This document shows, piece by piece, positions 1 to 64,000 of a stretch of DNA of 64,000 nucleotides. The stretch is from Escherichia phage JH2. The notes below the pieces were generated by a model. It ran no database searches. It saw only the letters and a list, made by a program, of their open reading frames with translations, and had not been told where the DNA came from. The stretch lies in the sequence record KF055347; one strand, 5' to 3'. The translations under genes were made by a program, and so were the position numbers. How positions within the stretch are numbered: the first letter of the stretch is position 1; each line of letters opens with the position of its first letter.

Positions 1-27
1 CAATTTACAGACTTTTATCAGGCTTGT

Positions 28-261
28 CTAGTCTTTTTCAATGATAATTTCATATTGACCATCAACGCTGTCAAAATAAACGCCGTCGCTGTCTTCTGTC
101 TTAAAATAACACTGAATGTCATCACTGGCGGGGTAGTCTTGTCTTGCTATCTGACAGACCTGAACGGCATTTTCTTTACTTCCTGTAAACTCCTCAAGCC
201 CTTTAAAATCACATGAATGGCCATTACAAATAGAAAGGATAAGATAAACGGTTGTAAGCAT
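28..261 (-). CDS. hypothetical early protein, N-terminal hydrophobic segment
   Basis: 77-aa ORF; N-terminus MLTTVYLILSICNGHSC is hydrophobic; same strand as the small-gene array. Confidence 0.4.
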   Translation of the reverse strand: MLTTVYLILSICNGHSCDFKGLEEFTGSKENAVQVCQIARQDYPASDDIQCYFKTEDSDGVYFDSVDGQYEIIIEKD

Positions 262-324
262 GATTGAAGCCCTCTAAATGGCCCTGTGTGGGCCTTAAGT
301 TAAAAGTTGGTGTCTTTGTACTGC

Positions 325-888
325 TTATCCTAAAAAGTCCTTTAAATTGCGTTCTGTGAGGTTTTCCGTGATTTTATCCAGTAGGTCACAAAACACGGAA
401 CTATCACCGCTATTCTGTACAATTTTTGCAATACTCAACAAATCATCGTCAACATATCCCAAATTGCGGTTTTTCGTATCAGGTACAAAGAAAGGTGCAT
501 ACATCGCACTAAATTTCGTTGAGTGGATACTAACAATCCAATTTTTATCAAAGTATCCGGTAAAGCTGGCAATTTCGCTCATGTTGTCACAAGAATAATC
601 GTCCTCTAGTTCTTCCTCTGGGATATCCATTTCAATAACAATTACGTCCTGCGTTTCCATTTGGAAAGCTGCTGTGATAAGCCCCGACTCTAAGGCGCTT
701 TGAATGCAGCGTTCACGGATATAAGAGACTTCCTCATCTTCCAGACATTCCGTTTTGATAACCTTATTCATTGGATAAACATAGAAACAATCGTCCATGT
801 AGGAACAGTTCCAGATACCTTCAGGCTTATCGCCACCATTCAGCAGGTTTACAAAGTTTTTGAGTGTAGTTCCGTGATAGCATTTCAT
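325..888 (-). CDS. hypothetical early protein
   Basis: 187-aa ORF; start preceded on the coding strand by conserved CCTTAAACTAGGAGATTCAAAA leader. Confidence 0.5.
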   Translation of the reverse strand: MKCYHGTTLKNFVNLLNGGDKPEGIWNCSYMDDCFYVYPMNKVIKTECLEDEEVSYIRERCIQSALESGLITAAFQMETQDVIVIEMDIPEEELEDDYSCDNMSEIASFTGYFDKNWIVSIHSTKFSAMYAPFFVPDTKNRNLGYVDDDLLSIAKIVQNSGDSSVFCDLLDKITENLTERNLKDFLG

Positions 889-980
889 TTTTGAATCTCC
901 TAGTTTAAGGACTTGATTTAGTGGTAAAGCTCTTTATCTGGGGCTTACTTTATCGAACTATAAGCCCCTTGTAAAGTACT
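889..980 (-). promoter_or_regulatory. early intergenic cassette type A: GGGGCTTA..TAAGCCCC hairpin plus conserved AGGAGA leader
   Basis: near-identical ~90-bp sequence recurs between consecutive small genes; stem GGGGCTTA (940-947) pairs with TAAGCCCC (961-968). Confidence 0.55.
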
Positions 981-1184
981 TTATCGGTTATTTTTGATAA
1001 CTTTTAAAACTGCGCGGTATCCTAAGCAATAAGAATCACCGAAGAGCGACCGACCCATGAATGAATCCTCTTTGATATCCTTTGCAGTGACAGTCTTTTC
1101 TACGCCGTGAAAAAGAACTATATCGCCAACTTTGATATCTTTGATATGAGTAGTTTCAATGTTTAAACCGTTGATAATAGCCAT
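981..1184 (-). CDS. hypothetical early protein
   Basis: 67-aa ORF flanked by cassettes. Confidence 0.4.
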   Translation of the reverse strand: MAIINGLNIETTHIKDIKVGDIVLFHGVEKTVTAKDIKEDSFMGRSLFGDSYCLGYRAVLKVIKNNR

Positions 1185-1284
1185 TCTTGAATCTCCTAGT
1201 TTAAGGACTTTACTTAGTGGGGAGGTTATCCCTCCCGTTGATTAGTAATTTACTTGTTTTAAAAATCAATGTCAACAAAATTTT
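1185..1284 (-). promoter_or_regulatory. early intergenic cassette type B: GGGAGG..CCTCCC hairpin plus conserved leader
   Basis: GGGAGG (1220-1225) pairs with CCTCCC (1231-1236); same unit recurs at 2048-2134. Confidence 0.5.
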
Positions 1285-1689
1285 TTAGAGTTCTGCATAA
1301 ATTGCATCGCAGATACCACGAAAATCATGATTTGTCAAATTACGTTGTAACCAAGTGGCGAAAAAGTCAGCGATTGCAAAGTTAGCGTCATACTCGACAG
1401 ATAGCCATACTTTAACAGCAAATCTAAGCATTTTCAAATCCAGCTCTCTATTCATTACCTTAGATTTGCCTAACATGTCGGTCATTTCATATTGCGCACC
1501 GTCTAGCGTGATACCGGCTGCAACGTCAGCCAATGAGTTTTTTACGCTTTCAACGTCTAAGATAACACTTTGAATCTTCCCGATAATGTTTTGCAGTGTT
1601 TCGTCTGGCGCTGATGACGTGATAACATTAATCCGGTTGACGGTCAAACGTGCTTTTAAGATTAATAATTCGCGGTTATTAATAGCCAT
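1285..1689 (-). CDS. hypothetical early protein
   Basis: 134-aa ORF flanked by cassettes. Confidence 0.5.
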   Translation of the reverse strand: MAINNRELLILKARLTVNRINVITSSAPDETLQNIIGKIQSVILDVESVKNSLADVAAGITLDGAQYEMTDMLGKSKVMNRELDLKMLRFAVKVWLSVEYDANFAIADFFATWLQRNLTNHDFRGICDAIYAEL

Positions 1690-1774
1690 TTTTGAATCTC
1701 CAATTTAGGATTTAGTGGTAAAGCTCTTTATCTGGGGCTTACTTTATCGAACTATAAGCCCCTTGTAAAGTACT
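1690..1774 (-). promoter_or_regulatory. early intergenic cassette type A
   Basis: repeat of ctctttatctggggcttactttatcgaactataagccccttgtaaagtactttat. Confidence 0.55.
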
Positions 1775-2047
1775 TTATACTAAATGCAGCTTTTTACCTT
1801 TTACTATGATGTAACTTGATGCGCTATTGCTGCAAACATCCTGATAAATTCTGCGCAAACGGCCTTCATAGTATACTTTCCAACTAGTTGGAATCTTTTT
1901 ACCATATCCCGTAGCAGTTTTTTGGAATCCAGCAAGTTGCCAATCCAAAATATGTTGTTCAGCTTGTAAATCCTCGAAGTGCATTACACCGTTCACATAG
2001 TGGCGCAAAGTTACATTTAGAGTACGACCGTTGTTAGTAGTATACAT
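1775..2047 (-). CDS. hypothetical early protein
   Basis: 90-aa ORF flanked by cassettes. Confidence 0.45.
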   Translation of the reverse strand: MYTTNNGRTLNVTLRHYVNGVMHFEDLQAEQHILDWQLAGFQKTATGYGKKIPTSWKVYYEGRLRRIYQDVCSNSASSYIIVKGKKLHLV

Positions 2048-2134
2048 TTTCTAATCTCCTAGTTTAAGGACTTTACTTAGTGGGGAGGTCATCCCTCCCG
2101 TTGATTAGTAATTTACTTGTTTTAAAAACCAAAA
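2048..2134 (-). promoter_or_regulatory. early intergenic cassette type B
   Basis: second copy of the GGGAGG..CCTCCC hairpin unit. Confidence 0.5.
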
Positions 2135-2467
2135 TCAAGAGAAATTTTTTCGTTTGCTCAATTCTTGAACAATTACAGCGTAGTAGTCTTTTAAGTCACT
2201 GATATTTAAAGCATTTATCAGTGAATTATAATCATCGACTAACTGAAAATCATCTTTGAAGATATCACTTATCTGATAGGTTTTCGCTTTGAATCTGAAG
2301 CTCATTTCTAGCCGCTTTATTTGCTCATCACTTAAACGCTCCAGAAAGCTCATTACAAGGCTATTATTGACCTGTTGCGTGATTGCCTTACTTGCCAGAT
2401 TGTAGGCGCTGTAAGCCTTATAAAGTGCTATAATGGCGATGATTGCAGTGATGCCCATCATTAGCAT
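2135..2467 (-). CDS. hypothetical membrane-associated early protein
   Basis: 110-aa ORF; N-terminus MLMMGITAIIAIIALY is hydrophobic. Confidence 0.5.
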   Translation of the reverse strand: MLMMGITAIIAIIALYKAYSAYNLASKAITQQVNNSLVMSFLERLSDEQIKRLEMSFRFKAKTYQISDIFKDDFQLVDDYNSLINALNISDLKDYYAVIVQELSKRKNFS

Positions 2468-2757
2468 GGTGTTACCTCTCTGCGTGATACTTTACCATTT
2501 ACAGTTATCTCATAAGCTTCTAATAAATCACTTTCAGATTTAACAGGACTTTTAAAAGTATCATCATAAACATTAATTTGCAATACAGGCTTTTTATACT
2601 CCCTGCAACTATTCCATAAGCAAATTACTACGCGACGGCCTTTTATTTTGCCGTGTAACCATTCCATAACATCATGACTATTTCTTGATGTCTCGATAAA
2701 ATCAATTTTATTGAGTAATTTGCTTAGATTTTCACGCACTTGATTTGATAATTTCAT
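2461..2757 (-). CDS. hypothetical early protein
   Basis: 98-aa ORF; 7-nt overlap with the downstream gene. Confidence 0.45.
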   Translation of the reverse strand: MKLSNQVRENLSKLLNKIDFIETSRNSHDVMEWLHGKIKGRRVVICLWNSCREYKKPVLQINVYDDTFKSPVKSESDLLEAYEITVNGKVSRREVTPC

Positions 2758-2849
2758 TTTTGAATCTCCTAGTTTAAGGGCTTTATTTGATAAATCTCTT
2801 TATCTGGGGCTATCCTACCAGCTTGTTAGCCCCGTGTAAAGAAATCTAT
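2758..2849 (-). promoter_or_regulatory. early intergenic cassette, type A variant
   Basis: same leader; hairpin variant ggggctatcctaccagcttgttagcccc. Confidence 0.45.
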
Positions 2850-3362
2850 TTAGTTCTTAAAGATATTCATCACTGAATCTTTCAACGATTCCAAACGTTC
2901 TAATACTTCAGATTCTGCGTCTGCGTTGTTCACCTCTTCTTTTAGTCTATCCTCTAAATCATCGCCGTCACGATAGCGCCAATCGAAAGCGTAACCAAGA
3001 TAAAAACTTTCTAAAACCGTGCTACCGTTTGCATCCACAACTTTCGCGGCAAGGCTATACTCTGAAGCCTCTAAATCTCTTTCTAGTTCTTTCTGTAAGC
3101 TTGTGTAAGCCTCTTTCGATGGATTCTCACGGCCTTGTTTTGCATAGTCACTTGAAAGCTGCTTAAGGCTGTAATGCAAAGGGATTGCATATTTAAACTC
3201 ATTACGCTGACAGTTGGTGTTTTTAATAGTTACACCGCCTTGATGGTCATCTGTAAACTCCCAATTATCCATATTATGGCTTGCTTCGTAGCAATTAACA
3301 GCCTCATAAATGATGGAAAATTTTTCTTTTACAACTTCAAAGGTAGCGTCTACAGTTTTCAT
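2850..3362 (-). CDS. hypothetical early protein
   Basis: 170-aa ORF. Confidence 0.5.
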   Translation of the reverse strand: MKTVDATFEVVKEKFSIIYEAVNCYEASHNMDNWEFTDDHQGGVTIKNTNCQRNEFKYAIPLHYSLKQLSSDYAKQGRENPSKEAYTSLQKELERDLEASEYSLAAKVVDANGSTVLESFYLGYAFDWRYRDGDDLEDRLKEEVNNADAESEVLERLESLKDSVMNIFKN

Positions 3363-3457
3363 TTTTGAATCTCCTAGTTTAAGGACTTGATTTAGTGGTA
3401 AAGCTCTTTATCTGGGGCTTAAGATATCAACTTTTAAGCCCCTTGTAAAGTACTTTA
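3363..3457 (-). promoter_or_regulatory. early intergenic cassette type A, GGGGCTTAA..TTAAGCCCC variant
   Basis: ggggcttaagatatcaacttttaagcccc followed by ttgtaaagtactttat. Confidence 0.55.
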
Positions 3458-3730
3458 TCAGATTAAATTGCCAGTTAATGATAAGTGCATTTTATAGCCT
3501 TTTTTGGTAAAAACGTTCACTTTACCGAGTGATTTTACACCTTTAAAAATGTTGTTTGAACTGCGTTTTAAGGTTAGTTGCTTATCAGCTTTCACGCCCC
3601 ACCTTACAGCAGTTTGTTTTCCGTTGTCAACCACTTTTCCGCATAACTTTTTAGCCATAACGCGAGCGTCATCACGAGTCTTTGCAGTAATTACAACGTT
3701 TTTGATAATAGCCATTTTTAAGTTCTCCAA
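3458..3730 (-). CDS. hypothetical early protein
   Basis: 90-aa ORF, basic. Confidence 0.45.
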   Translation of the reverse strand: MENLKMAIIKNVVITAKTRDDARVMAKKLCGKVVDNGKQTAVRWGVKADKQLTLKRSSNNIFKGVKSLGKVNVFTKKGYKMHLSLTGNLI

Positions 3731-3804
3731 TTTAGGATTTAGTGGTAAAGCTCTTTATCTGGGGCTTACTTTATCGAACTATAAGCCCCTTGTAAAGTAC
3801 TTTA
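3731..3804 (-). promoter_or_regulatory. early intergenic cassette type A
   Basis: repeat copy. Confidence 0.55.
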
Positions 3805-4185
3805 TTAGTTAATTTTGAAAATTGTCACATAACCATCGCTCCCGATGATTTGTGATACCCCAGCTTTCTCTACTTGATAGCCCATATTTTCAAGATGGTA
3901 AACAGCATCATCGTAACCATATGCGCCACCCTGATAACGTCGCTTATCACATTTTATCAGGTTTTTACCGCGTCCAGCAAGTGCATTCAGTACGGCTTTT
4001 TCACTTGATAGTGTACCATCTATCATGGTTGCCGTGTAATGGTTGATTTTATTCCCATTAATATCATACTTAAAATTGAATGCGTGAACAATAATCAATT
4101 TACCGTTAAATTTTTCATCAAGTGACTTCTCCAGTGCGTTGCGGAAGTTGTCTTTATTGATGAATTTCGGTGCACGATAAGCCAT
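3805..4185 (-). CDS. hypothetical early protein
   Basis: 126-aa ORF. Confidence 0.5.
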   Translation of the reverse strand: MAYRAPKFINKDNFRNALEKSLDEKFNGKLIIVHAFNFKYDINGNKINHYTATMIDGTLSSEKAVLNALAGRGKNLIKCDKRRYQGGAYGYDDAVYHLENMGYQVEKAGVSQIIGSDGYVTIFKIN

Positions 4186-4273
4186 TTTAGAATCTCCTAG
4201 TTTAAGGTAAGTTAGTAAAGCTCTTTATCTGGGGCTTAAGATATCAGCTTTTAAGCCCCTTGTAAAGTACTTT
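4186..4273 (-). promoter_or_regulatory. early intergenic cassette type A
   Basis: repeat copy, ggggcttaagatatcagcttttaagcccc. Confidence 0.55.
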
Positions 4274-4480
4274 TTATATATCGTAATAGTAAACCGCTGT
4301 CTGTTTTATATGTCGCTTTGTATTCTTTGTTAGGTAGCAATTAGAGTTAATTGCCGTTTCTACATAGTTGCAATAATCAGCTTCTGATATTCTACGCCAT
4401 GCGCCGCACACTTGCATATAAAAACGTTTTGCCTTTGTGTTAACGTTGGTTGTAACCATCAATTCGCGACTGTACATCAT
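4274..4480 (-). CDS. hypothetical early protein
   Basis: 68-aa ORF; first gene downstream of the repeat-rich non-coding region. Confidence 0.4.
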   Translation of the reverse strand: MMYSRELMVTTNVNTKAKRFYMQVCGAWRRISEADYCNYVETAINSNCYLTKNTKRHIKQTAVYYYDI

Positions 4481-4987
4481 TTTGGATTCTCCAGTTTAGG
4501 AAGTGGGCTTGCTTGCCCGTCTGATGCAAATATTAGATAACCATACTCAAAGAGTCAATAGGAATTTTAAAAATATTTTTGCAAAAAACTGTAATGAAAC
4601 GGGCGCACGCGACTACCACAAAACAGAACTACAATCAAGAATTATTTTTCAATCCGCTACAAATTTTTCTGTTGACTTTTCTTTTCGGATGTGGTAGCCT
4701 TGTGAGAAATGGCGACATCCCCACCTACACCCACCTACCTGCACAATTCTAAAATGATTTTTCTTGCCCGACCTGAGTGGGTTCTGCACGTTTTGAAAAT
4801 GAAAAAGCTCTTTGGAGATTACCTGCACAGTTTGAAAATGAATTTTCTCTTTGGAGTTCAAAATTCTCTCTACAGATTTCTGTCCAGAACTCTACCTGCA
4901 CAATCCTGAAATGAAAAAACCCTCCTTACCTGAAAAATTTACCAGATAAGAAAGGCTTAGTCTATTGTGAATATTCTACAGAGTTTC
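4481..4987. repeat. ~500-bp non-coding region with four direct repeats of CTGCACA(A/G)TT(C/T)TGAAAATGA
   Basis: repeat copies begin near 4737, 4784, 4821 and 4894; only short low-complexity ORFs; a GGGC..GCCC hairpin near 4504-4517. Confidence 0.5.
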
Positions 4988-5773
4988 TTAGTTCTTTGCG
5001 TCTAAGAAGGTAACTTCCGGTGAAGAGAAAATTTCCTCGATATCCTCATCAGTTCTTGCATAGATATACGTATCTGCATCACTGCCAAATGTTACTGCAA
5101 TCTTGTGATTGCTCTTCGACAGGTGGGTAACTAGGGCGTTACTTAGAGACATCTTTTCAACCGGAGGGTTACTTTGATGTATCTTGCCTTTTCTTCGTCT
5201 GAAGAGGGTAACTGCATCATCAGTGAACACTACTACACCTGCAAAGTATTCTGGTTCACAGTAGTTCTTCCAACCTGAGCGTAACTTGTGGTACATCTCT
5301 CCTTCGTAGACATACAGATACACATCTACACTCTTCATCAACTGATTAATGATAACGGTGACGGCTTGAGGGTCTAGCCCACCGATACCTGCACCAATCA
5401 TAGGTAACCCAACTTTCTTCAACTGATTAACTTCACAGTATCTGTTAAGCTGTTTCAAAGATGACTCTAAAGCACTATATCGGGCATCTTTACCAGTCTT
5501 AAGCTGAGTGTAAAGATTAGCTATACGGCCTTGTTCTAAACGTGCTACAGAGAAATTGCCTAGTAAATTTTCACAGGGTTTGTTACGAATGCCACCTGCA
5601 AACAGGTAAACTTCTGTGTTAGTATCATACACTTTTGGATAACGCTTAGAAATAGTTGCTGCAATACCTGCACCCATGAAATTCATACAGTTGCAACCAT
5701 GACCAATGATATCAAATTTACCTTTATCAAAGGCGTCAAAGATATCACCTTTGATGATTTTTACAATACCCAT
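4988..5773 (-). CDS. putative macro-domain (ADP-ribose binding/processing) protein
   Basis: 261 aa; N-terminal DIIGHGCNCMNFMGAGIAATISKRYP resembles the macro-domain Gly-rich ADP-ribose binding loop; C-terminal half unassigned. Confidence 0.4.
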   Translation of the reverse strand: MGIVKIIKGDIFDAFDKGKFDIIGHGCNCMNFMGAGIAATISKRYPKVYDTNTEVYLFAGGIRNKPCENLLGNFSVARLEQGRIANLYTQLKTGKDARYSALESSLKQLNRYCEVNQLKKVGLPMIGAGIGGLDPQAVTVIINQLMKSVDVYLYVYEGEMYHKLRSGWKNYCEPEYFAGVVVFTDDAVTLFRRRKGKIHQSNPPVEKMSLSNALVTHLSKSNHKIAVTFGSDADTYIYARTDEDIEEIFSSPEVTFLDAKN

Positions 5774-6010
5774 TTAACATCTCTCCCAAGATTCTTTATC
5801 TTCTGAAGGTTTTACACGCTGTCCTTCATGGTCTACCCAGATACATCCACAACCTTCACAGATTACTGGCATTGCATAGCCAGCTTTAAAGTCGTCTTCA
5901 GTGATAAGACCTTTTAAGTCACCTGTATCACGTCCGAACATTTCGATAGCACAGTCTTTACAGAAGTCAGCCATGAATAATTGCCTCTTGAATGATGATG
6001 CCTTTACCAC
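5774..6010 (-). CDS. hypothetical Cys-rich protein
   Basis: 78 aa with CKDC..CEGCGC. Confidence 0.4.
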   Translation of the reverse strand: MVKASSFKRQLFMADFCKDCAIEMFGRDTGDLKGLITEDDFKAGYAMPVICEGCGCIWVDHEGQRVKPSEDKESWERC

Positions 6011-6200
6011 AACGACTTTTAAAATCTTCTAATGGTTCAGAGAAGAAGTTACGGAAATGGTTACTGCACTCACGTTTCATCACCTTCTTGTAAGTTAACG
6101 CATCTTCTCCTGCAAACGGAACGACTTCATGTCTCCCTTTGAATACTGCTGAACTTACAATCTTACGTGTCTTTTTATCTCTGGCTAGTATTACTTTCAT
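5967..6200 (-). CDS. hypothetical protein
   Basis: 77-aa ORF; 44-nt overlap with the downstream ORF. Confidence 0.35.
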   Translation of the reverse strand: MKVILARDKKTRKIVSSAVFKGRHEVVPFAGEDALTYKKVMKRECSNHFRNFFSEPLEDFKSRCGKGIIIQEAIIHG

Positions 6201-6507
6201 AGTTTACCTTCTCAGTTAGCTCATACAAATCAACATGCTCAATACTATCAATGTTGATACCAATCTTTTTGAAGCGTTCTATCACTTCGTTGTCAGTCAT
6301 CCATATCAGACACCAATGATTGTGGATGGATTCTTCAAGAAGGTCAACACAATCTTTAAAAGTCTTTGTGTCACTTCTTGTTCCGACTACTGCGATTGTC
6401 CCATACAACCACTTACCATTACCATATGATACTTGTGCTACGCCAACTTCTTTATCTTTCTCGTAGTAAACGGCTACAAAGTCTCTTCCATTAATCTGCA
6501 TAGTCAC
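6175..6507 (-). CDS. hypothetical protein
   Basis: 110-aa ORF. Confidence 0.45.
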   Translation of the reverse strand: MTMQINGRDFVAVYYEKDKEVGVAQVSYGNGKWLYGTIAVVGTRSDTKTFKDCVDLLEESIHNHWCLIWMTDNEVIERFKKIGINIDSIEHVDLYELTEKVNYESNTSQR

Positions 6508-6773
6508 TTCCTCGTTTTAAGAACTGCTAAGATTTCTTTAGAGTCTGGTAAGAACCATGTGTAGTGATTCTCTTTGATTTCTGGATGAGTGTCAACCTTT
6601 ATTTTACACTCTTTACCAACATGCTTAAGCTGTGCTGTGACACCTTGCATAAAGATATGACACATCACGTTGTCCATAATGGTTGGTGAGAAATCAACCC
6701 GCATATAAGTTTCTTTTGGTCGTGGTAGCAGTAAGTACCCTTCTACATAGAAAGTGTCTTCATTCTCTGTCAT
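6504..6773 (-). CDS. hypothetical protein
   Basis: 89-aa ORF, 4-nt overlaps at both ends. Confidence 0.45.
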   Translation of the reverse strand: MTENEDTFYVEGYLLLPRPKETYMRVDFSPTIMDNVMCHIFMQGVTAQLKHVGKECKIKVDTHPEIKENHYTWFLPDSKEILAVLKTRK

Positions 6774-7039
6774 TGCTGTTTGTTTCCTAATAAAATCATA
6801 TCAATAAGGTTATTAGCTTTGATTGTGCACTGGTAAAAACCATCACGATAAAACTCAAGGGCTGCTGCCACATCACTACCAGTATTACCTTTGACAGTGA
6901 ATCTTGATTCTTCTTGAGTATACTTGTCACTCTCACTTACTTGGGAGTTTTTGAATGTACTGTTCACTTTGCTCGTTGAACACCCTGACATAATTATCAG
7001 TAACACAAACATTATAAAACTCTGGCTTAGTCTTTTCAT
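6770..7039 (-). CDS. putative o-spanin (outer-membrane lipoprotein, Rz1-like)
   Basis: 89 aa; signal peptide with lipobox IMSG-C; overlaps the 3-prime end of the upstream TM protein gene out of frame. Confidence 0.45.
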   Translation of the reverse strand: MKRLSQSFIMFVLLIIMSGCSTSKVNSTFKNSQVSESDKYTQEESRFTVKGNTGSDVAAALEFYRDGFYQCTIKANNLIDMILLGNKQQ

Positions 7040-7280
7040 ACGTTAGTACCTCTTTTGTATGCTTATTCTTAGCAAGCACATCTTTCAAATCATTTTTGTA
7101 ATTGGTGCTGAGTGTGGCTAAACCTTCCTGATAAGCATCTTTGGCAACACTTATTAGTTTCTCATTATTTAGCTCAGCTTCAGCAACTTGATAATCTCTG
7201 TAAGAGTATCCTCCCCAGACACCTGCCCCAACTAAGAAAACAATTATGAAAGTAGCTTGACAAAACTCTTTAAATGTCAT
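6933..7280 (-). CDS. putative i-spanin (Rz-like, N-terminal TM plus periplasmic helical domain)
   Basis: 115 aa; single N-terminal TM ATFIIVFLVGAGVWGGY then charged helical region; overlapped by a lipoprotein gene. Confidence 0.45.
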   Translation of the reverse strand: MTFKEFCQATFIIVFLVGAGVWGGYSYRDYQVAEAELNNEKLISVAKDAYQEGLATLSTNYKNDLKDVLAKNKHTKEVLTYEKTKPEFYNVCVTDNYVRVFNEQSEQYIQKLPSK

Positions 7281-7299
7281 TTAACAATCTCCTGAAATG

Positions 7300-7320
7300 A
7301 AAAAGGCTCCCGAAGGAGCC
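7300..7320 (-). terminator. rho-independent terminator-like hairpin
   Basis: GGCTCC-CGAA-GGAGCC (7305-7320) followed by a T-run on the minus strand. Confidence 0.5.
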
Positions 7321-7332
7321 TGTATCTTAACC

Positions 7333-7812
7333 TTAACTGAGGACTTTAGCAAGGATATTCGCAGCCATCGAAGAAGCTTTTGCAGCAGCAACTACGCCAG
7401 CTTTGACAGTGCCACCCTTAATAGCAGATACCGTTGCAGCATCAGTAAAGAGATAAGTGATTGTTTTAGAACCACTTGTAAAGGAAAGCATAAGAGTAGT
7501 TTCCAGATTGAAAGAGCGATACGGAGCACCTTCTTTAACGATACCTTCAGCACCTAACTCTGAAGCCTTACCCATATCATAGATAGTCATCAGGTTTTCT
7601 TTGTGTGCAGTCGTTGAACCAGCACCTTTTACGTGCTTCTTAACATTTAACAATGCACGATATTCACGAATGCTGCCATCAGCTTTTACATTAACAGCAC
7701 GGAAAATTTTACCTTCAAAGTTACCTTGAATCATTTTACGAACTACTTCAGATTTGTTTGCCGTATCGTCCAGTGCTACCGTAATGATATTGTTCATAAG
7801 TTTTTCTCTCAA
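7333..7812 (-). CDS. hypothetical protein
   Basis: 159-aa ORF. Confidence 0.5.
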   Translation of the reverse strand: MREKLMNNIITVALDDTANKSEVVRKMIQGNFEGKIFRAVNVKADGSIREYRALLNVKKHVKGAGSTTAHKENLMTIYDMGKASELGAEGIVKEGAPYRSFNLETTLMLSFTSGSKTITYLFTDAATVSAIKGGTVKAGVVAAAKASSMAANILAKVLS

Positions 7813-8504
7813 TGTTTAACTAACATGGTTTTAATGTGTGGAAGGATTCTGTTTACCTTCTGAACATTCTTCTCTGTATCTTCTATAAAGCATACTATAT
7901 TAAAGTAAGGAAGAATGCAAGACTGTATCATCCTCACTTTTAAACTTTCTGCACTTATAGAGTTAGTTCCAAAACCACGCATAAAAAGCATGTAATCATG
8001 CTCTATGTTATGCCTTAAAAACATCTCAGTAGGTATTCTCTGAGATTCACCTCTAGCTGTCAAGAGTCCAATGGCAGCATGATTAGCAATTGCATCAATA
8101 ATACTAAAAACATATGTTGGTTTTGCTCTTACAGAGTCAAGAAGATTAGTGTACTGTGAGAATGACCCATCAGTCAATTCCGTTGAGCAATCTTCGTGAT
8201 TAAAATTTGTAAGAACACCATCAATATCTGCTAAGATGAGGTTACCTTTTTCTACAAGGTCTTTATTGACTATGACTAAACTGTCACGTCTTACACCTAT
8301 AGATTGTCCGGTCTCTTTGTCCACAACGTTCACAATTGGTTCTGATGTGTGAAACTCTTCAAGTGAACATACAACTTCTCTTGCAGTATCTTCAAAATCT
8401 CTGCACTGTTCTGGAGTCCATACACAGTAATCGAGACCTAGCTCATGAGGATGCAAGTCGTAAGCATGACACAGTACTTCATCAGACTTTCTTAATTTTT
8501 TCAT
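7809..8504 (-). CDS. HAD-superfamily hydrolase-like protein (putative phosphatase)
   Basis: 231 aa; LILADIDGVLTNF matches the HAD DxDG(T/V) phosphoryl-acceptor motif. Confidence 0.45.
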   Translation of the reverse strand: MKKLRKSDEVLCHAYDLHPHELGLDYCVWTPEQCRDFEDTAREVVCSLEEFHTSEPIVNVVDKETGQSIGVRRDSLVIVNKDLVEKGNLILADIDGVLTNFNHEDCSTELTDGSFSQYTNLLDSVRAKPTYVFSIIDAIANHAAIGLLTARGESQRIPTEMFLRHNIEHDYMLFMRGFGTNSISAESLKVRMIQSCILPYFNIVCFIEDTEKNVQKVNRILPHIKTMLVKH

Positions 8505-9030
8505 GATTTACCTTAGAAATGTTTGTTGCAAATTCACATTGAGCGATAACTTTCATATTGTTATAGACATCTTGAGAGTATTTCTTAGCTTTAGGAATTT
8601 TGTACGAATACCCAGCATTATATGACGCTAAAACTTTTTGTAAAGTCTTCTTTGACTTTGGTTGACCATGTACCTTCGTCCAAAACTCAAGCTCTTTGTG
8701 TGTTTCCTTTGCAGCATAGTCGAAGTCTTTTAAGAGTTTCTTTTTAGCCACATTAGGACTGATTTTGTTACGCTTTACAACAGTCTTCAAGTGATTCTGG
8801 AAGATACCATAGTCATGGGTCTTTTTATTCTCCATATTCAGACCTAACTCTGACTCTTGTAAGGCTATAGCAGCTAGAGTGATGCCCCACCCTTTACCCA
8901 TATTATTCTCACCATACTGGTAAGCTTTTAACATATTTACTTTTTGGCTAATTGATAGCTCTGGGCAGTCAACTGCATAAGATAAGTGTGCTGTAAACAT
9001 TAAGCACAAACCTAGAATCAATTTCTTCAT
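8482..9030 (-). CDS. signal-peptide lytic transglycosylase-like protein (candidate endolysin)
   Basis: 182 aa; Sec-type signal MKKLILGLCLMFTAHLSYA; AIALQESELG...DYGIFQ resembles the family 1 lytic transglycosylase catalytic motif. Confidence 0.5.
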   Translation of the reverse strand: MKKLILGLCLMFTAHLSYAVDCPELSISQKVNMLKAYQYGENNMGKGWGITLAAIALQESELGLNMENKKTHDYGIFQNHLKTVVKRNKISPNVAKKKLLKDFDYAAKETHKELEFWTKVHGQPKSKKTLQKVLASYNAGYSYKIPKAKKYSQDVYNNMKVIAQCEFATNISKVNHEKIKKV

Positions 9031-9061
9031 TGGTTCTCCTGTTTAGTTTATCGTGACCACA

Positions 9062-9090
9062 ATTATACAGCACTCTGCACAAAATACAAA
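9062..9090 (-). promoter_or_regulatory. sigma70-like promoter candidate (TTTGTA-N17-TATAAT)
   Basis: on the minus strand a perfect TATAAT (plus 9062-9067) lies 17 nt after TTTGTA (plus 9085-9090), upstream of the transglycosylase gene. Confidence 0.4.
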
Positions 9091-9095
9091 TAAAA

Positions 9096-9115
9096 AAGGC
9101 CGCCGAAGCAGCCTT
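9096..9115 (-). terminator. terminator-like hairpin downstream of the rIIB-like gene
   Basis: AAGGC..GCCTT stem with GC-rich interior, flanked by A/T runs. Confidence 0.45.
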
Positions 9116-9130
9116 TTAAGAAATTACTTA

Positions 9131-10240
9131 TTAGATTTCACGTTTACGTTGGGAGATGAGTTCTCCAGCAGTGCCAACGATGATATGCAAAGCTTCAGTA
9201 TTACCATCCCATGCTTTCAGCACTTTACGTTGATTATCAACGATTGCTGCAACTTCATAACGAGAGGAACGCATCTTCATATCGTTGTAATCAGTTGGAA
9301 CAGATACAACATCTCGTGGATGGACACGAACCTTCAGGATGGTATCACCTGAGAAGTAACGAACATAACCCCAAGCACCAACATGAAGACCTTGAGAGCA
9401 AGTTACGTTACGATTGTTATCAACCATCCAACGTGGCATCTCTACAATGTTACCCAAATCATTAGGTACTTTGTAGGTGTGAGAGTCAACCAGCTTGCCT
9501 TCATGAGTAGAGACTTTCTTCCAACCAATGATGTAGCCTTCTTCATCAATTTCAACATCAAGGTGAGATACAAATCCCCAAAGTTGTTCTACAGAGTCTT
9601 TAGATGGGTTTTCCATCAGTTTTTCGAAGAACATTACAAGTCGTTCAAAACCTTTATCGCCAGTCTTCATCATGTGAAGGATACGGTCAACCAGAGTAGA
9701 ACGCATCTCAACAGCACCGTAGAATAACTTATCACCTTTGATTGTGATAGCACCCTGAGTGAAGTTTTCGATAGACTTACGAATGTTCATCAGTTCAAAG
9801 GCTTTCTTGAACTCACCTTTCACAACATGAACTACAATCTCTTGATAGTTCGGATGAGTAGACTCAACAATTTCAGATTCTGAACCATAAGTCATAATTA
9901 CAGAATCACCAGTAATCATGTATTCAATCTTGTCATCTTTCTGCATAGCTTCATGCAGTTTATTTACCGGAGCTTTTTGTACAGCCTCTTTAACAACCTT
10001 TTCAACTGGTTTTCCAGCTTTCTTTTTAACTGACTTAGCAACTTGCTTCAAAGTCTTCGTAGCTGGTTTAGAAGCTGCCTTTTTCTTACCTTTTAAGGTT
10101 GCTTCATGACGCTCTACAGCACGACCAACTGAACGGGTTGAAGTATTGAACTTCTGTGCAATAGCTGTTTTAGTCAGCTTACCTTCTTTAACCAGTTTGT
10201 AAATTTCTGCGTCAATCTGTGCTTTAGTTTTAGTAGTCAT
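9131..10240 (-). CDS. rIIB: rIIB-like protein
   Basis: 369 aa directly downstream of the rIIA-like gene; C-terminal CSQGLHV...VHPRDVVSVPTDYNDMKMR resembles T4 rIIB as I recall it. Confidence 0.6.
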   Translation of the reverse strand: MTTKTKAQIDAEIYKLVKEGKLTKTAIAQKFNTSTRSVGRAVERHEATLKGKKKAASKPATKTLKQVAKSVKKKAGKPVEKVVKEAVQKAPVNKLHEAMQKDDKIEYMITGDSVIMTYGSESEIVESTHPNYQEIVVHVVKGEFKKAFELMNIRKSIENFTQGAITIKGDKLFYGAVEMRSTLVDRILHMMKTGDKGFERLVMFFEKLMENPSKDSVEQLWGFVSHLDVEIDEEGYIIGWKKVSTHEGKLVDSHTYKVPNDLGNIVEMPRWMVDNNRNVTCSQGLHVGAWGYVRYFSGDTILKVRVHPRDVVSVPTDYNDMKMRSSRYEVAAIVDNQRKVLKAWDGNTEALHIIVGTAGELISQRKREI

Positions 10241-10284
10241 CTTATTACTCTCTCTTGTTAGTTAATAAATCATTTTGTGAGGTT

Positions 10285-10314
10285 ATTCTAAGGGGCTTCA
10301 AAGCCCCTTGTCAA
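10285..10314 (-). promoter_or_regulatory. sigma70-like promoter candidate with palindromic spacer (TTGACA-N18-TAGAAT)
   Basis: minus strand TTGACA (plus 10309-10314), spacer holds GGGGCTTTGAAGCCCC, then TAGAAT (plus 10285-10290); between rIIA and rIIB. Confidence 0.45.
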
Positions 10315-10319
10315 ACACT

Positions 10320-12686
10320 TTAATCGTAAATTGTAGTCCCTTCTGGAACACACTTCACATCAAAGCCTAAGAACTTACTCACTTCGATGGGTGACACTTT
10401 ATTCCAATCTAAATGAGAAAGCAAGAAGTTTTCTTGTTTTCTTTTTGAAAGATAGTTTGTCACCTTAATGACCATACGGTCACCAGCTTTCTTGATTTTC
10501 TTGTACAGCTTTGTATCGTTGTCAAGACATTCTTTCAAAGTTTGCAATCTACTAATAGTATAAGTGTATGCAAACGGTGCAGCAACGTATTGGATTTTAC
10601 CAAACATTGCCTCAACAGCATCTTCATTACCTTCTAAGAAGATGGTTTTGTTTGTGTCTCGTGAATAGCAATAGCCACGAGAAATCTTTCTGTTATTGAA
10701 CGTAAAGTTTCTGGCAATAATCCAACTGCTTGTAAGGTCGAGGACACCATCCATATAGATACGTGTCATATATCTGTTATGATTAATCCAATGAACATCA
10801 GTTAAGCTGTCGTTCAAGAGCTTCTCATCTACTTCAATCCAGTCTTCTGGTATCTTTTTCCAATTTGCTTTTCGGAAAACATATACTGTCTTTCCAATGA
10901 CATTGGCAACTGACTTAGCTACATCTTCTGGAGATGAGCAAAAACATTCGCCATCAACTGTGTCGCCTACTGCCTTAATATAAAGCTGAGGCTCTTCAAT
11001 CGTATCTAAGTCTTCTGACACCTCTTTGTATGAAGCTACACCTTCTGCTGGAACAGCTTTCCAAAGTTTTACAACACCTCTTACAGCTTCTTTACGCTGA
11101 TAATGATGTTCCTTATCAGACATCTTCACAATCTTTAACAAGCTTTTATCAAGTTTGTGCAGATTGATTAGGTTGTCTAACTCTTTTTCAGTCGAGAATA
11201 CAAAGACAATACCATTGTACCTGTGAAACATACTTGACTCGCTGGCATAGTCTCGACATGCACCACGCAGAATCTGGTTGCGTCCTACAGTTTTCTCAGT
11301 ACCATTTTTATTGCGACGGTCATTGATAACAAACAGAAACTGTTCAATTTGGCTTTTGCGCATTGCACCAAAGATATTGAACATACTTGCCTCTTGAGTG
11401 TAGGAAAGCGATGTTGCACGAATCTTACTCTCTAAAGAGTTGAACTTGACATAAGCAACTGGATTATAAAGATAATCTACTTTAGGGATGTTGTTTCCAT
11501 TCCTATCAACCTTAATATTACCTTTGCCGTCACGTTCATAGATGACTGAGCCGTCTTCTGCGTAGATAATTCCACGACGAATGTTTAGTAATTCTTCTTC
11601 CAGAGAATCAAGCTTAACACCTCCCCACTCTAGCTTTGGACACACAGCATTAAACATCTCTCGTGAGTTCAAGCGTAACTCAGCATAAGCCTGTGCAGCA
11701 TCCATGAGTGTAGGTTGGCTATTAACTTTCTTGATAACATCCTTTGTAATTGCTTCAGTTATCTTTTTAGTAGCCTCAATGATAACATTTTTTGTCGTAT
11801 CATTCATCTGCAATGCTTCACGAGAAGCTGCAATAGCAACTGAACCAATAGGCATGTAGATGTTTACAAGGTCTACGCTCCTACGGAAAAATTCTGGCAA
11901 TACTTTGAAGAAATCATCACCAAGTAATGCTTCCATATTAACAGGGTAGGCAATGTTACCCATCACCACATTAAACTCTGTCCTGTTACCACTAGAACGC
12001 CAGCTTTGCTTATGAATCATGGCATCATAAACACCTTCTTCACGGGCAATGACGTTCATATCTGCTAATACATCGTCATACTCGATATTACTTTCTGGTT
12101 TTACAGCAAAGTATGAGTATACGTGACCAGCCTCTTCAAAGAACTTTGAGATACGATGGTCAGCAACTGCTACACGTACAGCTAAACCATTAGGTTCTTT
12201 TGTTGGGTTGGTGGTCAGCTTAGTTACTTGAGGGATACCATTCTCAAGGTAAACAGAGTACTTATTAACAACACCATCAACATAGCTAGATACTGTGAAT
12301 GACTGAGCAATTGCAAATGGAGATTTTGAGCCGATACCCATTGCACCAATGTAGTCATTAGAGTCATTCTTCGTAGAAGCTCCGTAGTTTAGATACAAAC
12401 TCATAACTTTATCATGAGTCAATCCAGTTCCAAAATCACGAACTTCAAAGTAAGGCTCAAAACGAGTAGGTAAATGCACATGGAAAGGGGTGTTCTCTTT
12501 TCCAGCTTCTTTCTGAGCATCTACTGCGTTACATGACAGTTCACGAATAACTGCCCTTTCTTTAAAGGTATATACACCAGAACTCAAAAGGCTGAACATT
12601 TCAGGTGTCATTGTAATCTGTGCTTGAGACGTCTCTAAAGAAGTTGAACTCTTAATCACTTCTGCGTGGTCGTTTACCATGCGCAT
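10320..12686 (-). CDS. rIIA: rIIA-like protein with N-terminal GHKL-type ATPase domain
   Basis: 788 aa; ELSCNAVDA, DFGTGL and GAMGIGSKSPF match Bergerat-fold N/G1/G2 boxes; size and adjacency to rIIB fit rIIA. Confidence 0.65.
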   Translation of the reverse strand: MRMVNDHAEVIKSSTSLETSQAQITMTPEMFSLLSSGVYTFKERAVIRELSCNAVDAQKEAGKENTPFHVHLPTRFEPYFEVRDFGTGLTHDKVMSLYLNYGASTKNDSNDYIGAMGIGSKSPFAIAQSFTVSSYVDGVVNKYSVYLENGIPQVTKLTTNPTKEPNGLAVRVAVADHRISKFFEEAGHVYSYFAVKPESNIEYDDVLADMNVIAREEGVYDAMIHKQSWRSSGNRTEFNVVMGNIAYPVNMEALLGDDFFKVLPEFFRRSVDLVNIYMPIGSVAIAASREALQMNDTTKNVIIEATKKITEAITKDVIKKVNSQPTLMDAAQAYAELRLNSREMFNAVCPKLEWGGVKLDSLEEELLNIRRGIIYAEDGSVIYERDGKGNIKVDRNGNNIPKVDYLYNPVAYVKFNSLESKIRATSLSYTQEASMFNIFGAMRKSQIEQFLFVINDRRNKNGTEKTVGRNQILRGACRDYASESSMFHRYNGIVFVFSTEKELDNLINLHKLDKSLLKIVKMSDKEHHYQRKEAVRGVVKLWKAVPAEGVASYKEVSEDLDTIEEPQLYIKAVGDTVDGECFCSSPEDVAKSVANVIGKTVYVFRKANWKKIPEDWIEVDEKLLNDSLTDVHWINHNRYMTRIYMDGVLDLTSSWIIARNFTFNNRKISRGYCYSRDTNKTIFLEGNEDAVEAMFGKIQYVAAPFAYTYTISRLQTLKECLDNDTKLYKKIKKAGDRMVIKVTNYLSKRKQENFLLSHLDWNKVSPIEVSKFLGFDVKCVPEGTTIYD

Positions 12687-12714
12687 AATACTTTCCTCTT
12701 AGTTTACTGTTAAA

Positions 12715-12891
12715 TTACTTATTAAACATTTTACCAGAACCGCCACACATAGGGCAACAACCTGCCCTTATGTACCCCTCTCCGTTACAGTAGTCACATT
12801 TTTTGTGCTCTGCAAAGTACTTACAAAGAAGGTAAACAAACACTGCTACACTACCAAGTGACAGTAAAATTTCTATCCAATATGCTTGCAT
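12715..12891 (-). CDS. small TM protein with C-terminal CxxC..CxxC zinc ribbon (not in ORF track, under 60 aa)
   Basis: hand translation MQAYWIEILLSLGSVAVFVYLLCKYFAEHKKCDYCNGEGYIRAGCCPMCGGSGKMFNK; overlaps the 3-prime end of the upstream ORF by 19 nt. Confidence 0.3.
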   Translation of the reverse strand: MQAYWIEILLSLGSVAVFVYLLCKYFAEHKKCDYCNGEGYIRAGCCPMCGGSGKMFNK

Positions 12892-13208
12892 GACTCACCT
12901 CTCATATTTTTGTAAAGTATAAAGCTTCTGTCATGGACGATACTTGTAGATACTGCAAAGTTACTTTCAAGCATCTGTTTGTTTGGATTGTAGAAGCTTT
13001 CTTTAAACTCGTCAAGTGCAAATTGGTGATTGTCTGGAAGACCTTTTACACACACCTTTATTGTAATTGCTGCTGCAACCTTGCCAGTCAGTTCTTCTTT
13101 AGCTGCTACTAAAATTTTGTTAAGGAACTTATGACCGTTTTCAGGTTTCTTGATGTTCTCCCAGCGTTCTTCTAAGACAATATTGATATTCATTTCTTTG
13201 ATTTTCAT
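12873..13208 (-). CDS. hypothetical protein
   Basis: 111-aa ORF. Confidence 0.5.
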   Translation of the reverse strand: MKIKEMNINIVLEERWENIKKPENGHKFLNKILVAAKEELTGKVAAAITIKVCVKGLPDNHQFALDEFKESFYNPNKQMLESNFAVSTSIVHDRSFILYKNMRGESCKHIG

Positions 13209-13225
13209 AATCTTCTCCAGAAATT

Positions 13226-13246
13226 AAAAAGGCTCCCGTAGGAGCC
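13226..13246 (-). terminator. rho-independent terminator-like hairpin after the NAMPT-like gene
   Basis: GGCTCC-CGTA-GGAGCC (13231-13246) followed by a T-run on the minus strand. Confidence 0.5.
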
Positions 13247-13261
13247 TCTTATCATATACTT

Positions 13262-15043
13262 TTAAAGCTGCTTGTCAATATTATTTCGAATATCACCAAG
13301 AGTTGTGTAACCAAACTGCTCAGAGTCACTAAAGACTAAGCGTAAAGTACAAGCTGGATGTTCAAGCGCATCTGCAAAGCTCTGGAAACCATAGCCATCT
13401 ACAGCTTTCAGCTTATCACCATCCCACATAGGCGCTACACCACCAAAAGCAGACTTCTTAACACCACTATCTGTTTTAGGGTCTTTTGCAAGCATAATCT
13501 CTTTGCCACCAATACTTGCAAGAGTTGCTTTGACAGCAAATGCAAAGGTGTCACGAGTCATATACTGGTAAGTGTAAGAGCCTACACCAAATACTACGTT
13601 AGAGCTTGCAAAACCCATTTCATACAAACGCTTCAGGATTTCGTTTGCACGTTCCAACGTGATAGAGTCACCATAGATAAGTCCAATGTGCTCATCCAGT
13701 ACCTTAAAACCTTTAGAGTTGATAGTCCCTCCAAAGATGTTATACAGGGTCTTAATAGCCCCATCAATCTCTGCTACAGGACGTGTTACAACGTTTGCAG
13801 AACCAACCATATAAGCATTTTTCAACAGCACTGTATCAGCAACTTCAAAGTCTTCTCTGTCAACAACCATTTCGTAGCCTTCTGACAGTAGCCATCCAGC
13901 AATACCATAGTTGATATCCTCAAGCTTCATGTTCAGAACAGCATTCAGCATTGTGTCGCTGGCTTCCAGCTTGCTTAGGTGTTCGTAATAAGCCTTTTTA
14001 GCACACTCTAAGTGGATTGCTTTATAACCTGTGACAATATGTACAGGGTCGCCAGAGTCAGGACGAATTACCAGTTTGCCATCACGTTCCATAATCTCTT
14101 TACGAAGTGCTGGTAAGATTTCTGATACAGTTCTCCAGAAATTATAAGTGTCTGAAACAACACTTGCAATACCTGTTGGGTAAGTTTCTGTTAAGAAACG
14201 ACGGAAGGTTTGTAACTCACCTTTAAAGCGTCTTTCTTCTTCAATCAACTCATTACCACCTTCCCAAGCAATGTTTGCACACATTACAGAGTGTTCGGTG
14301 GCTGGTACAGAGCTACCAATATCAGAGATTGGGTAGGACTGTCCATAGATGCGTTTAGCTGTATACACAGCAGGGAAGCTATCAGTTCCTTTAAAGCTGG
14401 TTAAGTGGCCTACAGCGTTAAATGCGTCATCGGTAAAGCCGGACATACCACGCATAGCAAAATCATGGCACTGATAAGGCAAATGCAAGTCGTTGTCACA
14501 AGTAAGGTCAGACCACTTCTTACAGATACGTTTGTAGTGCAATGCAATAGTTGCAATGGTACAAGCCTTCCAAATCTCAGCAGAGAAAGCATCTTCCAGA
14601 TACCCAGCTACCCAATGGAAACCTGAAACAGTGTTCTGGAAGACAATCATTGGTACACGCATAGGGACAACTGTGCCTTCTTCTACAGCGTATACTTCAA
14701 CTGGTAGATAACCTAAATCGTGGAGTGCTTCCCAATGTTCTCGACCAATAGCATCTTTACCCAGAACACCATTCATGACTTCTAAGATTTCGTCAATTGC
14801 TTCTTTTTTGTCACGTTCAAAGAAGGTAGCGTTCCAGTGGTCTATCAAGTAATCTTTAACAAAGCGTTGAATACCAAAAGCCACTACACCGTCAATTGCT
14901 AAAGGGCTGTTAAACCATTTATCGCTACGTGGTGTCAGGTTAAACATCAAGTACTCTGTTGCACTAGGGTACTGGTAAACATGACCAGATTTGTAAGCAT
15001 CTGCATTAAGACCTGCTGGTACTGCGTAAAGTGACTTACTCAT
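13262..15043 (-). CDS. nicotinamide phosphoribosyltransferase-family protein (NadV-like; possible Namat-type enzyme)
   Basis: 593 aa; family-level resemblance to NAMPT/NadV; encoded directly next to a PRPP-synthetase-family gene. Confidence 0.7.
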   Translation of the reverse strand: MSKSLYAVPAGLNADAYKSGHVYQYPSATEYLMFNLTPRSDKWFNSPLAIDGVVAFGIQRFVKDYLIDHWNATFFERDKKEAIDEILEVMNGVLGKDAIGREHWEALHDLGYLPVEVYAVEEGTVVPMRVPMIVFQNTVSGFHWVAGYLEDAFSAEIWKACTIATIALHYKRICKKWSDLTCDNDLHLPYQCHDFAMRGMSGFTDDAFNAVGHLTSFKGTDSFPAVYTAKRIYGQSYPISDIGSSVPATEHSVMCANIAWEGGNELIEEERRFKGELQTFRRFLTETYPTGIASVVSDTYNFWRTVSEILPALRKEIMERDGKLVIRPDSGDPVHIVTGYKAIHLECAKKAYYEHLSKLEASDTMLNAVLNMKLEDINYGIAGWLLSEGYEMVVDREDFEVADTVLLKNAYMVGSANVVTRPVAEIDGAIKTLYNIFGGTINSKGFKVLDEHIGLIYGDSITLERANEILKRLYEMGFASSNVVFGVGSYTYQYMTRDTFAFAVKATLASIGGKEIMLAKDPKTDSGVKKSAFGGVAPMWDGDKLKAVDGYGFQSFADALEHPACTLRLVFSDSEQFGYTTLGDIRNNIDKQL

Positions 15044-15089
15044 ATTTTATATCTCTCTCAAAATGGGGCTTTTAAGCCCCTATAAAGTT

Positions 15090-15986
15090 TTAATCAAGGT
15101 TTGCTACAGTAACTTGGGCATAATGTGTTAAGCCACGGTCTTTAGCTTCCCCTAAAGAGTTTGTAGTGTAGATGTGGTCAATACCATTGTCAAGTAAGTT
15201 TTCAACACCTTTAGAGAAGATACCATGTGTTACATAGAGTTCCACACGTTTTGCACCTGCTTCACGAAGATGTTTAGCTGCTTCTATGAAGGTTCGACCA
15301 CCATCACAGATATCATCCAGAATCATGACGGTTTTATCTGTCAAATCAACATCATCAAGGATTCGCATACCAGTAATTTCACCAGTCTTAAGGTTACGTA
15401 CTTTAGACATTGTGATGTATGGCTTATCCACCTCTTTAGCAGTCTCTTCAGTCTTCTTAGCTGCACCTGCATCTGGGGCTACCAAGAAATCAATGCGTGG
15501 GTCACTTGCAAAGTGTGCTGCCACATCTTTTTGCTTCATGCTCTGAAAGCACTTAAATAAGTTTTCTGCAACATTACTGTGAGGGTCAAGAGCACATACT
15601 GCATCAAAGCCCATTGCATTAACGAGGTTGGCAAAAGCTTTCAGTGCTGCTGAATCACCTTTGAACATATGGCGGTCATATCGAGCATTCGGTAAGAACC
15701 CGAAAACAACGGTTTTCATCGCTGATTTATATGGAACAAGACTGTCAATGGCATCCTTAGCCAAAGCTAATGCAAACAGTGTATCTTTATCATATCCCTG
15801 CACAGTAAGTATAACATTGTCAATCTTACCAGCATTACGCTCAGTAAACTTAACAAAATCTTCAGAGAAGTTTCCACCAATTTCTCCAGATGGGAATTGG
15901 ATGATATTAAATTTTTCTGTGTGGAAGAATTTCTCTTGTGCGGTGACAACGGCTTCAATAATAGTTTTCATAGTTTTCTCTCTCAA
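15090..15986 (-). CDS. ribose-phosphate pyrophosphokinase-family protein (Prs-like; possible Adps-type enzyme)
   Basis: 298 aa; FPSGEIGG resembles the Prs FPDGE motif; VMILDDICDGGRTF is a PRPP-binding loop. Confidence 0.7.
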   Translation of the reverse strand: MREKTMKTIIEAVVTAQEKFFHTEKFNIIQFPSGEIGGNFSEDFVKFTERNAGKIDNVILTVQGYDKDTLFALALAKDAIDSLVPYKSAMKTVVFGFLPNARYDRHMFKGDSAALKAFANLVNAMGFDAVCALDPHSNVAENLFKCFQSMKQKDVAAHFASDPRIDFLVAPDAGAAKKTEETAKEVDKPYITMSKVRNLKTGEITGMRILDDVDLTDKTVMILDDICDGGRTFIEAAKHLREAGAKRVELYVTHGIFSKGVENLLDNGIDHIYTTNSLGEAKDRGLTHYAQVTVANLD

Positions 15987-16520
15987 TCAAAAGTTACGTT
16001 TGTTACTGCCATTGTAAGTTGCCTTATAAACTGTCTCGAACTTCAACAGGAGAGATATTGCCAAATCTGTATAGTTGTTGTCAAGCACATCTGGCATATT
16101 ATTTTTGATATATTTCTCTTGCTCTTCATAGGTCATCTTAGGGATGCTTAGAAGACTATCTCCTTGCTTCTGATTATCAGCTTTAGTCTGAATAAACCAG
16201 TTTGCGCAGTGATGTTCACCACCTTTTGTAACAGGTTTGTGGTGACCTAATGTGAAGGACTGGTTACCTGTGTATCTACAAAGCTTATTGAGCACTGCAA
16301 TGGTGTTCTTCACAACAAAACATTCATACAGATTATCTATGGTGTAATGTGGGTAATAGCGGAATAGTGCTCTTTCACGAGTACTATCACGATTCCAGAG
16401 AATCATGTGATTAGAGTTAGAAGGGTCGTATTGGTGGGAGTCAATGAACTCTTGACGTTCTTCAAAGCTGAGTCTTAGAACTGACATTGCAACCGAACGT
16501 TTCAGATTTGACAGGTACAT
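15987..16520 (-). CDS. hypothetical protein, weak HNH-like signature
   Basis: 177 aa; GHHKPVTKGGEHHCANW is loosely HNH-like but lacks the usual Cys ligands. Confidence 0.4.
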   Translation of the reverse strand: MYLSNLKRSVAMSVLRLSFEERQEFIDSHQYDPSNSNHMILWNRDSTRERALFRYYPHYTIDNLYECFVVKNTIAVLNKLCRYTGNQSFTLGHHKPVTKGGEHHCANWFIQTKADNQKQGDSLLSIPKMTYEEQEKYIKNNMPDVLDNNYTDLAISLLLKFETVYKATYNGSNKRNF

Positions 16521-16571
16521 GTTATCTCCAAAATAAAAAGGGAACCTTTACAGTTCCCTTATAGTATCTGT

Positions 16572-16892
16572 TTACTGAGCTACTTTCAAGATGCTTGTGA
16601 ACGAGATTTCACTCTCATCCATAAACTCTTTTGCTTCTCCAGTAACTTTCACAAAGTTATCTAGGCAGATAATCTTCTTATCTTTCTTGCTGTAGGTTAG
16701 CTTAACCTTTTCAATATCTTTCTTAGAGCTTTTCTCTTCATTGAAGAGTTTTACAGCCTCTTTGAATGGTAGATATGAGCCGTCATTATCACTGATGAAC
16801 CCTGTACCGCAATAGTAGCAGTTGTACTCTTTAGCCATAAACTGGCACAGTACGAAAATCTGTAATTTACGAGTGTTATAAACTTTGCTCAT
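16572..16892 (-). CDS. hypothetical protein
   Basis: 106-aa ORF. Confidence 0.45.
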   Translation of the reverse strand: MSKVYNTRKLQIFVLCQFMAKEYNCYYCGTGFISDNDGSYLPFKEAVKLFNEEKSSKKDIEKVKLTYSKKDKKIICLDNFVKVTGEAKEFMDESEISFTSILKVAQ

Positions 16893-16894
16893 GA

Positions 16895-17161
16895 TTATTT
16901 AGCCTTCTTGTTACGTTTACGGTTACGAGCTTTCTTAGCTGCACGTTTAATTGCTGCTGCACCAGTTGGTCGATGTGCTTGTTTTTTACCACCTTTTCCA
17001 CGTCCTACGTGGATGTAAGGCTGATGTTCAATTTGGTTTGCAAGAACTTGTGCAACTGCTGAAGCATCTACACCAACCTGCTTTCCAGTCGTAGAAATGA
17101 TTGCTGCTGCTTTTGCCAGTGCCTTCAAGAAGCCAGCCTTCATATTACCTAAAATTCCCAT
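16895..17161 (-). CDS. hypothetical highly basic protein
   Basis: 88 aa; Lys/Arg-rich C-terminus KRAAKKARNRKRNKKAK. Confidence 0.45.
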   Translation of the reverse strand: MGILGNMKAGFLKALAKAAAIISTTGKQVGVDASAVAQVLANQIEHQPYIHVGRGKGGKKQAHRPTGAAAIKRAAKKARNRKRNKKAK

Positions 17162-17176
17162 TTTTAGTCTCTCTCA

Positions 17177-17533
17177 TTAAAGTTTAATACAGAACTTATG
17201 AAGTTCTTCTTCAGTGATACCTATCGGAGTGATACCTCCTCTGATATTTTGAATCCTGTAGAAGTCTCCAAACTTATCTGATTCATGAATGACAAACGTG
17301 ACATTCTTTACAATCATTGCAAGAGCACATAATGAATGTGAACCAAATTTTTCTCTAGTATAAATCATCCAAGCATCTAACTTGTTGATGTCGTAAGTCC
17401 ACTTACCAGAATAATCATTCTGCTCGCCATTGACAATCACCTTGCCACCCATACTCTTTTCTCCAGAGGTTTTGGTTATCAGAACCACGATATGGTTTAA
17501 CTGTTGGTTTAGAAGAATCATACTTACCATCAA
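17177..17533 (-). CDS. hypothetical protein (true start probably internal)
   Basis: 118-aa ORF overlapping the 3-prime end of nrdG by ~119 nt in another frame. Confidence 0.3.
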   Translation of the reverse strand: MMVSMILLNQQLNHIVVLITKTSGEKSMGGKVIVNGEQNDYSGKWTYDINKLDAWMIYTREKFGSHSLCALAMIVKNVTFVIHESDKFGDFYRIQNIRGGITPIGITEEELHKFCIKL

Positions 17534-17900
17534 TCACCACGTCAACATATTTCATCACATCTAAGTGGATTTTTTCGTGCAGTTGAAAACCTGTCCAAAG
17601 CCATATAGACTTTTCTGGATAAACAGTTTTAATACGCTTACATATGTTAGTGACCTCTTGAATGTTTCTGTCATCCAGAGGCTCCCCACCAAGTATTGAC
17701 AGCCCACTGATAGCATTATCATCCATTAACTTAATGATGCCGTAGAGGTTTGCATAAGTAAACTCTTTACCAGCATTAAACTTCCAAGACTCCCTGTTAA
17801 AGCAGCCTTCACAGTGATGTTTGCAGCCAGCTACGAAGAGGCTTACCCGAACCCCTTCACCATTAGGTGTGTCAAATGGTCGAATCTCCATGTAATTCAT
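17415..17900 (-). CDS. nrdG: anaerobic ribonucleotide reductase activating protein (radical SAM)
   Basis: 161 aa; CKHHCEGC is a CxxxCxxC cluster motif; GGEP and RGSDNQNLW resemble T4 NrdG. Confidence 0.8.
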   Translation of the reverse strand: MNYMEIRPFDTPNGEGVRVSLFVAGCKHHCEGCFNRESWKFNAGKEFTYANLYGIIKLMDDNAISGLSILGGEPLDDRNIQEVTNICKRIKTVYPEKSIWLWTGFQLHEKIHLDVMKYVDVVIDGKYDSSKPTVKPYRGSDNQNLWRKEYGWQGDCQWRAE

Positions 17901-17935
17901 ATAGTTACCTCACCAATATTATTTAAGCCTTTTAC

Positions 17936-18331
17936 TCATTCAAACACTACCTGACAAGGAACCTGTTTAGTAATAAACTCTTCACAGTGTTCTTTAATGA
18001 AGTTTTGTAATGGCACACTGTCTTGTGCACAAGTCATTAGCATAATGTACTCTGGATTCATGATATTTTCAAGGGTGTAGAAGACAACATCGTCAGATAA
18101 TTCATGACCATCTTCTTCAGACCAAGTTCCAGTGACTACAGCTAGTTTATCAAGTAACTCATTAGGCAACGCTACACCGTCTTCTACGGAATCACTTAGA
18201 ACATTGTCGCTGATGTACAATGTGAAGACTGTATGGAATGTTGAGTATTTTACGTGATTCTTTTCGCAAGAGCCACACTCTGAGGCGTAGTCTTTAACCC
18301 ACTCTAACTGTTTTTGGTTCAACTTAATCAT
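17936..18331 (-). CDS. hypothetical protein
   Basis: 131-aa acidic ORF. Confidence 0.45.
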   Translation of the reverse strand: MIKLNQKQLEWVKDYASECGSCEKNHVKYSTFHTVFTLYISDNVLSDSVEDGVALPNELLDKLAVVTGTWSEEDGHELSDDVVFYTLENIMNPEYIMLMTCAQDSVPLQNFIKEHCEEFITKQVPCQVVFE

Positions 18332-18543
18332 AATTTCACCCTAGTTGGTAATGCACTGAATGCTATAGCTAACCCTAAAAATGGTTTGAAGCATGACCAT
18401 AAATCCATTTGTCCATGATATGATAAACTCCATTGTGGGTCTGAAAAACCCCATACCATAACACTAACCCCAAAGAAGAAGATTGCTATGTGTAGTATGG
18501 GTGCTAATACCCTTAAGAGTGTTGTCATTGTTAATTCCACCAT
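18328..18543 (-). CDS. hypothetical small membrane protein
   Basis: 71 aa, two hydrophobic segments. Confidence 0.4.
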   Translation of the reverse strand: MVELTMTTLLRVLAPILHIAIFFFGVSVMVWGFSDPQWSLSYHGQMDLWSCFKPFLGLAIAFSALPTRVKL

Positions 18544-18917
18544 ATAGTTTTACCATTATCACATGTGTAAAGATACTCTACAGAAGTTTGTGGGACAAGT
18601 ATAGTGGTGTTCCCACTAAGTACACTCACAAAATAAGTAACTTCACGATGTTGATGAGTTTTTACACAATTGTTTGCCTCCATCCATATCACAGTTTTGT
18701 ATGAATAGAACACCGCCAAGACACAAAGTGTAATAACCCCAACTATCATGGCAAACTCAGGCAAAAAATCTGACTGTATGATGTCCCTAAATCTCATTAT
18801 TCCAAGAATAAATAAGATTATCAGACATACAATCCCACAAACTGCTACATAAAGCCACAAGTCCATGATGCAACTCCAAATAAAAAGGTGATGTAAGCCT
18901 ATCAAGACCCACACCAC
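18531..18917 (-). CDS. hypothetical membrane protein
   Basis: 128 aa with several predicted TM segments. Confidence 0.45.
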   Translation of the reverse strand: MVWVLIGLHHLFIWSCIMDLWLYVAVCGIVCLIILFILGIMRFRDIIQSDFLPEFAMIVGVITLCVLAVFYSYKTVIWMEANNCVKTHQHREVTYFVSVLSGNTTILVPQTSVEYLYTCDNGKTIWWN

Positions 18918-18928
18918 CTTGTCAAGTT

Positions 18929-19495
18929 TTACATAAACTTATTTTTCTTACAATTGTCAAAATGGTAACGAGTCATGTTACCAGCACCACCAGTCATGCC
19001 ACAATGAGGGCAAGTTTTCTTTTCCTTTGGCTTTTTCCCAGCTTCTGACATCTTCTTCCTTGTTTCTATAGACCTTTTACATCCTTTTGATTTTGTATTA
19101 CCTATTTGGGCTTCTCCTAACCGTCTTCGATGTTCTTCAGTGAAAACCCTACCTTTATTCACAATAGATAAAGCTTTCGAGTTTAAAGCCCTTATCTTTT
19201 CATAGTCTCTGGATGATATTTTCCTGTCTAGTCCATCATGAGCTAACCTGTGCCATGCAAACCATAACTTATGGTTGTCTGGATACATCTTAACCAGCAA
19301 TTTATGAGCTATATAATGCTCTCTAGGTGTAAGTAAAGCAATATTGTCTCCACTAATTTTATCACCACCTAAGCATACTGGTATAATATGGTGTCTTTCA
19401 TAACCTTTGCCTTGACATTTGTAGTATGTGAGAGGCACACCCCTTTCAGAATGTGCCTTCTTAATAATTGCATTATAGATTAGTTCGTAATTCAT
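18929..19495 (-). CDS. free-standing HNH homing endonuclease-like protein
   Basis: 188 aa; ERHHIIPVCLGGDKISGDNIALLTPREHYIAH is an HNH motif; lies between nrdD exon 2 and nrdG. Confidence 0.65.
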   Translation of the reverse strand: MNYELIYNAIIKKAHSERGVPLTYYKCQGKGYERHHIIPVCLGGDKISGDNIALLTPREHYIAHKLLVKMYPDNHKLWFAWHRLAHDGLDRKISSRDYEKIRALNSKALSIVNKGRVFTEEHRRRLGEAQIGNTKSKGCKRSIETRKKMSEAGKKPKEKKTCPHCGMTGGAGNMTRYHFDNCKKNKFM

Positions 19496-19502
19496 TTAGA
19501 TG

Positions 19503-20450
19503 CTACATAGAAACCCTATCCTTAATTTCTGCCATCTTAGCGTCATTCATTCGAGACTGACCTTTAATTTTTGTGAATGACAAGTACCCGCACACCCTGT
19601 TAATCACAGAGATATCATGTGAATGGCAAACCTCACATTCTTCAACATCAGCCTTTGGTCTGTTACCGCAATGCTCACAGATTGCTAAGTCAAAGTTAAG
19701 TCCCTGATAAAAACCTTTCAACATCCCTCTTGTAATACAACTTTTAAGTGCTGGTAAGTTTTCTGGGTTAGCTACCCTCACATACTGGATTCTGCCACCT
19801 CTACAGATATGGAAGAATGGCTCTTCTAAGTCCTGCTTCTCAAATGGTGAGATGTTTGCTGCAACATTCATATGGAAACTGTTTGTAAAGTATTCCTTGT
19901 CAGAGACACCTTTAATAACGCCAAACATATCTCTGAACTGTTTTAACTGAGTTCCACAAAGTGATTCTGCTGGAGTGCCATATACCGCATACAAGAAGCC
20001 ATCTTCGTTCTTAAACTCTTCAGTTTTCATGTTAATGTATGCCAGAACATCGTATGCAAAACTATAGCTTCCAACTTCATGAAGTCGTTTACCTTCAGCA
20101 AGAACAGACAACTCATCAAGAGCAGTAACCCCAAAAGAGGCTGTGAAAGACTTCACAATATCCCAGCCAACCTTGTCAGTAGGTTTCTTAGTCCCTTTGT
20201 ACAGACCACCTTGTGTGAATGCAAGAGGGTTAGAACTTGCTGGCATATTAGCAATCATCTCGTAGCGTTTCTTGTGGAAGCTGCGAATCATCTCTAGGTA
20301 CTTATCAAGCTCCTTCCAGAAATCTAAACCATTCTCTTTAGAATATTGGTAAATCATTGGTAAGTTCAAAGATACAGCACCAATGTTAGCACGACCTACA
20401 TAAAACTCTTCACCATCTTCGTTATGATATGGTGATAAGAACGCTCTACA
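19503..20450 (-). CDS. nrdD: anaerobic ribonucleoside-triphosphate reductase NrdD, exon 2
   Basis: reading frame is open upstream of the annotated Met to CRAFLSP at 20450, continuing T4 NrdD ..PMG/CRSFLS; contains TNSFH and C-terminal Cys cluster. Confidence 0.75.
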   Translation of the reverse strand, partial: CRAFLSPYHNEDGEEFYVGRANIGAVSLNLPMIYQYSKENGLDFWKELDKYLEMIRSFHKKRYEMIANMPASSNPLAFTQGGLYKGTKKPTDKVGWDIVKSFTASFGVTALDELSVLAEGKRLHEVGSYSFAYDVLAYINMKTEEFKNEDGFLYAVYGTPAESLCGTQLKQFRDMFGVIKGVSDKEYFTNSFHMNVAANISPFEKQDLEEPFFHICRGGRIQYVRVANPENLPALKSCITRGMLKGFYQGLNFDLAICEHCGNRPKADVEECEVCHSHDISVINRVCGYLSFTKIKGQSRMNDAKMAEIKDRVSM

Positions 20451-21192
20451 CTTGTTGTTCAGGTAAGTTCGCTACGCTTACCCCGCTTTATTCAAGCTGC
20501 TTACTGTCACCAGTAAGTCCAGACTATATCTTCTACTTATTTCTAAGTAGCGTACCATTTCGAGTCGCTTGACCCTACACCGCTACATTCATCACGGTTA
20601 GTCGTTCGGCATTTAAATGTACTCAAAATCATGTTCAAAGTTATTATGCTCTTTTACACACTTCAATATTGAAGAGATAGTCTTGCGATTATACCCAAGT
20701 ACATTAGATAACTCTCGTATTGACTTAGCAACAATAACTTCTTTTGTCACTTTATGTGTAGCCTTCACAGCATATGAACGCTTACAAAACTTGTAGCAAC
20801 CATTCTCATAGCCTTCTTTAACATTCTCAGAATGAGTTCCCCATTCTAAGTTAGAAGCATGGTTGTTCAGTTTGTTATCATCTTTGTGTTTTACAATTGG
20901 AAGATTGTTAGGGTTAGGTACATACTTTTCAGCAACTAACCTATGGACATACATGTCACGATTCTTCCTTCCATAAAACCTTACTTTCATATAACCAGTG
21001 TTGGATTTCCACTGCGTAAGTTCTACACCATTTTTCCTAAAGACTCTTCCGTCCTCAGTAACATGATAATTTGGCATGTAATACTCCTATTTTATATAGT
21101 TTCTTACATCGTACATCATTTAGCACAGGATTGTCTACACCTGTAGAGTTTCCCTGTTTAGGCACGTTTTAGATGAGCTATAGAGCTTGTTA
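20451..21192 (-). mobile_element. group I intron in nrdD carrying an HNH homing endonuclease ORF
   Basis: exon 1 ends ..ISPMG with a U then an in-frame stop; conserved core element AAGATATAGTC on the minus strand (plus 20522-20530); intron ends in G before TGT. Confidence 0.7.
20613..21077 (-). CDS. intron-encoded HNH-family homing endonuclease
   Basis: 154 aa; HKDDNKLNNHASNLEWGTHSEN is an HNH_3-type motif; located inside the nrdD intron. Confidence 0.65.
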   Translation of the reverse strand: MPNYHVTEDGRVFRKNGVELTQWKSNTGYMKVRFYGRKNRDMYVHRLVAEKYVPNPNNLPIVKHKDDNKLNNHASNLEWGTHSENVKEGYENGCYKFCKRSYAVKATHKVTKEVIVAKSIRELSNVLGYNRKTISSILKCVKEHNNFEHDFEYI

Positions 21193-22389
21193 ACCCATCG
21201 GTGAAATAACCTTACCAGAACGCTCAAAAGCCTCTGCTACAGCACCGTGACCAGATACACTTAAGAAATCTGGATACATTGCTTTAGAGCAACACTCAAC
21301 GGCTTTACTGTACAGGTGTCCTTGACAGATATTCTCATTGTGTCTCTTCTGGTCATGAATATAAACCAGTTTAGGGAATACAACAGGCTTCTTACTCTTA
21401 CCTTGTCCATTCATGCGAACATCAAGAATGGTGTTTGCAATCATGTATTGCAGTCGGTTGTCTTCATTAGACATATCTGAGTCAAGTAAACCAAATGTTA
21501 AAGTTGTGAATGCAAAATCACCACGGCTACAAGGTACAGTATTTAGTTTCATTTCGAGTGACTGGAAGCCTTGAGTTAATTCAATCTGTAGCTGCTCCAT
21601 GACATAATTATGGTAATGTTCTTTAGGAATACCGTAAGATGCTGCTTTCTCAGCATGATAGCGTAGAGACTTCTTAGCATACGGTACAAGCACCTTATCA
21701 ATCTCTGCTAAAGTAAATCCACCAAATTGCTGTGCAGTTGCTGAAAGAACTACATCACCGATAACTTGTAAGGCTGACAGTACAGACTTCGGTTCACAGT
21801 ATTCGATGCCAGACATTTCAAAGCCGCCTTTCAGTACTTTACCAATGTCAAACAAGCAACAGTTAATACCGCCAAAAATCAGGTCTCTCAAATCGTGGAT
21901 ATAGATAAACCCTTTTTCAATGGATTCAAGTTCCTCTGGTGTTAAATGGTACTGTTTAAAGATTTCTTTAGTCAGATAACCACGAATAATTGAACCTTTT
22001 GTAGAAATTAAACTACTGTCAAAGTTAGCATTTTCACGGTCACCTAAGAAGAGTGTGTCTTTAGTCTTTTGGTAAAGCTCATCCCAATTTTGAGCAACCT
22101 CTTTACGATAATTTCTATATGTTGAGTAAGACTCATAAATCTCGTGATTTACTTCTGCCAAAGCACCCTCAACAATACTGTGAATATCGTTTACTGAGAT
22201 GAGCAAATTATTCTGCTTAGTGGACTTTACCAGAATCCTCATAAATGCTGACTCAAGAGCTTGAGTAACATCTGGTGGAAGTTCTTTATAACCAACCCTG
22301 TTAGCTGACTTTGTGACTGCTGCTAAAACTTTTTTGATATCAGGTTCTTCGAGTGAGCCATTCTTTTTAATAATCTGTACTTTGTTCAT
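21193..22389 (-). CDS. nrdD: anaerobic ribonucleoside-triphosphate reductase NrdD, exon 1
   Basis: N-terminal ATP-cone-like region; IYIHDLRDLIFGGINCCLFD aligns with T4 NrdD HVHDIDY..NCCLVD; ends ISPMG. Confidence 0.75.
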
Positions 22390-22413
22390 TATTGCCCCTT
22401 TACATGCTAAAAA

Positions 22414-22429
22414 GGTCTCCGAAGAGACC
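22414..22429 (-). terminator. terminator-like hairpin
   Basis: GGTCTC-CGAA-GAGACC followed by a T-run on the minus strand. Confidence 0.45.
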
Positions 22430-22437
22430 CTTTCATT

Positions 22438-22644
22438 TTAAATCTTTTTAGAAAACTTCACAAAGAGTTTTCTTAACTTTTCGGTGATGCCCAGATGTAT
22501 CTCTAGGATTTCAAATATAACCCATAGTAACATGACTCCAAACAACAAACCTTGTTTAAAGTCAGTAAATAGGTTAGCAATAAGCATACCAATTACAATA
22601 ACTGGTGCATCAATAACCAAACCTTCCCAAAGGCGTTTAAGCAT
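22438..22644 (-). CDS. hypothetical small membrane protein
   Basis: 68 aa, two hydrophobic helices. Confidence 0.4.
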   Translation of the reverse strand: MLKRLWEGLVIDAPVIVIGMLIANLFTDFKQGLLFGVMLLWVIFEILEIHLGITEKLRKLFVKFSKKI

Positions 22645-22879
22645 TATTCACCTCTGCCATAAAATTCTGTAGCGTCCCAACAGGTTTTAGGTTTTGTCCA
22701 TCAGTTTTCATGATGAATGGCATCTGACGAACTGGCATCTGTGCAATGTCCATTAATTCCGATAGCTCATAGTCCTGCCCTAACATTCTCACAACATGGT
22801 CAATACCACGAGCTTTTGCAAAATTCTTTGCAGTCTCACACTGATGGCATCCAGTTTTGGAATAAATTACATAAGTCAT
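22637..22879 (-). CDS. glutaredoxin-like protein (NrdH/NrdC-like redoxin)
   Basis: 80 aa; CHQC redox motif near the N-terminus; sits between RNR genes. Confidence 0.6.
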   Translation of the reverse strand: MTYVIYSKTGCHQCETAKNFAKARGIDHVVRMLGQDYELSELMDIAQMPVRQMPFIMKTDGQNLKPVGTLQNFMAEVNNA

Positions 22880-23952
22880 TAAGGAACCTCTAAAAATCCA
22901 CTATTCAAATCATCTACAACAGTATTCAATAAATACGCACCGTTCTGTTGCTCCTGATTAGCATTCTGCTCTTTATCAATTTCCATCTTCTTAATCATAT
23001 ACTTCAAAGGTGGTTCTTTAGGAGCTACAAAATCTCTGGGAATGCCAAACATATCATACAGTGGGGCAGCATTATAGTAAACCCACTCATGAAGAAGCTT
23101 TGTATTTAACCCAACTACAGCACGTCCTTCGGAGAAGATATAATACGACCATTTCTCTTCACTTTCAACTACTTCATCTAAGATTACTTTAATCTCTGGA
23201 AGAATTTGTTGGAAAGCTTTTTGCCACTCATCATCTCTTAAAGTTTCTTTTAAAACTTCAATATCAATTTTAGTGTGAAGGATTTCGTCAAGCATAATTT
23301 TCTGGACAGCTTGAGCAATACCTTGAAATTTATCTTGAGCATCAAGTGCAAAAGTACATGCAAAGGATGCCATAAAAGAAATACCTTCAAGTGCAGTCAC
23401 TGCAAATAGACCTTTTAGAATCACTTTATGGAAGTGTAAAGGGTCTTTGTCCAGAAGCGAGTCGCGGACATAACTCAGACGATAGTTTATACCTTCATCT
23501 AGTAATTCTTCAAGAACACGGTTCACAGTTTTTAATCGGTCTTGTACAGCAATGTTCTGGTTAATCTCATCTAAGATTGTTTCAGGATTTTTAATACATT
23601 GCCTTACAATCTCTGAGTAAGTAAGAGCATGTAGGTTTTCAATCTCAGACTGCTTCATAATTGCAGTTGCATAAATGTCATCAGAGATGAATGGTGCAAA
23701 GGCAAACGCTAAGCTCTTAGCAACTTGGGTATCTGCTTCCCACTGCCACTTAAGAATCTCAAGCATTACACCTGACATTGATGCTGGTACACTCTCAAAA
23801 TCAAGACGTGATTGTTCAAAAGGGAACTCATCTTCTGACCAGTCTTGTGCTTTTTGTTGTTTATATAGTTCAAAGATTTTTGGGTAGTGTTTATTAAGTG
23901 AGTCAAACGTCTTTCTCTCACCACCTAAAAAGATTGGGTGTTGGTTAATCAT
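22879..23952 (-). CDS. nrdB: ribonucleotide reductase class I small subunit
   Basis: di-iron ligand-like ExxH spacing (LDEILH); start at internal Met 23952 (MINQHPIF) has an AGGAG RBS and avoids overlap; longest ORF runs to 24012. Confidence 0.75.
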   Translation of the reverse strand: MINQHPIFLGGERKTFDSLNKHYPKIFELYKQQKAQDWSEDEFPFEQSRLDFESVPASMSGVMLEILKWQWEADTQVAKSLAFAFAPFISDDIYATAIMKQSEIENLHALTYSEIVRQCIKNPETILDEINQNIAVQDRLKTVNRVLEELLDEGINYRLSYVRDSLLDKDPLHFHKVILKGLFAVTALEGISFMASFACTFALDAQDKFQGIAQAVQKIMLDEILHTKIDIEVLKETLRDDEWQKAFQQILPEIKVILDEVVESEEKWSYYIFSEGRAVVGLNTKLLHEWVYYNAAPLYDMFGIPRDFVAPKEPPLKYMIKKMEIDKEQNANQEQQNGAYLLNTVVDDLNSGFLEVP

Positions 23953-24206
23953 AGTGTGATTTCTCCTTTCTTTATCATCTCTAAGGCTTGTTTTCTGTCT
24001 AAAACTTCCCAATTTTCTTTGTTAAACATCTCATAAGGTCTTGCGTAGATTTTACCATCTGCTGTAGAGATGTAAGAGATACCAGCAACCCATGAGTCAT
24101 CCTTTTGTTTTATCATCATATCTGTGCTACTCACATAGTACAGCGTTTTCCGAGGTTTATGGAGCAAATATATGGGCCACTCGTGATTTGCTATTAAGTC
24201 TTTCAT
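23949..24206 (-). CDS. hypothetical small protein between nrdA and nrdB
   Basis: ORF 23949..24290 trimmed to internal Met at 24206 (GGAGA RBS); stop overlaps nrdB start as ATGA. Confidence 0.35.
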   Translation of the reverse strand: MKDLIANHEWPIYLLHKPRKTLYYVSSTDMMIKQKDDSWVAGISYISTADGKIYARPYEMFNKENWEVLDRKQALEMIKKGEITL

Positions 24207-24261
24207 AGTTTCTCCAAAGTTAATTTTAGAGGGTCTTTTACGACCCTCATAGTTATTAAAA

Positions 24262-26496
24262 CTAAACACCACAACCCTCGCAATAAGCATCTTGCAGTGC
24301 AGATTTACCTACACCAATGCGACTGTTAAGGTAGTACATGGTTTTCATACCTACTGAGTTGGCATAAATCATGTACTTCAAAGCTTGAGCCAATGATACC
24401 TTCTTAGACTTTGCATAGTCAACATAGAAATCTGAAGAGATAGCTTGACCAGTGAACTTTTGAACAATTGCATAACAATCAATCAGGTCAAAGGTGTCAA
24501 TATCCCAAGCAATTTCATAGACATACTTCAACTCTTCGTAATCTGGAACAATAAACAGTACGTTACCAGTTGCAGACTTTTTAGTTAAAATAAAGTCACG
24601 AATTGGGTACAAACCATTTGTTGTATTAGTTGCCAGTGAAGAACTCTCATTAGGCATGTAAGCTTCTAATACAGAGTTACGGATTCCACCATTTTCTTTA
24701 ATACGTTGTGCTAAGTCATCCCAATCATAACGAAGTTTTGCATCATGCTTCTCATCAATCTTCCTGTTAGCTGTTTTCGGAGGAACCCAACCTTCAGGAT
24801 ACTTAGTGAACTGCATATACTCAGGTACACCACGTTCTTTAGCAAGTCTTAAAGAAGCTTCGTGTAAGTAGTAAGAGTGCATTTCAGCAAGCTCATGAAG
24901 CTTCGTCTTACCTGCTCTTGAAGAGTAGTTCACGTAGTTTTTCGCAAGGTAATGAGCCACATTTGTAAGGCCAATCCCAACAGAACGACGCTTCTGAACA
25001 TGGTTGCGCATCGACGGATACGGATAATCCATAAGGTCGATAACGGAGTCAACCATTGCAAGAGCATAATAAGCAACGTCAGCGTATTCATCTTCTGAAA
25101 TTCTCCCTGCAACCAAACTAGCTAGGAAGCAAAGGGCTACCTCACCATCCTCTTTCACAGCATCATCTCTGTAAAGGTCTGTCTCTTTCTCAAAGCCGTA
25201 CACTGGCAACACAATTTCCATACAAAGATTTGACATCTTCAAAGGTTCTTTAAATGGTGTATGTGTGTTTGCATTATTCGTGAAGAATGGATACACACGA
25301 CCTGTTGCATAACGCTGCTGGATAAACAGTTTAGCAATTTCACGAGCCTTCACCCGTCTGTGCTTAACACCTGAATGTACTGCATGACCAACTGCCATAG
25401 CAAACTCATCAGCAGATGCTGTGTAGAACATGTCATAGAGTTTTGGCGCATCCTTGTAAGAGAATAGCAACCAGTCTGTATCATATTGAACACACTGCCA
25501 GAAATAATCATTTGTACCAAATGAGTAGTCCATCTCGTTAATACGTTTTGAAGGAACCGTTGTAGGGTGCTTCAAACGTAGTAAATCTTCAATCTGCGGG
25601 TCTAGAGCAGTGTAGAAGTTGTTAGCTGAACCACCACGACTCTTCTGTTTGTTTGCCTCTACAGATGAACGTACAAGCTTGTAATAAGGTAGTTTACCCA
25701 TGTGCTCAATAGTATTTTGACGAATACCATCACCAATAGTGCGAGTCTCCATCAACATACCAATACCAGCTTGCTTTGTAGTCATATCATAAGCAACCTT
25801 TGCAGCAATACCTAGAGATTCAGCAGTATCATTTGCCTTAATCAAACAGCATGACGCATAACCTGATTTAGTAGCTCTTAAACCATTCAGATAAGGCGTA
25901 GGAGCGTTAATCTTCAGGTCAGATAGGTAAGTGTACAGCTTGATAACATCTTGCAGTCTACGGTGCTTTGGTTGCTTCTCGAAGGCTTTCATAGCCATAC
26001 CCATAAACATAAACTGCGGTGACTCAAAAAGTCTTCCCGTTTTAATATCACGGATACCATACTTGTCTCTGAACTGTTTCAGGACTGCATAGCCGTAAGA
26101 GATATCTTTTGAGTGTACGATGTAACCTTGCAGATATTCAAGTTCTTCCTGTGAATAATCCATCTTCTCCCAAAGTCCTGCTCTCTCCATATTTTTAACG
26201 AAGGTAACCAGCGTAGGAACCTTAGTAAATCCTCCAAAGGCTTCTTTGTAGATAATACCCAGAAGTAGCCGTCCAGCCATGTCTGAGTACTCTTGAGTTT
26301 GTTTATCAACACAAACATCAATCATGGCTTGGTGCATCTCTTTTGTGGTACAACCCTCATAGACACGTTTCATAGCTTCCATAGTGACTTCTGACCAGAT
26401 AATTCCACGCTTATCTGCCCATGATGCCCACTTATTCAGTCTTTCTGGGTCAAAGCTTACTACTGTACCGTTTGATTTTTTAATTGTCTTAATCAT
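24262..26496 (-). CDS. nrdA: ribonucleotide reductase class I large subunit
   Basis: 744 aa; N-terminal ATP-cone-like region; active-site SNLCMEI motif. Confidence 0.85.
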   Translation of the reverse strand: MIKTIKKSNGTVVSFDPERLNKWASWADKRGIIWSEVTMEAMKRVYEGCTTKEMHQAMIDVCVDKQTQEYSDMAGRLLLGIIYKEAFGGFTKVPTLVTFVKNMERAGLWEKMDYSQEELEYLQGYIVHSKDISYGYAVLKQFRDKYGIRDIKTGRLFESPQFMFMGMAMKAFEKQPKHRRLQDVIKLYTYLSDLKINAPTPYLNGLRATKSGYASCCLIKANDTAESLGIAAKVAYDMTTKQAGIGMLMETRTIGDGIRQNTIEHMGKLPYYKLVRSSVEANKQKSRGGSANNFYTALDPQIEDLLRLKHPTTVPSKRINEMDYSFGTNDYFWQCVQYDTDWLLFSYKDAPKLYDMFYTASADEFAMAVGHAVHSGVKHRRVKAREIAKLFIQQRYATGRVYPFFTNNANTHTPFKEPLKMSNLCMEIVLPVYGFEKETDLYRDDAVKEDGEVALCFLASLVAGRISEDEYADVAYYALAMVDSVIDLMDYPYPSMRNHVQKRRSVGIGLTNVAHYLAKNYVNYSSRAGKTKLHELAEMHSYYLHEASLRLAKERGVPEYMQFTKYPEGWVPPKTANRKIDEKHDAKLRYDWDDLAQRIKENGGIRNSVLEAYMPNESSSLATNTTNGLYPIRDFILTKKSATGNVLFIVPDYEELKYVYEIAWDIDTFDLIDCYAIVQKFTGQAISSDFYVDYAKSKKVSLAQALKYMIYANSVGMKTMYYLNSRIGVGKSALQDAYCEGCGV

Positions 26497-26518
26497 TTTT
26501 GAATCCTACAGGTGAAAA

Positions 26519-26536
26519 GAGCCTCCGAAGAGGCTC
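26519..26536 (-). terminator. terminator-like hairpin
   Basis: GAGCCTC-CGAA-GAGGCTC followed by a T-run on the minus strand. Confidence 0.45.
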
Positions 26537-26542
26537 CGTAGT

Positions 26543-26881
26543 TTAAATCTTGAAAATTTGCTCGTTCTGCCACATATCGTAAAACTTATCACTTACCTTT
26601 ATGACTGATGAAGTGTGCATACAATTCAGGGAGAACCATGATGGTGTATTATCATCCATAAGTGTTTCAAGTTTTTGTGTAACGTCCACATCCATGTCTG
26701 CAACAACGTAATTGCCTCGCATCTTGCAAACAATTCTTCCAAACAAGATTGCACTTCTGCCTCTTCGGTCATCACAGTACATAACTGTGTCACCGTGCTT
26801 AACATCTTGTCCGATACTATCAACACCTAATTTAGCACCTGAGATAATGTCATCATAAGATAGCTTTTTTGCTTTAGACAC
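26543..26881 (-). CDS. hypothetical protein
   Basis: 112-aa ORF. Confidence 0.45.
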   Translation of the reverse strand: MSKAKKLSYDDIISGAKLGVDSIGQDVKHGDTVMYCDDRRGRSAILFGRIVCKMRGNYVVADMDVDVTQKLETLMDDNTPSWFSLNCMHTSSVIKVSDKFYDMWQNEQIFKI

Positions 26882-27206
26882 GGTATTTCTCCAAGTTTCT
26901 TTTTAGATATAACCAACCATAGTCAGTTCTTTCTACACCCATGAATAGTGGAGCCATCACAACTTTACCGAAAGTATTCCTGTGTTGGCAGATTTCAAAG
27001 GAATACTCTTTCTCGATATCAATCCCGTATTTGTACAGAACTGCTTTTAAAACTTGTTCATTATCCAGAAGTGTATCTGGAGTCTCACCATACTTCTCAA
27101 GTAACGGGTCATACATAAACACCGTCATAGAGATATTGTAGTTTGAGAAGTGGCTCTTCTGAGCCACAACCTCTTTATTAATGCTCTGTGAATCCATTAT
27201 AACCAA
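26874..27206 (-). CDS. hypothetical protein
   Basis: 110-aa ORF. Confidence 0.45.
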   Translation of the reverse strand: MVIMDSQSINKEVVAQKSHFSNYNISMTVFMYDPLLEKYGETPDTLLDNEQVLKAVLYKYGIDIEKEYSFEICQHRNTFGKVVMAPLFMGVERTDYGWLYLKRNLEKYRV

Positions 27207-27933
27207 CCCCTTTTAACCAGCACTTCAGGTTATTAGCATCATAATTCAGTTTCGGGTATGAGGTTACATGGAACTGCTCACCATCATAGTAGACAATATC
27301 TGCAATCCATAGTCCATTCTCTTTACAGAAATCTTTATCTGCTTTAGAGGTAATTGGATTAACTTCTACAAAACCATCTACACCCAAATCCTTTAAGCTA
27401 CCTACAATACCTTTGCAGATAACGCATGTCTCAGATACTACCACAAAAAGTTCTTGGCTTTCAAGCTCTACAATGTATTCACCAAGCTGTACTTTAGGGA
27501 GATTTGACTGCTTCATAATCTTCCCATCGGCTGCACGAACAATTGCATACCATTCTTTACCATCAACTACTGACATTCTGATAACACACTCTTGACCAGT
27601 ACGCTTCTCAATATCTGCAAGACGTTTCAAAGCTTCTTCATAGTCGTCTGTGTACTTCAGGTCATTATTATGGCAAACAGCTTTCATAGCACCGTTATGG
27701 TCATGTTGTGACAGATAAATCAGACCATCAAGAACATATTGCAAATCTGCCTGAGCATCCAGTGTCTCAATGGGGTCTTTCTCTTCAATTGCTTTTACAA
27801 GCTCTTTTGCTTCTTCAAGCATACACAGGGACTGGGATTTTAAAGATTCCCAATACTCATCACTGTAAGGTTGCTTTTGAGTGTTTCCACAACGAAGATT
27901 CCAGTTTTTTACTGCTTCTCTTGAGTTAAACAT
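27178..27933 (-). CDS. MazG-like nucleotide pyrophosphohydrolase domain protein
   Basis: 251 aa; LEEAKELVKAIEEKD...DLQYVLD resembles the MazG E-E-x-x-E...D signature; extra C-terminal domain. Confidence 0.5.
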   Translation of the reverse strand: MFNSREAVKNWNLRCGNTQKQPYSDEYWESLKSQSLCMLEEAKELVKAIEEKDPIETLDAQADLQYVLDGLIYLSQHDHNGAMKAVCHNNDLKYTDDYEEALKRLADIEKRTGQECVIRMSVVDGKEWYAIVRAADGKIMKQSNLPKVQLGEYIVELESQELFVVVSETCVICKGIVGSLKDLGVDGFVEVNPITSKADKDFCKENGLWIADIVYYDGEQFHVTSYPKLNYDANNLKCWLKGVGYNGFTEH

Positions 27934-28171
27934 TTGGACTCCTTAAAAATCTGTTAACCTTTAGCTCTCGTGTTTCAATATATTCCAGATGCTCACGTAA
28001 CTCTTGACGTTTGAGCATTAGGTGCTGCATTTGAGATTCAACAGCTTCAACTTCTTTAATTATTGACTCTCTGGCATTTGCAAGAATGCGCTCAAGTTCT
28101 TCAATCTTGCTGTCAACCTTTGCTACATGACTCACAGCTTTACTTTTGTTAAACATTTTATTCTCTCTCAA
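27926..28171 (-). CDS. hypothetical coiled-coil protein
   Basis: 81-aa charged helical ORF. Confidence 0.4.
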   Translation of the reverse strand: MRENKMFNKSKAVSHVAKVDSKIEELERILANARESIIKEVEAVESQMQHLMLKRQELREHLEYIETRELKVNRFLRSPNV

Positions 28172-28177
28172 TAGTTA

Positions 28178-28675
28178 TCAAGCACAGTTTGCTTTCATTA
28201 CCTTATGGATTCTTCTTTCAGCATCTTCATAAGTTTCTTTAGTGATAAACTTAATTGCTGCAATGTTGGCATTGTAGAAGAGTCTGAGCTTAGAGTCAAT
28301 CCTTTTTGTCATTACATCGAATTTATGTTGGAGGTTTGCTTCACCATAAACTAGACCACCTTTCGTGTAGTAGGTTTGGATAATGTAAAAGTCAAAAAAT
28401 TCTTTTCCAAAGCTCTCAATATCTTTTTTAACATACTCAGAAGAAGTCTCATAAGTCATCCAATCACTCTCCTTAGTGACTACCTTCTTCCGAGTCTTGC
28501 CAGCAACTTTTCTTTTGGTCACGCTATTAAACTGTTTCTTTCCTATATAATATTGTCCGGTTTTCTTACAGTATACTAAATAGACAAAACCAAAATGTTT
28601 AGTGGGGTCAACTTCCCCACATAAAGATACCCAATGACCATAGGTAGGACAATTGCCAAATCCTTTAATCTTCAT
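28178..28675 (-). CDS. GIY-YIG nuclease-domain protein
   Basis: 165 aa; FGFVYLVYCKKTGQYYIGKK matches the GIY-YIG motif. Confidence 0.6.
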   Translation of the reverse strand: MKIKGFGNCPTYGHWVSLCGEVDPTKHFGFVYLVYCKKTGQYYIGKKQFNSVTKRKVAGKTRKKVVTKESDWMTYETSSEYVKKDIESFGKEFFDFYIIQTYYTKGGLVYGEANLQHKFDVMTKRIDSKLRLFYNANIAAIKFITKETYEDAERRIHKVMKANCA

Positions 28676-29705
28676 TCATACACGGCTCCCAATTATATTT
28701 CTTAAAAGAGAAATTATCTTTTGGATTTCTCTCTTGATATGCTACCCAGAAATGCTGCTCCATTAACTCTAATGGTGTTTTTGTAACAGTCTGTCCATCC
28801 CATGATACATAGGTATAAGACTCTTTTTTAGCATAGAGTTCATATATAGCGTCAAGACACTCTTTATAGGTCTCTTTACCATCTAAAGCATTCACCACAG
28901 CTACTTTTCCAGCACCTTTAAGGCCGAAGTAGTTGTCTGCATTATCTCCAGCAACAGCCTGATAACACAAGAATTTAAAACCTACACCAACTGTTTTTGC
29001 AGCTTTTGGTTTTGATTTGATAGGACAATCCCAGATATCACCAACATTATTATCAGCGATAAAAATTAGTGGTGATTTTTCATAAGTCATATCAATACAA
29101 TAGGTTCCTTCAGCTTGTCGAAGGTCTTTGTCAATACTCATAAGAGCAGCTTTCTTACCCATCTTTTCAGCTTTAGCAATTACGATGGAATCGGCTTCGA
29201 AGCCTCCCTTTAAGAGCTTGAACTCTGGTCTGGATAAAAGATATTCACGACAAGCGACTAAGTGTGTTGGTGTGACAGCATCTTTACGGTTACCTTGATA
29301 TTGGTGCTCAAGACCTTTAATGTCTTTATGTTTATGCACACCCTTCTCTGTTAAGTAACCTACCCAAGTTCTTTCTTTACCAACAACCTTAAGCCATTCC
29401 TGAAGAACCTGCTGAGTAGCCATGATAGCTTCTTTTTCACTCTTAGCTTCTTTCCAAGTCTGCCTTTCCCATTCATCTTCATCAAATGTTAGACCAAGCT
29501 CTTCCACAAAGATTCTCTGGTCTGCTAACCATCTTGCAGCATCTTTTGCATTATCAAATGGTTCAGATTCTTCTGCTGTGAGTTTATTGACGTATTTATA
29601 TTTTGCTTTCTCAACTACACAAGCACCTTTATAGGCAATACTGTCAGAGTCAATAAAGACATGTGTAACTGAATCGGGAAGTTTTGTTAGTGTATACTTC
29701 TCCAT
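28665..29705 (-). CDS. putative 5-prime-to-3-prime exonuclease / flap endonuclease
   Basis: 346 aa; acidic N-terminal VFIDSDSIAYK region; position among replication genes. Confidence 0.45.
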   Translation of the reverse strand: MEKYTLTKLPDSVTHVFIDSDSIAYKGACVVEKAKYKYVNKLTAEESEPFDNAKDAARWLADQRIFVEELGLTFDEDEWERQTWKEAKSEKEAIMATQQVLQEWLKVVGKERTWVGYLTEKGVHKHKDIKGLEHQYQGNRKDAVTPTHLVACREYLLSRPEFKLLKGGFEADSIVIAKAEKMGKKAALMSIDKDLRQAEGTYCIDMTYEKSPLIFIADNNVGDIWDCPIKSKPKAAKTVGVGFKFLCYQAVAGDNADNYFGLKGAGKVAVVNALDGKETYKECLDAIYELYAKKESYTYVSWDGQTVTKTPLELMEQHFWVAYQERNPKDNFSFKKYNWEPCMNED

Positions 29706-29767
29706 TGTGACTCTCCATATGAAAAAGCCCCATACTAAGTACAGGGCTTTAAAGTAACTTTTAGAGA

Positions 29768-30625
29768 TTAGTCTTCTGTATCGAAGTCTTCATCTTCTTC
29801 GTCATCTGGGTCTGGCAAGTCTTCATCGTCACCATCATCAGAATCATTAGAAGGTTTGTGGTCTTTTGCGTCTTCTTCAGTGATTTCACCGTTATCTTCA
29901 ACACCATCAAGACCAAGCATAGCCAGTTCGTCTTCATCCAGTTCAGGTTCACCGTTAGCACCGTTACCACCAGTGTAAGGTACAAGGGTATCAATGATAA
30001 ACTGTTCCTGAATAGGTTTTGTCAGAACATTGTTCTCAAAAGTGTAGAAGTGAGTAGAAAGAATCACACTACCAAAAGAACCGTTACCGACTGCAATATC
30101 TGGATGAATTACATCATAGTTCTTGTCATCTTCATGTTTGTCAGATGCTTGAGCTTTGATTTTCTTCATCGGCTGTTTAACAGCTACACGCTTACCATTT
30201 ACTTCTTCAATCAGCATTACAGGGAATGACTGTTTAGCTGTCCACACAGCACCATCTTTATAAGCTGCTGCACGACTTACTTTCAAGATGTGGTAAGTGT
30301 CTGCTTCAAATGGTGGTTTGCAACCAAACTTCTCTTCGAAGTCATCTGCATCAACTGCTTCAGTAGTAACTTTATCCCAACCTTCTGGGTTTTTCTTAGA
30401 CTTAGTAAACTCTTTAAACAGCTTGTTACCATCCTCTGCCAGAATTGAAACACTGTAGTTACAATCTTTTCCTGGGAATTTCTTATCAATGGATTTACCT
30501 TTTGCCGGACGTGGTGAAGTGTTCAGGTAATAAAACCAAACATCTTTCAGCAGGTAACGCAGAGTTTGACGTTCAGTACCATTGTACTTCTCTACCGGGG
30601 CTTTCATTTTAACAACTTTAGACAT
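29768..30625 (-). CDS. single-stranded DNA-binding protein, T7 gp2.5-like
   Basis: 285 aa; long acidic C-terminal tail ..DDEEDEDFDTED typical of gp2.5-type SSB. Confidence 0.6.
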   Translation of the reverse strand: MSKVVKMKAPVEKYNGTERQTLRYLLKDVWFYYLNTSPRPAKGKSIDKKFPGKDCNYSVSILAEDGNKLFKEFTKSKKNPEGWDKVTTEAVDADDFEEKFGCKPPFEADTYHILKVSRAAAYKDGAVWTAKQSFPVMLIEEVNGKRVAVKQPMKKIKAQASDKHEDDKNYDVIHPDIAVGNGSFGSVILSTHFYTFENNVLTKPIQEQFIIDTLVPYTGGNGANGEPELDEDELAMLGLDGVEDNGEITEEDAKDHKPSNDSDDGDDEDLPDPDDEEDEDFDTED

Positions 30626-30697
30626 TATTTAAACCTCTATCTCAATTTATGAAGAGTACCAATTCTAATTTGTTGATACTCTATTGTCAAACATTAA

Positions 30698-30847
30698 TTA
30701 CTGGAAGTTGTGCTTATCTTTAGAAGCTGCTTTACGTGCAGTTTTTCCAGTTCTTACACGCTTCTCTTCATAGTATTTTGCTGGTTTACCAGCAGTGGCT
30801 TTTAAGGAATCCCCAAAAACTTTTTCAAATGCTTTAGAGTGTTTCAT
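30698..30847 (-). CDS. small basic protein (not in ORF track, under 60 aa)
   Basis: hand translation MKHSKAFEKVFGDSLKATAGKPAKYYEEKRVRTGKTARKAASKDKHNFQ; GGAGA RBS; start overlaps upstream stop as ATGA. Confidence 0.3.
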   Translation of the reverse strand: MKHSKAFEKVFGDSLKATAGKPAKYYEEKRVRTGKTARKAASKDKHNFQ

Positions 30848-31137
30848 GATATTCTCCGATATACTTGATATTCAAACCCATTTTCTTTAATTATAAACAG
30901 CCAACTAATATTATGCTGAGGCAGTGTAATGATGACTGTAATCGTGCTTTGGTAGAAATCTTCTTTTATCTCAACTTCTCCATTGCATTTCATGAGGAGC
31001 ATTCTATAGAACCTATCAACCTTTGTCAAACACTCTTCATGAAATTTATTTAAACTTTTTTCTTCAAAGAAGGGTGTGAACCCCTCTCTTTTATAACTGT
31101 CACTCAGTTTCAAATGGGCAGTCATCTGCATCCTCAC
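30844..31137 (-). CDS. hypothetical protein
   Basis: 97-aa ORF; 38-nt overlap with the primase-helicase 3-prime end. Confidence 0.4.
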   Translation of the reverse strand: MRMQMTAHLKLSDSYKREGFTPFFEEKSLNKFHEECLTKVDRFYRMLLMKCNGEVEIKEDFYQSTITVIITLPQHNISWLFIIKENGFEYQVYRRIS

Positions 31138-33091
31138 TTAATACGGGTGGAATCGTTGAGCTTTGACGCTGTTCTTCAGTATAGACTTCACCAGTCTCAC
31201 GGTCAAACACTTCATCCTCATAATGAGGTAAAGAGTCATCATAATGGTCTTCAGCTTCACCAATGCCAAACTGTTGGCGAATATTTTCTGCTGCGCCATC
31301 AATGTCAACACCACATCCCGAAGCTTTGATGAGGCGTCCTGTGTCTGGATTGTACCAAGTATGACCAGCGATACCTGTTGACTTACCATGACGACGACAC
31401 TTAGTTAACTTGATTTTTGTCAAGTTTTTCTTAACAGGGTCTGGGTCAACCTTGTTACGCATTAACAGAATGTTATTCATAGAAATCTGGAAATACGCAC
31501 CAGAACCCTTAATATCCTCTTCAGAAATATCCCCACCTTCAGAGTTAGCTTTCTGACCACCTGCACTCTTACGAACGTGACAGACGTTCACCTGTGCATA
31601 CTGGTAGCGTTTGCAACGACGCAATAGCTCAGACAAAACTTCCTCTTCATCCGTATCTGAGCGTGACAGAGCCAACGTGATAGGGTCAAGAATGATAATC
31701 TTACAGTCTAAACTGTTAACAAGATAGTCAACAAACTCCAGCAAATTATCTTGGTCAATTGCCCCTTGATGGTCAACGATATGTATACGACGGCCTTTAG
31801 ACAGTTCTGCGTGTGCTTCCTTCAATTCATCCCAATCTCGTTCATCATAAGGAATCTCAGAAATCTGCTTGCTCAGGTGAATTGCACAGAGCATCTCCAT
31901 CAACTCTTCATAGGTATCTTCAACTGGAATTACACCAATATTGTAATCGGTTTCCTTCCAAGCAGTGTAAATCATTTCACGGGTATATGCTGATTTACCT
32001 ACTGAAGATGGTGCTGCCAGAGTTGTAATCTCACCTAAACCATAACCACCATAAGTCAACCTGTTCAAATCCCCGAAAGATTCTGGGAAAGGAATCAATG
32101 GAATCTGACCACGATTCTTCATTGCCTCAAAACCATCTGCGAAGTTCTTGATACCAGCAGGGCAGTAACGAGGTGCGTTGTAGATACGCTGTTTAAATCC
32201 TTCCAGAACTGTGTCTTTCTCTTTATAGAACTTTGTCCACCATTCGTTAAGGTCTTTTACGCCTTCTGGATACTGGAATAAACGAACCTTCTCAATAGGT
32301 AGTATGCCAGCCGCCTCTTTGGTAGCTTTAGCACCTGCTTCATCGTTATCAAAGCACAAGTAAATCTCATCAAATGATGTGATGTACTGATAGTTGTCTT
32401 TGATGGACTTAATGTTTGCACCTGATGGAACAGATACGTGACAGTAATTCTTACGACGAGACTTATCTTTAATCGCCAAAGAAGTCATGTAGATAGCTGT
32501 CGCACATTCCATCTCACCTTCCCAGATGAACAGTCGGTTCCCACCTTCTGGAGCAATCCATGAACCGAACATTGCCAGTTCACCTTTAATATCTCCAACA
32601 CCACCTGAAAAGTCTTTTAACTTACCACGTAGGTGTTCTTTTGGATGGTCTTCTGGGTAACGGTGACGAACACGATAACCAACATGTTCTAGCTTGCCAT
32701 CTTCATTACGCTTGTAAGTCGGATAGAAATGTGCATCAATTTCACCGTCACTATCAATATCAACCTTGATACCTAAACGTTCAAGGACTTTTGCAGGAAT
32801 CTTCCTATCTTTCAAGTCCATTGCTTCTAGGTTTTCTTTTACATCGTCTAAATCCATTCCACGGAAAGTACGGTTTTTATTATCTGAACCAGTAGAATAA
32901 GTGCTCACGATTTGTCCTTTATCAAAATCCCACTCTGGGAAACCTTTGTTACAACTAAAGCAAGTCATCGAATAAGAATCATCGTCATGATGGTAGATTG
33001 AACCAGCATCTGATGAACCACAACGTGGACATGCACAATGACCAATAAACTGACCAGCCTCTTTCAATTTACGACCTTTAGACATTAGCAC
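31100..33091 (-). CDS. DNA primase-helicase, T7 gp4-like
   Basis: 663 aa; N-terminal zinc ribbon CACPRCG...CFSCN; helicase Walker A GLGEITTLAAPSSVGKS. Confidence 0.8.
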   Translation of the reverse strand: MLMSKGRKLKEAGQFIGHCACPRCGSSDAGSIYHHDDDSYSMTCFSCNKGFPEWDFDKGQIVSTYSTGSDNKNRTFRGMDLDDVKENLEAMDLKDRKIPAKVLERLGIKVDIDSDGEIDAHFYPTYKRNEDGKLEHVGYRVRHRYPEDHPKEHLRGKLKDFSGGVGDIKGELAMFGSWIAPEGGNRLFIWEGEMECATAIYMTSLAIKDKSRRKNYCHVSVPSGANIKSIKDNYQYITSFDEIYLCFDNDEAGAKATKEAAGILPIEKVRLFQYPEGVKDLNEWWTKFYKEKDTVLEGFKQRIYNAPRYCPAGIKNFADGFEAMKNRGQIPLIPFPESFGDLNRLTYGGYGLGEITTLAAPSSVGKSAYTREMIYTAWKETDYNIGVIPVEDTYEELMEMLCAIHLSKQISEIPYDERDWDELKEAHAELSKGRRIHIVDHQGAIDQDNLLEFVDYLVNSLDCKIIILDPITLALSRSDTDEEEVLSELLRRCKRYQYAQVNVCHVRKSAGGQKANSEGGDISEEDIKGSGAYFQISMNNILLMRNKVDPDPVKKNLTKIKLTKCRRHGKSTGIAGHTWYNPDTGRLIKASGCGVDIDGAAENIRQQFGIGEAEDHYDDSLPHYEDEVFDRETGEVYTEEQRQSSTIPPVLSEDADDCPFETE

Positions 33092-33278
33092 CTCTTCGTT
33101 GTAGTTCTGCCTTCAATCCGTTTTCAATCTTGTCCAGTTCATGAATTTCATCTGCAATCTCTTTCCTTCGTGATTCAACTCTCTTAAGACGTTCAATCAT
33201 TACCTCATTGGAAAGAGATGAGAGTTCCACTAAACGATGGTCAATAACTTTAAAATTATCTTTTACTCTCATCTTCAT
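33078..33278 (-). CDS. hypothetical coiled-coil protein
   Basis: 66-aa ORF. Confidence 0.4.
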   Translation of the reverse strand: MKMRVKDNFKVIDHRLVELSSLSNEVMIERLKRVESRRKEIADEIHELDKIENGLKAELQRRGANV

Positions 33279-33286
33279 CCTCTCTT

Positions 33287-34045
33287 TTAAATTTTCAGGA
33301 TAGCTCTTAGCTTGCTTTCAAGGTCTTCAAGAGTACCATTATTCTGAATAATGTCACGCGCATATTTGGTAGAAATTCCATTTTCTGAAACATGTGATGA
33401 AACCTTGTCCACATTGTCTCTTTTTACTTCAATAGTCTGGTGTGCAAATCTACTCAGCCACTCAGCTTCAGAGTCAAACCTTAAGTCACTGATTAAAACA
33501 ACACCTTCTTGATTCCTAAGTGAGCAAACGTCAAAGAAATTTGCCATTCGTTTTTCTAGGTCTTTAGCCCAGAACTTGTCACCCATAACTTTACGGATAA
33601 CTTCAGTACCCCAAATCTGTTGAATTTGCCTTGATGAGAATTTATACTTTTTACCAAATCCCAGACGTGTTAATAGAGTTGGTTTAGCAACCCTCTTAAG
33701 TTCCATGATTAATCGTCCGGTTAACTCAGACATAAGCTTAAAGTCCATATGGTAACGTTCATCTCTGAAGGTGAACTCCATAGCTTCCGTAACTTTACTC
33801 ATAAGTTCAGGGTATGATAAATCAAAAACCTGTGGGGTCTCTTTAGTTTCTCCGTAAAGGTCATTCCATGTCAAGTCAAATATCTTTGATGCAGATAGCT
33901 TAAGATTGTCTGCATAAGCCATTACTGCAACATTGTAGCCATACTCATCTTCTAAGATATTCTTAACAATAGAACATGAGGTGTCTTTTCCAGAACGTGC
34001 CTTTCCAGTAAATGCAATAATACTACTCATTCTATTTCCCTTCAT
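33287..34045 (-). CDS. deoxynucleoside monophosphate kinase-like protein
   Basis: 252 aa; P-loop IIAFTGKARSGKDT at the N-terminus. Confidence 0.6.
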   Translation of the reverse strand: MKGNRMSSIIAFTGKARSGKDTSCSIVKNILEDEYGYNVAVMAYADNLKLSASKIFDLTWNDLYGETKETPQVFDLSYPELMSKVTEAMEFTFRDERYHMDFKLMSELTGRLIMELKRVAKPTLLTRLGFGKKYKFSSRQIQQIWGTEVIRKVMGDKFWAKDLEKRMANFFDVCSLRNQEGVVLISDLRFDSEAEWLSRFAHQTIEVKRDNVDKVSSHVSENGISTKYARDIIQNNGTLEDLESKLRAILKI

Positions 34046-34091
34046 TACTAAAAAGCCCCCAACTAAGGAGGCTTGTAAGGTTTATAAAGAC

Positions 34092-34904
34092 TTAGTGCAG
34101 TTGGCCACTGGTAATCTGTGAATGCTCTTTTTCAGCCATAGCTGAGATTTGCTTCACAAAATCATCACCGAAGTTAATGCGTAGCTTCTCTTCAATGATT
34201 GAAGCGCCAATGTTTACCAAAACATCATTGATTGCTTGCATACTTACACCGCCAGTCATCTCCTCAACGAACTCAATGGTTACCCCCAACATCTGAGAAA
34301 GTTGGATTAGTGCAACGATATTCATCATTGTAGAGATAGCTGGAATCATCAGAGCAACCTTCACCTGTAGTGGTTCTACATCAGCTACAGAGTCATCTTT
34401 CACAGCTTCTTCTAAAGAGTCTTTAGTTTGCTGGATAATCTCTTGGATTCGTGGGTTTAACTCTTCTACACCCCAATCAAGTTTTTCATATCGTGACAGC
34501 TTCTCTTCCATTCGCTTCTCAAGAGCAGCCATAACAGAACTTGTTGATGAAATTATCATGGAAACTAACTCATTATCACCTAATGAGAGTAACAAGTCCT
34601 TTTCTTCAGAGTTAAGGGAGATATAGTCATTTTTCTGCATCTCATAAAAAATGAACTCTGCAAGAGCATCAACACCTACAACGATAGATGCTAAGGCAAG
34701 TGTTTTGTCAGACAGCATCATATTAACCTGTTCTGCAAAAGCACCGTTATCAGACTTATCTTTAGGCAAGTTATAGCTTGCAGGCATAAACTGCTCTGTG
34801 TAGTTGTTTCCACGAAGAATCATAGCCATGCTTTCTACGGCATTGATTAAGAAAGCTTCGTCAACACCTTTTTCTTTAAGCATCTGGTCTACAGTAGTAT
34901 TCAT
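34092..34904 (-). CDS. hypothetical protein
   Basis: 270-aa ORF. Confidence 0.5.
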   Translation of the reverse strand: MNTTVDQMLKEKGVDEAFLINAVESMAMILRGNNYTEQFMPASYNLPKDKSDNGAFAEQVNMMLSDKTLALASIVVGVDALAEFIFYEMQKNDYISLNSEEKDLLLSLGDNELVSMIISSTSSVMAALEKRMEEKLSRYEKLDWGVEELNPRIQEIIQQTKDSLEEAVKDDSVADVEPLQVKVALMIPAISTMMNIVALIQLSQMLGVTIEFVEEMTGGVSMQAINDVLVNIGASIIEEKLRINFGDDFVKQISAMAEKEHSQITSGQLH

Positions 34905-34905
34905 A

Positions 34906-35328
34906 TTATTTCTCTCTCAGTTGGTTAAGTTTCTTTCTAGAACATTTTAAGTTTTCAGATGAAGAAAAGTCAAGCGTCTTTTCAGAACGTGGATAGTAAT
35001 GTCTATCCCAAGAAGTTTCAACATCGTTAATCAGTGACGCTAGACTACACAGGTCTGTACCACTTTGCAACCTCTTTTTAAGAGAATCTAGTAAAGCAAC
35101 TGTGTCTTTAGCTTTACGTCTCGCTGTAGCAACATCTTTCATATGCTCAAATACAGAGCATTTTAAGTCATCTTCGTAGTTTTCAGACAACTCTATTTCA
35201 TGTTGTATATCAACCATTCTCCTGTGATGGTGAGCATATTCCCGTTGAGCAGCAATGTCAAGTTCTTCCAACTTCTGCAAAGCCCTAACAAAGTCAGCTA
35301 TGTCTGGGTGAACAAACATTTTCTGCAT
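34906..35328 (-). CDS. hypothetical protein
   Basis: 140-aa ORF; last gene before the divergent intergenic region. Confidence 0.5.
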   Translation of the reverse strand: MQKMFVHPDIADFVRALQKLEELDIAAQREYAHHHRRMVDIQHEIELSENYEDDLKCSVFEHMKDVATARRKAKDTVALLDSLKKRLQSGTDLCSLASLINDVETSWDRHYYPRSEKTLDFSSSENLKCSRKKLNQLREK

Positions 35329-35585
35329 GTAAGCCTCTTTTAAGTAACTATTAAGTTTTAATCTTTTATCTTAACGTATTCTATACGTTATACTTTAAAG
35401 CTTTTTAAAAGCTATTAAATAATCTTTTAAGAGTTTTAAAGTATCTGTATAGTTAAACTGTTAAGTAACCTTTTAAGTAAAAACCCACTTCGCAAAGATT
35501 AACACCTTGTCAAGTACATTGTCAACTTGCTTTTTATAATTTTTTGCAGTAATGTATGTGGTTAATGATTTTAGAGGGAGTAAAA
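35329..35585. promoter_or_regulatory. divergent AT-rich intergenic control region
   Basis: 257 bp between divergent gene blocks; repeated CTTTTAAG motifs, duplicated TTGTCAA, TATAAT hexamer; GAGGGAG RBS before the polymerase start. Confidence 0.45.
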
Positions 35586-37728
35586 ATGGAAAACGTAGAT
35601 TTTAAAAACTTACATTTAGTTGGCGATACAGAAACTGATGGTTTACTCCTTGAGTTCACTAAAGTGCACGTAATGGCTTTCGCAGACTATAAATCTGACG
35701 ATGAAGAGCCACCTGTATGGGTCTTTACAGATGAGCCTATCCTCGGCCACAAGTATACCAAGTACATTAAAGGTGGTTTGCGTGAAGGTGTCGAGTTTGC
35801 GTTAAAGGCAAAACGGCTTTGCATCCATAATGGTCTGGGGTATGACTGGTGGGTTTTCAATCACATTGCACCTGATTTGTGGAACTTTGATAATCCAAAG
35901 TGTAAACCGTGGAGTAATTTCTTTCAGGATTCTCTTATCCAGTCTCGTGTTCAGTGGATGGATAGACCAACTCCAAAGGGTTATAAAGGTGCTCATGGTT
36001 TGGCTGCATGGGGTGCTCGTGTTGGTGTACGTAAACCAGAGATTGAACATTGGGGTGTGTGGAATGCAGAAATCTTCACTCGTGTTGTAGAAGATATCCG
36101 TATTAACGCCAAAACTAAACGTGCACTGGATAATGAATATCTCAAGCTGAAGAAGTGTGGCGTAGATACTTATGAAACCTACATGCGAGCTAAAGAAACA
36201 TCTTTCTGGATGAGTCAACAAGCTATCAATGGTTGGAAAGCTGATAAAGAACTTATGGAGTTCCATGTAAAGGAACTTGACAAGTTGACTAATGAGCTTG
36301 CTTCAGAAGTTGAACCACATCTTCCTCCAACTATTAAGACCAAAGGTAAAGTCACTGGAGAAGAGTTTGCAAAAGCTTGGAATGAGTATGTTGAAGCATT
36401 CGGTCATGCAGATGGACTGAAGAGAATTACCAAGTACCCTAAGACAAAGTATCGTCAGCAGGTACGTAACGGTGAGATGCAGACATATGAAATTAAGCCA
36501 TTTGGTAAGCCAACTACAAAGATTTTTAACATTGAAAAGCGGAATTGCTATACACCAACCAACTCTGTAACTGGTGAAGAGTACAAGGAAGGTTTTGTAG
36601 CAATGAAGGATGCTCGTGCAATTTGCAATGAGTTGAATGCAAAGATTGGTAAGAAATGCAAAGACTGGAAGCCAGTAAAAACAGTTAAAACTGTGAAGTA
36701 CTATAACAGTCATGTTGTGAACCACTTTGAGCTTGAGTCAAGTCGCTACACAGGTTTGATTGATGCACCATATACACCAATTGAGTTTGAAGTTTCTCGA
36801 ATGACTCAGGTGGCTGTTGTGAAGGACTACTTGAAATCAGTTGGTTGGATTCCTGATGACTGGAACTATAAGAAAGACTCTGATGGTCGTCCTGTTAAGG
36901 TTTGTCGTTTCAAAGACAACAAAAAGATGATTACCAAACATCCTAAATGGGATGAGATGGTTGAACGGTGCGGTTTGAGTTATGTTGAACATGAAGGTGT
37001 ACAGTACATTGAGCATAACTGGTCTGTTAAGAAGTACACAGATTTGCTTGAACCTTGCTTAATCCGTACTTCACCAAAACTTACTGAATCATCTTATGAT
37101 ACGATTGAAGGTGAGCTTGGGCAGAAGATTGCAAAATACTATACCTTGATGCACAGACGCAGAACTATTGAGAACTCAAAGGATGATGAAAAAGGTTGGT
37201 TAAACCAGATTCGTCCTGATGGTCGCCTTAGTGCTGGTGCAATGGTGTTTGGTACTTCAACTGGACGTATGACACAATATGGTATTGTAAACGTACCGTC
37301 TGGCGCTGCTGTCTATGGAGCACCCATGAGGGAAGTTTGGACTTGTGAAGAGGGTACTAATATTGTTTCAGCCGACATGAATAGCGCCCAACTTGTGCTG
37401 CTGTGTAACTTTATGGGTGATAAAGATTTCACTAAAGCGGTGACAGAGGGTAAAGAAGAGGTTGAGTTTGTCAAACAAGAGGATGGTAGATACTATTGCA
37501 AACATTTTAACCAGTATCTAAACCCAGCTATTGACAAGTATTTACATTATGATTCTGAAAATGACTTATACGTGGTGTACTCAGGGACTGATGCACATAC
37601 TTTAAACAGTATCTACTTCAGCCTTAATAAAGAGGAAGACATCTTGACATGTCGAGCTACTCAGGATGCAAATCTTCTTCAAGAAATTAGTAAAGGCCGT
37701 AAGAAAGCCAAAAATGGCATTTATGCGT
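35586..37728 (+). CDS. DNA polymerase family A, exon 1 (3-prime-5-prime exonuclease plus polymerase through first half of motif B)
   Basis: Exo I motif LVGDTETDGL; ends ..RKKAKNGIY inside motif B; start moved to ATG 35586 with RBS. Confidence 0.75.
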
Positions 37729-38530
37729 CAGTGGCGCATGTAAAACGTTGTGAATTGCTGGAAGCCTAAGTCTGTAAAGATATGGTAATCAGCAGCGAAG
37801 TCTCTGTTAGGACTCCTAAAACAAAGGAGAGAGACAATGGCAGGTTACGAAGAGAGATTATGCACTGAGTGTGGTACGGAGTTTAAACCATATCAATACA
37901 ATCAGAAACGGTGCAGAAGTTGTGTATTAAAGTTTGACAGAAGGGCAGAACACAGGGTTCTTACTAAGAAATGCCCTAGTTGTGAGAAGGTGTTCATGCC
38001 GAGAACAGCAAGGCAAGTTTATTGTTCGTCACATTGCGGTGAGAAAGGTAGAGTTAAGAATTACTACCTAAGAACATATGGATTGGAAAGAGAAGAGGTT
38101 GAGTCTCTACTCCGTGACTGTGATTACAAATGTCAAATTTGTGGCGGCGAAGGTTTTATCATGAATGGTTCACGACACAAGGCTAAACTTGTTGTTGACC
38201 ATGACCATAAAACCGGAAAGGTAAGAGGTATGTTATGCCACAATTGCAACAGAGCTTTGGGGTTGCTTGCAGATAGTGTTGATAACATGCAAAGAGCGAT
38301 TGACTATCTAAGCAAATGATATAACTATAGAGATTCCTAACAGAGAAACGTTCAGAGACTATCGAAAAGCATACTTAACGTATGAACTGAGTAGAGTAGG
38401 GTGGTAAGCTAATGACCATCCCCAAGTGCAACGGTAGCATCACTGCTACGTGATATAGTCCGACACTCCGTAGAAATGCGGAGAAGTTCATAAGAGAACT
38501 GGTACACCTTGCGAGTGTATTGACCAGATG
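37729..38530 (+). mobile_element. group I intron in the DNA polymerase gene carrying an EndoVII-type HNH ORF
   Basis: polymerase motif B split (..KNGIY / ..LFGAGDEKFAK); exon 1 ends in U at 37728; intron ends in G at 38530; conserved GATATAGTCC at 38452-38461; boundaries inferred. Confidence 0.65.
37837..38319 (+). CDS. intron-encoded HNH endonuclease, endonuclease VII-like
   Basis: 160 aa; VVDHDHKTGKVRGMLCHNCNRALG typical of EndoVII-type HNH; several CxxC pairs; good RBS. Confidence 0.65.
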   Translation: MAGYEERLCTECGTEFKPYQYNQKRCRSCVLKFDRRAEHRVLTKKCPSCEKVFMPRTARQVYCSSHCGEKGRVKNYYLRTYGLEREEVESLLRDCDYKCQICGGEGFIMNGSRHKAKLVVDHDHKTGKVRGMLCHNCNRALGLLADSVDNMQRAIDYLSK

Positions 38531-39087
38531 TATTGTTCGGGGCTGGCGATGAGAAATTTGCTAAGACGATTAAAGCATCTACAACTGAGGAAGGTGCTTT
38601 AACTAAGCAAACATACTTTGTACGTCTCCCTAAAATTAAGAAGTTGATAGATAATTTAGAAGCAGACTTCAAAGCCACTAAGAAGGCTCTTGAAGAGGTA
38701 TTTGGTAAGACTGCCGCAATCTCTAAAGGGGGGTTTGTAAAGGTTGCTGGAGCTTGGTTGTGGTGTAAATCTCCACATAAGTTATTGAATTATTTGCTTA
38801 TGGGTTCGGAAAGTCAGGTTCAGAATGAAGCCATCAACCTCGCTTGTAGAAGAACTTGTGAAGAGGGTCTTACAAAGTTGAATGGTCGAAAACCAGCTAT
38901 TGGCGCTAGATTGCTTTTAGCATATCACGATGAGAATAGTTGGGAGTGTCCAGAAGACATGACGCAGGATGTTAAAGCAGTAATTGACTGGATGTATGGT
39001 CAAGCATCAAGAAATTTAGGGCTTAAGGAGGAAACTCTCGTAACTGGCACTGGTAAAGTTGGTAAAAATTGGCTTGAGGTACACTGA
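38531..39087 (+). CDS. DNA polymerase family A, exon 2 (second half of motif B through C-terminus)
   Basis: begins LFGAGDEKFAK aligning with T7 gp5 ..YGAGDEKIG; no ATG start, consistent with an exon. Confidence 0.7.
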
Positions 39088-39148
39088 TTAGTATTGACAA
39101 GGTGCTCATGGAAGAGTACCTTATACAATATCTTATATAGGAGGTCAC

Positions 39149-39367
39149 ATGACGCTTTCAGAGATTGAAGTTCAGTTGCAATGTGCAGGTTATTCTCAAA
39201 AAGAGATTGAAGGGATGTTTATTGTTCTTTGCAGTAGCTGTAGGAATTTGAAGGTAAAACCTGAAGTTCTACGTAGAGTCGATATCTTTATTGCTGGAGG
39301 CAAAATCGCAAAAGATAAGACGGGTTACTTAAAAGGTGAGCGTGTAAACATTGAGACTTTACTATGA
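39149..39367 (+). CDS. hypothetical small protein, paralog A
   Basis: 72 aa; AGGAGG RBS; C-terminus IAGGKIAKDKTGYLKGERVNIETLL similar to ORF 39570..39782. Confidence 0.5.
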   Translation: MTLSEIEVQLQCAGYSQKEIEGMFIVLCSSCRNLKVKPEVLRRVDIFIAGGKIAKDKTGYLKGERVNIETLL

Positions 39368-39573
39368 GCCACCGTGGAAGAACCCATGCAGCAATGATGA
39401 AAGGTGCTTCAAAGGAAACTATCAAGAATCGTAAACAGAAGTTGTTTGAGAGGATGAACAGGTTAATTGACAATTCATCTCTTTCAGGTTCTGAGAAGGT
39501 TTTCTTGAAAGGTAATCTGAAAAGCATTGCACAAGAACTTATTGACATTGAGTATTGGAGACACCAAAAATGA
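39364..39573 (+). CDS. hypothetical basic protein
   Basis: 69-aa ORF, ATGA coupling at both ends. Confidence 0.4.
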   Translation: MSHRGRTHAAMMKGASKETIKNRKQKLFERMNRLIDNSSLSGSEKVFLKGNLKSIAQELIDIEYWRHQK

Positions 39574-39782
39574 CACTTGCAGACGTTATTCAGCAACTTC
39601 ACAACAACTGCTACACTCCAGAGTTGATTCAGGAGATGCTCATTGTAGTAATACCTAGTAAGTTCGTAAAAGGTTTTAATCGTGACTCCTTAATGTCTGC
39701 ACATATCATTATTGTTGACGGTAAGATTGCAAGAGACCGTACAGGAGTCCTTAAGGGTGAACGTATTAGCATTGACATCTGA
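39570..39782 (+). CDS. hypothetical small protein, paralog B
   Basis: 70 aa from ATG 39570; IVDGKIARDRTGVLKGERISIDI parallels paralog A; upstream DNA motif repeated at 39774-39803. Confidence 0.5.
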   Translation: MTLADVIQQLHNNCYTPELIQEMLIVVIPSKFVKGFNRDSLMSAHIIIVDGKIARDRTGVLKGERISIDI

Positions 39783-39799
39783 GTATTGGAGATACCAAA

Positions 39800-39955
39800 A
39801 TGAAACGCAAAGTAAAATTCTTTAGTTTATATGGAAGAGTCGGTAAAGGTTTTGATTGGCAACTCCTACGTTCAGATGTTAAAAGCAACGAGTTAGCACA
39901 GCTTATTATAAACTATCGACGAACGTACAGAGAAGTAGAACATCGTGAACAGTAA
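39800..39955 (+). CDS. small basic protein (not in ORF track, under 60 aa)
   Basis: hand translation MKRKVKFFSLYGRVGKGFDWQLLRSDVKSNELAQLIINYRRTYREVEHREQ; preceded by the duplicated leader motif. Confidence 0.3.
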   Translation: MKRKVKFFSLYGRVGKGFDWQLLRSDVKSNELAQLIINYRRTYREVEHREQ

Positions 39956-39968
39956 CAGGAGAAGTATT

Positions 39969-40205
39969 ATGTGGAAAGCAGTAATTGTGCTTAGTGTTAT
40001 CTTTCTATCTGGCTGTAATCCCTCTTACGAGGACAAAAACGCTTCTTATAGCCTCCCACCAGAGATGCAAGATTGCAAAGTCTATAAGTTACATGGTGAT
40101 GCCATAAGCAGAGACATTGTTGTTGTCAGATGTCCAAACTCTCAAACAACAACATCTTATAGCTATGGTAAAAATGGTCAATCACACACTACTGTTATTG
40201 AGTGA
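39969..40205 (+). CDS. putative lipoprotein
   Basis: signal peptide MWKAVIVLSVIFLSG-C with lipobox; start at ATG 39969 behind AGGAGA RBS; longest ORF begins 39945. Confidence 0.5.
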   Translation: MWKAVIVLSVIFLSGCNPSYEDKNASYSLPPEMQDCKVYKLHGDAISRDIVVVRCPNSQTTTSYSYGKNGQSHTTVIE

Positions 40206-40215
40206 GGTGTTCAAG

Positions 40216-40422
40216 ATGGAAGTTCTAGTAAACTATATCTACTGTTATGATACTGTTCACTCCACTACAACGGTAGCCCAACGTAACCCAATCGTCCCAC
40301 GAGAAGGTGAGTTGGTTCGAATCGAGGGTTGGACTTACACTGTGGAAAGCATCATTCATAAGTTTGATGTTGCTGGTGATGTTCAAGTTATTGACGTAGA
40401 GATTGGTGGTAAGAGAAAATGA
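40216..40422 (+). CDS. hypothetical small protein
   Basis: ORF 40117..40422 trimmed to internal Met MEVLVNY to avoid overlapping the lipoprotein gene. Confidence 0.35.
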   Translation: MEVLVNYIYCYDTVHSTTTVAQRNPIVPREGELVRIEGWTYTVESIIHKFDVAGDVQVIDVEIGGKRK

Positions 40423-40578
40423 AACCTAAGCAAACAATGACAGATGCAACCTTCACAGTACACAGTTTCGATAGATTGCACATCAAAGACACAAAAGATA
40501 CACCAAAATGCGTTGTACATTTTATTAAAAGGCATAGTAACATGTCCTATATGAAATCTGACAAAGGCAATATCACAA

Positions 40579-40770
40579 ATGAATAAAGAAGACAAGCATA
40601 AAAATGCTGTACGGACTCCTGATGGAAAGGTTCAATCCTTCATCCTGACAGTTGGTGGAAATCCGTTTCGTTGCCACTGCGGAGCAAACTGTTTTCATAA
40701 ACCAGATAAAAATGACTTAGAGCTTTACGCATGTAATGCTTGCAATACTTGGTATCACTCAGAGGAATAA
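40579..40770 (+). CDS. hypothetical Cys-rich small protein
   Basis: 63 aa; CHCGANC...CNAC. Confidence 0.4.
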   Translation: MNKEDKHKNAVRTPDGKVQSFILTVGGNPFRCHCGANCFHKPDKNDLELYACNACNTWYHSEE

Positions 40771-40771
40771 A

Positions 40772-41875
40772 ATGACAATACTGTACAAACAAAATAAAGA
40801 CGGCTCTTTTAGCGTCTGGTCATGCGTTGCTGTAGGTGACAAAGTTGTTACCACGTATGGCAAAGAAAATGGCAAGATGATGTTTGAAGAGTATACAGCA
40901 GAACCTAAAAACATCGGTAAAAAGAATGAGCGTAACGCTGAACAACAAGCTCTCTTTGAAGTTGCTGCAAAGTATAAAAAGCAGGTTGACCGCAAAGGTT
41001 ATGCTTACACAAAAGAGTCTGCACAGAATACTGAGAAGGTAGGTGTACAGCTTGCTCATGATGCTGCAAAGGTTAGCCATGCAAAGTATCTGAAGTTCCC
41101 TGCTGATGCTCAACCGAAACTTGATGGTGTCCGTTGTAGGATTTCAAGGCACTTGAGTATTGGCAGTGTATTTACAGCATATTCTCGTGAGAATACTGTT
41201 TACAAAATCCCTACTGAACTAATACCTGACATTATGGCAATGTTAAGGCTCCACAAAGATGTTGATGAATTTGATGGAGAGATTTATGCTCATGGGTGGG
41301 ACTTAGAAGATATCGTCTCCATGATTAAAAATGAAGACAATCCTGACAGACACTTGCTCAAGTTTTACTGGTATGATATCTGCGACAGTACTAAGACGTG
41401 GCCTGAGCGTAGAGATATCATTGAGACTTCACCATTGAATGACTTTAGAGACGGCTGTAAAGTTGTTCCTGTTAAGTCTCGTCGTGTGAACTCTTGGGAA
41501 GAGTTTGATGAAGCTCATGATAAGTGGGTTGAAGCTAAGTTTGAAGGTGCAATGTACCGTTCAATCTCTGAAGAATCTTTCTACGAGTGTTGTCACCGTT
41601 CATACTTCTTGATTAAGCACAAGAAGATGCACACTGAAGAGTTTAAAGTGACTGGTGTCAAGACCGATAAACGTGGTCATGGCAAGTTCGTTGTAGAGAC
41701 TCTTCCTAACGTCTTTGTAGATGTATCATGGAAGACTACTCATGAGAAGAAACAGTATCTTGCTGAGCATCCTGAAGAGTTTATCGGGAAACCTTTAACG
41801 GTTCAGTTCCAGAAGATGACTCGTAAGGGGTCTTTACAGTTCCCTGTTGGTCTAGTTATACGAGATTATGAATAA
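40772..41875 (+). CDS. ATP-dependent DNA ligase
   Basis: adenylation motif KLDGVRC (KxDG); start at ATG 40772 after GAGGA RBS; longest ORF begins 40736. Confidence 0.75.
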   Translation: MTILYKQNKDGSFSVWSCVAVGDKVVTTYGKENGKMMFEEYTAEPKNIGKKNERNAEQQALFEVAAKYKKQVDRKGYAYTKESAQNTEKVGVQLAHDAAKVSHAKYLKFPADAQPKLDGVRCRISRHLSIGSVFTAYSRENTVYKIPTELIPDIMAMLRLHKDVDEFDGEIYAHGWDLEDIVSMIKNEDNPDRHLLKFYWYDICDSTKTWPERRDIIETSPLNDFRDGCKVVPVKSRRVNSWEEFDEAHDKWVEAKFEGAMYRSISEESFYECCHRSYFLIKHKKMHTEEFKVTGVKTDKRGHGKFVVETLPNVFVDVSWKTTHEKKQYLAEHPEEFIGKPLTVQFQKMTRKGSLQFPVGLVIRDYE

Positions 41876-41881
41876 AAGTTG

Positions 41882-41909
41882 TTGACATAGAAAATTTGGT
41901 GAGTATACT
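41882..41909 (+). promoter_or_regulatory. sigma70-like promoter candidate (TTGACA-N16-TATACT)
   Basis: TTGACA at 41882-41887 and TATACT at 41904-41909; inverted repeat GGTGAGTA / TACTCACC spans the -10. Confidence 0.45.
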
Positions 41910-42043
41910 GAGCAGCATAAACCAACGGGTACTCACCAGCATCACTTAAGAGTCTTCTAAAAGGGTTTTTAAGTGAGGTTCAGTGTTGTATGTTTTGGTA
42001 TGGTTTGGTAAGGTAGGGTTTGGTATGGAAGGATGGCAGTAGC

Positions 42044-42107
42044 CTTATAAAAATCTGCCAAATAAGCTATAAAATCTGTTGACAAGTCAGGTGTTATAGC
42101 TTATTTT
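42044..42107 (+). promoter_or_regulatory. promoter/operator candidate: TTGACA flanked by a perfect 12-bp inverted repeat
   Basis: AATAAGCTATAA (42061-42072) and TTATAGCTTATT (42094-42105) bracket TTGACA (42079-42084); direct repeats of TATAAAA(A)TCTG; TATTTT 17 nt after the -35. Confidence 0.45.
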
Positions 42108-42151
42108 TATACTCAATGTAATACAAAATTTAATATAACTTTGAGGTCATT

Positions 42152-42535
42152 ATGAAAAAGATTTTATTAGCTGCTGCAATGGTTATGGCAATGAATTTAC
42201 CAGTCAATGCAACAGAACTCCCCAATGTGGACTTATCAGGTGTTCCAGAAGACACTTGCCAGATTGTAAAAGGTGTTGCTCTATCTAATGGTGAGTTACT
42301 TAAACCAATCTCTGAAGAGTCTTTGACAGAGATGACTGATAAGGTAACTGACTATCAGTATCGCGTTCTTGCAGAGTATTTCCTGCAATCTGCAAATATT
42401 AAAGAGAAACACCATGATGATATTGATGTACAGGCTATGCTCAACCATCGTATTCAGTTTAAAGAAGATTTGATGCAAAAAGCTATGTACGGTGTTGAGT
42501 ATTTCTTAGAAAACAGAAGCTGCACAGGTATTTGA
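42152..42535 (+). CDS. hypothetical secreted protein
   Basis: 127 aa; Sec-type signal MKKILLAAAMVMAMNLPVNA. Confidence 0.5.
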   Translation: MKKILLAAAMVMAMNLPVNATELPNVDLSGVPEDTCQIVKGVALSNGELLKPISEESLTEMTDKVTDYQYRVLAEYFLQSANIKEKHHDDIDVQAMLNHRIQFKEDLMQKAMYGVEYFLENRSCTGI

Positions 42536-42536
42536 T

Positions 42537-42749
42537 ATGGCTCTTAAAAAGTTACATCCCAGAAGCGGTTATGGTAAGATAATTGATGATACAGATGGCT
42601 TTACAGTCTTTACAGTTATCTGTCAAGATGATTCACAGATTGAAAAGGCTCTTGACGATTATCTTAATGATGAACGTGAAAAGGTTAGGGCTACAAACAT
42701 AGATTCATTGATTGACACTTCACGTAAACGGAAGAAGAAAGATGAATGA
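42537..42749 (+). CDS. hypothetical protein
   Basis: 70-aa ORF, Lys-rich C-terminus. Confidence 0.4.
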   Translation: MALKKLHPRSGYGKIIDDTDGFTVFTVICQDDSQIEKALDDYLNDEREKVRATNIDSLIDTSRKRKKKDE

Positions 42750-43041
42750 GGTTTTTGACCCTTATGCTCCACAAGATGATTGGGAGGCTGACAGAGAGGC
42801 TGAAATGGAGAGTTATATTTGTCCAATGGATGTAGACGAAATGAGAGATTTCGTTGCACATCGTTTTAAGAGAGAGATTAAATCCAGAGGTCTTTCTCAA
42901 GAGCAAGTTGCTAAAATTTGTGGTATCTCTCAGGCTCGTGTATCCAACATAATCAATCTCACTGGTAATGTCTCTCTTGAGTTTATGTTGGAAGTATGTG
43001 AAAAATTTGGTGTTAATTTTAATTTAAGGTTGGCAGATTAA
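42742..43041 (+). CDS. helix-turn-helix (XRE/Cro-like) DNA-binding protein
   Basis: RGLSQEQVAKICGISQARVSNIIN is a classic HTH; acidic N-terminal region; start at internal ATG 42742. Confidence 0.55.
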   Translation: MNEVFDPYAPQDDWEADREAEMESYICPMDVDEMRDFVAHRFKREIKSRGLSQEQVAKICGISQARVSNIINLTGNVSLEFMLEVCEKFGVNFNLRLAD

Positions 43042-43042
43042 T

Positions 43043-43402
43043 ATGAAACGTGAAAACATTATCCACTCCGAAAACTTTGCATTAGGCTTTTATGGTGTAC
43101 CTACTCACCTTGAAAAGTATTATGGTGTGAAGATTCTTTCCAACCTCATTATGGCTTACAAAGATGGTAAGATTAAGCATACTGAGAAGAAACGTGTCAT
43201 GGGTTACATGGCTGTAGGTTCAGCAATCTCAAACATTAAGCTGGAAACAACTAGCAGCCAGATTGTGAAAGACCACTTCATCAAAGAGCTTTACCACAAT
43301 CTTGATGGTGTAGATGTTCAGGCTGTTTGGCTGGATGTTGACGGTCACAACTACACAAGCTTCGTTTTCAAAAACGATGACATTAAATGTTTGTTCCCAT
43401 AA
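43043..43402 (+). CDS. hypothetical protein
   Basis: 119-aa ORF. Confidence 0.45.
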   Translation: MKRENIIHSENFALGFYGVPTHLEKYYGVKILSNLIMAYKDGKIKHTEKKRVMGYMAVGSAISNIKLETTSSQIVKDHFIKELYHNLDGVDVQAVWLDVDGHNYTSFVFKNDDIKCLFP

Positions 43403-43415
43403 TAGGTGATTAACT

Positions 43416-43931
43416 ATGATTGATATCTACTTACAAGATGCTCATGCAGACTTCCTTAAAGTGATGCTTAAAAAGTTTATGGCTTCACAGTATGAGAATG
43501 AAGCATCTTTTAAAATAGTTACATGTGGCGATGAAGCTGGTTTTGTTGAGATTGAACATGAAGGTACTGGAAAGACTGTTTGCAAGTTACCTGATAGTAT
43601 GTTCTCTAGCACGTTCTTAGCAAAGACTAGTATAAATGTTAAGCTTGTTCCTCAGATTGAAACATACTCTGGTACAGATTATCCTAAAGGCTTTAAGTCA
43701 CTGATGAAGTACTTCTTAGATGACTTTGTGAGCAATCTTATTAGTGAGGTAACAGAAAGCCGTACAATATTAACTGTAGAGAATATCGGAGGGACTATCA
43801 GGATTACTTCTGACCGCTACTCTATGAGTCTCTTCGACTTCGTTCCTAAGAACTTTGATGGTATTCTGGATGAAGAAGATGACTGTGTAGACTTTATATT
43901 GGTTCTTGAACCAGTTTTTGAGGTTAAATAA
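43416..43931 (+). CDS. hypothetical protein
   Basis: 171-aa ORF. Confidence 0.45.
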   Translation: MIDIYLQDAHADFLKVMLKKFMASQYENEASFKIVTCGDEAGFVEIEHEGTGKTVCKLPDSMFSSTFLAKTSINVKLVPQIETYSGTDYPKGFKSLMKYFLDDFVSNLISEVTESRTILTVENIGGTIRITSDRYSMSLFDFVPKNFDGILDEEDDCVDFILVLEPVFEVK

Positions 43932-44192
43932 ATGAAAATTGAACACTGCTATGAGTCTGATGGAACACCCATTCGTTGTCCACATTGTGGGTGTACAGAC
44001 TTGCAAGGTGAAGTTCATATGATTGTTAATGGTCATATAGCTGAAGAAAGTACTACATGTGTTGGTTGTGGTGAGCATCTATCATTCTGGGCTTATGGTT
44101 CATACCAACCTACACCACACTTAATCTACCATAGCAATAAAGCTGTGAAGAATGTTATCAACTGGTTCATTAAGAAAGGATTTACAAAATGA
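43932..44192 (+). CDS. hypothetical zinc-ribbon protein
   Basis: 86 aa; CPHCGC...CVGCG. Confidence 0.45.
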   Translation: MKIEHCYESDGTPIRCPHCGCTDLQGEVHMIVNGHIAEESTTCVGCGEHLSFWAYGSYQPTPHLIYHSNKAVKNVINWFIKKGFTK

Positions 44193-44734
44193 TTAAATTA
44201 ATCTTTGCAAGTGGTGAAAATGGTGAGTTTGGTACTCCAACTGGTATGCCGTGGCCTCGACATAAACAGGATATGCAAGAGTTTAAGAGACTCACTAAAA
44301 ATAACTTAGTAGTGATGGGGAATGAGACTTTTAAGACTCTGGGTAGTAAACCTTTACCAGAACGTGCAAACCTCATCTTAACAAATTCTGTACCATACTT
44401 AGGCATAGACTTTGGCAAAGATGACGTAATGTATGCTAAAGCCAGTAAAGAGTCATTTGGAGCATTTTTGAAATATCTTGATAGCTCTATTGATGAAGAT
44501 ATCTTTGTAATTGGTGGTGCAGGTGTCCTTGTCAATGCTTTACCGTATGCTAGTGTGGTGTTCCATACTGTTTTCCATAAAGTTACTGAAGAAGCCACTG
44601 TGTATTTACCTTTTGAAAACTTCTTTGAGAAGCTGTATGATAACCGTGTATTTACAAAGGTACAGTCAAAACCATCAGAGGATGGTAAAGCAACTTTTGA
44701 AATTTATGTTCCACAAGTAAAAGGACACTTTTGA
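44189..44734 (+). CDS. frd: dihydrofolate reductase
   Basis: 181 aa; N-terminal IFASGENGEFG..GMPW resembles the DHFR fingerprint; immediately upstream of thymidylate synthase. Confidence 0.75.
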   Translation: MIKLIFASGENGEFGTPTGMPWPRHKQDMQEFKRLTKNNLVVMGNETFKTLGSKPLPERANLILTNSVPYLGIDFGKDDVMYAKASKESFGAFLKYLDSSIDEDIFVIGGAGVLVNALPYASVVFHTVFHKVTEEATVYLPFENFFEKLYDNRVFTKVQSKPSEDGKATFEIYVPQVKGHF

Positions 44735-44735
44735 T

Positions 44736-45635
44736 ATGTCACAAGCAGATACAAGTTACAAAAATATCCTGAACCATGTTTTATCCGTTGGTGAACTGCG
44801 TACTACACGAACTGGAGATGTTATCTCTGCATTTGCTCCACCTCAGTTTCGTTTTGATATGCGAACTGGTTTCCCGCTCTTAACATCTAAACAGGTGTTT
44901 ACACGGCAAGTTATTGGGGAAGCTTTATGGTTCCTGAATGGTGAGAATAAGCTTGGTGAACTCCGTTATCGTACTTGGGGTGAAAATGATGGGGAACGCT
45001 GGACTATCTGGTCAGATGATTTTAAACGCTGGTTAAGCTCTAATTATTCTTCTGAACAAGATTGGTTAGAAGATGCAGGTGGAAGAATCTATGGGGTTCA
45101 GTGGAGAAACTTTGAAGGCCATAACGGTTGTGTTGTAGACCAGTTAGATGCCTTAGTAACAAAGATGAAGGGTGATATCACAGACCGTTACATGCTTGTT
45201 AATGCTTGGAATGCAGCAGACATTGCAGCAAACTCAATGGCTTTAGCACCTTGTCATGTTCTGTTTCAGATTTATATCACTAATGAGGGTGAAGTTGACT
45301 TACAATGGTATCAGCGTTCAGTAGACACCTTTTTAGGACTTCCATTTAATATTGCATCTTATGGTTTTATTCTGGAAGTTCTTTGTAAGATGACTGGATA
45401 CACTCCACGGTACTTGATAGGTGTCTTTGGGGATACTCAGATTTATCAGAACCATATGAAACAGGTTTATGAACTGATGAACAATGAAGAGTTCCATGCA
45501 CCAACTTTTGAGATTGGTCTACAACTTAATACTTTAAGTGACCTAAAACATCTCACTGCAAGTGACTTTATCGGTGGCATTAACAACTACCAACATGCAG
45601 GAAAGATTGAAGCACCTTTATCAGTAGGTAAGTAA
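44736..45635 (+). CDS. thyA: thymidylate synthase
   Basis: 299 aa; catalytic-Cys context ALAPCHVLFQ; adjacency to DHFR; a dCMP hydroxymethylase-type relative cannot be excluded. Confidence 0.7.
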   Translation: MSQADTSYKNILNHVLSVGELRTTRTGDVISAFAPPQFRFDMRTGFPLLTSKQVFTRQVIGEALWFLNGENKLGELRYRTWGENDGERWTIWSDDFKRWLSSNYSSEQDWLEDAGGRIYGVQWRNFEGHNGCVVDQLDALVTKMKGDITDRYMLVNAWNAADIAANSMALAPCHVLFQIYITNEGEVDLQWYQRSVDTFLGLPFNIASYGFILEVLCKMTGYTPRYLIGVFGDTQIYQNHMKQVYELMNNEEFHAPTFEIGLQLNTLSDLKHLTASDFIGGINNYQHAGKIEAPLSVGK

Positions 45636-45644
45636 AACAAAAAA

Positions 45645-45664
45645 GGCTCCTTTTTATGGGAGCC
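45645..45664. terminator. bidirectional terminator-like hairpin between convergent blocks
   Basis: GGCTCC (45645-45650) pairs with GGAGCC (45659-45664), A/T-rich flanks. Confidence 0.5.
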
Positions 45665-45671
45665 TTAAATT

Positions 45672-46043
45672 TTACTTTTCAGTATTCTTTGTGTTCTTTT
45701 CAGTAATAGCTTGGAGGGCTGATACTGATTGAGCCAGATTGTTCACACTATCAGAGAATTTATCAAGGGTCTTAGTAAGTTTTGCGTTCTCACCCTTAAC
45801 ATTCTCTAACTGGACTTTCTGGTTCTCCATCCCTAGCTGAAGCAGCCTCATATCAGACTGTAAATCACGAATAGCTGAATAATTACTTTTGGAATAATTA
45901 TCTAACTGCTGTAACTTTGTTGTGATAGACACTTCTTGTTTACCACTTGCAACCTGCATTGTGGTATACATCCCAATAACACTAAAAATACCAACTACAA
46001 TTGCACCAATATTGTTTTTAAAAGCTTCCTCTAGCCACTTCAT
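45672..46043 (-). CDS. hypothetical membrane-anchored coiled-coil protein
   Basis: 123 aa; N-terminal TM IGAIVVGIFSVIGMY then helical region; last gene of the late block. Confidence 0.45.
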   Translation of the reverse strand: MKWLEEAFKNNIGAIVVGIFSVIGMYTTMQVASGKQEVSITTKLQQLDNYSKSNYSAIRDLQSDMRLLQLGMENQKVQLENVKGENAKLTKTLDKFSDSVNNLAQSVSALQAITEKNTKNTEK

Positions 46044-46237
46044 TTATTCTCCCCCTTAAAAGCTTTTTCTAAGTTATCTACGAACTCATCATCAATAGGT
46101 GTGTCTGTTTTACTCGCAAGGTATCTTGCAAGTCTAAAGAACACTTTCTCAATCATGTATTCACTTAGAAGGGATAAAATGAGTTTCCAGAAGAAGCTAC
46201 CTAGATTTTTTAGAAGAATTGCTAGGATTGTAGGCAT
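46040..46237 (-). CDS. hypothetical small hydrophobic protein
   Basis: 65 aa; hydrophobic N-terminus then acidic tail. Confidence 0.4.
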   Translation of the reverse strand: MPTILAILLKNLGSFFWKLILSLLSEYMIEKVFFRLARYLASKTDTPIDDEFVDNLEKAFKGENK

Positions 46238-46316
46238 TTAATCACCTCATCAGCCAAGATGGTGAGAATACCCATAAAGAATATTAACACCATCTTAACA
46301 ATCAGTCAACAAGGGA

Positions 46317-48662
46317 TTAAGCAGTTCTCACCCAAGCCATTAACTTATAGAACTGGTTAATTACACTAAATGCTGAACCAGAACCTGTACCACCAGTGTT
46401 ACCACTTACTGTGTGGCTGTGAGCACCAATACCAACTGAGTGAGCGTGGTTACCATTTGATGCAGCAGTACCACTTACTGAGTGTGAGTGATTCCCAGCA
46501 CTACCCGTTTGTACGGTATTTCTGTTACCATCAGAATCCCAATCACCCCTTGTACCACTTGGTTGCGCACCAGTAATATAACCATGTGTATGAGCACCTG
46601 TTGTATTCGTTGAACCACTCACTGAGTGGGTGTGAGCACCAGTAGTGTTAGTGGTTTTAGTACCGTAGTCAAAGCTAGAGGTTGTCGCAGAGAAACTATG
46701 CGTGTGTGAAGGTAAGTTACCAACAGCTAACGTCACAGAATCTGAACCACCTGTTGTAGCAACATCTGAACCGTTTGCTGCTGCAATTCTGATAGTTCTA
46801 CCAACACCATTGTTGAGGTACGTCCAAGTTAGACCAGGAAGTGCTGTATTAGGGTTAACATTGCTGTTAAACCAAGTTACAATACCTACTGGATAGATTT
46901 TATTAAGGTCTGTAGAGTCACTAATTGCCTGTGCAATCTTCTGGTCAGTTTCAGCTTTAGTGTATGCACCAATATCTGAAGGGGTTGGTTTAAAATCAGT
47001 TGTGTAAAGCTGTGCTTCCCCAGCATATCTGCCGTCTTTGTCATAGGCATAGGTGAATGTTGCCAGTCCATTTGAGCCATACACAAAAGAGATTCCTCTT
47101 GCATGTGCAGCAGTCTTATTAGAGTGAGCAACATGAATTGCCAACTCTTTCAGTCCACTAGTAACAGCATTGTTTCTGACAAAACCTGAGTACCCAAGAT
47201 TAAACCCTGAAGGGTTTTCAAGGTTATCTACAGATAATGTCATTAAGGATTGGTTTAATAACTGAGTTTTAACAAAATATCTAGCATCTAAGTTAGAAAA
47301 GTTCGAAGGTTGAACTTGACCAGTGATTGCTAAATTCTTATTCGCAACAATTGCTGATGGTTCAAGGGCAATTTGAGTACCAGAGTAACTATTGTTTAAG
47401 GTTACCACATTAGAGTTTGGGCCACCTACACCTAACCACCACCTCGATACGTTCGCGGTATCCACACCACGGATATATAGCGGTTGCCCCTGTGTCAAGT
47501 TTCTTAATACTAAACCTTCGTTATTTGATACGATAGTCTGCACATTCACGAAAGTGTTTGCCACATTAAGTTTAGGGAGATTACTCAAAGTAGCTGCTGG
47601 AATATATCTAGAGTCAATATTAGCCCAATCAGAAGGTTGAACTTGACCAGTGATTCTGAAGTCCTTGTTTACTGCGACATGCCCATTGTCAAGTCTAAGA
47701 TAAGAACCATACACATAGTTGCTGATGAATACAGCAGGTGTATTATCACCATTTCCTACATACCACTTACCAGAACCATCATTAGCTTCGGCTTTAACGT
47801 ATAGTGCAGCATTTGCTACAGTATTTTTCAACCTTAAAGCAGCACTGTCACTAATAATAAGTAGGTTTCTGCTAAACGTGTTAGTGCCAGTGAAATTGTT
47901 ATTAGCAGCTAACTGTGCAAATCTCTGATTAGCAACTGTCTGTGTGAAGTATCTAGCATCTAAGTTAGAGAAGTCAGAAGGTTGAACTTGACCAGTGATT
48001 GCTAAAGACTTATTAACAGAGACATTGCTTGCAATAGTCAAAGCTGAGTCATATTTATTATTGTACAGTTGCACTGCATCAGAGCCATTTTTACTAATAC
48101 CAACCAACCATCTAGCTGAACCATCTAGGTTTACACCTTCAATATATTGTGCATTGTTTGCATTTTGGTTTCTAAGGCGAAGTAAGTTAACATCACCTTG
48201 AATGTTCTGAGTTCCAGAGAATGTGTTTGTGACAGCAAGCCTTGCATATCTTGCATCATTCTCTTCATTAGTTCTCATACCAAGCTCATTAGGGCTTGGC
48301 TTATTCAGAGTATGATAAACAGTTGCCGACCTTGAAGCATCTGCAATAGTTAGTTTAAGACCATTTGCGTTGATTTTAAAAGTCTTTAAAACATCCCCAA
48401 TATTAATCTCAGAAGAACCTGTAGGGTCAAAGACTGCCTTACCACCATAAAGTAACTTAACAATACCTAAGTCACCCGTCATAGTACTACCAGCAATCTG
48501 AACAAATCTCTCAAGTTTAAAAGACGCTAAGAAGTCTTGATAGGTCATTCGACGGTCTTCATCACCTAGCATTTCAGGTCTCTTTTTAACCCTGACATGA
48601 AGAAGGTCATCTGAACGGATTGTGTCGATTGAGTTTAATTCACTCAACTTGTAATCTGCCAT
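46317..48662 (-). CDS. long tail fibre protein with triplicated internal module and His-rich C-terminal tip
   Basis: 781 aa; ITGQVQPS(D/N)(F/W)(S/A)N(L/I)D(A/S)RY occurs three times; C-terminal HTHS/HSHS/HAHS motifs shared with the neighbouring fibre gene. Confidence 0.7.
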
Positions 48663-48682
48663 TATAAATTTTCCTCTTAAAA

Positions 48683-48698
48683 GGGGCTATAAAGCCCC
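48683..48698 (-). terminator. hairpin between the two fibre genes
   Basis: GGGGCT-ATAA-AGCCCC followed by a T-run on the minus strand; preceded by TTTACA. Confidence 0.4.
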
Positions 48699-48708
48699 TG
48701 TAAAGAAA

Positions 48709-49878
48709 TTAAGCTGTTCTTTGCCATACATAAACTACAAAAGATGGTTGCTCAACACTAAATGCTTGACCAGCACCAACAGACCCTGTAGTTCCTGAAT
48801 GGGTGTGTTCTCCAACTCCAGTAATGCTAACCGTTACATTGTGTGAATGTGCCCCGATAGCAACAGTGTGTGAGTGCGAGCCAATAGCCACCGTGTGATT
48901 ATGATTACCATTAGACGCAGCAGTACCACTGATGGAGTGAGAGTGGTTACCAGCACTATCTGTCTGAACAGTATTCCTGTGCCCATCCCTATCCCAGTCC
49001 CCTGACGCACCAGTATCTTGGTAACCAGTGACATATCCATGCGTGTGAGCACCTGTTGTATTTGTTGAACCACTCACAGAGTGTGTATGAGCACCAGTAG
49101 TGTTTGTGGTCTTAGTACCGTAATCAAATGACGAGGTTGATTTAGTACCATAATCAAACGCACTAACTGAGACATTTGCACCATGACTATGATTTCCACC
49201 TGTTAGGTAGATAGAATGACTGTGTGATGGTAAATTGTTGCTAGACAAACTAACACTACTAGAGCCAAAGTTACTACCGACTGGCCTTGAGTTATCACTG
49301 TAGCCTACTAATGCCCGACCTTTTGATACCAACTCCCAAGTACCTCCACAAATTAGGTAGGTAGCTGGGTTAGCAGAGTTCATCGAAAGGTGCAATGTAC
49401 CAACAGGATAAGAAGCCTGAACAGCCTTATACAAGTTATTTACTGCTCTTGCTGTAGCGTACTTATCTGCATCCTCATTATAAAGGTTAGATGTTGTCCA
49501 GTTCTGGACATTACTTAAACCAACCTGCGCCTTAGTTGTATTGTGTGGGTTGCTCTTGTCATTAATATGCTGTTGAATAAGGCTATTAACCTCTTCTGAA
49601 GACATAATCTGTAGATTTGCTCTTGCCTCAGCTACATTAACAATATCTGATAAGTTATTTGCAGCAACTAACTGAAGAGCATTAATAACATTGTCTAGAC
49701 CAATTTGTGTCTTAGTAACACCATGAGGGTTATTTCTTAGGCTTGAGTGTGGAGCAAGTAGTTGCTCAAGAGTACATCTCTTATCCTCAATACCCTGCTT
49801 AAGATGGAAGATATCACTAAGGTCAATTGGTAAGGCTGCTTGAGGCAAGGCACTAATTTGAATTTCACCTACTGCCAT
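48709..49878 (-). CDS. tail fibre protein with His-rich C-terminal tip
   Basis: 389 aa; C-terminal ~120 aa near-identical to the long fibre tip with repeated HxH motifs. Confidence 0.65.
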   Translation of the reverse strand: MAVGEIQISALPQAALPIDLSDIFHLKQGIEDKRCTLEQLLAPHSSLRNNPHGVTKTQIGLDNVINALQLVAANNLSDIVNVAEARANLQIMSSEEVNSLIQQHINDKSNPHNTTKAQVGLSNVQNWTTSNLYNEDADKYATARAVNNLYKAVQASYPVGTLHLSMNSANPATYLICGGTWELVSKGRALVGYSDNSRPVGSNFGSSSVSLSSNNLPSHSHSIYLTGGNHSHGANVSVSAFDYGTKSTSSFDYGTKTTNTTGAHTHSVSGSTNTTGAHTHGYVTGYQDTGASGDWDRDGHRNTVQTDSAGNHSHSISGTAASNGNHNHTVAIGSHSHTVAIGAHSHNVTVSITGVGEHTHSGTTGSVGAGQAFSVEQPSFVVYVWQRTA

Positions 49879-49880
49879 TA

Positions 49881-57911
<8,031 letters not shown>

Positions 57912-57912
<1 letters not shown>

Positions 57913-58151
57913 TACATTTTTCCTGCTCTTCTAAGTTCGTTGTAAGCAATTTCCTCTTTATACGACCTCTGAATTTCAAGAAATTGTCTCAATGATAATA
58001 AATCAGAGAATGTCATAGCAAAGAGTTGGTCAAGTGTTTCTTTACACCCTTCCATACCATAAATAGCAAGCACAAATTTCATCTCGTCTGCTTCTTCATA
58101 GGTTGACTCTACAGCAGCATCAGTTAGTGGTGTCTGTAGAGTGTTACCCAT
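57912..58151 (-). CDS. tail assembly chaperone ORF 2 (possible frameshift extension)
   Basis: 79 aa; its frame stays open upstream into the 3-prime end of ORF 58154..58552, offset -1. Confidence 0.45.
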
Positions 58152-58153
58152 GT

Positions 58154-58552
58154 TTACTGAGAAGTTAGGCTTTTGAAAATGCTTGCTTCGAAAAAACTTC
58201 CGAAGTTTGCCTCCAGCGCAAATGCTAAGTAATCAATAAATTCACCATAGTTTGCTTGGAAGTATGTATCAATATTAAGTGGGAAGTCATCAACAGTTGC
58301 CCCTTGAAATAACATGGTAGCCATTTCTTCAAGGTTAATTTCTTCAATTCTGTCAAAACAAGCTTCAACAAGTTCTTTAAATGGAACCATTGGAACATCT
58401 TTCTTACCTTTATCAGTCAGACTTGATAGCATCTGTGCAAAAGTTGGAACAACAATTTTACCCAACTTCATAGACATCTTAATACCATCTCTTGCCCCAA
58501 GCAGAATGATATTTACTTTCTTACCATTAATTACTCTAGATTCTGTTTTCAT
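58154..58552 (-). CDS. tail assembly chaperone
   Basis: 132 aa between tube and tape measure; slippery U_UUU_UUC heptamer near its 3-prime end. Confidence 0.55.
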   Translation of the reverse strand: MKTESRVINGKKVNIILLGARDGIKMSMKLGKIVVPTFAQMLSSLTDKGKKDVPMVPFKELVEACFDRIEEINLEEMATMLFQGATVDDFPLNIDTYFQANYGEFIDYLAFALEANFGSFFEASIFKSLTSQ

Positions 58553-58625
58553 TGTGATTCCTTAATACTTTTAAAAGAAACAAAAAAGGGGAAGACCTTT
58601 TAAAGTCTCCCCCTTATAGGATATA

Positions 58626-59072
58626 TTAAACACTTGACGCTGGAATTGTAGAAGTGTAGTCTAGCTTCTCACAACCAAAAATCCAAGTTTTAGAGTTCTG
58701 GTCACGACCAAGTTCAATCTGTGGTAATTCCTGCAACCAAGCATTAATACCAGTTGCCAGAACAGAGCCTGATGGGTCGTAGATTACGAAGTTAGAAGAG
58801 ATATCTTCTTCAAGTTCCATATTGTCTTGTTTAGCTTGAATTGCAGAAAGCATCTGGTTAGAGAGAGAAGTCTGCATTAGCTCAATCTCAATAGTACCTG
58901 TCTTGTCTGCATTTCTTGTCAGAGCAACTTGACCACCTGCACCTACAACTGGTGTAATAAGTGGTGATGTTCTCTGTAGACGTAAGAATGAGTCTGGGGC
59001 AAAGCCTTCAATAGCAATGCCGTTCCAGCTACATACAACGTCTTTAGGGGAATATTGCTGATACATAGCCAT
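58626..59072 (-). CDS. tail tube protein
   Basis: 148 aa immediately after the sheath gene. Confidence 0.6.
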   Translation of the reverse strand: MAMYQQYSPKDVVCSWNGIAIEGFAPDSFLRLQRTSPLITPVVGAGGQVALTRNADKTGTIEIELMQTSLSNQMLSAIQAKQDNMELEEDISSNFVIYDPSGSVLATGINAWLQELPQIELGRDQNSKTWIFGCEKLDYTSTIPASSV

Positions 59073-59087
59073 TCCAATTTACCTCTA

Positions 59088-60440
59088 TTATTCGTAAGCC
59101 ACTGTACCTTTCAAGTCAACATCCAAGATAGCGCCTGCTAAGATACCTGCAAAGGTAATGTCTTTCAGGATACGAGCTTTCTTGTCTGCCAAAGCAACTT
59201 GAGAGGCTTTAGGAACATTAACTGTGTAAGATGACAGGAAGTTTCTGTTGACTGCTCTTTGTAGAGAGGTTTCAATGACTTGACGAATACGAGTAATACC
59301 AGTATCATCATAAGTAATCTTACCACCCTTCTGGTTAATTAGCAAGTCTCTCAGAGAAGTTTTCAGGTCTGATTCTAACCAGTCAACACCACGGATGATA
59401 TCAATCCATTCCCCACCAGAAGTAATCCCTCTACGAACCACTGGAACACCACCATCAAGGTCAATAAAGTTACAGTGACGTGCATCTAAAGCTGACTTCT
59501 GAATACTTGTCAGAGGTCTCTGATTAGATGGTTGTAGAGAAGCAGCTACACCAGTTAACTGTGCGTTACCCCAAGCAATTGAACCTGCATCATATGGAGC
59601 ACCATAAGCAATGTATGCCATTTCTGGATAATCTTCTGCTGCTGTGTGATGCCATAAGCAAACTGTACGAGTGTACTTATTCTTAGCAAGTTGTGCTGGA
59701 ACATCATTTGCACTGGCTAATTCTGTACCTTGCAGTGCTGCTACATCAGAGTTAGCTGTAAAGAAAATCTTCTTGCGAGCCTGAATCTCAGAAGCCATTG
59801 CTAAGACAAACTGTTGAGTTCTATCTTCTGCTGCAATGAAATACCAGTCGGTAGAATAAGCTTCGATGGCTGCCAGAGCAGTTGATGCTGTATCAGCAGT
59901 TGTGCTTGCAATAAATACAGTCTGTGCTATAGTTGTTACTTTCACGAAATCATTGTCACCAGCTTTGGTAATAATCATTGTGGCAGAACCAGCACTACCA
60001 GTTACGTTCACAGAAACCTTATCTTTGATTGTTGGGTCAGCTTCAATCTGTGTTTTAAACTGTTGCAATACTTTTTCAGCAGTGTCTGAGCTTTTCGCTG
60101 TATACTGATATGGTTGAGAAACTCCACCGCCCACAGCTACAGTTAAAGAATAATCGGTACTTTCAGTAACAGAGTCAGGAATTGATACAGTATACTGCAT
60201 AGCACGTCTACCAATATAAAGCTGAGTTACTTTAGGAGTTTGACTCCAAAGTTGTTTAGCAGCCTTATATGCAGCAGACTTCTCATCGAAATCTTCAGCA
60301 ACTTCAGTTAAGGAAGTGTAACCACGCACTCTTTCTTCAAAGTTATCTGTTGAAGCTAAGAATAGTGGCAAACCAAAACCTTCTCTTGTAGTTCCTGCGG
60401 TGTTCAATGTAATATCTACATTAACAATTGGATTCCACAT
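59088..60440 (-). CDS. tail sheath protein
   Basis: 450 aa immediately before the tube gene. Confidence 0.65.
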   Translation of the reverse strand: MWNPIVNVDITLNTAGTTREGFGLPLFLASTDNFEERVRGYTSLTEVAEDFDEKSAAYKAAKQLWSQTPKVTQLYIGRRAMQYTVSIPDSVTESTDYSLTVAVGGGVSQPYQYTAKSSDTAEKVLQQFKTQIEADPTIKDKVSVNVTGSAGSATMIITKAGDNDFVKVTTIAQTVFIASTTADTASTALAAIEAYSTDWYFIAAEDRTQQFVLAMASEIQARKKIFFTANSDVAALQGTELASANDVPAQLAKNKYTRTVCLWHHTAAEDYPEMAYIAYGAPYDAGSIAWGNAQLTGVAASLQPSNQRPLTSIQKSALDARHCNFIDLDGGVPVVRRGITSGGEWIDIIRGVDWLESDLKTSLRDLLINQKGGKITYDDTGITRIRQVIETSLQRAVNRNFLSSYTVNVPKASQVALADKKARILKDITFAGILAGAILDVDLKGTVAYE

Positions 60441-61040
60441 TTATTTTACCCCTTTGGAGTCTACATCTAGATGGATAGTATATTCTGGTGGCTCTTGTCC
60501 TTCTTCATAAACTAACTCACCATCAACAATGACACGCTCAATAATACTTCCACGTTCATCTTTCAGGACTGAGTTTTTTACAAGAGTTACAACAAGAGGT
60601 GCAGAATTTTCGAAATCTGTATTGAGATAAGTGTAATCATTCGGGATTGCTCCAGTGTCTAGTACTGTAGCTCCTGTCTCTTCAAGAATTAAATCTCTGA
60701 CTGAACTCATCTCTAATCGTTGTTTAAGCTCAAGCATAATACTGTGAGCACCTTTACCATTCACCGTAATCAATACAGGAATCTGAAAAGCAATTCTGTA
60801 GCAAACTACATCATCCTCAACAAACTTATCAAGAACCCAACCATAAGGTGTTGCAGCATCTTGACAATATACGGTGATAAATGGCTGGTCAGGTTTTAAA
60901 CCTTTGTCATTTGAGTTATCAGAAGGGTAAGCTCTAATTACATTTGGTCTATTATTTTTATCACGAGCTAGTCTGTGACCAATAACATCCACTAAGGTTC
61001 TAACTAGACCTTTTTCAAGTTCTGCTGTTTCTAACTGCAT
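60441..61040 (-). CDS. putative neck / tail completion protein
   Basis: 199 aa between head genes and sheath. Confidence 0.4.
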   Translation of the reverse strand: MQLETAELEKGLVRTLVDVIGHRLARDKNNRPNVIRAYPSDNSNDKGLKPDQPFITVYCQDAATPYGWVLDKFVEDDVVCYRIAFQIPVLITVNGKGAHSIMLELKQRLEMSSVRDLILEETGATVLDTGAIPNDYTYLNTDFENSAPLVVTLVKNSVLKDERGSIIERVIVDGELVYEEGQEPPEYTIHLDVDSKGVK

Positions 61041-61416
61041 TCATTTTATCCCTTCTAATAATGATATATTCATAATGGGACGTATGGGCTAATTGCTGTG
61101 ACCAATCCATAGTCATAAATACTTCATACTCATGACCATCAATCATAACAATGTCAGACTCATTCCACTCTACATCGTCTGAAGTTCTAAGTTTGTATGT
61201 AGTATACAGGATTCTTGTGTCGGTAAGTCTAATACCTTCCGGTAAAGCAATCTGTGTACCATTCTTTACAGAACCTTTGATATATGGCTGGATATTACCT
61301 TTACAGTTAACCTCTACAATATCTTGTGAAGCTACCCAATCACCATCATCATTATAATAACCGTCTTCAGAGACTTTACGCTTTACTACAAAGCTGTGCC
61401 TGTTTAAGAGTCTCAT
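61015..61416 (-). CDS. putative head-tail joining protein
   Basis: 133 aa; small overlaps with neighbours. Confidence 0.4.
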   Translation of the reverse strand: MRLLNRHSFVVKRKVSEDGYYNDDGDWVASQDIVEVNCKGNIQPYIKGSVKNGTQIALPEGIRLTDTRILYTTYKLRTSDDVEWNESDIVMIDGHEYEVFMTMDWSQQLAHTSHYEYIIIRRDKMNAVRNSRT

Positions 61417-61895
61417 TTTTTAATACCCTTCTTAGTAGAAATTTTATAAGCAAGGTTATCCCTTAAGTCACCTGTCTCAACAAGAGGTGCGTTAAAGCCT
61501 TTTTTCTTGACTGTGGAAGGTGCGTTAGGAGGGAGGATAGCAGAATTACCAAAACCTCTTTTAATTGCCTTCTGAGCATTCTTTGCAAATGCTTCTAAGG
61601 TATTTGAAGGGTCTGTGTTGAGACTGCTAAGTTGCTTATATAGATTCTTCTTAGTCTGCTCTAACAAGGTCTGTTTGTTTAGCATCATAGTGATTTCAAA
61701 CAACCTACGATATACTTTACCAGAAGCTGAAGGAACCCCAATAACTTCTTGTAAATACATTAAAGCAGGATAAGAAAAACCAGAGCTATGTTGACCTTGT
61801 TCTTGAAAATACCCAACTTGAGCATTAGCCGTGTGCAAGTTCTTCATAGCCCCGACTAATTTTGCTCTAGCGGGGTGAATAACCCTTTTAACCAT
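61413..61895 (-). CDS. putative head-tail joining protein
   Basis: 160-aa ORF. Confidence 0.4.
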   Translation of the reverse strand: MVKRVIHPARAKLVGAMKNLHTANAQVGYFQEQGQHSSGFSYPALMYLQEVIGVPSASGKVYRRLFEITMMLNKQTLLEQTKKNLYKQLSSLNTDPSNTLEAFAKNAQKAIKRGFGNSAILPPNAPSTVKKKGFNAPLVETGDLRDNLAYKISTKKGIKK

Positions 61896-62344
61896 TATTC
61901 ATCTCGCTCGATAATAAATACGCCATTAACACGGTTGCAGTAATCTCTGCCTTCGTATCTGGCAGCATCACCATATTCTGTGTATTTCTTGACAGAGCAA
62001 GGATTCTGACGACGCATGTCAATATCACACTGGCTAATACCACCCGCATAGGGTAGTCCTGAAACAGAGCTTTTAATAAGGTCGTCATAAACAGCTTTCA
62101 GAGATTTGAATCTGGAAGAGTTACGTAAGTAAACACCACCAACTTTCTCATCTCCCATCTTGGCTACTTGAAAGAGTAAATATTTAAGAGCTTTGATGGC
62201 TGCTTTCTTTTCATCCTTTCCAGATTCTAGATAGAACCACTCTAGCACAGACTGCTCAATAAGAATTTCATCATTATTGGTGTCTGTGCAGAGGATTCTT
62301 ACTCTATCAAGAGGGTTATTGGCTGGGTCGCCTGTATAACACAT
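61895..62344 (-). CDS. putative head-tail adaptor protein
   Basis: 149 aa directly after the capsid gene. Confidence 0.4.
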   Translation of the reverse strand: MCYTGDPANNPLDRVRILCTDTNNDEILIEQSVLEWFYLESGKDEKKAAIKALKYLLFQVAKMGDEKVGGVYLRNSSRFKSLKAVYDDLIKSSVSGLPYAGGISQCDIDMRRQNPCSVKKYTEYGDAARYEGRDYCNRVNGVFIIERDE

Positions 62345-62364
62345 TCATAACCCTCCTAAGTTTA

Positions 62365-63471
62365 TCAGCCACCTTGAGCGTCAGCGCGAACATCTACCAG
62401 CAACTGAGGGCGAGTGCAGTATGGCAGCATGTAAGAGTGAGCTTCGAAGTCAATACCTTCGTCACGGTCTTTTTCGTATTCAAATACGTACAGTTCCTGA
62501 CCAAGTGTATTTGCATAACCCATCTTAGGACATGGGCCATATGCCACTTCGAAGATGTTGTTAGCTTCACCCAGCATAGATACGTTAGGGAAGGCATGAC
62601 CAACACCAACAGTTGCTGCTACATCATCAATGCCCACCAGAGTGTGAACCTTACCACGCTTGTCTTTGAACTTACCGTTGTACTGGACAAACTTAACACC
62701 ACCGTAGTAGAAGGTGTTCATGTGAGCCTGAACGCCGTCAGTACCACCAGTTCTCAGAGAACCAGTAATCTGTTGCCAAGCCAGCGGAGTCTGCTGTGCA
62801 AGATAAGCGTCACGAATCTTAGGATGCTTAACCAGTTTGCTGAAGAATACACGGTCAACAACTACGTGAATTTCTTCGCCGTTGATTACAGTGCCAGTCT
62901 TAGCTTCGTCTTCCATGTGCATACGCAGTTCTTCGATAGAAGCGTCGATGTCAGCATTAGGGTTGGCAAGGTCGAAGTAAACAGTCTTCTTCTCAACGTC
63001 GAACTGCTTGTACAGGTCAGCGTACAGAGTACCACGAGCATCAACAACTTTACCCTTCAGAGCTTGCATAAACAGGAACTCACGAGTAATATCGAACTTG
63101 GTACGAATCTTCATCAGCTTCTTAGCACGTACTACAGCTTCAGTAGTCAGTTCGTTTGCAGTGCCTGGCTGACGTACACCCTGAATCTCATCAGGAGTAA
63201 TGCTTTCAACTTCTTTGAAGTACATCATTGGGAAGCTGATTTGACGAACACGCTCAGGTGCGCTAGTCTCTGCTTTACGGCTATCACGGTCTACCGCATC
63301 AAGTAAGCTAACATCCCAATCAGTCAAGTCCATAAGGAAAGTGGTTTGGGTGATTGGTGCTGAACGGAACAGACCTAAGTTGGAAATATACCCATAAGTA
63401 TTTGGGATAGACTGGACTTCACCAGTCAGGTCAGCAAGGAAAAATCTGCTTTTTTCAGAATTAGTCAACAT
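62365..63471 (-). CDS. major capsid protein
   Basis: 368 aa; size and position after a decoration-like gene. Confidence 0.6.
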   Translation of the reverse strand: MLTNSEKSRFFLADLTGEVQSIPNTYGYISNLGLFRSAPITQTTFLMDLTDWDVSLLDAVDRDSRKAETSAPERVRQISFPMMYFKEVESITPDEIQGVRQPGTANELTTEAVVRAKKLMKIRTKFDITREFLFMQALKGKVVDARGTLYADLYKQFDVEKKTVYFDLANPNADIDASIEELRMHMEDEAKTGTVINGEEIHVVVDRVFFSKLVKHPKIRDAYLAQQTPLAWQQITGSLRTGGTDGVQAHMNTFYYGGVKFVQYNGKFKDKRGKVHTLVGIDDVAATVGVGHAFPNVSMLGEANNIFEVAYGPCPKMGYANTLGQELYVFEYEKDRDEGIDFEAHSYMLPYCTRPQLLVDVRADAQGG

Positions 63472-63504
63472 TGTAAAATTCTCCAGAATGTCTTATTATT
63501 GTTA

Positions 63505-63882
63505 TTACAGGCCAGTTGGTACGAAATCAATACCTTTAGCAGCCAGAGCTTTCTTGACTTCAGCAGCATCAACGCTTGATTCAAGAATTAGCAGGTCTTT
63601 TAGCTCTGCATCACGGTGGATACCAACAACTTTCAACTGACCGTGGTAAGACAGTTGCAGGTCTGCATAAAAGTTAACGATACATACAGAATCAGCCTGA
63701 GATTCTTCTCCTGCTGCAACTTTAGAGCCATCTGCTTTCAGAACTTCACCTACACGGTATTCTGTAGAAGCTTTTGGAGTATACTCTTTACGAGAGTGGC
63801 CTGTTGGGGTAACCTGTTCCCAAAGAATGATATCATTCAGAGGTTCTCTTTTACCTAGCTTAGTAAAACCTTCATATGCCAT
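63505..63882 (-). CDS. putative head decoration protein
   Basis: 125 aa immediately upstream of the capsid gene. Confidence 0.4.
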   Translation of the reverse strand: MAYEGFTKLGKREPLNDIILWEQVTPTGHSRKEYTPKASTEYRVGEVLKADGSKVAAGEESQADSVCIVNFYADLQLSYHGQLKVVGIHRDAELKDLLILESSVDAAEVKKALAAKGIDFVPTGL

Positions 63883-63893
63883 TATTGTGTTCC

Positions 63894-64000
63894 TTATTTA
63901 ATAAGAGATTTTAGAGCATTCTGGAGAGCCAGTTTGCGTTGTTCAGCGGTGTCTTCGGAAGCATTCTTAGCTGGTTCTTTTTCTTCTTCAACCAAATCAG
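63894..64000 (-). CDS. 3-prime fragment of a gene running off the window (possibly scaffolding protein)
   Basis: open frame to the window edge; hand translation ..LVEEEKEPAKNASEDTAEQRKLALQNALKSLIK then stop at 63894-63896. Confidence 0.35.
   Translation of the reverse strand, partial: DLVEEEKEPAKNASEDTAEQRKLALQNALKSLIK

What the first reader, a model, noticed from the sequence alone, without database searches (positions are those of the whole stretch)
37729..38530. Family A DNA polymerase is interrupted inside motif B by a group I intron encoding an EndoVII-type HNH nuclease
Exon 1 ends ..RKKAKNGIY and exon 2 begins ..LFGAGDEKFAK; together they restore the motif B arrangement R..AK..(I/F)Y....(Y/F)GAGDEK seen in T7 gp5. 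The ~800-nt insert contains a 160-aa ORF with the DHDHKTGKVRGMLCHNCN motif and the GATATAGTCC core element. I placed the splice sites at 37728/38531 because that satisfies the U and terminal-G rules and preserves motif spacing. Two essential genes in one window are intron-split with different endonuclease families.
Basis: partly seen in the sequence, partly recalled or inferred. Interest (0 to 1): 0.65.

Follow-up and report, generated by a model that had tools for sequence, protein, structure and literature searches.

The report
Known self-splicing intron in phage polymerase

Summary
The observation and the interpretation both hold. The window is a Felixounavirus genome. Its family A DNA polymerase gene is split at 37728/38531 by an 802-nt insert.

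- **Junction.** Joining the exons gives ...RKKAKNGIYALLFGAGDEKFAK..., the same residues as intron-less relatives such as wV8 and FO1a. No other junction restores this. The joined protein passes Pfam DNA_pol_A; neither exon does alone.
- **Position.** The break lies in motif B (the O-helix), between the equivalents of T7 gp5 Y526 and Y530.
- **Ribozyme.** The insert is a subgroup IA2 group I intron with P1, P3-P9.2, P7.1/P7.2 and P10, and no P2. There is a U•G pair at the 5' splice site and a terminal G.
- **Rfam.** The window copy scores below threshold only because a 483-nt ORF sits in the P6a loop. ORF-less copies at the same site in EC106 and tootiki score 62.9 and 61.3 bits (threshold 50).
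- **Nuclease.** The ORF is an intact Endonuclease VII ("DHHRN") type nuclease, 51% identical to the one in the Pseudomonas phage LUZ24 polymerase intron, which is known to splice.
- **Mobility.** The ribozyme core is 96-100% identical between phages whose flanking exons are only 73-79% identical.

Fang et al. 2018 listed these Felix-like nucleases as intron-encoded. The Meda record annotates its (ORF-less) intron as a joined CDS. Verdict: real, correct and ordinary.

The parts
35586..37728 (+). DNA polymerase (family A) exon 1. The mechanical ORF starts at ATG 35556, but ATG 35586 follows a GAGGGAG Shine-Dalgarno and is the likelier start. It ends after the first base (T) of codon Leu725 (909-aa numbering).
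   Evidence: T7 gp5 alignment; relatives annotate the corresponding start
37729..38530 (+). Group I intron, subgroup IA2, 802 nt, no P2, ending in the terminal G at 38530.
   Evidence: ORF-less copies at the same site score 62.9/61.3 bits on RF00028, threshold 50; window partial hits of 24.6 and 14.9 bits; alignment; structure
37723..37739 (+). P1: exon AUGCGU (37723-37728) pairs with the internal guide GCGCAU (37734-37739), with U37728•G37734 at the 5' splice site. The loop CAGUG (37729-37733) can pair with the first five exon 2 bases UAUUG (38531-38535) as P10.
37746..37797 (+). 5' core: P3 5' strand CGUUG (37746-37750), P4 (37756-37761 / 37789-37794), P5-P5a with a GUAA loop (37765-37785), P6 5' strand GCG (37795-37797).
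   Evidence: P3 covariation
37801..37812 (+). P6a 5' strand UCUCUGUUAGGA. It pairs perfectly (12 bp) with 38335-38346. The nuclease ORF lies in the loop of this helix.
37813..37829 (+). Small hairpin CUCCU/AGGAG that occludes the ORF's Shine-Dalgarno AAGGAG (37824-37829). It is kept with a change in the EC6-type intron. A role in limiting nuclease translation is inferred only.
   Evidence: z-scores only -1.4 to -1.5
37837..38319 (+). Homing endonuclease ORF, 160 aa. It has two N-terminal zinc ribbons (C9/C12/C26/C29 and C46/C49/C63/C67) and a C-terminal Endo VII catalytic domain (C99xxC102, D121 H122 D123 H124, R130, C134xxC137, N138).
   Evidence: Pfam PF02945 70.5 bits; alignment to T4 Endo VII and Hpy99I; 51% identity to LUZ24 gp35
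38335..38351 (+). P6a 3' strand UCCUAACAGAGA (38335-38346) and P6 3' strand CGU (38349-38351).
38357..38460 (+). Catalytic core, 3' part: P7 5' strand GACUA (38357-38361), P7.1 (38370-38384), GUAGAGUAG linker, P7.2 (38399-38421), P3 3' strand CAACG (38429-38433), P8 (38434-38449), J8/7 GUGAUA, P7 3' strand UAGUC (38456-38460).
38466..38530 (+). P9 with a GAAA loop (38466-38483), P9.1 (38486-38499), P9.2 (38500-38526), terminal G at 38530.
38531..39087 (+). DNA polymerase exon 2 (rest of motif B, motif C, C-terminus; stop TGA 39085-39087). The 'TTG start' at 38533 used in many database records has no ribosome-binding site and is an annotation artefact.

Best explanation
The insert 37729-38530 is a mobile, self-splicing group I intron of subgroup IA2 inside the codons for motif B (the O-helix) of the phage's family A DNA polymerase.

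The gene is transcribed as one pre-mRNA. The ribozyme folds into P1, P3-P9.2 and P7.1/P7.2. An external guanosine attacks after U37728, and the freed exon 1 then attacks after G38530. This ligates GCG-U to UA-UUG and yields one polymerase of about 900 aa with an intact motif B.

The 160-aa protein encoded in the P6a loop is an Endo VII ('DHHRN') type homing endonuclease. In mixed infections it would cut intron-less polymerase alleles near the insertion site. Repair from the intron-bearing genome would then copy the intron across.

Shown here: the anatomy, the junction, membership of the ribozyme and nuclease families, and the population signature of mobility. Inferred: the splicing and the cleavage themselves.
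For: **Junction**
- Joined exons equal the intron-less alleles residue for residue.
- The joined protein passes Pfam DNA_pol_A (57.9 vs 34.3) with one alignment stretch spanning the junction. The separate halves fail.
- T7 gp5 aligns across the junction.

**Ribozyme**
- ORF-less copies (268 and 311 nt) at the identical site in tootiki, Meda and EC106 have a core 96-100% identical to the window's.
- Tootiki and EC106 were scored and pass the Rfam RF00028 threshold (61.3 and 62.9 bits vs 50).
- U•G at the 5' splice site, a terminal G, P1 and P10 are all present.
- Unconstrained folding recovers P1, P3, P4, P5, P7.1, P7.2, P8, P9 and P9.1.
- Compensatory changes occur in P6a and P8 among Felix-type copies.
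- In 16 of 17 related cores from viral metagenomes, P3 pairs perfectly at the homologous place, with 14 different strand sequences. The cross-matched control gives 22%.

**Nuclease**
- Pfam Endonuclease_7, E 1e-19. All catalytic and zinc residues of T4 Endo VII are present.

**Precedent**
- The nuclease is 51% identical to LUZ24 gp35, encoded in a polymerase motif B intron that is spliced in vivo (PMC10914365). The same rules reproduce that published junction.

**Mobility**
- Three allelic states coexist in Felixounavirus: no intron, ORF-less intron and ORF-containing intron.
- DE7 shares a 96.9% identical ORF and a 97-100% identical core with the window, but its exons are only 77-78% identical.

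**Against a split gene**
- There is no promoter-like or terminator-like site in the insert and no ribosome-binding site for exon 2.
Against: - There are no RNA data for this phage, and I found no splicing experiment for any Felix O1-like phage.
- The window's own sequence does not reach the Rfam threshold (24.6 and 14.9 bits). The cause is evident: a 483-nt ORF in P6a.
- Fold z-scores are modest (-1.6).
- Within Felixounavirus the core is almost invariant, so most covariation support comes from more distant relatives.
- Nuclease activity and target are untested. Decayed copies exist (the 22-nt deletion in VpaE1 and the ORF-less forms), so the nuclease is dispensable for the phage.
Confidence: 0.93

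Rival explanations
1. Split gene without splicing. The polymerase is made as two polypeptides (exon 1 product ending at the TAA at 37767-37769, exon 2 product starting at TTG 38533) that assemble. The nuclease gene is then just a free-standing insertion.
For: Many database records annotate it this way ('DNA polymerase (x2)' plus 'endonuclease VII'). An in-frame TTG exists at 38533. Split genes caused by free-standing nuclease genes are known in other phages (general knowledge).
Against: - The insert carries a complete, conserved group I ribozyme, which would have no reason to stay 96-100% identical while the exons drift to 73-79%.
- ORF-less inserts of 268 nt at the same site cannot be explained as nuclease gene insertions.
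- There is no Shine-Dalgarno before TTG 38533 and no promoter-like site in the insert.
- The break falls in the middle of the O-helix.
- The related LUZ24 intron is spliced in vivo (PMC10914365).
Confidence: 0.03
2. The ribozyme splices, but the nuclease is no longer an active homing enzyme. It is decaying or serves another role, so the intron is now inherited only vertically.
For: ORF-less derivatives are at least as common as ORF-containing ones. EC106 lost the ORF by deletion between short GACTNCCTAA repeats, and VpaE1 has a 22-nt frameshifting deletion. This fits the usual gain-decay-loss cycle of homing nuclease genes.
Against: - The window's ORF is full length with every catalytic and zinc-binding residue intact.
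- A near-identical ORF (96.9%) sits in DE7, whose polymerase exons are only 77-78% identical. This argues for recent horizontal transfer.
- A Shine-Dalgarno with good spacing precedes the ATG.
Confidence: 0.12
3. The splice junction lies elsewhere, shifted by a few bases or using a cryptic site.
For: No RNA evidence is available. Group I 3' splice sites are sometimes ambiguous when bases repeat at both boundaries.
Against: - The boundary bases do not repeat (exon GCGT|CAGT......GATG|TATT). Only 37728/38531 restores Ala-Leu-Leu and the reading frame.
- The junction has U•G in P1, a terminal G and a P10 helix.
- All nine Felix-type copies share identical boundary sequences.
Confidence: 0.02

Closest known systems
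Group I intron with Endo VII-type ORF in the polymerase gene of other Felixounavirus phages (EC6, JH2, FSL SP-010, 2 JES-2013, HK3, pEP20, BPS15Q2...); ORF-less form in Meda
   Same: The same element at the same site. HK3 is 99.6% identical over the whole intron and EC6 81%. Fang et al. 2018 (PMC6083498) list the EC6, JH2 and FSL SP-010 nucleases as intron-encoded. The Meda announcement (PMC6486253) mentions a polymerase intron, and its record joins the CDS.
   Different: Nothing of substance. The window carries the intact ORF-containing variant of the HK3/pEP20 type.
Pseudomonas phage LUZ24 DNA polymerase intron with gp35 endonuclease VII (Ceyssens et al. 2008; Putzeys et al. 2024, PMC10914365)
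   Same: A group I intron in motif B of a family A polymerase. It has a nuclease ORF of the same family (51% identity over 116 aa), U•G and terminal-G boundaries, and no P2-like extension. Splicing is shown in vivo.
   Different: It is inserted 6 nt upstream, after the first base of the Tyr526-equivalent codon. It is 669 nt against 802 nt. The LUZ24 nuclease lacks the extra N-terminal zinc ribbon. The host phage is a podovirus of Pseudomonas.
Polymerase introns of T7-like phages PhiI and W31 (Bonocora and Shub 2004) and cyanophage Pf-WMP3 (PMC3428280)
   Same: Subgroup IA2, no P2, P7.1/P7.2 joined by a GUA-containing linker, nuclease ORF in P6a, and a host gene that is a family A polymerase (as described in PMC3428280).
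   Different: The insertion sites differ: E. coli Pol I numbering 881 and 674, against about 763/764 here. The nucleases there are classical HNH enzymes (I-TslI, I-PfoP3I), not the Endo VII type.
F-CphI / 'DHHRN' homing endonuclease family (Fang et al. 2018) and T4 endonuclease VII
   Same: The catalytic motif CxxC...DHDH...R...CxxCN is at the C-terminus, as in the 'endonuclease clade'.
   Different: F-CphI is free-standing next to an intron-containing psbA gene. [quoted passage not shown]

Membership tests
Group I intron (Rfam RF00028), subgroup IA2 | Covariance-model score at or above the curated threshold (50 bits) | tested here: met
   Met by the ORF-less copies at the same site: EC106 62.9 bits and tootiki 61.3 bits. 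Their core is 96-100% identical to the window's.
Group I intron (Rfam RF00028), subgroup IA2 | The window sequence itself reaches the threshold | tested here: inconclusive
   There are only two partial hits, 24.6 bits (P4-P6) and 14.9 bits. The 483-nt ORF plus flanks in the P6a loop breaks the model alignment. This is a limit of the scan, not a missing feature.
Group I intron (Rfam RF00028), subgroup IA2 | P1 with a U•G pair at the 5' splice site, a terminal G at the 3' end, and P10 with the 3' exon | tested here: met
   P1 is AUGCGU/GCGCAU with U37728•G37734. The terminal G is G38530. P10 is CAGUG/UAUUG.
Group I intron (Rfam RF00028), subgroup IA2 | Conserved core helices P3-P8, including the P3/P7 pseudoknot and the J8/7-P7 consensus GAUAUAGUC | tested here: met
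   Helices were located by hand and mostly recovered by free folding. P3 covaries in 16 of 17 related cores. There are compensatory changes in P6a and P8. P7 is invariant, so it is neither supported nor contradicted by covariation.
Group I intron (Rfam RF00028), subgroup IA2 | P7.1 and P7.2 between P7 and P3' joined by a GUA-containing linker (subgroup IA2, as described in PMC3428280) | tested here: met
   P7.1 is at 38370-38384, the linker ...GUAGAGUAG follows, and P7.2 is at 38399-38421.
Group I intron (Rfam RF00028), subgroup IA2 | Guanosine-dependent self-splicing | not testable with these tools
   This needs in vitro transcription with GTP, or RT-PCR from infected cells. It has been shown only for the related LUZ24 intron (PMC10914365).
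Endonuclease VII / 'DHHRN' homing endonucleases | Endo VII catalytic domain with zinc-binding CxxC pairs and D, H, H, R, N | tested here: met
   Pfam PF02945 70.5 bits against 23.6. C99/C102, D121, H122, H124, R130, C134/C137 and N138 align with T4 Endo VII C23/C26, D40, H41, H43, R54, C58/C61 and N62 (residue roles from PMC6083498).
Endonuclease VII / 'DHHRN' homing endonucleases | Encoded in a peripheral loop of a mobile intron, with patchy presence among close relatives | tested here: met
   The ORF is in the P6a loop. All three allelic states occur in Felixounavirus. The DE7 comparison indicates transfer.
Endonuclease VII / 'DHHRN' homing endonucleases | Site-specific cleavage of the intron-less allele | not testable with these tools
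   This needs purified protein and an intron-less target.
Family A DNA polymerase (host gene) | Pfam DNA_pol_A above threshold and motif B R-x3-K-x3-(Y/F)-x3-(Y/F)-G | tested here: met
   The joined protein scores 57.9 bits against 34.3. R715, K719, Y723 and F727 align with T7 gp5 R518, K522, Y526 and Y530.

The most novel reading that the evidence does not exclude
Motif B of phage family A polymerases may be an 11-nt hot spot colonised repeatedly by one related lineage of IA2 introns carrying Endo VII-type nucleases.

I found three insertion points across unrelated phage groups:
- a T7-like Yersinia phage, at TT|T of the Phe524-equivalent codon;
- LUZ24 and coliphage Bas93, 5 nt further on;
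- Felixounavirus and Pseudomonas phage JHP, 6 nt further again.

If the nucleases all recognise the same conserved DNA, this would be a natural series showing nuclease genes and ribozymes re-pairing, or introns shifting position around a fixed target. I did not find this pattern described, but I did not search for it exhaustively.
Probability: 0.3. Interest if true: 0.4.

Novelty: already known. Interest (0 to 1): 0.15.

Why it matters
- **Annotation.** Most Felixounavirus records list two 'DNA polymerase' genes plus an 'endonuclease VII', and some list 'hypothetical proteins'. The correct annotation is one joined polymerase CDS, an intron feature and a homing endonuclease.
- **Comparative genomics.** For phage-therapy and biocontrol genomics, the intron explains a common presence/absence difference between otherwise close phages.
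- **Biology.** It is one more example of mobile introns targeting the most conserved codons of essential replication genes, and it adds no new principle.

Tried and rejected
- **Rfam on the window.** Scanning the whole window at gathering thresholds found nothing. Permissive scans gave only partial hits. I therefore used ORF-less alleles of the same intron.
- **MAFFT alignment A1.** I aligned 14 related cores, intending to use the count of structure pairs. MAFFT misplaced the Felix P3 3' strand, so I did not use that alignment. I counted P3 pairing by anchored extraction with a cross-matched control instead. The P4/P6 part of that script stopped on an atypical sequence; the six sequences printed all paired fully in P6 and five of six in P4.
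- **Own covariance model.** Not attempted. The core exceeds 200 positions, which is beyond the tool's calibration limit.
- **First hand-drawn structure.** It was wrong in two respects (a 2-nt P6a loop, and P7 drawn as nested although it forms a pseudoknot with P3). This was corrected.
- **LUZ24 site.** I first took Pseudomonas phage JHP to be LUZ24-like and so placed the LUZ24 intron at the Felix site. Fetching LUZ24 itself showed its site is 6 nt upstream.
- **Intein reading.** Rejected: the insert has stop codons in the polymerase frame and its ORF is in another frame.
- **Literature.** Searches for a splicing experiment in Felix O1-like phages found none.
- **Large searches.** The big protein and structure searches were not used because they could not change the verdict.

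Full report
**What the window is.** The region 35500-39200 matches 260 phage records, nearly all Felix O1-like myoviruses (Felixounavirus) of Escherichia, Salmonella, Shigella and Citrobacter. The best matches are OPT-SAL01, pEP20 and HK3 at about 97% identity. In these records the region is annotated as 'DNA polymerase (x2)' plus 'endonuclease VII', or as hypothetical proteins.

**The observation.**
- An ORF from 35556 (the likelier start is ATG 35586, behind a GAGGGAG ribosome-binding site) reads ...GRKKAKNGIYA. If unspliced it runs into the insert and stops at TAA 37767-37769.
- A 160-aa ORF at 37837-38319 contains DHDHKTGKVRGMLCHNCN and matches Pfam Endonuclease_7 at 70.5 bits (cut-off 23.6).
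- From 38531 the polymerase frame resumes with (L)LFGAGDEKFAK and runs to 39087.
- GATATAGTCC is at 38452-38461.
- So the description is accurate.

**The junction.**
- Joining 37728 to 38531 is in frame and gives ...RKKAKNGIYALLFGAGDEKFAK....
- A search with the joined 800 nt found many Felix-type genomes in which this stretch is uninterrupted, for example wV8 and UAB_Phi87.
- Six intron-less alleles from four genera of Ounavirinae encode RKKAKNGIY(A/C)LLFG(A/G)GDEKFAK. Four are identical to the joined window protein.
- The bases at the two boundaries do not repeat, so only this junction restores Ala-Leu-Leu.
- The joined protein aligns with T7 gp5 across the junction: window R715, K719, Y723 and F727 correspond to T7 R518, K522, Y526 and Y530.
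- The break is therefore inside the O-helix of motif B, after the first base of the codon equivalent to T7 Phe528.
- The joined protein passes Pfam DNA_pol_A (57.9 bits, cut-off 34.3) with one stretch crossing the junction. The two halves alone score 17.9 and 27.1.

**Is the insert a group I intron?**
- Rfam at curated thresholds finds nothing in the window. Permissive scans give two partial hits: 24.6 bits for P4-P6 at 37756-37846, and 14.9 bits for the 3' core.
- The reason is the 483-nt ORF inside the P6a loop.
- Nature has done the control. The intron query matched about 98 Felix-type records. Of these, 39 hold the full ORF-containing form, and the rest hold ORF-less forms of 268 nt (tootiki, Meda) or 311 nt (EC106) at exactly the same site.
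- Tootiki and EC106 score 61.3 and 62.9 bits, above the threshold of 50.
- Their ribozyme sequence is 96-100% identical to the window's.

**Structure.** I drew the structure on the 268-nt form and transferred it to window coordinates.
- P1 is AUGCGU/GCGCAU with a U•G pair at the splice site.
- There is no P2.
- P3 is CGUUG/CAACG. P4, P5-P5a (GUAA loop), P6 and P6a follow.
- P7 is GACUA/UAGUC, preceded by J8/7 GUGAUA.
- P7.1 and P7.2 are joined by ...GUAGAGUAG.
- P8, P9 (GAAA loop), P9.1 and P9.2 follow, then a terminal G.
- A 5-bp P10 forms between the P1 loop and the first bases of exon 2.
- This is the subgroup IA2 architecture described for the PhiI/W31 and Pf-WMP3 polymerase introns (PMC3428280).
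- Free-energy folding alone recovers P1, P3, P4, P5, P7.1, P7.2, P8, P9 and P9.1, although the z-score is only -1.6.

**Covariation.**
- Within Felix-type copies the core barely varies. Even so, P8 (GUAGC/GCUAC versus GUAGU/ACUAC) and P6a (U-A versus C-G) show compensatory changes.
- For a wider test I fetched viral metagenome contigs sharing the 17-nt J6/7-P7 motif and extracted 17 compact cores.
- In 16 of them the 5-nt P3 strands pair perfectly at the homologous position, with 14 different strand sequences. Mismatched sequence pairs pair perfectly in 22% of cases.
- The Felix P3 sits at that same position.

**The nuclease.**
- The C-terminal half aligns with T4 endonuclease VII and with Hpy99I.
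- It keeps the zinc ligands (C99/C102, C134/C137) and D121, H122, H124, R130 and N138. Fang et al. 2018 showed these residues to be essential in the related enzyme F-CphI (PMC6083498).
- The N-terminal half has two CxxC...CxxC zinc ribbons, presumably for DNA binding (inference).
- An AAGGAG ribosome-binding site lies 7 nt before the ATG. It can be occluded by a small hairpin that is retained in the divergent EC6-type intron. A regulatory role is only an inference.

**Relatives outside Felixounavirus.**
- The nuclease is about 51% identical to the intron-encoded Endo VII proteins of LUZ24 (gp35) and a T7-like Yersinia phage, 48% to that of coliphage Bas93, and 40% to that of Pseudomonas phage JHP.
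- All four sit in group I introns in motif B of the polymerase.
- The LUZ24 intron (669 nt) is spliced in vivo (PMC10914365, citing Ceyssens et al. 2008). Its published coordinates obey the same U(-1), terminal-G and P1 rules that I applied to the window.
- The insertion points are not identical. The Yersinia phage site is in the Phe524-equivalent codon. LUZ24 and Bas93 are 5 nt further on. Felix and JHP are 6 nt further again.
- The published polymerase intron sites (E. coli Pol I numbering 674, 676 and 881; PMC3428280) are elsewhere in the gene.

**Evidence of mobility.**
- The Felix O1-type phage FO1a, wV8 and many others lack the intron. The Felix O1 genome paper reports none (PMC3185647).
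- Between the window and phages such as EC6, Meda and DE7, the last 400 nt of exon 1 and the first 400 nt of exon 2 are only 73-79% identical, while the ribozyme core is 96-100% identical.
- DE7 also shares a 96.9% identical nuclease ORF with the window.
- All intron-bearing alleles use GCG U|UA UUG at the junction, which forms P1 and P10. The intron-less alleles use GCA/GCC CUG/UUG CUG/UUG/UUA for the same amino acids.
- Decay products are visible. EC106 lost the ORF by deletion between short GACTNCCTAA repeats, and VpaE1 carries a 22-nt frameshifting deletion.
- This is the expected life cycle of a homing element.

**Rivals.**
- A non-spliced, two-polypeptide polymerase is very unlikely. The ribozyme is complete and conserved, and ORF-less inserts occupy the same site. 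Exon 2 has no ribosome-binding site, and there are no promoter-like or terminator-like sites in the insert. The break would also cut a helix in half.
- An intein is excluded by stop codons and frame.
- A shifted junction is excluded by the comparison with intron-less alleles.
- Whether this copy of the nuclease is still active cannot be decided here, but it is intact.

**Novelty.**
- Fang et al. 2018 already list the Endo VII motif proteins of the Felix-like phages JH2, EC6, FSL SP-010 and 2 JES-2013 as intron-encoded.
- The Meda announcement notes a polymerase intron, and its record joins the CDS (PMC6486253).
- The SPJ41 paper reports two introns found by an RNA scan (PMC9951933).
- The window's intron is 99.6% identical to that of HK3.
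- The finding is therefore correct but already known.
- What appears to be missing from the literature is an experimental demonstration of splicing and homing in this phage group, and a description of the three neighbouring insertion points in motif B.

**The second split gene.** On the minus strand nrdD is split into 22389-21190 and 20369-19503. Between them lie an HNH_3-type ORF (21077-20613) and a group I-like core (35.7 bits at 20785-20500). This is a known arrangement in this genus (PMC4837284).

Noticed in passing
window 19503-22389 (minus strand): The anaerobic ribonucleotide reductase gene nrdD is split into 22389-21190 and 20369-19503. Between them lie a 154-aa HNH_3-type ORF (21077-20613) and a group I intron-like core (RF00028 35.7 bits at 20785-20500, below threshold). 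The same split is reported for UAB_Phi87 and other Felix-like phages (PMC4837284). Exact splice sites were not determined.
   Followed up: partly
window 18929-19495 (minus strand): A 188-aa ORF with a NUMOD3 DNA-binding motif lies directly downstream of nrdD exon 2. It looks like a free-standing homing endonuclease gene.
   Followed up: no
L007 2455-2702 (Erwinia phage MIF8, Schitoviridae, PP700702): An unannotated ORF-less group I intron (RF00028 94.4 bits) has a core closely related to the Felix intron. It lies between the 'RNAP2-like protein' CDS and the next 'hypothetical protein', so the RNAP2-like gene of this N4-like phage is probably intron-split.
   Followed up: partly
L008 2393-3172 ('Listeria phage LPML1', OK283618, classified in Ounavirinae): A group I intron (57 bits) with an Endo VII-type ORF placed in P8 rather than P6a interrupts two unannotated 'hypothetical' genes. 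A Listeria host for an Ounavirinae genome looks doubtful.
   Followed up: no
L005 1468-, L006 1407-, L009 1372-, L004 3887-4399 (EC106, tootiki, Meda, DE7): In several relatives a free-standing HNH endonuclease gene of about 170 aa abuts or overlaps the stop codon of polymerase exon 2. The window has no such gene after 39087.
   Followed up: no
window 39149-39367 and 39555-39782 (plus strand): Two small ORFs just downstream of the polymerase (72 and 75 aa) are clearly paralogous: MTLSEIEVQLQCAGYSQKEIEGMF... / ...MTLADVIQQLHNNCYTPELIQEML..., both ending ...KGERVNIETLL / ...KGERISIDI. Function unknown.
   Followed up: no
L012, L013, L014, L140 (Bas93, Yersinia T7-like phage, Pseudomonas phage JHP, LUZ24): Related IA2 introns with Endo VII-type ORFs occupy three different positions within 11 nt of polymerase motif B in unrelated phage groups. 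The Yersinia and JHP records do not annotate the intron.
   Followed up: partly
L020-L139 (IMG/VR contigs): More than 120 viral metagenome contigs carry the exact 17-nt motif TTCAGAGACTATCGAAA of this intron subfamily, in many different host genes.
   Followed up: partly

What the first reader, a model, noticed from the sequence alone, without database searches (positions are those of the whole stretch)
39149..39957. Tandemly duplicated small-gene module with paralogous proteins
ORFs 39149..39367 and 39570..39782 share a C-terminal (I/V)xGGKIA(K/R)D(K/R)TG(Y/V)LKGER(V/I)xI motif, and the sequence TTGACAT(T/C)(T)GAGTATTGGAGA(C/T)ACCAAAA-ATG recurs at 39543 and 39774. Both units are followed by a small basic ORF. 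A recent duplication of a small module in the replication block may indicate dosage or diversification of a host-interaction factor.
Basis: seen in the sequence. Interest (0 to 1): 0.4.

Follow-up and report, generated by a model that had tools for sequence, protein, structure and literature searches.

The report
Old phage paralogs plus recombination scar
Two small genes of a Felix O1-like phage are real but anciently diverged copies of one phage-only family, and the short DNA repeat beside them is a leftover piece of the neighbouring gene's end, carried along by recombination; this is ordinary phage mosaicism, not a recent module duplication.

Summary
The window is a Felixounavirus; O1 and O3 are 100% identical to Escherichia phage JH2 proteins JH2_060 and JH2_062. 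ORFs 39149-39367 (O1) and 39570-39782 (O3) are full-length paralogs: 39% identity, E 3e-14, both phrog_4230. A 21-nt core repeat (about 32 nt extended) occurs exactly twice in 64 kb.

The interpretation does not hold.
- The copies are old: 51% nucleotide identity, dS about 2.35.
- The two following basic ORFs, O2 and O4, are unrelated (hhalign probability 0.2%).
- At most 33 of 250 related phage records carry both copies.
- O1 is a precise 216-bp present/absent cassette.

Repeat copy 1 is the coding 3' end of O2 (…IDIEYWRHQK*), which also holds the Shine-Dalgarno sequence for the next gene. Copy 2 is a relic of that O2 tail. It is fused in frame to the end of O3 at the ATT GAC codons, and now supplies O3's stop codon and O4's ribosome-binding region. 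The same relic precedes a Tad2-like gene in phage SUSP2, and it occurs in phage EC6, which has no O2.

The function of the family remains unknown: confident AF2 model, no fold or sequence match. Low interest.

The parts
39094..39148 (+). Conserved promoter-like block with the Shine-Dalgarno sequence, heading the small-gene array: TTGACA, then a 22-nt spacer containing the inverted repeat GGTGCT/AGTACC, then TATACA...AGGAGG
   Evidence: Unique in the window. Nearly invariant in all 13 aligned relatives, whether the upstream gene is the DNA polymerase or an inserted HNH-AP2 endonuclease, and whether the downstream gene is O1, O2 or O3. More distant relatives have a canonical TTGACA-N17-TATAAT at the same place, also with an inverted repeat in the spacer. 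Promoter activity is inferred, not shown.
39149..39367 (+). O1, 72-aa paralog 1 of phrog_4230 (identical to JH2_060). Its stop codon overlaps the O2 start (ATGA).
   Evidence: It is a precise 216-bp presence/absence cassette, from its own ATGA to the O2 ATGA, across relatives. AF2 model has pLDDT 91.
39364..39573 (+). O2, 69-aa basic helical protein (phrog_5180). Its last codons (IDIEYWRHQK*) contain the SD for O3, and its stop codon overlaps the O3 start.
   Evidence: Nucleotide identity to relatives is 96-99% where flanking genes are 72-92%. It is also present, without any phrog_4230 gene, in Erwinia phage M7. AF2 gives three helices, pLDDT 85.
39541..39572 (+). Repeat copy 1: ATTGACAT-TGAGTATTGGAGACACCAAAAATG. 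This is the native coding 3' end of O2 plus the start codon of O3.
   Evidence: Present in every relative that has O2, with only synonymous changes.
39570..39782 (+). O3, 70-aa paralog 2 of phrog_4230 (identical to JH2_062). This is the C-terminally remodelled allele ending ...GERISIDI*.
   Evidence: The 72-aa form in Felix O1 ends ...GERIDILELL*, with an ATGA overlap like O1.
39771..39802 (+). Repeat copy 2: ATTGACATCTGAGTATTGGAGATACCAAAATG. This is an ectopic relic of the O2 tail. It now provides the last two codons and the stop of O3, the 17-nt spacer, the SD and the start codon of O4.
   Evidence: Found only in relatives with the 70-aa O3 allele (79 records). Present in EC6 without O2, and in SUSP2 in front of a Tad2-like gene. 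Its SD is degenerate in several relatives.
39800..39955 (+). O4, 51-aa basic protein (phrog_2381), MKRKVK allele.
   Evidence: It is homologous to the O4' alleles (MKKMYSLWG / MNKLYSLWG) that directly overlap O3 in Felix O1-type phages. Not related to O2.

Best explanation
O1 and O3 are two anciently diverged copies of a single small alpha/beta protein family found only in Ounavirinae phages (phrog_4230). They lie on either side of the very conserved gene O2. All sit in a tightly packed, translationally coupled array of accessory genes between the DNA polymerase and DNA ligase genes, headed by a conserved promoter-like block.

Genes in this array are gained, lost and swapped as precise start-to-start cassettes and by in-frame fusions near gene ends. 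The two-copy state is one minority combination produced by this shuffling, not a recent in-place duplication.

The DNA repeat is a recombination scar. In this array each gene's ribosome-binding site lies inside the last codons of the gene before it. A gene that once sat directly behind O2 (O4 here; a Tad2-like gene in SUSP2) was joined behind O3, and it kept the last ~30 nt of O2 as its translation-initiation region. The joint lies at the in-phase ATT GAC (Ile-Asp) codons that the O3 and O2 ends share. One extra base (C) then closed the O3 frame, giving ...IDI*.

Shown: the paralogy, the age of the copies, the cassette behaviour, that copy 2 is an O2-tail sequence, its occurrence without O2, and its occurrence in front of another gene.
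Inferred: the order of events, that copy 2 serves today as O4's RBS, promoter activity of the upstream block, and any protein function.
For: Paralogy and age:
- 39% identity, E 3e-14; same PHROG.
- 51% nucleotide identity, 37% at third codon positions, dS 2.35, dN 0.62.

Independent distribution of the copies:
- 250 phage records carry the family at 283 places, so at most 33 records have two copies.
- 186 of the 250 match O1 at below 60% identity only, the level of the O3-type (O1 and O3 themselves are 39% identical). Moogle-, Mordin- and Sf13-like phages have only the O1-type, upstream of O2.
- A chimeric O1/O3 allele exists (L020 / P0151).

Cassette behaviour:
- O1 is absent as an exact 216-bp ATGA-to-ATGA gap behind an identical promoter block.
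- O2 is likewise absent in EC6, S19cd and SUSP2.
- In L011, L016 and L017, the 5' end of O4' is fused in frame to O5.

Copy 2 is an O2 tail:
- Copy 1 encodes IDIEYWRHQK* in every O2. The ...ELIDIEY part is kept in Erwinia phage M7, whose O2 continues with a different, longer C-terminus.
- Copy 2 follows O3 only in the 70-aa allele class.
- Homology between O3 alleles breaks exactly at ATTGAC, window position 39776.

Before/after pair:
- L020 has the native O2 tail directly followed by a Tad2-like gene.
- SUSP2 has O3, then the O2-tail relic, then the Tad2-like gene, with no O2.

Second, independent example of the same process:
- In S19cd and ESCO45, O3 is fused in frame at the same GAC codon to the tail (...DLFF* plus spacer) of the gene that precedes O6 in EC6, L015 and SUSP2.

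Relaxed constraint on copy 2:
- Its SD reads GGGAAC, GGAAAC, GTGGAT or GGTATA in relatives, while copy 1 shows only synonymous changes.
Against: - No sequenced phage was found with O2 directly followed by O4. The 40 best of 233 hits to a synthetic O2|O4 junction all had O3 in between, so the 'before' state for O4 itself is inferred by analogy with the Tad2-like gene.
- The order of events cannot be resolved from the junction alone. O3 could have been inserted behind O2, or the body of an O2 copy behind O3 could have been deleted.
- O1-type and O3-type do not partition cleanly by genus. SUSP2 and Henu11, now classified in Mooglevirus, carry the O3-type.
- Only about 30 loci were read base by base. 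The remaining ~220 records were seen only as BLAST summaries.
- No expression data were available.
Confidence: 0.7

Rival explanations
1. Ancient duplication of a two-gene module. An ancestral A-B pair (phrog_4230 gene followed by an O2-type gene, coupled by ATGA) was duplicated to A1-B1-A2-B2. The body of B2 was later deleted between the ATTGAC microhomologies, leaving only its last ~25 nt in front of O4. The first reader's 'recent' version is the extreme form of this idea.
For: - Copy 2 lies exactly where O2 lies relative to O1, directly behind a phrog_4230 gene.
- EC6 and SUSP2 have O3 plus the O2-tail relic with no intact O2 anywhere nearby, as expected for a deleted A-B unit.
- O1-O2 adjacency is conserved in Moogle-like phages.
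Against: - No relative has O3 followed by an intact O2.
- In Felix O1 and in the distant relative L030, the phrog_4230 gene overlaps an O4-type gene directly, so A-O4 looks like the older linkage.
- Distant family members occur with no O2 at all (L028, L029), and O2 occurs with no A (Erwinia M7).
- The recent version is excluded by dS 2.35 and 51% nucleotide identity.
Confidence: 0.17
2. The repeat is a selected, portable regulatory or boundary element. It would be a promoter, translational enhancer or recombination 'linker' placed in front of different cassettes, functionally like the PeSL cassettes of T4-type phages, and maintained because it drives expression or promotes cassette exchange.
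For: - Both copies match TTGACA-N18-(A/C)AAAAT at 10 of 12 positions.
- The same sequence precedes at least four different genes across relatives: O3, O4, a Tad2-like gene, and the MSSxEE gene of Moogle-like phages.
- Repeated promoter/stem-loop cassettes do exist elsewhere in this genome (window 880-4300), and PeSL-mediated shuffling is documented in T4-type phages (PMC2839356).
Against: - The -10-like hexamer overlaps the start codon, so a transcript would lack the gene it precedes.
- Promoter-like sites are not enriched in the region: 13 found against 10.9 +/- 3.0 expected.
- The -35 of copy 2 is not conserved in relatives (TTGACC, TTAACC, TTGGCC), and its SD is degenerate in several.
- There is no stem-loop.
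- Only two copies occur in 64 kb.
- In three of the four gene contexts it is simply the end of the O2 gene.
Confidence: 0.08
3. Chance or trivial similarity. The protein resemblance is limited to a short motif, and the DNA repeat is only a common RBS context.
For: The strongest protein conservation is in the C-terminal GKIAxDxTGxLKGER motif. The repeat does include an SD and a start codon.
Against: - Full-length alignment with E 3e-14; same PHROG over residues 1-72 and 1-69.
- The 21-nt core has a chance expectation of 0.01 matches in the window.
- It includes 8 sense codons of O2.
Confidence: 0.01

Closest known systems
PHROG family phrog_4230 (unknown function). Annotated as 'hypothetical protein' JH2_060 / JH2_062, Felix O1 ORF215, bas63_0044.
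   Same: O1 and O3 match the profile over its full length (E 2.7e-36 and 5.4e-40). Identical proteins are already in GenBank for phage JH2.
   Different: Nothing differs at the family level. In the paper library searched I found no description of the two paralogs or of the O2-tail relic. That library excludes most subscription journals, including the original Felix O1 genome paper.
Mosaic evolution of tailed-phage genomes by illegitimate or microhomology recombination at gene boundaries. The general model is cited from my own knowledge (Hendrix and colleagues). The PhageMaP paper on the Felixounavirus Bas63 discusses such mosaicism (PMC11482910).
   Same: Presence/absence of single small genes with breakpoints at gene starts and ends. 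Alternative alleles are joined at short shared sequences, and only in-frame, expression-competent products survive.
   Different: Here the joint carries a recognisable relic of the former upstream gene's 3' end, because that end holds the SD of the following gene. The same relic is seen in front of two different genes.
PeSL (promoter-early stem-loop) cassettes of T4-type phages, which mediate modular shuffling in hyperplastic regions (Arbiol et al. 2010, PMC2839356; Comeau et al. 2014, PMC4122927).
   Same: A short repeated sequence at cassette boundaries in a variable region rich in small non-essential ORFs and homing endonucleases.
   Different: The repeat here has no stem-loop, no conserved promoter, only two copies, and is derived from coding sequence. 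A better PeSL-like candidate lies elsewhere in the window, at 880-4300.
Tad2-like (PF11195) Thoeris anti-defence genes
   Same: A borderline Tad2-like gene (24.9 bits against a cutoff of 25, E 3e-5) occupies the slot behind O2 in L020 and behind the O2-tail relic in SUSP2. This suggests the array may hold counter-defence cargo.
   Different: O1, O2, O3 and O4 themselves have no Pfam hit below E 0.1 and no convincing PADLOC hit; the one weak hit is O2, 13.9 bits, E 0.0036. No anti-defence role is shown for them.

Membership tests
phrog_4230 (Ounavirinae small protein, unknown function) | Significant full-length match to the family profile | tested here: met
   O1: E 2.7e-36, residues 1-72 on profile positions 1-72. 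O3: E 5.4e-40, residues 1-69 on profile positions 1-69.
phrog_4230 (Ounavirinae small protein, unknown function) | Conserved core residues shared by both paralogs and by distant members | tested here: met
   Invariant M1, Q9, L10, Y15, I20, M23, I46, K62, G63 and the near-invariant GxIxxDxTGxLxGE motif in 28 sequences. The exhaustive profile search finds only 11 cluster representatives among 1.84 billion proteins, all the same small phage protein.
Recent tandem segmental duplication of a two-gene module | Both genes of the unit are present twice | tested here: not met
   O2 and O4 give no BLASTP alignment, hhalign probability 0.2%, and belong to different PHROGs. Only the last ~25 nt of O2 recur.
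Recent tandem segmental duplication of a two-gene module | High nucleotide identity and low synonymous divergence between copies | tested here: not met
   51% nucleotide identity, 37% at third codon positions, dS 2.35.
Recent tandem segmental duplication of a two-gene module | Copy number varies as a unit among close relatives | tested here: not met
   O1, O2, O3 and O4 are each present or absent independently.
PeSL-type promoter/stem-loop shuffling cassette (T4-type phages) | Strong sigma-70 promoter conserved among copies and relatives | tested here: not met
   10 of 12 hexamer matches in the window. However, the -35 of copy 2 varies in relatives (TTGACC, TTAACC, TTGGCC), and the -10 overlaps the ATG.
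PeSL-type promoter/stem-loop shuffling cassette (T4-type phages) | Stem-loop terminator adjacent to the promoter | tested here: not met
   No terminator-like site at either copy. No inverted repeat within the repeat.
PeSL-type promoter/stem-loop shuffling cassette (T4-type phages) | Many copies dispersed through hyperplastic regions | tested here: not met
   Exactly two copies in 64 kb, even with 3 mismatches allowed.
Known anti-defence or defence-associated protein families (Pfam, PADLOC) | Profile match above the curated threshold | tested here: not met
   No Pfam hit below E 0.1 for O1-O4. No PADLOC hit for O1, O3 or O4; O2 gives one weak hit of 13.9 bits, E 0.0036.

The most novel reading that the evidence does not exclude
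Two linked ideas remain open.

(1) The polymerase-ligase interval of Ounavirinae may be a counter-defence or host-takeover island. A Tad2-like gene occupies the same slot in relatives. The two phrog_4230 paralogs could then be diversified inhibitors with different host targets, kept together in JH2-type phages because each neutralises a different host factor.

(2) The O2 tail may act as a portable translation-initiation 'linker' whose recurrence at cassette boundaries actively promotes cassette exchange. That would be a coding-sequence-derived analogue of T4 PeSLs.
Probability: 0.12. Interest if true: 0.5.

Novelty: new member of a known kind. Interest (0 to 1): 0.22.

Why it matters
It matters little on its own. 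It shows that a plausible 'tandem module duplication' is really an old paralog pair plus a recombination scar.

It also gives a clean, base-level example of how translationally coupled small-gene arrays in virulent phages are reshuffled. Because each gene's ribosome-binding site sits in the tail of the gene before it, a relocated gene drags a fossil of its former neighbour along. Such fossils can be used as markers to reconstruct former gene orders in mosaic phage genomes. They also warn annotators against reading short boundary repeats as regulatory motifs.

The phrog_4230, O2 and O4 proteins remain uncharacterised. A phrog_4230 gene is found in about 250 sequenced Ounavirinae records and an O2-type gene in most of them, including phages considered for therapy and biocontrol.

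Tried and rejected
- Function by sequence. Pfam, PADLOC, PHROG annotation and PDB sequence profiles gave nothing for O1-O4.
- Function by remote homology. An exhaustive HMMER profile search of 1.84 billion representatives found only 11 members, all the same phage family.
- RNA element. There are no Rfam hits in 39050-40000 even at E <= 1, and none in the whole window at gathering threshold. There are no tRNAs.
- Promoter reading of the repeat. Rejected, as detailed under the second rival explanation.
- Frameshift or readthrough extension of O3 through copy 2. Rejected. The in-frame continuation hits a stop after 6 codons, and the +1 frame (EYWRYQNETQSKIL*) is not preserved in relatives, where indels and substitutions vary.
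- Direct O2-O4 adjacency. A search with a synthetic junction found none among the 40 best records.
- Essentiality of the Bas63 homologues (bas63_0043 to bas63_0045). The PhageMaP paper text does not mention them, and its supplements are not held in the library.
- Felixounavirus comparative-genomics paper. It does not mention these genes.

Full report
**What the window is.**
DNA from 38500-40500 matches 252 phage records, almost all Felix O1-like (Felixounavirus and relatives), at up to 96% identity. O1 and O3 are 100% identical to hypothetical proteins JH2_060 and JH2_062 of Escherichia phage JH2, species Felixounavirus JH2.

The finding lies in a run of eight small plus-strand ORFs. Upstream is the DNA polymerase gene. 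Here it is split into 35556-37769 and 38533-39087 by an insert carrying an endonuclease VII-type ORF at 37837-38319. Downstream is an ATP-dependent DNA ligase gene at 40736-41875.

**Checking the observation.**
- O1 (39149-39367, 72 aa) and O3 (39570-39782, 70 aa) align over their whole length: 27/69 identical, no gaps, E 3e-14.
- Both match phrog_4230 from end to end.
- The 21-nt core TGAGTATTGGAGAYACCAAAA occurs at 39549 and 39780 and nowhere else in 64 kb, even with three mismatches. Chance expectation is 0.01.
- With flanks, the repeat is ATTGACAT(C)TGAGTATTGGAGA(C/T)ACCAAAA(A)TG, at 39541-39572 and 39771-39802.
- Both following ORFs are basic: O2 pI 10.3, O4 pI 10.2.

**Why it is not a recent module duplication.**
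- O2 and O4 are unrelated: no BLASTP alignment, profile-profile probability 0.2%, PHROGs 5180 and 2381.
- A codon alignment of O1 and O3 gives 51% nucleotide identity, 37% at third positions, dN 0.62 and dS 2.35, which is saturated.
- Outside the A genes and the 32-nt repeat, the two 'units' do not align.

**Behaviour in relatives.**
I read this interval base by base in about 30 loci from GenBank phages, IMG/VR and Logan contigs. I placed all window genes on them. The four genes vary independently:

| Architecture (P = promoter-like block) | Examples |
|---|---|
| P-O1-O2-O3-O4 | window, pEP20, OPT-SAL01, UAB_Phi87 |
| P-O2-O3-O4 | most, including Felix O1 and Bas63 |
| P-O1-O2-X | Moogle-, Sf13- and Mordin-like |
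| P-O3-O4, no O2 | EC6 |
| P-O3-O6 | S19cd |
| P-O3-(Tad2-like)-O6 | SUSP2 |
| P-Y-A-ligase, no O2 | two distant contigs |
| O2 with no phrog_4230 gene | Erwinia phage M7 |

A tblastn search with O1 finds the family in 250 phage records at 283 places, so at most 33 records have two copies. In 186 records the only copy matches O1 at below 60% identity, the level of the O3-type. L020 carries a chimeric allele with an O1-like N-terminus and an O3-like middle, placed upstream of O2.

**Cassette precision.**
A multiple alignment shows that O1 is present or absent as an exact 216-bp block. It runs from its own ATGA to the ATGA where its stop overlaps the O2 start. It sits behind a block, TTGACAAGGTGCTCATGGAAGAGTACCTTATAC(A/T)ATATCTT(A/G)TATAGGAGG, that is nearly invariant in all relatives. 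O2 is missing in the same exact way in EC6, S19cd and SUSP2. In L011, L016 and L017, the first ten codons of O4' are fused in frame to O5.

**What the repeat is.**
Copy 1 is the coding 3' end of O2. It encodes ...ELIDIEYWRHQK*, contains the GGAG that serves the next gene, and ends in the ATGA overlap. It is present in every O2, with only synonymous variation. The ...ELIDIEY part is kept even in Erwinia phage M7, whose O2 then continues with a different, longer C-terminus.

Copy 2 is found only behind O3, and only in one of three O3 3'-end classes:

- **Class I** (Felix O1 type, 72 aa) ends ...GERIDILELL* and overlaps O4' by ATGA, just as O1 (...GERVNIETLL*) overlaps O2.
- **Class II** (72 aa...GERINID|LSF*) is an in-frame fusion at the GAC codon. 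The partner is the tail GACTTATTCTTTTAAGG... (…ASDLFF*) of the gene that precedes O6 in EC6, L015 and SUSP2.
- **Class III** (70 aa, ...GERI(S/N)ID(I/L/F)*) continues into the O2-tail sequence.

Homology between class II and class III ends exactly at ATTGAC, window position 39776. ATT GAC is in the same codon phase in O3 and in O2. The primary recombinant would therefore have been an in-frame O3::O2-tail fusion. One extra base (the C at 39779) now gives the stop codon.

The class III junction followed by O4 is present in 79 phage records.

**The decisive comparisons.**
- EC6 carries O3 plus the O2-tail relic plus O4 but has no O2 gene. Copy 2 is therefore not a by-product of a neighbouring O2.
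- SUSP2 carries O3 plus TAAGTATTGGAGAAACCAAAAATGA followed by a borderline Tad2-like gene (PF11195, 24.9 bits against a cutoff of 25). L020 has the same Tad2-like gene directly behind an intact O2, with the native tail. This is a before/after pair. The gene downstream of O2 keeps the last ~25 nt of O2 when it is placed behind O3.
- Copy 2 is decaying. Its SD reads GGGAAC, GGAAAC, GTGGAT or GGTATA in different relatives, and its TTGACA reads TTGACC, TTAACC or TTGGCC.

**Mechanism I commit to.**
In this array the ribosome-binding site of each gene lies in the last codons of the preceding gene. Recombination with one crossover in homologous DNA (the promoter block, O2 or O3) and one at a short in-phase microhomology near a gene end yields viable phages only if the downstream gene keeps its initiation region. 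So a fossil of the former upstream gene's tail travels with it.

Copy 2 is such a fossil of O2 and today acts as O4's spacer and SD. I put about 0.7 on this.

The main rival, at about 0.17, is an ancient A-B module duplication followed by deletion of the second O2 body. It explains the position of the relic equally well. It is not favoured for three reasons. No O3-O2 adjacency exists in any genome seen. A-O4 overlap is found in Felix O1 and in a distant relative. And A and O2 each occur without the other.

A selected promoter or PeSL-like cassette is unlikely. The -10 overlaps the ATG, there is no stem-loop, only two copies exist, and the sequence is not conserved in relatives (PMC2839356 for the PeSL definition).

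**Function of the proteins.**
This remains unknown.
- phrog_4230 is tiny: 11 cluster representatives in 1.84 billion proteins, all small Ounavirinae proteins.
- O2 is a basic three-helix protein (pLDDT 85) with only unspecific matches.
- No Pfam, PADLOC or PDB sequence match was found.
- The borderline Tad2-like gene in the same slot in relatives hints that the interval may carry counter-defence cargo, but nothing ties O1 or O3 to that.
[quoted passage not shown] It does not mention these genes in the text, and its tables were not available.

**Verdict.**
The locus is an ordinary product of phage mosaic evolution: an old paralog pair of an uncharacterised, clade-restricted family, plus a short recombination scar derived from the end of O2. 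Interest is low. Its main value is as a clear example of how translation-initiation regions hitch-hike with relocated genes, and as a caution against reading boundary repeats as regulatory modules.

Noticed in passing
window 880-4300 (copies at about 883-985, 1677-1779, 3357-3459, 3704-3806, 4180-4273; shorter pieces at 1178, 2041, 2751): Five to six copies of a ~95-103-nt intergenic cassette. Read on the minus strand, each has a GC-rich stem-loop (GGGGCTTA...TAAGCCCC), promoter-like sequence, an SD (AGGAGAT) and an ATG. They are spaced 350-1700 nt apart between small minus-strand ORFs. This looks like the promoter/stem-loop (PeSL-type) regulatory cassettes of T4-type phages.
   Followed up: no
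window 35556-39087: The DNA polymerase gene is split into a 737-aa part and a 184-aa part by a ~760-bp insert carrying an endonuclease VII-type HNH ORF (37837-38319; PF02945, E 1e-19). Relatives such as LTH02 have one uninterrupted gene. A sub-threshold group I intron match lies at 37756-37846 (24.6 bits, E 7e-4; gathering score 50). The insert is probably an intron with a homing endonuclease.
   Followed up: partly
window 39094-39148: A promoter-like block that is nearly invariant across all relatives, more conserved than the flanking genes. It has a perfect TTGACA, but a 22-nt spacer (too long for sigma-70) containing the inverted repeat GGTGCT/AGTACC, before TATACA. Distant relatives have TTGACA-N17-TATAAT with an inverted repeat in the spacer at the same place.
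   Followed up: partly
window 39364-39573 (O2): O2 is 96-99% identical at the nucleotide level to relatives whose neighbouring genes are only 72-92% identical, and its protein is 100% identical in many of them. This is unusually strong conservation, including at synonymous sites, and is unexplained. A 104-aa antisense ORF (39288-39602) spans it.
   Followed up: no
L005, L009, L011, L012, L014-L020, L023, L025, L027, L031, L032: between the polymerase gene and the promoter block: Many relatives carry one of several divergent HNH_3 + AP2-domain homing endonuclease genes (167-183 aa) at this site. They share a conserved C-terminus...EEAHKAYCEAAIKLHGEFAKLS*. The window has none.
   Followed up: partly
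L020 3207-3410; L032 (SUSP2) 2032-2244: A 67-70-aa gene with a borderline Tad2-like (Thoeris anti-defence 2, PF11195) match (24.9 bits, cutoff 25, E 3e-5) occupies the slot that O3 or O4 occupy in the window.
   Followed up: partly
L023 (S19cd) ~2005-2030; L031 (ESCO45) ~2210-2236; L015, L024, L032 upstream of O6: A second 'tail fossil'. The 3' end ...GACTTATTCTTTTAAGG (…ASDLFF*) of the gene preceding O6 is fused in frame to O3 (giving ...INIDLSF*) in S19cd and ESCO45. The SUSP2 Tad2-like protein also ends ...ASDLFF, unlike its L020 homologue.
   Followed up: yes
GenBank GU169904.1 'Staphylococcus phage SA1' 94066-96275; MG065668.1 'Campylobacter phage A126': Records named for Staphylococcus and Campylobacter phages contain this Felix O1-like region at 94-99% identity. 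They are probably chimeric or mis-assigned database records.
   Followed up: no
window 46363-49139 and 47275-48014: A 277-nt direct repeat at 77% identity (46408-46684 and 48863-49139), and a three-copy 68-nt repeat with ~330-nt spacing (47275, 47602, 47947). These suggest internally repetitive or paralogous genes, possibly tail fibre genes.
   Followed up: no

What the first reader, a model, noticed from the sequence alone, without database searches (positions are those of the whole stretch)
39969..40205. Small lipoprotein in the replication block: possible superinfection-exclusion factor
The gene encodes a signal peptide with lipobox (VIFLSG-C) and a short mature domain with two Cys, placed among early genes rather than lysis genes. 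Small early phage lipoproteins are known to block the phage receptor or DNA entry after infection.
Basis: inference. Interest (0 to 1): 0.4.

Follow-up and report, generated by a model that had tools for sequence, protein, structure and literature searches.

The report
Conserved early phage lipoprotein, function unknown
This is a real, strongly conserved gene for a small exported lipoprotein in a Felix O1-like phage; it belongs to a large family found almost only in virulent phages (Pfam DUF4884), nobody has tested what that family does, and the evidence here disfavours receptor blocking without ruling out other kinds of superinfection exclusion.

Summary
Window 39969..40205 (+) encodes a 78-aa lipoprotein precursor with a Shine-Dalgarno site, lipobox LSG|C16 and mature Cys36 and Cys55. 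It lies between the DNA polymerase and DNA ligase genes of a Felixounavirus. It is not the o-spanin: the phage's overlapping spanin pair is at 6770..7280 (-).

The protein belongs to phrog_902 / Pfam DUF4884, which has at least 647 clusters at 50% identity. The three Cys are invariant, and the motif Y-x-LPxEL-x-DCK...VVRCPNSxTTT...GK is conserved. Members occur in unrelated virulent phages of Escherichia, Salmonella, Vibrio, Acinetobacter, Aeromonas, Erwinia and Pseudomonas. Of the six loci with readable annotation or Pfam context, three lie among replication or rII genes and three among unnamed small genes or regulators. No other gene is shared across lineages. A motif scan found only one locus in 185,579 bacterial genomes.

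The mature domain has no sequence similarity to Llp or Cor, and neither a profile search of PDB sequences nor fold searches of PDB matched anything (Rtp45 was not compared directly).

Superinfection exclusion is untested. Receptor blocking in the Llp/Cor manner is disfavoured: the gene is not at the receptor-binding-protein (RBP) locus, its core is conserved across hosts, and T1-like phages carry a Cor-type lipoprotein as well.

Best guess, at low confidence: an outer-membrane-anchored periplasmic factor that acts on a conserved envelope component.

The parts
39957..39961 (+). Shine-Dalgarno sequence AGGAG, 7 nt upstream of the ATG
   Evidence: Read directly from the sequence.
39969..40205 (+). 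CDS of the 78-aa lipoprotein precursor (DUF4884 / phrog_902 family), stop codon included
   Evidence: ORF list. phrog_902 E=3.9e-17. 100% identical by tblastn to Felixounavirus LF110P2. Median dN/dS 0.09.
39969..40013 (+). Signal peptide (aa 1-15: MWKAVIVLSVIFLSG), predicted to be removed by signal peptidase II
   Evidence: Sequence. The hydrophobic core and lipobox are conserved family-wide. Cleavage itself is inferred.
40005..40016 (+). Lipobox L13-S14-G15-C16. C16 would be the acylated N-terminus of the mature protein, followed by Asn at +2
   Evidence: C16 is present in 157 of 157 aligned homologues, G/A/S at -1 in 157 of 157, and L at -3 in 117 of 157.
40014..40202 (+). Mature 63-aa domain, 7.0 kDa, predicted as a small five-strand beta fold
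   Evidence: AlphaFold2 with a 109-sequence alignment: mean pLDDT 74.7, strands at residues 4-7, 22-27, 35-39, 44-51 and 54-61. Mass.
40047..40085 (+). Conserved motif Y27-x-L-P-x-E-[LM]-x-D35-C36-K37-[VI]-Y39
   Evidence: Column counts: Y27 111/157, L29 123, P30 154, E32 106, D35 133, C36 157, K37 104, Y39 107.
40122..40154 (+). Conserved motif V52-V-R-C55-P-N-S-x-T-T-T62. C55 is the likely disulfide partner of C36
   Evidence: Column counts: V52 127/157, R54 134, C55 156, P56 149, N57 122, S58 132, T60 143, T62 125. C36 and C55 flank the beta2-beta3 hairpin in the model. The disulfide itself is inferred.
35556..45666 (+). Surrounding + strand replication and nucleotide-metabolism block that contains the gene, ending at a hairpin terminator
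   Evidence: ORF list. Terminator-like hairpin at 45643..45666. Syntenic annotations in phages Shy, D4 and Felix O1 name DNA polymerase, ligase, dihydrofolate reductase and thymidylate synthase.

Best explanation
The gene encodes a small lipoprotein of the DUF4884 / phrog_902 family.

**Steps with good support**
- It is a real gene under strong purifying selection.
- It carries a Sec/SPII-type lipoprotein signal.
- The mature 63-aa domain has an invariant Cys pair.
- It sits in the replication gene block and has no phage-encoded partner conserved across lineages.

**Steps inferred from established rules**
- It is exported, acylated on Cys16 and cleaved by signal peptidase II.
- DsbA should oxidise C36-C55 into a disulfide that clamps a beta-hairpin.
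- The spacing between the lipid Cys and the first mature Cys is short and conserved (19-21 residues), so the domain should sit close against the membrane.

**Proposed mechanism (hypothesis)**
[quoted passage not shown] It does not act on the phage's own receptor. The likely effect is to change the infected cell's envelope to the phage's benefit. The most probable benefit is protection against later-arriving phages at a step after adsorption (tail penetration, cell-wall digestion, DNA entry, or lysis from without). That would make it a receptor-independent form of superinfection exclusion.
For: **Family and conservation**
- The window is a Felixounavirus.
- The ORF matches phrog_902 at E=3.9e-17.
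- The family has 647 clusters at 50% identity with E<=1e-3, nearly all 75-110 aa.
- Every homologue returned by the protein-database searches carries a precomputed PF16225 = DUF4884 tag.
- The lipobox Cys and both mature Cys are invariant, and the motifs are conserved.
- The lipid-Cys to first-Cys spacing is 19-21 residues in about 90% of members.
- A subfamily of 24 members has an extra CGKxC pair, as expected for an oxidising compartment.
- Median dN/dS is 0.09.

**Structure**
- The predicted all-beta fold places C36 and C55 at the open end of a hairpin.

**Distribution and context**
- Homologues occur in unrelated virulent phages of seven or more host genera.
- Of six loci with annotation or Pfam context, three lie among replication or rII genes (Vibrio T5-like, Pseudomonas T4-like, Acinetobacter). 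The other three lie among regulators or unnamed small genes (4MG, Erwinia and Escherichia jumbo phages).
- Within +-6 kb, the lipoprotein gene is the only gene shared across 27 diverse loci.
- The family is essentially phage-restricted: 38 loci in viral contigs against 1 locus in 185,579 bacterial species genomes for the same motif.
- The single bacterial copy lies in an island in a truncated comM gene, next to an ABC-3C system. I read that system as anti-phage defence from my own knowledge.
- T1-like phages carry a divergent DUF4884 lipoprotein together with a Cor-type lipoprotein at the RBP locus, so the two do not look redundant.

**Lysis role already filled**
- The spanin role is filled elsewhere in the window.
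Against: - There is no experimental or expression data for any family member.
- The host target is unknown.
- No fold or sequence link exists to any protein of known function, so the protective role is argued from anatomy, context and analogy only.
- Early timing is inferred from gene position.
- The model is only moderately confident (pLDDT 74.7).
- The local Pfam-A copy gave no DUF4884 hit for this protein or its close relatives. Family assignment therefore rests on PHROG, on precomputed tags and on my own profile searches.
- The link from the T1-like proteins to this family is weak (19 bits against my profile; phrog_902 E=3.8e-4).
Confidence: 0.4

Rival explanations
1. Receptor-blocking exclusion in the manner of T5 Llp, T1/phi80 Cor or Rtp45. 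[quoted passage not shown]
For: - It has the same size class, lipid anchor, short tether and Cys pair, and it is probably expressed before lysis.
- One public record annotates a family member as 'Cor superinfection exclusion protein'.
- Some members give weak phrog_1119 (Cor) hits at E about 1e-3.
Against: - Profile-profile comparison with Cor aligns only the signal peptide and lipobox (20 columns). The same is true for T1 Cor alone and for T5 Llp.
- There are no PDB sequence or fold matches.
- The gene is not at the RBP locus, where known exclusion lipoproteins sit (PMC11990801, PMC12685063).
- From my own knowledge, Felix O1-type phages use LPS as receptor.
- The invariant core is shared by phages of different hosts and different receptors.
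- T1-like phages have both kinds of lipoprotein.
Confidence: 0.12
2. Envelope take-over for a purpose other than exclusion. Possibilities include silencing an envelope stress sensor or an envelope-located defence system, inhibiting a host cell-wall hydrolase or outer-membrane assembly machine, limiting vesicle shedding, or tuning the time of lysis.
For: - The anatomy and distribution are the same as for the best explanation: a conserved core across hosts, a stand-alone gene, and restriction to virulent phages.
- Nothing in the data separates 'protects against other phages' from 'modifies the envelope for replication'.
Against: - I know of no precedent for a phage outer-membrane lipoprotein with such a role.
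- The gene matches no PADLOC defence model.
- The one bacterial copy sits beside a defence system, which leans towards a defence or exclusion role. This is a single case.
Confidence: 0.25
3. A lysis component: a second o-spanin or an accessory protein of the spanin complex.
For: - It is a small outer-membrane lipoprotein with Cys residues.
- It gives weak PHROG hits to Rz-like spanin families, restricted to the signal peptide (E=0.036 and 0.26).
Against: - The phage has an overlapping i-spanin/o-spanin pair at 6933..7280 and 6770..7039 (-). These match phrog_1152 at E=8.9e-42 and phrog_456 at E=7.4e-5.
- This gene has no adjacent or embedding i-spanin gene.
- Its mature domain is a predicted beta fold with only 4 Pro in 63 residues.
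- It lies in the replication block.
- T1-like genomes with a relative also have their own spanin.
Confidence: 0.05

Closest known systems
Pfam DUF4884 (PF16225) / PHROG phrog_902, an uncharacterised lipoprotein family
   Same: - Direct profile match to phrog_902.
- All homologues returned by the protein-database searches are tagged PF16225.
- Length, lipobox, Cys pattern and motifs are shared.
- GenBank names relatives 'DUF4884 domain-containing protein'.
   Different: - Nothing differs structurally; this is a typical member.
- The family has no known function.
- The local Pfam-A copy did not report the hit.
- The name DUF4884 is also applied to a Bacteroides protein, BT_3183. I did not test its relation to the phage proteins.
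T5 Llp (lytic conversion lipoprotein that blocks FhuA)
   Same: - A virulent-phage lipoprotein precursor of about 77 aa, anchored in the outer membrane, with a Cys pair in the mature part.
- Llp is documented as expressed early (PMC11990801 ref. 136; PMC9586334). For this gene, early expression is only inferred.
   Different: - The mature domains are not alignable.
- Cys spacing differs: in Llp the pair is N-proximal plus C-terminal, here it is +20 and +39 from the lipid Cys.
- llp is cited as lying next to the receptor-binding gene, whereas this gene lies between polymerase and ligase.
- Llp is specific for FhuA, whereas this family spans many hosts.
Cor (T1, phi80, N15; PHROG phrog_1119)
   Same: - A small outer-membrane lipoprotein.
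- Some DUF4884 members get weak phrog_1119 hits, and one is annotated as Cor.
   Different: - hhalign between Cor and DUF4884 profiles aligns only the signal peptide and lipobox.
- The Cor motifs (SMPERTC, RAGYPFSF) are absent.
- Cor sits at the tail-fibre locus.
- T1-like phages can carry both kinds of lipoprotein.
Rtp45 (exclusion lipoprotein of phage Rtp, binds LptDE)
   Same: [quoted passage not shown]
- Rtp45 pairs beta-strands with its target (PMC12685063). The conserved beta-strand-rich core here could bind in a similar way (inference).
   Different: - Profile and fold searches of PDB gave no match. I did not check that the Rtp45 entry is in the copies searched, and I made no direct comparison.
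- Rtp45 is encoded at the RBP locus of small siphophages.
T4 Sp (spackle) and Imm
   Same: From my own knowledge, these are early-expressed envelope proteins of a virulent myovirus that act after adsorption and do not depend on the receptor. Sp inhibits the tail lysozyme and Imm blocks DNA entry. This is the functional class that best fits my proposal.
   Different: - There is no sequence or fold relation. The PDB searches returned nothing, and I made no direct comparison with Sp or Imm.
- From my own knowledge, Sp is a soluble helical periplasmic protein and Imm an inner-membrane protein; neither is a lipoprotein.

Membership tests
DUF4884 / phrog_902 | Significant match to the family profile | tested here: met
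   phrog_902 E=3.9e-17 over residues 1-76. My own profile recovers 647 clusters. Homologues carry a precomputed PF16225:DUF4884 tag.
DUF4884 / phrog_902 | Hit to PF16225 in a direct Pfam-A scan of this protein | tested here: inconclusive
   The local Pfam-A copy reported no PF16225 hit at E<=10 for this protein or nine close relatives, although the precomputed tables list it for all of them. This is probably a difference in model version or library; I did not resolve it.
DUF4884 / phrog_902 | Lipobox Cys, two conserved mature Cys, and the DCK / VVRCPNSxTTT / GK motifs | tested here: met
   All are present in the window protein. Column counts are, and the Cys are invariant.
T5 Llp family | Sequence homology of the mature domain | tested here: not met
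   The Llp sequence was verified as 100% identical to T5 llp. hhalign against the family profile aligns residues 1-18 only. BLASTP of the mature parts gives E=0.81.
T5 Llp family | Gene adjacent to the receptor-binding protein gene | tested here: not met
   The gene lies between polymerase and ligase. The ORF corresponding by synteny to the tail-fibre gene of phage D4 (46317..48662, - strand) is about 6 kb away in another transcription unit.
T5 Llp family | Binds and inactivates FhuA | not testable with these tools
   This needs binding or plating assays.
Cor (phrog_1119) | Profile-level homology beyond the signal peptide | tested here: not met
   phrog_1119 gives E=0.22 over residues 1-21 only. 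hhalign of a 15-sequence Cor alignment against the 104-sequence family alignment aligns 20 columns, all signal peptide and lipobox.
Rtp45-type LptD-binding exclusion lipoprotein | Sequence or fold similarity to the solved Rtp45 structure | tested here: inconclusive
o-spanin (Rz1-like) | Gene embedded in, overlapping or adjacent to an i-spanin gene in the lysis region | tested here: not met
   The neighbours are small genes of unknown function (phrog_2381, phrog_4427). The i-spanin at 6933..7280 (-) already has an overlapping lipoprotein partner at 6770..7039 (-).
o-spanin (Rz1-like) | Short, proline-rich, largely unstructured mature domain | tested here: not met
   The mature domain has 4 Pro in 63 residues and a predicted five-strand beta fold at pLDDT 74.7.
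Bacterial lipoprotein (SPII substrate) in general | n-region, hydrophobic core and lipobox [LVI][ASTVI][GAS]C within the first ~25 residues | tested here: met
   The precursor starts MWK-AVIVLSVIF-LSG-C16, and this is conserved family-wide.
Bacterial lipoprotein (SPII substrate) in general | Actual acylation, SPII cleavage and outer-membrane localisation | not testable with these tools
   Outer-membrane sorting is inferred from Asn at +2, under the Asp+2 retention rule for Enterobacteria.

The most novel reading that the evidence does not exclude
DUF4884 proteins may be a new class of exclusion factor that does not depend on the receptor. In this reading a 7-kDa disulfide-clamped lipoprotein binds one universally conserved outer-membrane or periplasmic machine, for example BamA, LptDE, or the Lpp/Pal/OmpA links to the cell wall. 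By doing so it locks the envelope of the infected cell against tail penetration, DNA entry or lysis from without by any later phage. This would explain why unrelated virulent phages of Escherichia, Vibrio, Acinetobacter, Aeromonas and Pseudomonas all keep the same invariant core.
Probability: 0.2. Interest if true: 0.7.

Novelty: new member of a known kind. Interest (0 to 1): 0.35.

Why it matters
If the family has a single conserved host target, that target would be a weak point of the Gram-negative envelope that many unrelated virulent phages have independently found worth hitting.

- **For phage therapy:** a broad exclusion or envelope-hardening factor would affect how phages in a cocktail interfere with each other.
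- **For envelope biology:** a 63-residue binder of an essential outer-membrane machine would be a useful probe or an inhibitor lead.

As things stand, this is an ordinary member of a large family of unknown function. Its value is as a well-defined, cheap candidate for testing.

Tried and rejected

- The direct Pfam-A and NCBIfam scans gave only noise. PADLOC gave nothing.
- The afdb50 fold library was unavailable.
- Literature searches for PF16225 and phrog_902 found nothing. DUF4884 found only two annotation tables. A search for Felixounavirus transcriptomes was swamped by irrelevant papers, so there is no expression timing.
- The 104-sequence alignment was too diverse for the search for related loci. 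A 29-sequence subset worked.

**Ideas tested and dropped**
- Spanin: rejected, because the real pair is elsewhere.
- Cor and Llp homology: rejected by profile comparison.
- A conserved neighbouring gene across lineages: none was found in 5 and then 27 loci.
- A second copy in the phage: none in the window, and one copy in the complete D4 genome.
- A family member in T1 or pSf-1: none. A divergent one is present in the T1-like phage JLBYU26.

**Not available**

Full report
**What the window is**

The 3.5 kb around the finding is 88-96% identical at nucleotide level to more than 250 Felix O1-like myoviruses (Felixounavirus, Ounavirinae) of Escherichia, Salmonella, Shigella and Citrobacter. Synteny with annotated relatives (phages Shy, D4 and Felix O1) gives the local map. 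A + strand block runs from DNA polymerase (35556) through a run of small genes, DNA ligase (40736..41875) and a transcriptional regulator, to the ORFs at 44189..44734 and 44736..45635. The syntenic genes in D4 are annotated dihydrofolate reductase and thymidylate synthase. The block ends at a hairpin terminator at 45643..45666. Minus-strand blocks flank it on both sides: nucleotide metabolism, rIIA/B and spanins on one side, tail and head genes on the other.

**Check of the observation**

- The ORF 39969..40205 (+) is as described. It has AGGAG 7 nt upstream of the ATG and encodes a 78-aa product, MWKAVIVLSVIFLSG|CNPSYEDKNASYSLPPEMQDCKVYKLHGDAISRDIVVVRCPNSQTTTSYSYGKNGQSHTTVIE.
- The lipobox L-S-G-C16 fits the consensus. 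The mature part is 63 aa and 7.0 kDa, with two further Cys, C36 and C55.
- An upstream in-frame GTG (39945) would add eight residues to the n-region without changing the mature protein. Public records annotate versions of 74-89 aa.
- Neighbouring genes are 13 nt upstream and 10 nt downstream, so the gene is packed into the operon.
- A crude lipobox scan of all six frames found this ORF and otherwise only short antisense ORFs. It missed the o-spanin, whose lipobox has Met at -3; I found that gene afterwards.
- Within Ounavirinae the gene is under strong purifying selection, with a median pairwise dN/dS of 0.09 over 105 pairs with dS>0.1.
The one soft point is 'early', which rests on position and not on expression data.

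**It is not a lysis gene**

Phage D4 annotates an 'Rz-like spanin' downstream of polynucleotide kinase. The window equivalent is 6933..7280 (-), 115 aa with an N-terminal transmembrane segment, matching phrog_1152 at E=8.9e-42. Overlapping it in another frame is 6770..7039 (-), an 89-aa lipoprotein (MKRLSQSFIMFVLLIIMSG|CSTSK...) that matches phrog_456 (Rz-like spanin) at E=7.4e-5. This is a standard overlapping i-spanin/o-spanin pair, so the spanin role is already filled. The finding's gene has no i-spanin partner. Its mature domain is also not proline-rich and is predicted to be folded.

**The family**

- The protein matches PHROG phrog_902 (unknown function) at E=3.9e-17.
- A profile of ten close relatives, searched against 1.84 billion representative proteins, found 647 clusters at E<=1e-3 and 98 at E<=1e-10, nearly all 75-110 aa.
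- Every homologue returned by the word-indexed search carries the precomputed tag PF16225, which is DUF4884. GenBank uses that name for relatives in T1-like phages.
- Oddly, the local Pfam-A copy gave no PF16225 hit for this protein or its close relatives. I could not resolve this, and I rely on the PHROG match and my own profile.
- In a 157-sequence alignment the lipid Cys and both mature Cys are invariant or nearly so (157, 157 and 156 of 157). The motif Y27-x-L-P-x-E-L-x-D-C36-K-[IV]-[YF] ... V-V-R-C55-P-N-S-x-T-T-T ... G67-K68 is strongly conserved.
- The lipid Cys and the first mature Cys are 19-21 residues apart in about 90% of members. The two mature Cys are 17-19 apart in most.
- Twenty-four members add a second pair (CGKxC), which fits an oxidising compartment.

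**Structure**

**Distribution and context**

- tblastn finds the family in about 580 phage records. These include Felix O1-like phages, 114-kb T5-like Vibrio phages (about 290 records), Vequintavirinae-type phages (4MG), 350-380-kb jumbo phages of Escherichia, Erwinia and Yersinia, T4-like phages of Pseudomonas and Aeromonas, and Acinetobacter, Klebsiella and Serratia phages.
- Six loci have readable annotation or Pfam context. In the Vibrio phage the gene lies between the origin-binding protein and helicase/ligase genes. In Pseudomonas phage PspYZU05 it lies just after rIIA-rIIB-dam. In an Acinetobacter phage-sized contig it lies after ribonucleotide reductase and Thy1. In 4MG and the two jumbo phages it lies among regulators or unnamed small same-strand genes.
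- In an all-against-all comparison of ORFs from 27 diverse loci, the lipoprotein is the only gene shared across lineages. It therefore travels and presumably acts alone.
- Scanning for the motif VVRCPNSxT found 38 loci in the viral-contig collection, on contigs up to 381 kb. The near-identical pattern VVRCPNSxT[ST] found a single locus among one genome each of 185,579 bacterial and archaeal species.
- That single case, in Hylemonella gracilis, lies in an island next to a truncated comM-type gene, an HTH regulator and an ABC-3C system. I read ABC-3C as an anti-phage defence system from my own knowledge.
- The family is therefore essentially a virulent-phage gene and not a prophage conversion gene.

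**Comparison with known exclusion lipoproteins**

- I verified the T5 Llp sequence against the T5 genome. Compared with the family profile, only the signal peptide aligns, and the mature parts give E=0.81.
- I extracted T1 Cor, built a 15-sequence Cor alignment and compared the profiles. Again only 20 columns of signal peptide and lipobox align.
- One jumbo-phage record annotates a family member as 'Cor'. The weak phrog_1119 hits of some members (E about 1e-3) are best explained by the shared signal peptide.
- Rtp45 and T4 Sp did not appear in any PDB search. I did not check that they are in the copies searched, and I made no direct comparison.
- In the literature, known exclusion lipoproteins of siphophages are encoded at the RBP locus and act on that phage's own receptor (PMC11990801, PMC12685063, PMC9586334). 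This gene is about 6 kb and a transcription unit away from the ORF that corresponds by synteny to the D4 tail-fibre gene.
- T1-like phage JLBYU26 carries a divergent DUF4884-type lipoprotein in its early region. That protein scores 19 bits over its full length against my profile, matches phrog_902 at E=3.8e-4, and is named DUF4884 in GenBank. The same phage also carries a Cor-type lipoprotein (phrog_1119 E=2e-6) at the tail-fibre locus. The published gene table of phage Henu8 shows the same pair.
- Two lipoproteins in one small genome argue that DUF4884 does something other than mask the receptor.

**How it most likely works**

- *Shown:* it is a real, conserved gene with a lipoprotein signal and an invariant Cys pair. 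It stands alone, is phage-restricted and sits in a replication block.
- *Inferred from established rules:* export is by Sec, followed by acylation and signal peptidase II cleavage at C16. [quoted passage not shown] DsbA oxidises C36-C55.
- *Hypothesis:* a core that stays invariant across phages with different hosts and receptors implies a target that is conserved across Proteobacteria. A membrane-hugging beta domain suggests that the target is an outer-membrane protein, or a membrane-proximal lipoprotein or cell-wall element. The benefit I consider most likely is protection of the infected cell after adsorption of further phages (blocking penetration, cell-wall digestion, DNA entry or lysis from without). 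That is functionally like T4 Sp/Imm, but with the anatomy of Llp/Rtp45.
- I put about 0.9 on the exported-lipoprotein part, about 0.3-0.35 on this specific benefit, and 0.4 on the explanation overall.
- The main rival is some other envelope take-over, such as stress-response or defence silencing, hydrolase inhibition or lysis timing. My data cannot separate it from the proposal.
- Receptor masking is disfavoured and a spanin role is nearly excluded.

**Novelty and verdict**

The sequence is already in hundreds of public phage genomes as 'hypothetical protein', and the family has a Pfam DUF number. The finding is therefore a typical member of a known but uncharacterised family. If it is an exclusion factor, it would be a new family within a known kind of system (small early phage lipoproteins), with a possibly new receptor-independent mode of action. 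Interest is moderate at 0.35: the gene is ordinary today, but it is an unusually clean, widespread and cheap candidate to test.

Noticed in passing
window 35556..39087 (+): The DNA polymerase gene is split into 35556..37769 (737 aa) and 38533..39087 (184 aa). These align to the N- and C-terminal parts of the uninterrupted polymerase of phage Shy (96% and 87% identity). The ~760-bp insert carries an HNH endonuclease ORF (37837..38319) and a sub-threshold Rfam group I intron hit at 37756..37846 (24.6 bits, E=8e-4). It is probably a mobile group I intron with a homing endonuclease.
   Followed up: partly
window 6770..7280 (-): An overlapping spanin pair. The i-spanin is 6933..7280 (115 aa, phrog_1152 E=8.9e-42). 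The o-spanin lipoprotein is 6770..7039 (89 aa, lipobox IMSG|C, phrog_456 E=7.4e-5). Several public annotations leave the o-spanin unnamed.
   Followed up: yes
window 42152..42535 (+): A second exported protein in the same + strand operon: 127 aa, with a signal-peptidase-I type signal peptide (MKKILLAAAMVMAMNLPVNA|TE), matching phrog_4332 of unknown function (E=4.4e-67). The phage therefore sends at least two proteins of unknown role to the periplasm from its replication block.
   Followed up: partly
window 39149..39367 and 39555..39782 (+): Two paralogous small genes (72 and 75 aa), both matching phrog_4230 (E=2.7e-36 and 7e-40), separated by one gene just upstream of the lipoprotein gene. The function is unknown.
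   Followed up: no
L014 (Hylemonella gracilis ATCC 19624, NZ_AEGR01000062.1) 5983..6261: This is the only bacterial-genome locus found with the family motif. It lies in an island next to a truncated Mg-chelatase/ComM-type gene, an HTH_3 regulator, an endonuclease/exonuclease/phosphatase-family protein and two ABC-3C (CTD10, DUF2326) proteins.
   Followed up: partly
L011 (Escherichia phage vB_Ec-M-J, OQ718158.1) 2501..2752: A DUF4884/phrog_902 member (E=5.2e-13) is annotated in GenBank as 'Cor superinfection exclusion protein'. Its phrog_1119 (Cor) hit is weak (E=9.4e-4, residues 1-49). Profile-profile comparison of the two families aligns only the signal peptide and lipobox, so the annotation looks like an over-call. 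The RefSeq T5 record likewise labels llp as 'Cor'.
   Followed up: yes
family members P0032, P0042, P0084, P0144, P0142, P0157, P0033, P0081, P0102: Some family members carry C-terminal extensions absent from the window protein. The types seen are repeats of a V-[IV]-D-G-V-x-Y motif, a 'KLTxEERKALGL' tail, and an extra module of about 40 aa with two more Cys. None of these matched a known domain.
   Followed up: no

What the first reader, a model, noticed from the sequence alone, without database searches (positions are those of the whole stretch)
41876..42040. Consensus sigma70-type promoter followed by G/T-rich reiterated motifs after the ligase gene
TTGACA-N16-TATACT at 41882-41909 is close to consensus, with an 8-bp inverted repeat GGTGAGTA/TACTCACC spanning the -10. 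Downstream is a run of GGTATGG / GGTTTGGTA repeats (about 41990-42035) with no coding capacity. The 275-bp gap is unusually long and could encode a short non-coding RNA.
Basis: seen in the sequence. Interest (0 to 1): 0.4.

Follow-up and report, generated by a model that had tools for sequence, protein, structure and literature searches.

The report
Orphan VIPR guide RNA aimed at vipr
The promoter and G/T-rich repeats after the ligase gene are a lone guide-RNA gene of the newly described phage VIPR system; this Felix O1-like phage has lost the Vipr protein gene, and the guide it kept matches that very gene in rival phages.

Summary
The window comes from a Felix O1-like phage (Felixounavirus). 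The 276-bp gap between the DNA ligase gene and the ORF87 homologue holds a near-consensus sigma70 promoter. Downstream lie a hairpin, ten strictly phased GGYNN pentamers (41977-42028) and a covarying 3' pseudoknot. This matches the vrRNA (guide RNA) of type II VIPR systems described in two 2026 bioRxiv preprints on phage SUSP1. Relatives carry vipr, vap and 3-5 vrRNAs at the same syntenic site. The relatives' 200-aa protein matches PDB 36pp 'SUSP1 Vipr protein' at E=2e-127. The window has no vipr or vap, so this is a solo vrRNA.

I applied the published one-nucleotide-skip pairing rule. vrRNAs from vipr+ relatives hit E. coli satellite phages (34/45), which reproduces the preprint. Solo vrRNAs never hit them (0/13). 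Instead, 9/13 match the vipr coding sequence of vipr+ relatives at 80% or more. Guides from vipr+ loci (0/45) and from two-unit vipr-less loci (0/11) do not.

The window's guide matches vipr nt +1 to +29 at 19/20 positions, and no shuffle of 2000 exceeded 17. The skipped bases fall on codon wobble positions.

The element is a known kind. The vipr-less, anti-vipr solo guide looks like an undescribed variant. Its function in trans is inferred, not shown.

The parts
41882..41909 (+). P1, sigma70-type promoter (TTGACA-N16-TATACT). It is the promoter of the VIPR locus in relatives. The predicted start is near 41916.
   Evidence: scores it 11/12. In 33 related loci, vipr+ and vipr-less and including SUSP2, the -35 hexamer is invariant and the -10 is TATACT in 30 and TATGCT in 3.
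41898..41937 (.). 8-bp inverted repeat GGTGAGTA / TACTCACC. The left arm overlaps the -10 and the right arm lies in the leader. It may be an operator. Its role is unknown.
   Evidence: Both arms are invariant in 33 loci while the loop varies, so there is no covariation to test.
41940..41978 (+). 5' hairpin H1 (type A) with stem CACTTAA / TTAAGTG, extendable. Its loop GAGTCTTCTAAAAGGGTTT is conserved. A hairpin of this kind precedes every vrRNA, and one precedes vipr in relatives.
   Evidence: Covariation across stem types A and B gives 89.6% paired against 77.8% in shuffles, with G-U pairs on the + strand. The hairpin appears in the minimum-free-energy fold.
41977..42028 (+). Guide tract of ten GGYNN pentamers plus a terminal GG. 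The NN code is TC GT AT TT AT TT AA AG TT AT.
   Evidence: In 70 distinct related arrays, position 2 is G in 98%, position 3 is Y in 98%, and positions 4-5 are variable. The length is 5k+2 in 68/70 arrays.
42027..42061 (+). Invariable 3' tail forming an H-type pseudoknot. S1 is AAGG 42029-32 / CCTT 42043-46. S2 is TGGCAG 42034-39 / CTGCCA 42055-60. An A-rich loop lies at 42047-54.
   Evidence: 92.7% of cells paired against 70% in shuffles, 9/11 pairs changed on both sides, and slid controls at 28-47%. The cryo-EM preprint resolves a terminal pseudoknot in SUSP1 vrRNA.
42060..42107 (+). 13-bp perfect inverted repeat (AAATAAGCTATAA / TTATAGCTTATTT) enclosing promoter-like P2 (TTGACA 42079-84, N17, TATTTT 42102-07). 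It marks the downstream boundary of the VIPR locus. It may act as a weak terminator and as the promoter for ORF87.
   Evidence: It is conserved in all relatives. Its function was not tested.

Best explanation
The region is a solo vrRNA gene, the guide RNA of a type II (SUSP1-clade) VIPR system.

Shown by sequence comparison: the promoter P1 is followed by a 5' hairpin, ten GGY/NN repeats and the clade's 3' pseudoknot tail. It sits at the exact site where relatives carry vipr, vap and 3-5 vrRNAs. This phage has no vipr or vap in the 64-kb window.

Shown computationally: under the published one-nucleotide-skip pairing rule, the guide's NN dinucleotides match the first 29 nt of the vipr coding sequence of vipr+ relatives. 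It pairs with the coding strand, and the skipped bases fall on codon wobble positions.

Inferred mechanism: the RNA is transcribed from P1 and trimmed to about 85-100 nt. In a cell co-infected by a vipr+ Felix-like phage, it is bound by that rival's Vipr protein, one protomer per pentamer. The filament then sits on the start of the rival's vipr gene and represses the vipr-vap operon and the downstream vrRNAs. It also competes with the rival's own guides for Vipr. On this reading it is a guide-only anti-VIPR weapon.
For: Identity
- The window is 90-99% identical to 256 Felix O1-like phage records.
- The gap varies from 273 to 2132 bp in 26 related loci, and the window's unit recurs 1-5 times in them.
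- The pentamer phase is strict.
- Both tail helices covary and so does H1.
- The relatives' 200-aa insert protein matches PDB 36pp_D 'SUSP1 Vipr protein' at E=2.4e-127.
- SUSP2 has the same P1/leader, hairpin types, tail types and P2 flanking vipr-vap.
- The preprints define vrRNAs as 9-16 GGY/NN repeats plus a pseudoknot tail, about 100 nt, bound by a Vipr filament.

No vipr or vap
- None in the window and none in the rest of Felix O1.
- 118 phage records carry a Felix-type Vipr at 90% identity or more. 256 records match the 801-bp ligase-ORF87 region. 110 records hold the window's 276-bp gap as one contiguous match.

Targeting
- My implementation reproduces the 1-nt-skip rule. 34/45 vrRNAs from vipr+ loci hit E. 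coli satellites at 80% or more. Other skip lengths gave 0-2 hits in the smaller tests with one and five satellites.
- Solo vrRNAs hit satellites 0/13.
- Solo vrRNAs hit the vipr-vap operon 9/13 at 80% or more. Guides from vipr+ loci score 0/45 and from two-unit vipr-less loci 0/11.
- These hits appear only with the 1-nt skip.
- The window guide scores 19/20 on 14 of 15 vipr alleles, and 0 of 2000 shuffles exceed 17.
- Four solo lineages hit four different vipr sites at p<=0.004.

Constraint
- Solo arrays keep G2 at 97% and Y3 at 100%.
- Of 12 within-lineage substitutions, none breaks G2 or Y3.

Precedent for guide-only use
- 4/25 satellites carry vrRNAs with clade-type tails.
- No vipr DNA was found in 5426 E. 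coli genomes.
Against: - There are no expression, binding or repression data for this phage. All targeting evidence is computational.
- Repeats 2-4 of the window's array deviate from GGY (AGT, TGT, GTT). GTTTT breaks the G2 position, which contacts Vipr R138 and W178, so loading may be impaired at the 5' end.
- One solo array (OPT-SAL01) has no vipr match, and one lineage is only marginal (p about 0.02-0.05).
- The benefit to a vipr-less phage of silencing a rival's vipr is not obvious.
- Two-unit vipr-less loci show that vipr can be lost without any anti-vipr guide.
- Strict GGY content is slightly lower in solo arrays (71% against 78%, not significant).
- The sample is 13 distinct solo arrays in about 6 lineages.
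Confidence: 0.55

Rival explanations
1. Non-functional relic. Recombination between repeated vrRNA units deleted vipr-vap, and the remaining unit is decaying. The match to vipr records a self-targeting guide that made vipr loss advantageous or neutral, and it has no present use.
For: The gap is a clear deletion hotspot with states of 273-2132 bp. Hairpin and tail repeats give 40-60 bp of homology for deletion. The window's array has three non-canonical repeats. One two-unit vipr-less array has a frame slip. No Vipr is available in cis.
Against: Promoter, hairpin, tail and the G2/Y3 positions remain intact across about 6 solo lineages. Of 12 substitutions, none breaks G2 or Y3, where about 4 would be expected under neutrality. 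Four lineages carry different guides to four different vipr sites in the wobble-skip register. This needs repeated selection for vipr targeting rather than a single accident. Satellites already use vrRNAs without owning vipr.
Confidence: 0.27
2. Decoy or sponge. The solo vrRNA is made in large amounts from the strong promoter and simply soaks up Vipr from rivals or other sources. The guide sequence does not matter.
For: P1 is near consensus. The GGY scaffold and tail, which are the Vipr-binding parts, are conserved.
Against: A decoy does not predict 19/20 complementarity to vipr under the 1-nt-skip rule. It also does not predict convergence of four lineages on vipr.
Confidence: 0.08
3. The guide's real target is elsewhere, for example Salmonella-specific satellites or prophages that were not sampled. 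On this reading the vipr matches are secondary.
For: Solo forms are commonest in Salmonella phages. Only E. coli, Citrobacter, Shigella and IMG/VR satellites were searched. Guides from two-unit vipr-less loci do hit satellites, 9/11.
Against: Vipr would still be needed in trans. The vipr matches are far beyond the shuffle nulls and specific to the solo class. No hit above the null was found in 416 kb of satellites.
Confidence: 0.07
4. Not a guide RNA at all. It is only a promoter with a long 5' leader for ORF87, or a DNA-level element such as an R-loop origin, a G-quadruplex or a protein-binding iteron array.
For: The non-template strand downstream of a strong promoter is G-rich. P2 and ORF87 follow directly.
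Against: Position-specific conservation (G2 98%, Y3 98%, NN free) and exact 5-nt phasing fit Vipr recognition. They do not fit G-quadruplexes or simple G-richness. Hairpin and pseudoknot covariation with G-U pairs points to a + strand RNA. Homologous units are sequenced sRNAs in SUSP1.
Confidence: 0.03

Closest known systems
Type II VIPR vrRNAs of Escherichia phage SUSP1 (bioRxiv 10.64898/2026.04.26.720920 and 10.64898/2026.04.26.720927)
   Same: It occupies the same syntenic site, between the ligase and the ORF87 homologue. It shares the promoter/leader, the 5' hairpin types, the GGY/NN pentamer tract of 9-16 repeats and the 3' pseudoknot tail. The 1-nt-skip code yields a high-quality natural target whose skip bases fall on wobble positions.
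   Different: There is no vipr and no vap in the genome window, and only a single vrRNA. Its target is the vipr gene itself rather than a satellite phage. The preprint's pipeline starts from Vipr proteins and searched the E. coli pangenome. It therefore would not have seen vipr-less loci or phage-borne targets.
vrRNAs carried by the satellites of Felix-like phages (mentioned in the same preprint; seen here in L156, L162, L164 and L188)
   Same: These are guide-only elements with SUSP1-clade tails and no vipr of their own. They must use a Vipr made by another genome.
   Different: They sit in integrated satellites. Their guides match other satellites at 0.83-0.85, with only one of them beating all 40 shuffles, and do not match vipr. 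Here the carrier is a full-size lytic phage.
P. fulva-clade vrRNAs that target other VIPR systems (same preprint)
   Same: Guides are directed at a VIPR locus and are interpreted as defensive.
   Different: Those guides belong to complete vipr+ systems in prophages. Here the carrier lacks the effector.
Virus-borne mini-CRISPR arrays (Medvedeva et al. 2019, PMC6858448)
   Same: A virus carries a minimal guide cassette without effector genes. It uses an effector encoded elsewhere to attack close relatives.
   Different: That case uses a CRISPR repeat-spacer architecture and host Cas proteins, with targets in rival virus genomes generally. Here the guide is a pentamer-coded vrRNA, the effector would be the rival's own, and the target is the effector gene.
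RNA anti-CRISPRs (Racr: phage-encoded solitary CRISPR repeats that sequester Cas proteins; recalled from memory, not checked here)
   Same: A phage non-coding RNA mimics a guide scaffold in order to subvert an RNA-guided effector.
   Different: Racrs act as decoys without targeting. This RNA carries a specific guide.

Membership tests
VIPR vrRNA (type II, SUSP1 clade) | Tandem GGY/NN (YNNGG) pentamer repeats, 9-16 copies, in a single phase | tested here: met
   There are ten pentamers at 41977-42028. Seven are strict GGY, two have A or T at G1, and one (GTTTT) breaks G2. Family statistics from 70 arrays: G2 98%, Y3 98%.
VIPR vrRNA (type II, SUSP1 clade) | Invariable 3' tail folding as a pseudoknot | tested here: met
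   The tail at 42027-42061 is the type that ends the last vrRNA in SUSP2 and in 14+ other loci; the window's copy has one A fewer in the A-rich loop. Two interleaved helices covary across four tail types.
VIPR vrRNA (type II, SUSP1 clade) | Location in the intergenic regions flanking vipr (synteny with the characterised locus) | tested here: met
   The ligase-[VIPR]-ORF87 synteny holds in SUSP2 and in 15 vipr+ loci.
VIPR system (complete) | A vipr gene (RAMP homologue) in the same locus | tested here: not met
   tblastn of Vipr against the window finds nothing better than E=1. Felix O1, which has the same short gap, also lacks vipr in its remaining 23 kb. Relatives have it, with a PDB 36pp match at E=2.4e-127.
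VIPR system (complete) | Accessory gene vap downstream of vipr | tested here: not met
   There is no homologue of the 146-aa protein in the window.
VIPR vrRNA (type II, SUSP1 clade) | NN dinucleotides match a natural DNA target under the 1-nt-skip rule (at least 80% NN match), with skip bases at wobble positions | tested here: met
   19/20 on vipr nt +1 to +29 in 14/15 alleles, with skip bases at codon position 3, and 0/2000 shuffles above 17. Only the 1-nt skip works.
VIPR vrRNA (type II, SUSP1 clade) | Expressed as an sRNA of about 100 nt and co-purifies with Vipr | not testable with these tools
   This was shown for SUSP1 and P. fulva in the preprint. There are no data for this phage.
CRISPR array | Identical direct repeats separated by unique spacers of similar length, with cas genes | tested here: not met
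   There is no repeat-spacer structure. The only repeat is the 5-nt period, and there is no second copy of the unit in the window.
Any Rfam family or tRNA | Match to a curated covariance model | tested here: not met
   There are no hits at gathering threshold in the window. In L021 only four hits far below their families' gathering scores (22 bits or less), none on a vrRNA unit. There are no tRNAs.

The most novel reading that the evidence does not exclude
Felix O1 and many relatives, this phage among them, are 'guide-only' players in VIPR warfare. They discarded the Vipr effector but keep one strongly promoted vrRNA. Its code points at the vipr gene of vipr+ relatives, so a rival's own effector would be turned against the rival's effector gene. 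Different solo lineages have diversified to different vipr sites, which suggests an ongoing arms race.
Probability: 0.5. Interest if true: 0.8.

Novelty: new variant of a known kind. Interest (0 to 1): 0.68.

Why it matters
VIPR is a newly reported RNA-guided DNA-recognition system proposed to predate CRISPR. This finding places a VIPR remnant in a phage closely related to the classic typing phage Felix O1, which carries the same kind of remnant.

It also shows a locus state that the protein-centred discovery pipeline could not see. In that state there is a promoter, one guide and no effector, and the guide is aimed at the effector gene.

If the guide works in trans, it would be the first anti-VIPR mechanism. 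It would also be a clean natural example of effector hijacking by a guide-only element. This bears on how RNA-guided systems are countered, on phage-phage and phage-satellite ecology in Enterobacteria, and on choosing Felix-like phages for cocktails. It is directly testable with the published SUSP1 Vipr plasmids and GFP reporters.

Tried and rejected
Ideas held before the identification and then dropped:
- A TRAP-like or CsrB-like protein sponge. The 5-nt-per-subunit idea turned out right in spirit, since Vipr binds one pentamer per protomer.
- A two-tetrad G-quadruplex. Rejected because Y3 is as conserved as G2.
- An R-loop replication origin of the Ig-switch-region type.
- A Chi-like or RecA-preferred GT-rich recombination hotspot. 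Chi does not fit the phase.
- A primase recognition array.
- A boxA/nut-like antiterminator in the hairpin loop.
- A tRNA CCA-end sponge.
- A type III toxin-antitoxin repeat array. The units are too long and the protein is not ToxN-like.
- A T4-type PeSL shuffling cassette.

Searches that found nothing useful:
- Rfam and tRNA scans were empty.
- Pfam gave nothing for Vipr or Vap. PHROGs gave only families of unknown function.
- The 2010 Felix O1 genome paper does not list this promoter or this repeat.
- BLAST of vrRNA units against E. coli genomes found nothing.
- BLAST of vipr-vap against E. coli genomes found nothing.
- The genome-contig scan for satellites returned only 2 loci.
- One annotated-region call fetched the wrong side of phage P219.

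Not done:
- Exact-pattern scans of public collections for the window guide. Natural targets are rarely perfect, and chance hits for this AT-rich 20-base pattern are expected at about 1.

Full report
**What is at the coordinates**

The window is a Felix O1-like phage (Felixounavirus). An 801-bp query around the finding matches 256 phage records at 90-99% identity. The finding lies in the 276-bp gap (41876-42151) between the ATP-dependent DNA ligase gene (40736-41875, Felix O1 ORF88) and the ORF87 homologue (42152-42535).

The promoter TTGACA-N16-TATACT (41882-41909) is the best sigma70-like match in 12 kb, at 11/12. The 8-bp inverted repeat GGTGAGTA/TACTCACC is present. The G/T-rich run is the only period-5 tandem array in the window. 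Rfam and tRNA scans find nothing. The 2010 Felix O1 genome paper (PMC3185647) lists five promoters but not this one, and it does not mention the repeat.

**Comparative anatomy**

In 26 related loci the ligase-ORF87 gap ranges from 273 to 2132 bp. The window's central segment recurs 1-5 times per locus. I collected 80 units, 70 of them distinct. Each unit has three parts.
- A 5' hairpin. It has a conserved loop (GTCTTYTAAGAGGGT) and alternative, mutually compensating stems.
- A pentamer tract.
- A 3' module with two interleaved helices.

The pentamer tract is strictly phased.
- Position 1 is G 78%, T 14%, A 7% and never C.
- Position 2 is G in 98%.
- Position 3 is T in 87% and C in 11%.
- Positions 4-5 are close to random.
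- 68 of 70 arrays have length 5k+2, with 9-19 pentamers, even though their sequences are hypervariable.

The tail helices pair in 92.7% of cells against 70% in shuffles. Nine of eleven pairs change on both sides, and slid controls give 28-47%. The 5' hairpin pairs in 89.6% against 77.8%, with G-U pairs on the + strand. Long-gap relatives read as follows: ligase, P1, 2-3 units, a hairpin, a 200-aa gene, a 146-aa gene, a GC-rich terminator, 1-3 units, P2, ORF87.

**Identification**

I scanned IMG/VR for (GGTNN)x7GG. This returned more than 120 diverse viral contigs, many with multi-array clusters. The 200-aa protein has homologues next to the arrays in at least 34 of them.

That protein matches PDB entry 36pp chain D, 'SUSP1 Vipr protein', at E=2.4e-127. 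It has 525 relatives in the large protein database, none named.

[quoted passage not shown] Their main points are these.
- Vipr is an ancestral RAMP protein. It polymerises along a vrRNA made of 9-16 GGY/NN repeats, with one protomer per repeat.
- The GGY bases are sequestered. The NN dinucleotides pair with double-stranded DNA while skipping every third target base.
- A conserved 3' tail forms a pseudoknot in the SUSP1 clade.
- The complex silences transcription. Natural SUSP1-clade targets are satellites in E. coli.
- vap1 is an accessory gene.

SUSP2, a phage of the same subfamily, has the VIPR locus at the same syntenic site. It shares the same P1/leader sequence, hairpin types, tail types and P2. 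The window's element is therefore a vrRNA gene.

**The window lacks the effector**

tblastn of Vipr and of the 146-aa protein against the window finds nothing. Felix O1, which has the same short gap, also lacks them in the 23 kb not covered by the window. In the phage collection, 118 records carry a Felix-type Vipr at 90% identity or more. 256 records match the 801-bp ligase-ORF87 region. 110 records hold the window's 276-bp gap as one contiguous match.

Three locus states exist.
- Full: vipr, vap and 3-5 vrRNAs.
- Vipr-less with two vrRNAs.
- Vipr-less with one solo vrRNA. The window, Felix O1, P219, EC6/JN01, finno, L27 and others are in this state.

The repeated hairpins and tails provide homology for the deletions.

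**Target prediction**

I implemented the 1-nt-skip rule in Python. I located the satellites through their homologue of the phage gene that follows the tape-measure gene. That homologue occurs in 474 of 5426 complete E. coli genomes. I gathered 25 satellite loci totalling 416 kb.

As a positive control, 34 of 45 distinct vrRNAs from vipr+ loci match satellites at 80% NN identity or more. Of these, 32 beat all 40 NN-order shuffles. In the earlier tests on one and five satellites, other skip lengths gave 0-2 hits. This independently reproduces the preprint. vrRNAs from two-unit vipr-less loci behave the same way (9/11).

Solo vrRNAs do not hit satellites: 0 of 13 distinct arrays, about six lineages. 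Searched against Felix-like phage DNA, solo guides instead hit the vipr gene of vipr+ relatives. Against the vipr-vap operons of 15 loci the results are as follows.

| Guide class | Arrays with at least 80% NN match | Mean best fraction |
|---|---|---|
| Solo | 9/13 (4 at 90% or more) | 0.82 |
| From vipr+ loci | 0/45 | 0.62 |
| From two-unit vipr-less loci | 0/11 | 0.63 |

The effect appears only with the 1-nt skip. Skips of 0, 2 and 3 give 0/13.

The window's guide is TC GT AT TT AT TT AA AG TT AT. It matches the reverse complement of ATGAAACTGTTAAATATCAAAATCACTGG, which is vipr nt +1 to +29. The score is 19/20 in 14 of 15 alleles, including SUSP2. None of 2000 shuffles exceeds 17. A synonymous wobble change in one allele leaves the score unchanged, because the skipped bases are codon third positions.

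The other solo lineages hit different sites.

| Lineage | Score | Site in vipr |
|---|---|---|
| Felix O1 | 20/22 | +469 |
| EC6/JN01 | 16/18 | +37 |
| ph2-2/L27/DE7 | 20/24 | +362 |

All three have p<=0.004. One further lineage is marginal, and OPT-SAL01 has no match. The window guide has no self-target in the window; the best score is 16/20, which is background. The guide's 5-nt period and the target's 3-nt period rule out ordinary sequence homology as the source of these matches.

**Is the solo guide still under constraint?**

P1 and both arms of the inverted repeat are invariant in 33 loci. Solo arrays keep G2 at 97% and Y3 at 100%. Strict GGY content is 71% against 78% in vipr+ loci (Fisher p=0.13).

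There are 12 within-lineage substitutions. Seven fall on NN positions, four on position 1, and one is a Y-to-Y change. None breaks G2 or Y3, where I estimate about four would be expected under neutrality. The sample is small.

**Precedent for acting in trans**

Four of 25 satellites carry vrRNAs with SUSP1-clade tails. No vipr or vap DNA is detectable in 5426 E. coli genomes. Satellite vrRNAs must therefore use the helper phage's Vipr. The preprint notes satellite-borne vrRNAs and, in the P. fulva clade, vrRNAs that target other VIPR systems. It does not mention Felix O1, orphan vrRNAs or vipr-less phages. Its pipeline starts from Vipr proteins, and its SUSP1-clade target search used only E. 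coli chromosomes and plasmids.

**Interpretation**

Firmly supported: the finding is a solo vrRNA gene in a collapsed VIPR locus, and its code points at the start of vipr.

Inferred: the RNA is made from P1 and is loaded by Vipr from a co-infecting vipr+ relative. It then represses that relative's vipr-vap operon.

The main rival reading is a relic of a self-targeting guide left after vipr loss. I give it about a quarter of the probability. Conservation of the scaffold and the convergence of four differently coded lineages on vipr argue for selection. Still, the benefit to the carrier is unclear, and the window's array has three non-canonical repeats, one of them at G2.

The class is already known from 2026 preprints. 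The vipr-less, anti-vipr solo state appears to be new.

Noticed in passing
L152-L156 (E. coli chromosomes), L157-L168, L187, L188 and others: An integrated satellite of about 11 kb carries a tape-measure gene, a baseplate-like gene 83-93% identical in DNA to the Felix-like phage gene, an HNH gene and a serine recombinase. It is present in 474 of 5426 complete E. coli genomes, at three or more different insertion sites (yciI-tonB, ymdF-wrbA and a split DUF72 gene near yecD). Four of 25 copies carry their own vrRNA but no vipr.
   Followed up: partly
L046:2200-3350, L038:4600-5080 (minus strand), L100, L037, L106: Unrelated IMG/VR viral contigs carry long clusters of GGYNN arrays directly downstream of distant Vipr homologues (22-43% identity). 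The architectures differ: up to 16 arrays, 25-nt conserved linkers, or arrays separated by only 3-4 nt. These probably correspond to other VIPR types in the preprint.
   Followed up: partly
window 42060-42107: A perfect 13-bp inverted repeat encloses a second TTGACA promoter-like site just upstream of ORF87. It is conserved in all relatives. It could act both as a weak terminator of the VIPR locus and as a regulated promoter.
   Followed up: no
window 41898-41937: The 8-bp inverted repeat across the P1 -10 is invariant in 33 loci while its loop varies. It may be an operator. An HTH_3 (XRE-type) regulator is encoded 0.8 kb downstream, at 42712-43041.
   Followed up: partly
L021:372-518; L003:1284-1886: Some relatives have extra small genes inserted between the ligase stop and P1. 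One is a 48-aa hydrophobic ORF (phrog_22006). In one Salmonella phage there is a 200-aa ORF with no PHROG or Pfam match. This is therefore a second insertion hotspot.
   Followed up: no
L006 intergenic positions 1589-1659 (unit 4): One vrRNA 5' hairpin carries a 22-nt insertion in its otherwise conserved loop. Its stem is intact.
   Followed up: no
L026 unit 1 (vipr-less two-unit locus): A 1-nt insertion breaks the pentamer phase of this array. It is one of only two arrays among 70 whose length is not 5k+2, which is consistent with decay in some vipr-less loci.
   Followed up: no
L028:9119-10534 (Felix O1 ORF42, outside the window): A 471-aa protein annotated 'RNA-binding protein' (DUF2828 + DUF7788) sits immediately upstream of the 22-tRNA cluster. 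Its function is unknown.
   Followed up: no
phage records MN850564.1, MN850647.1, NC_028825.1: Almost all GenBank records leave this region unannotated. A few label it only 'repeat_region' or 'promoter'.
   Followed up: no
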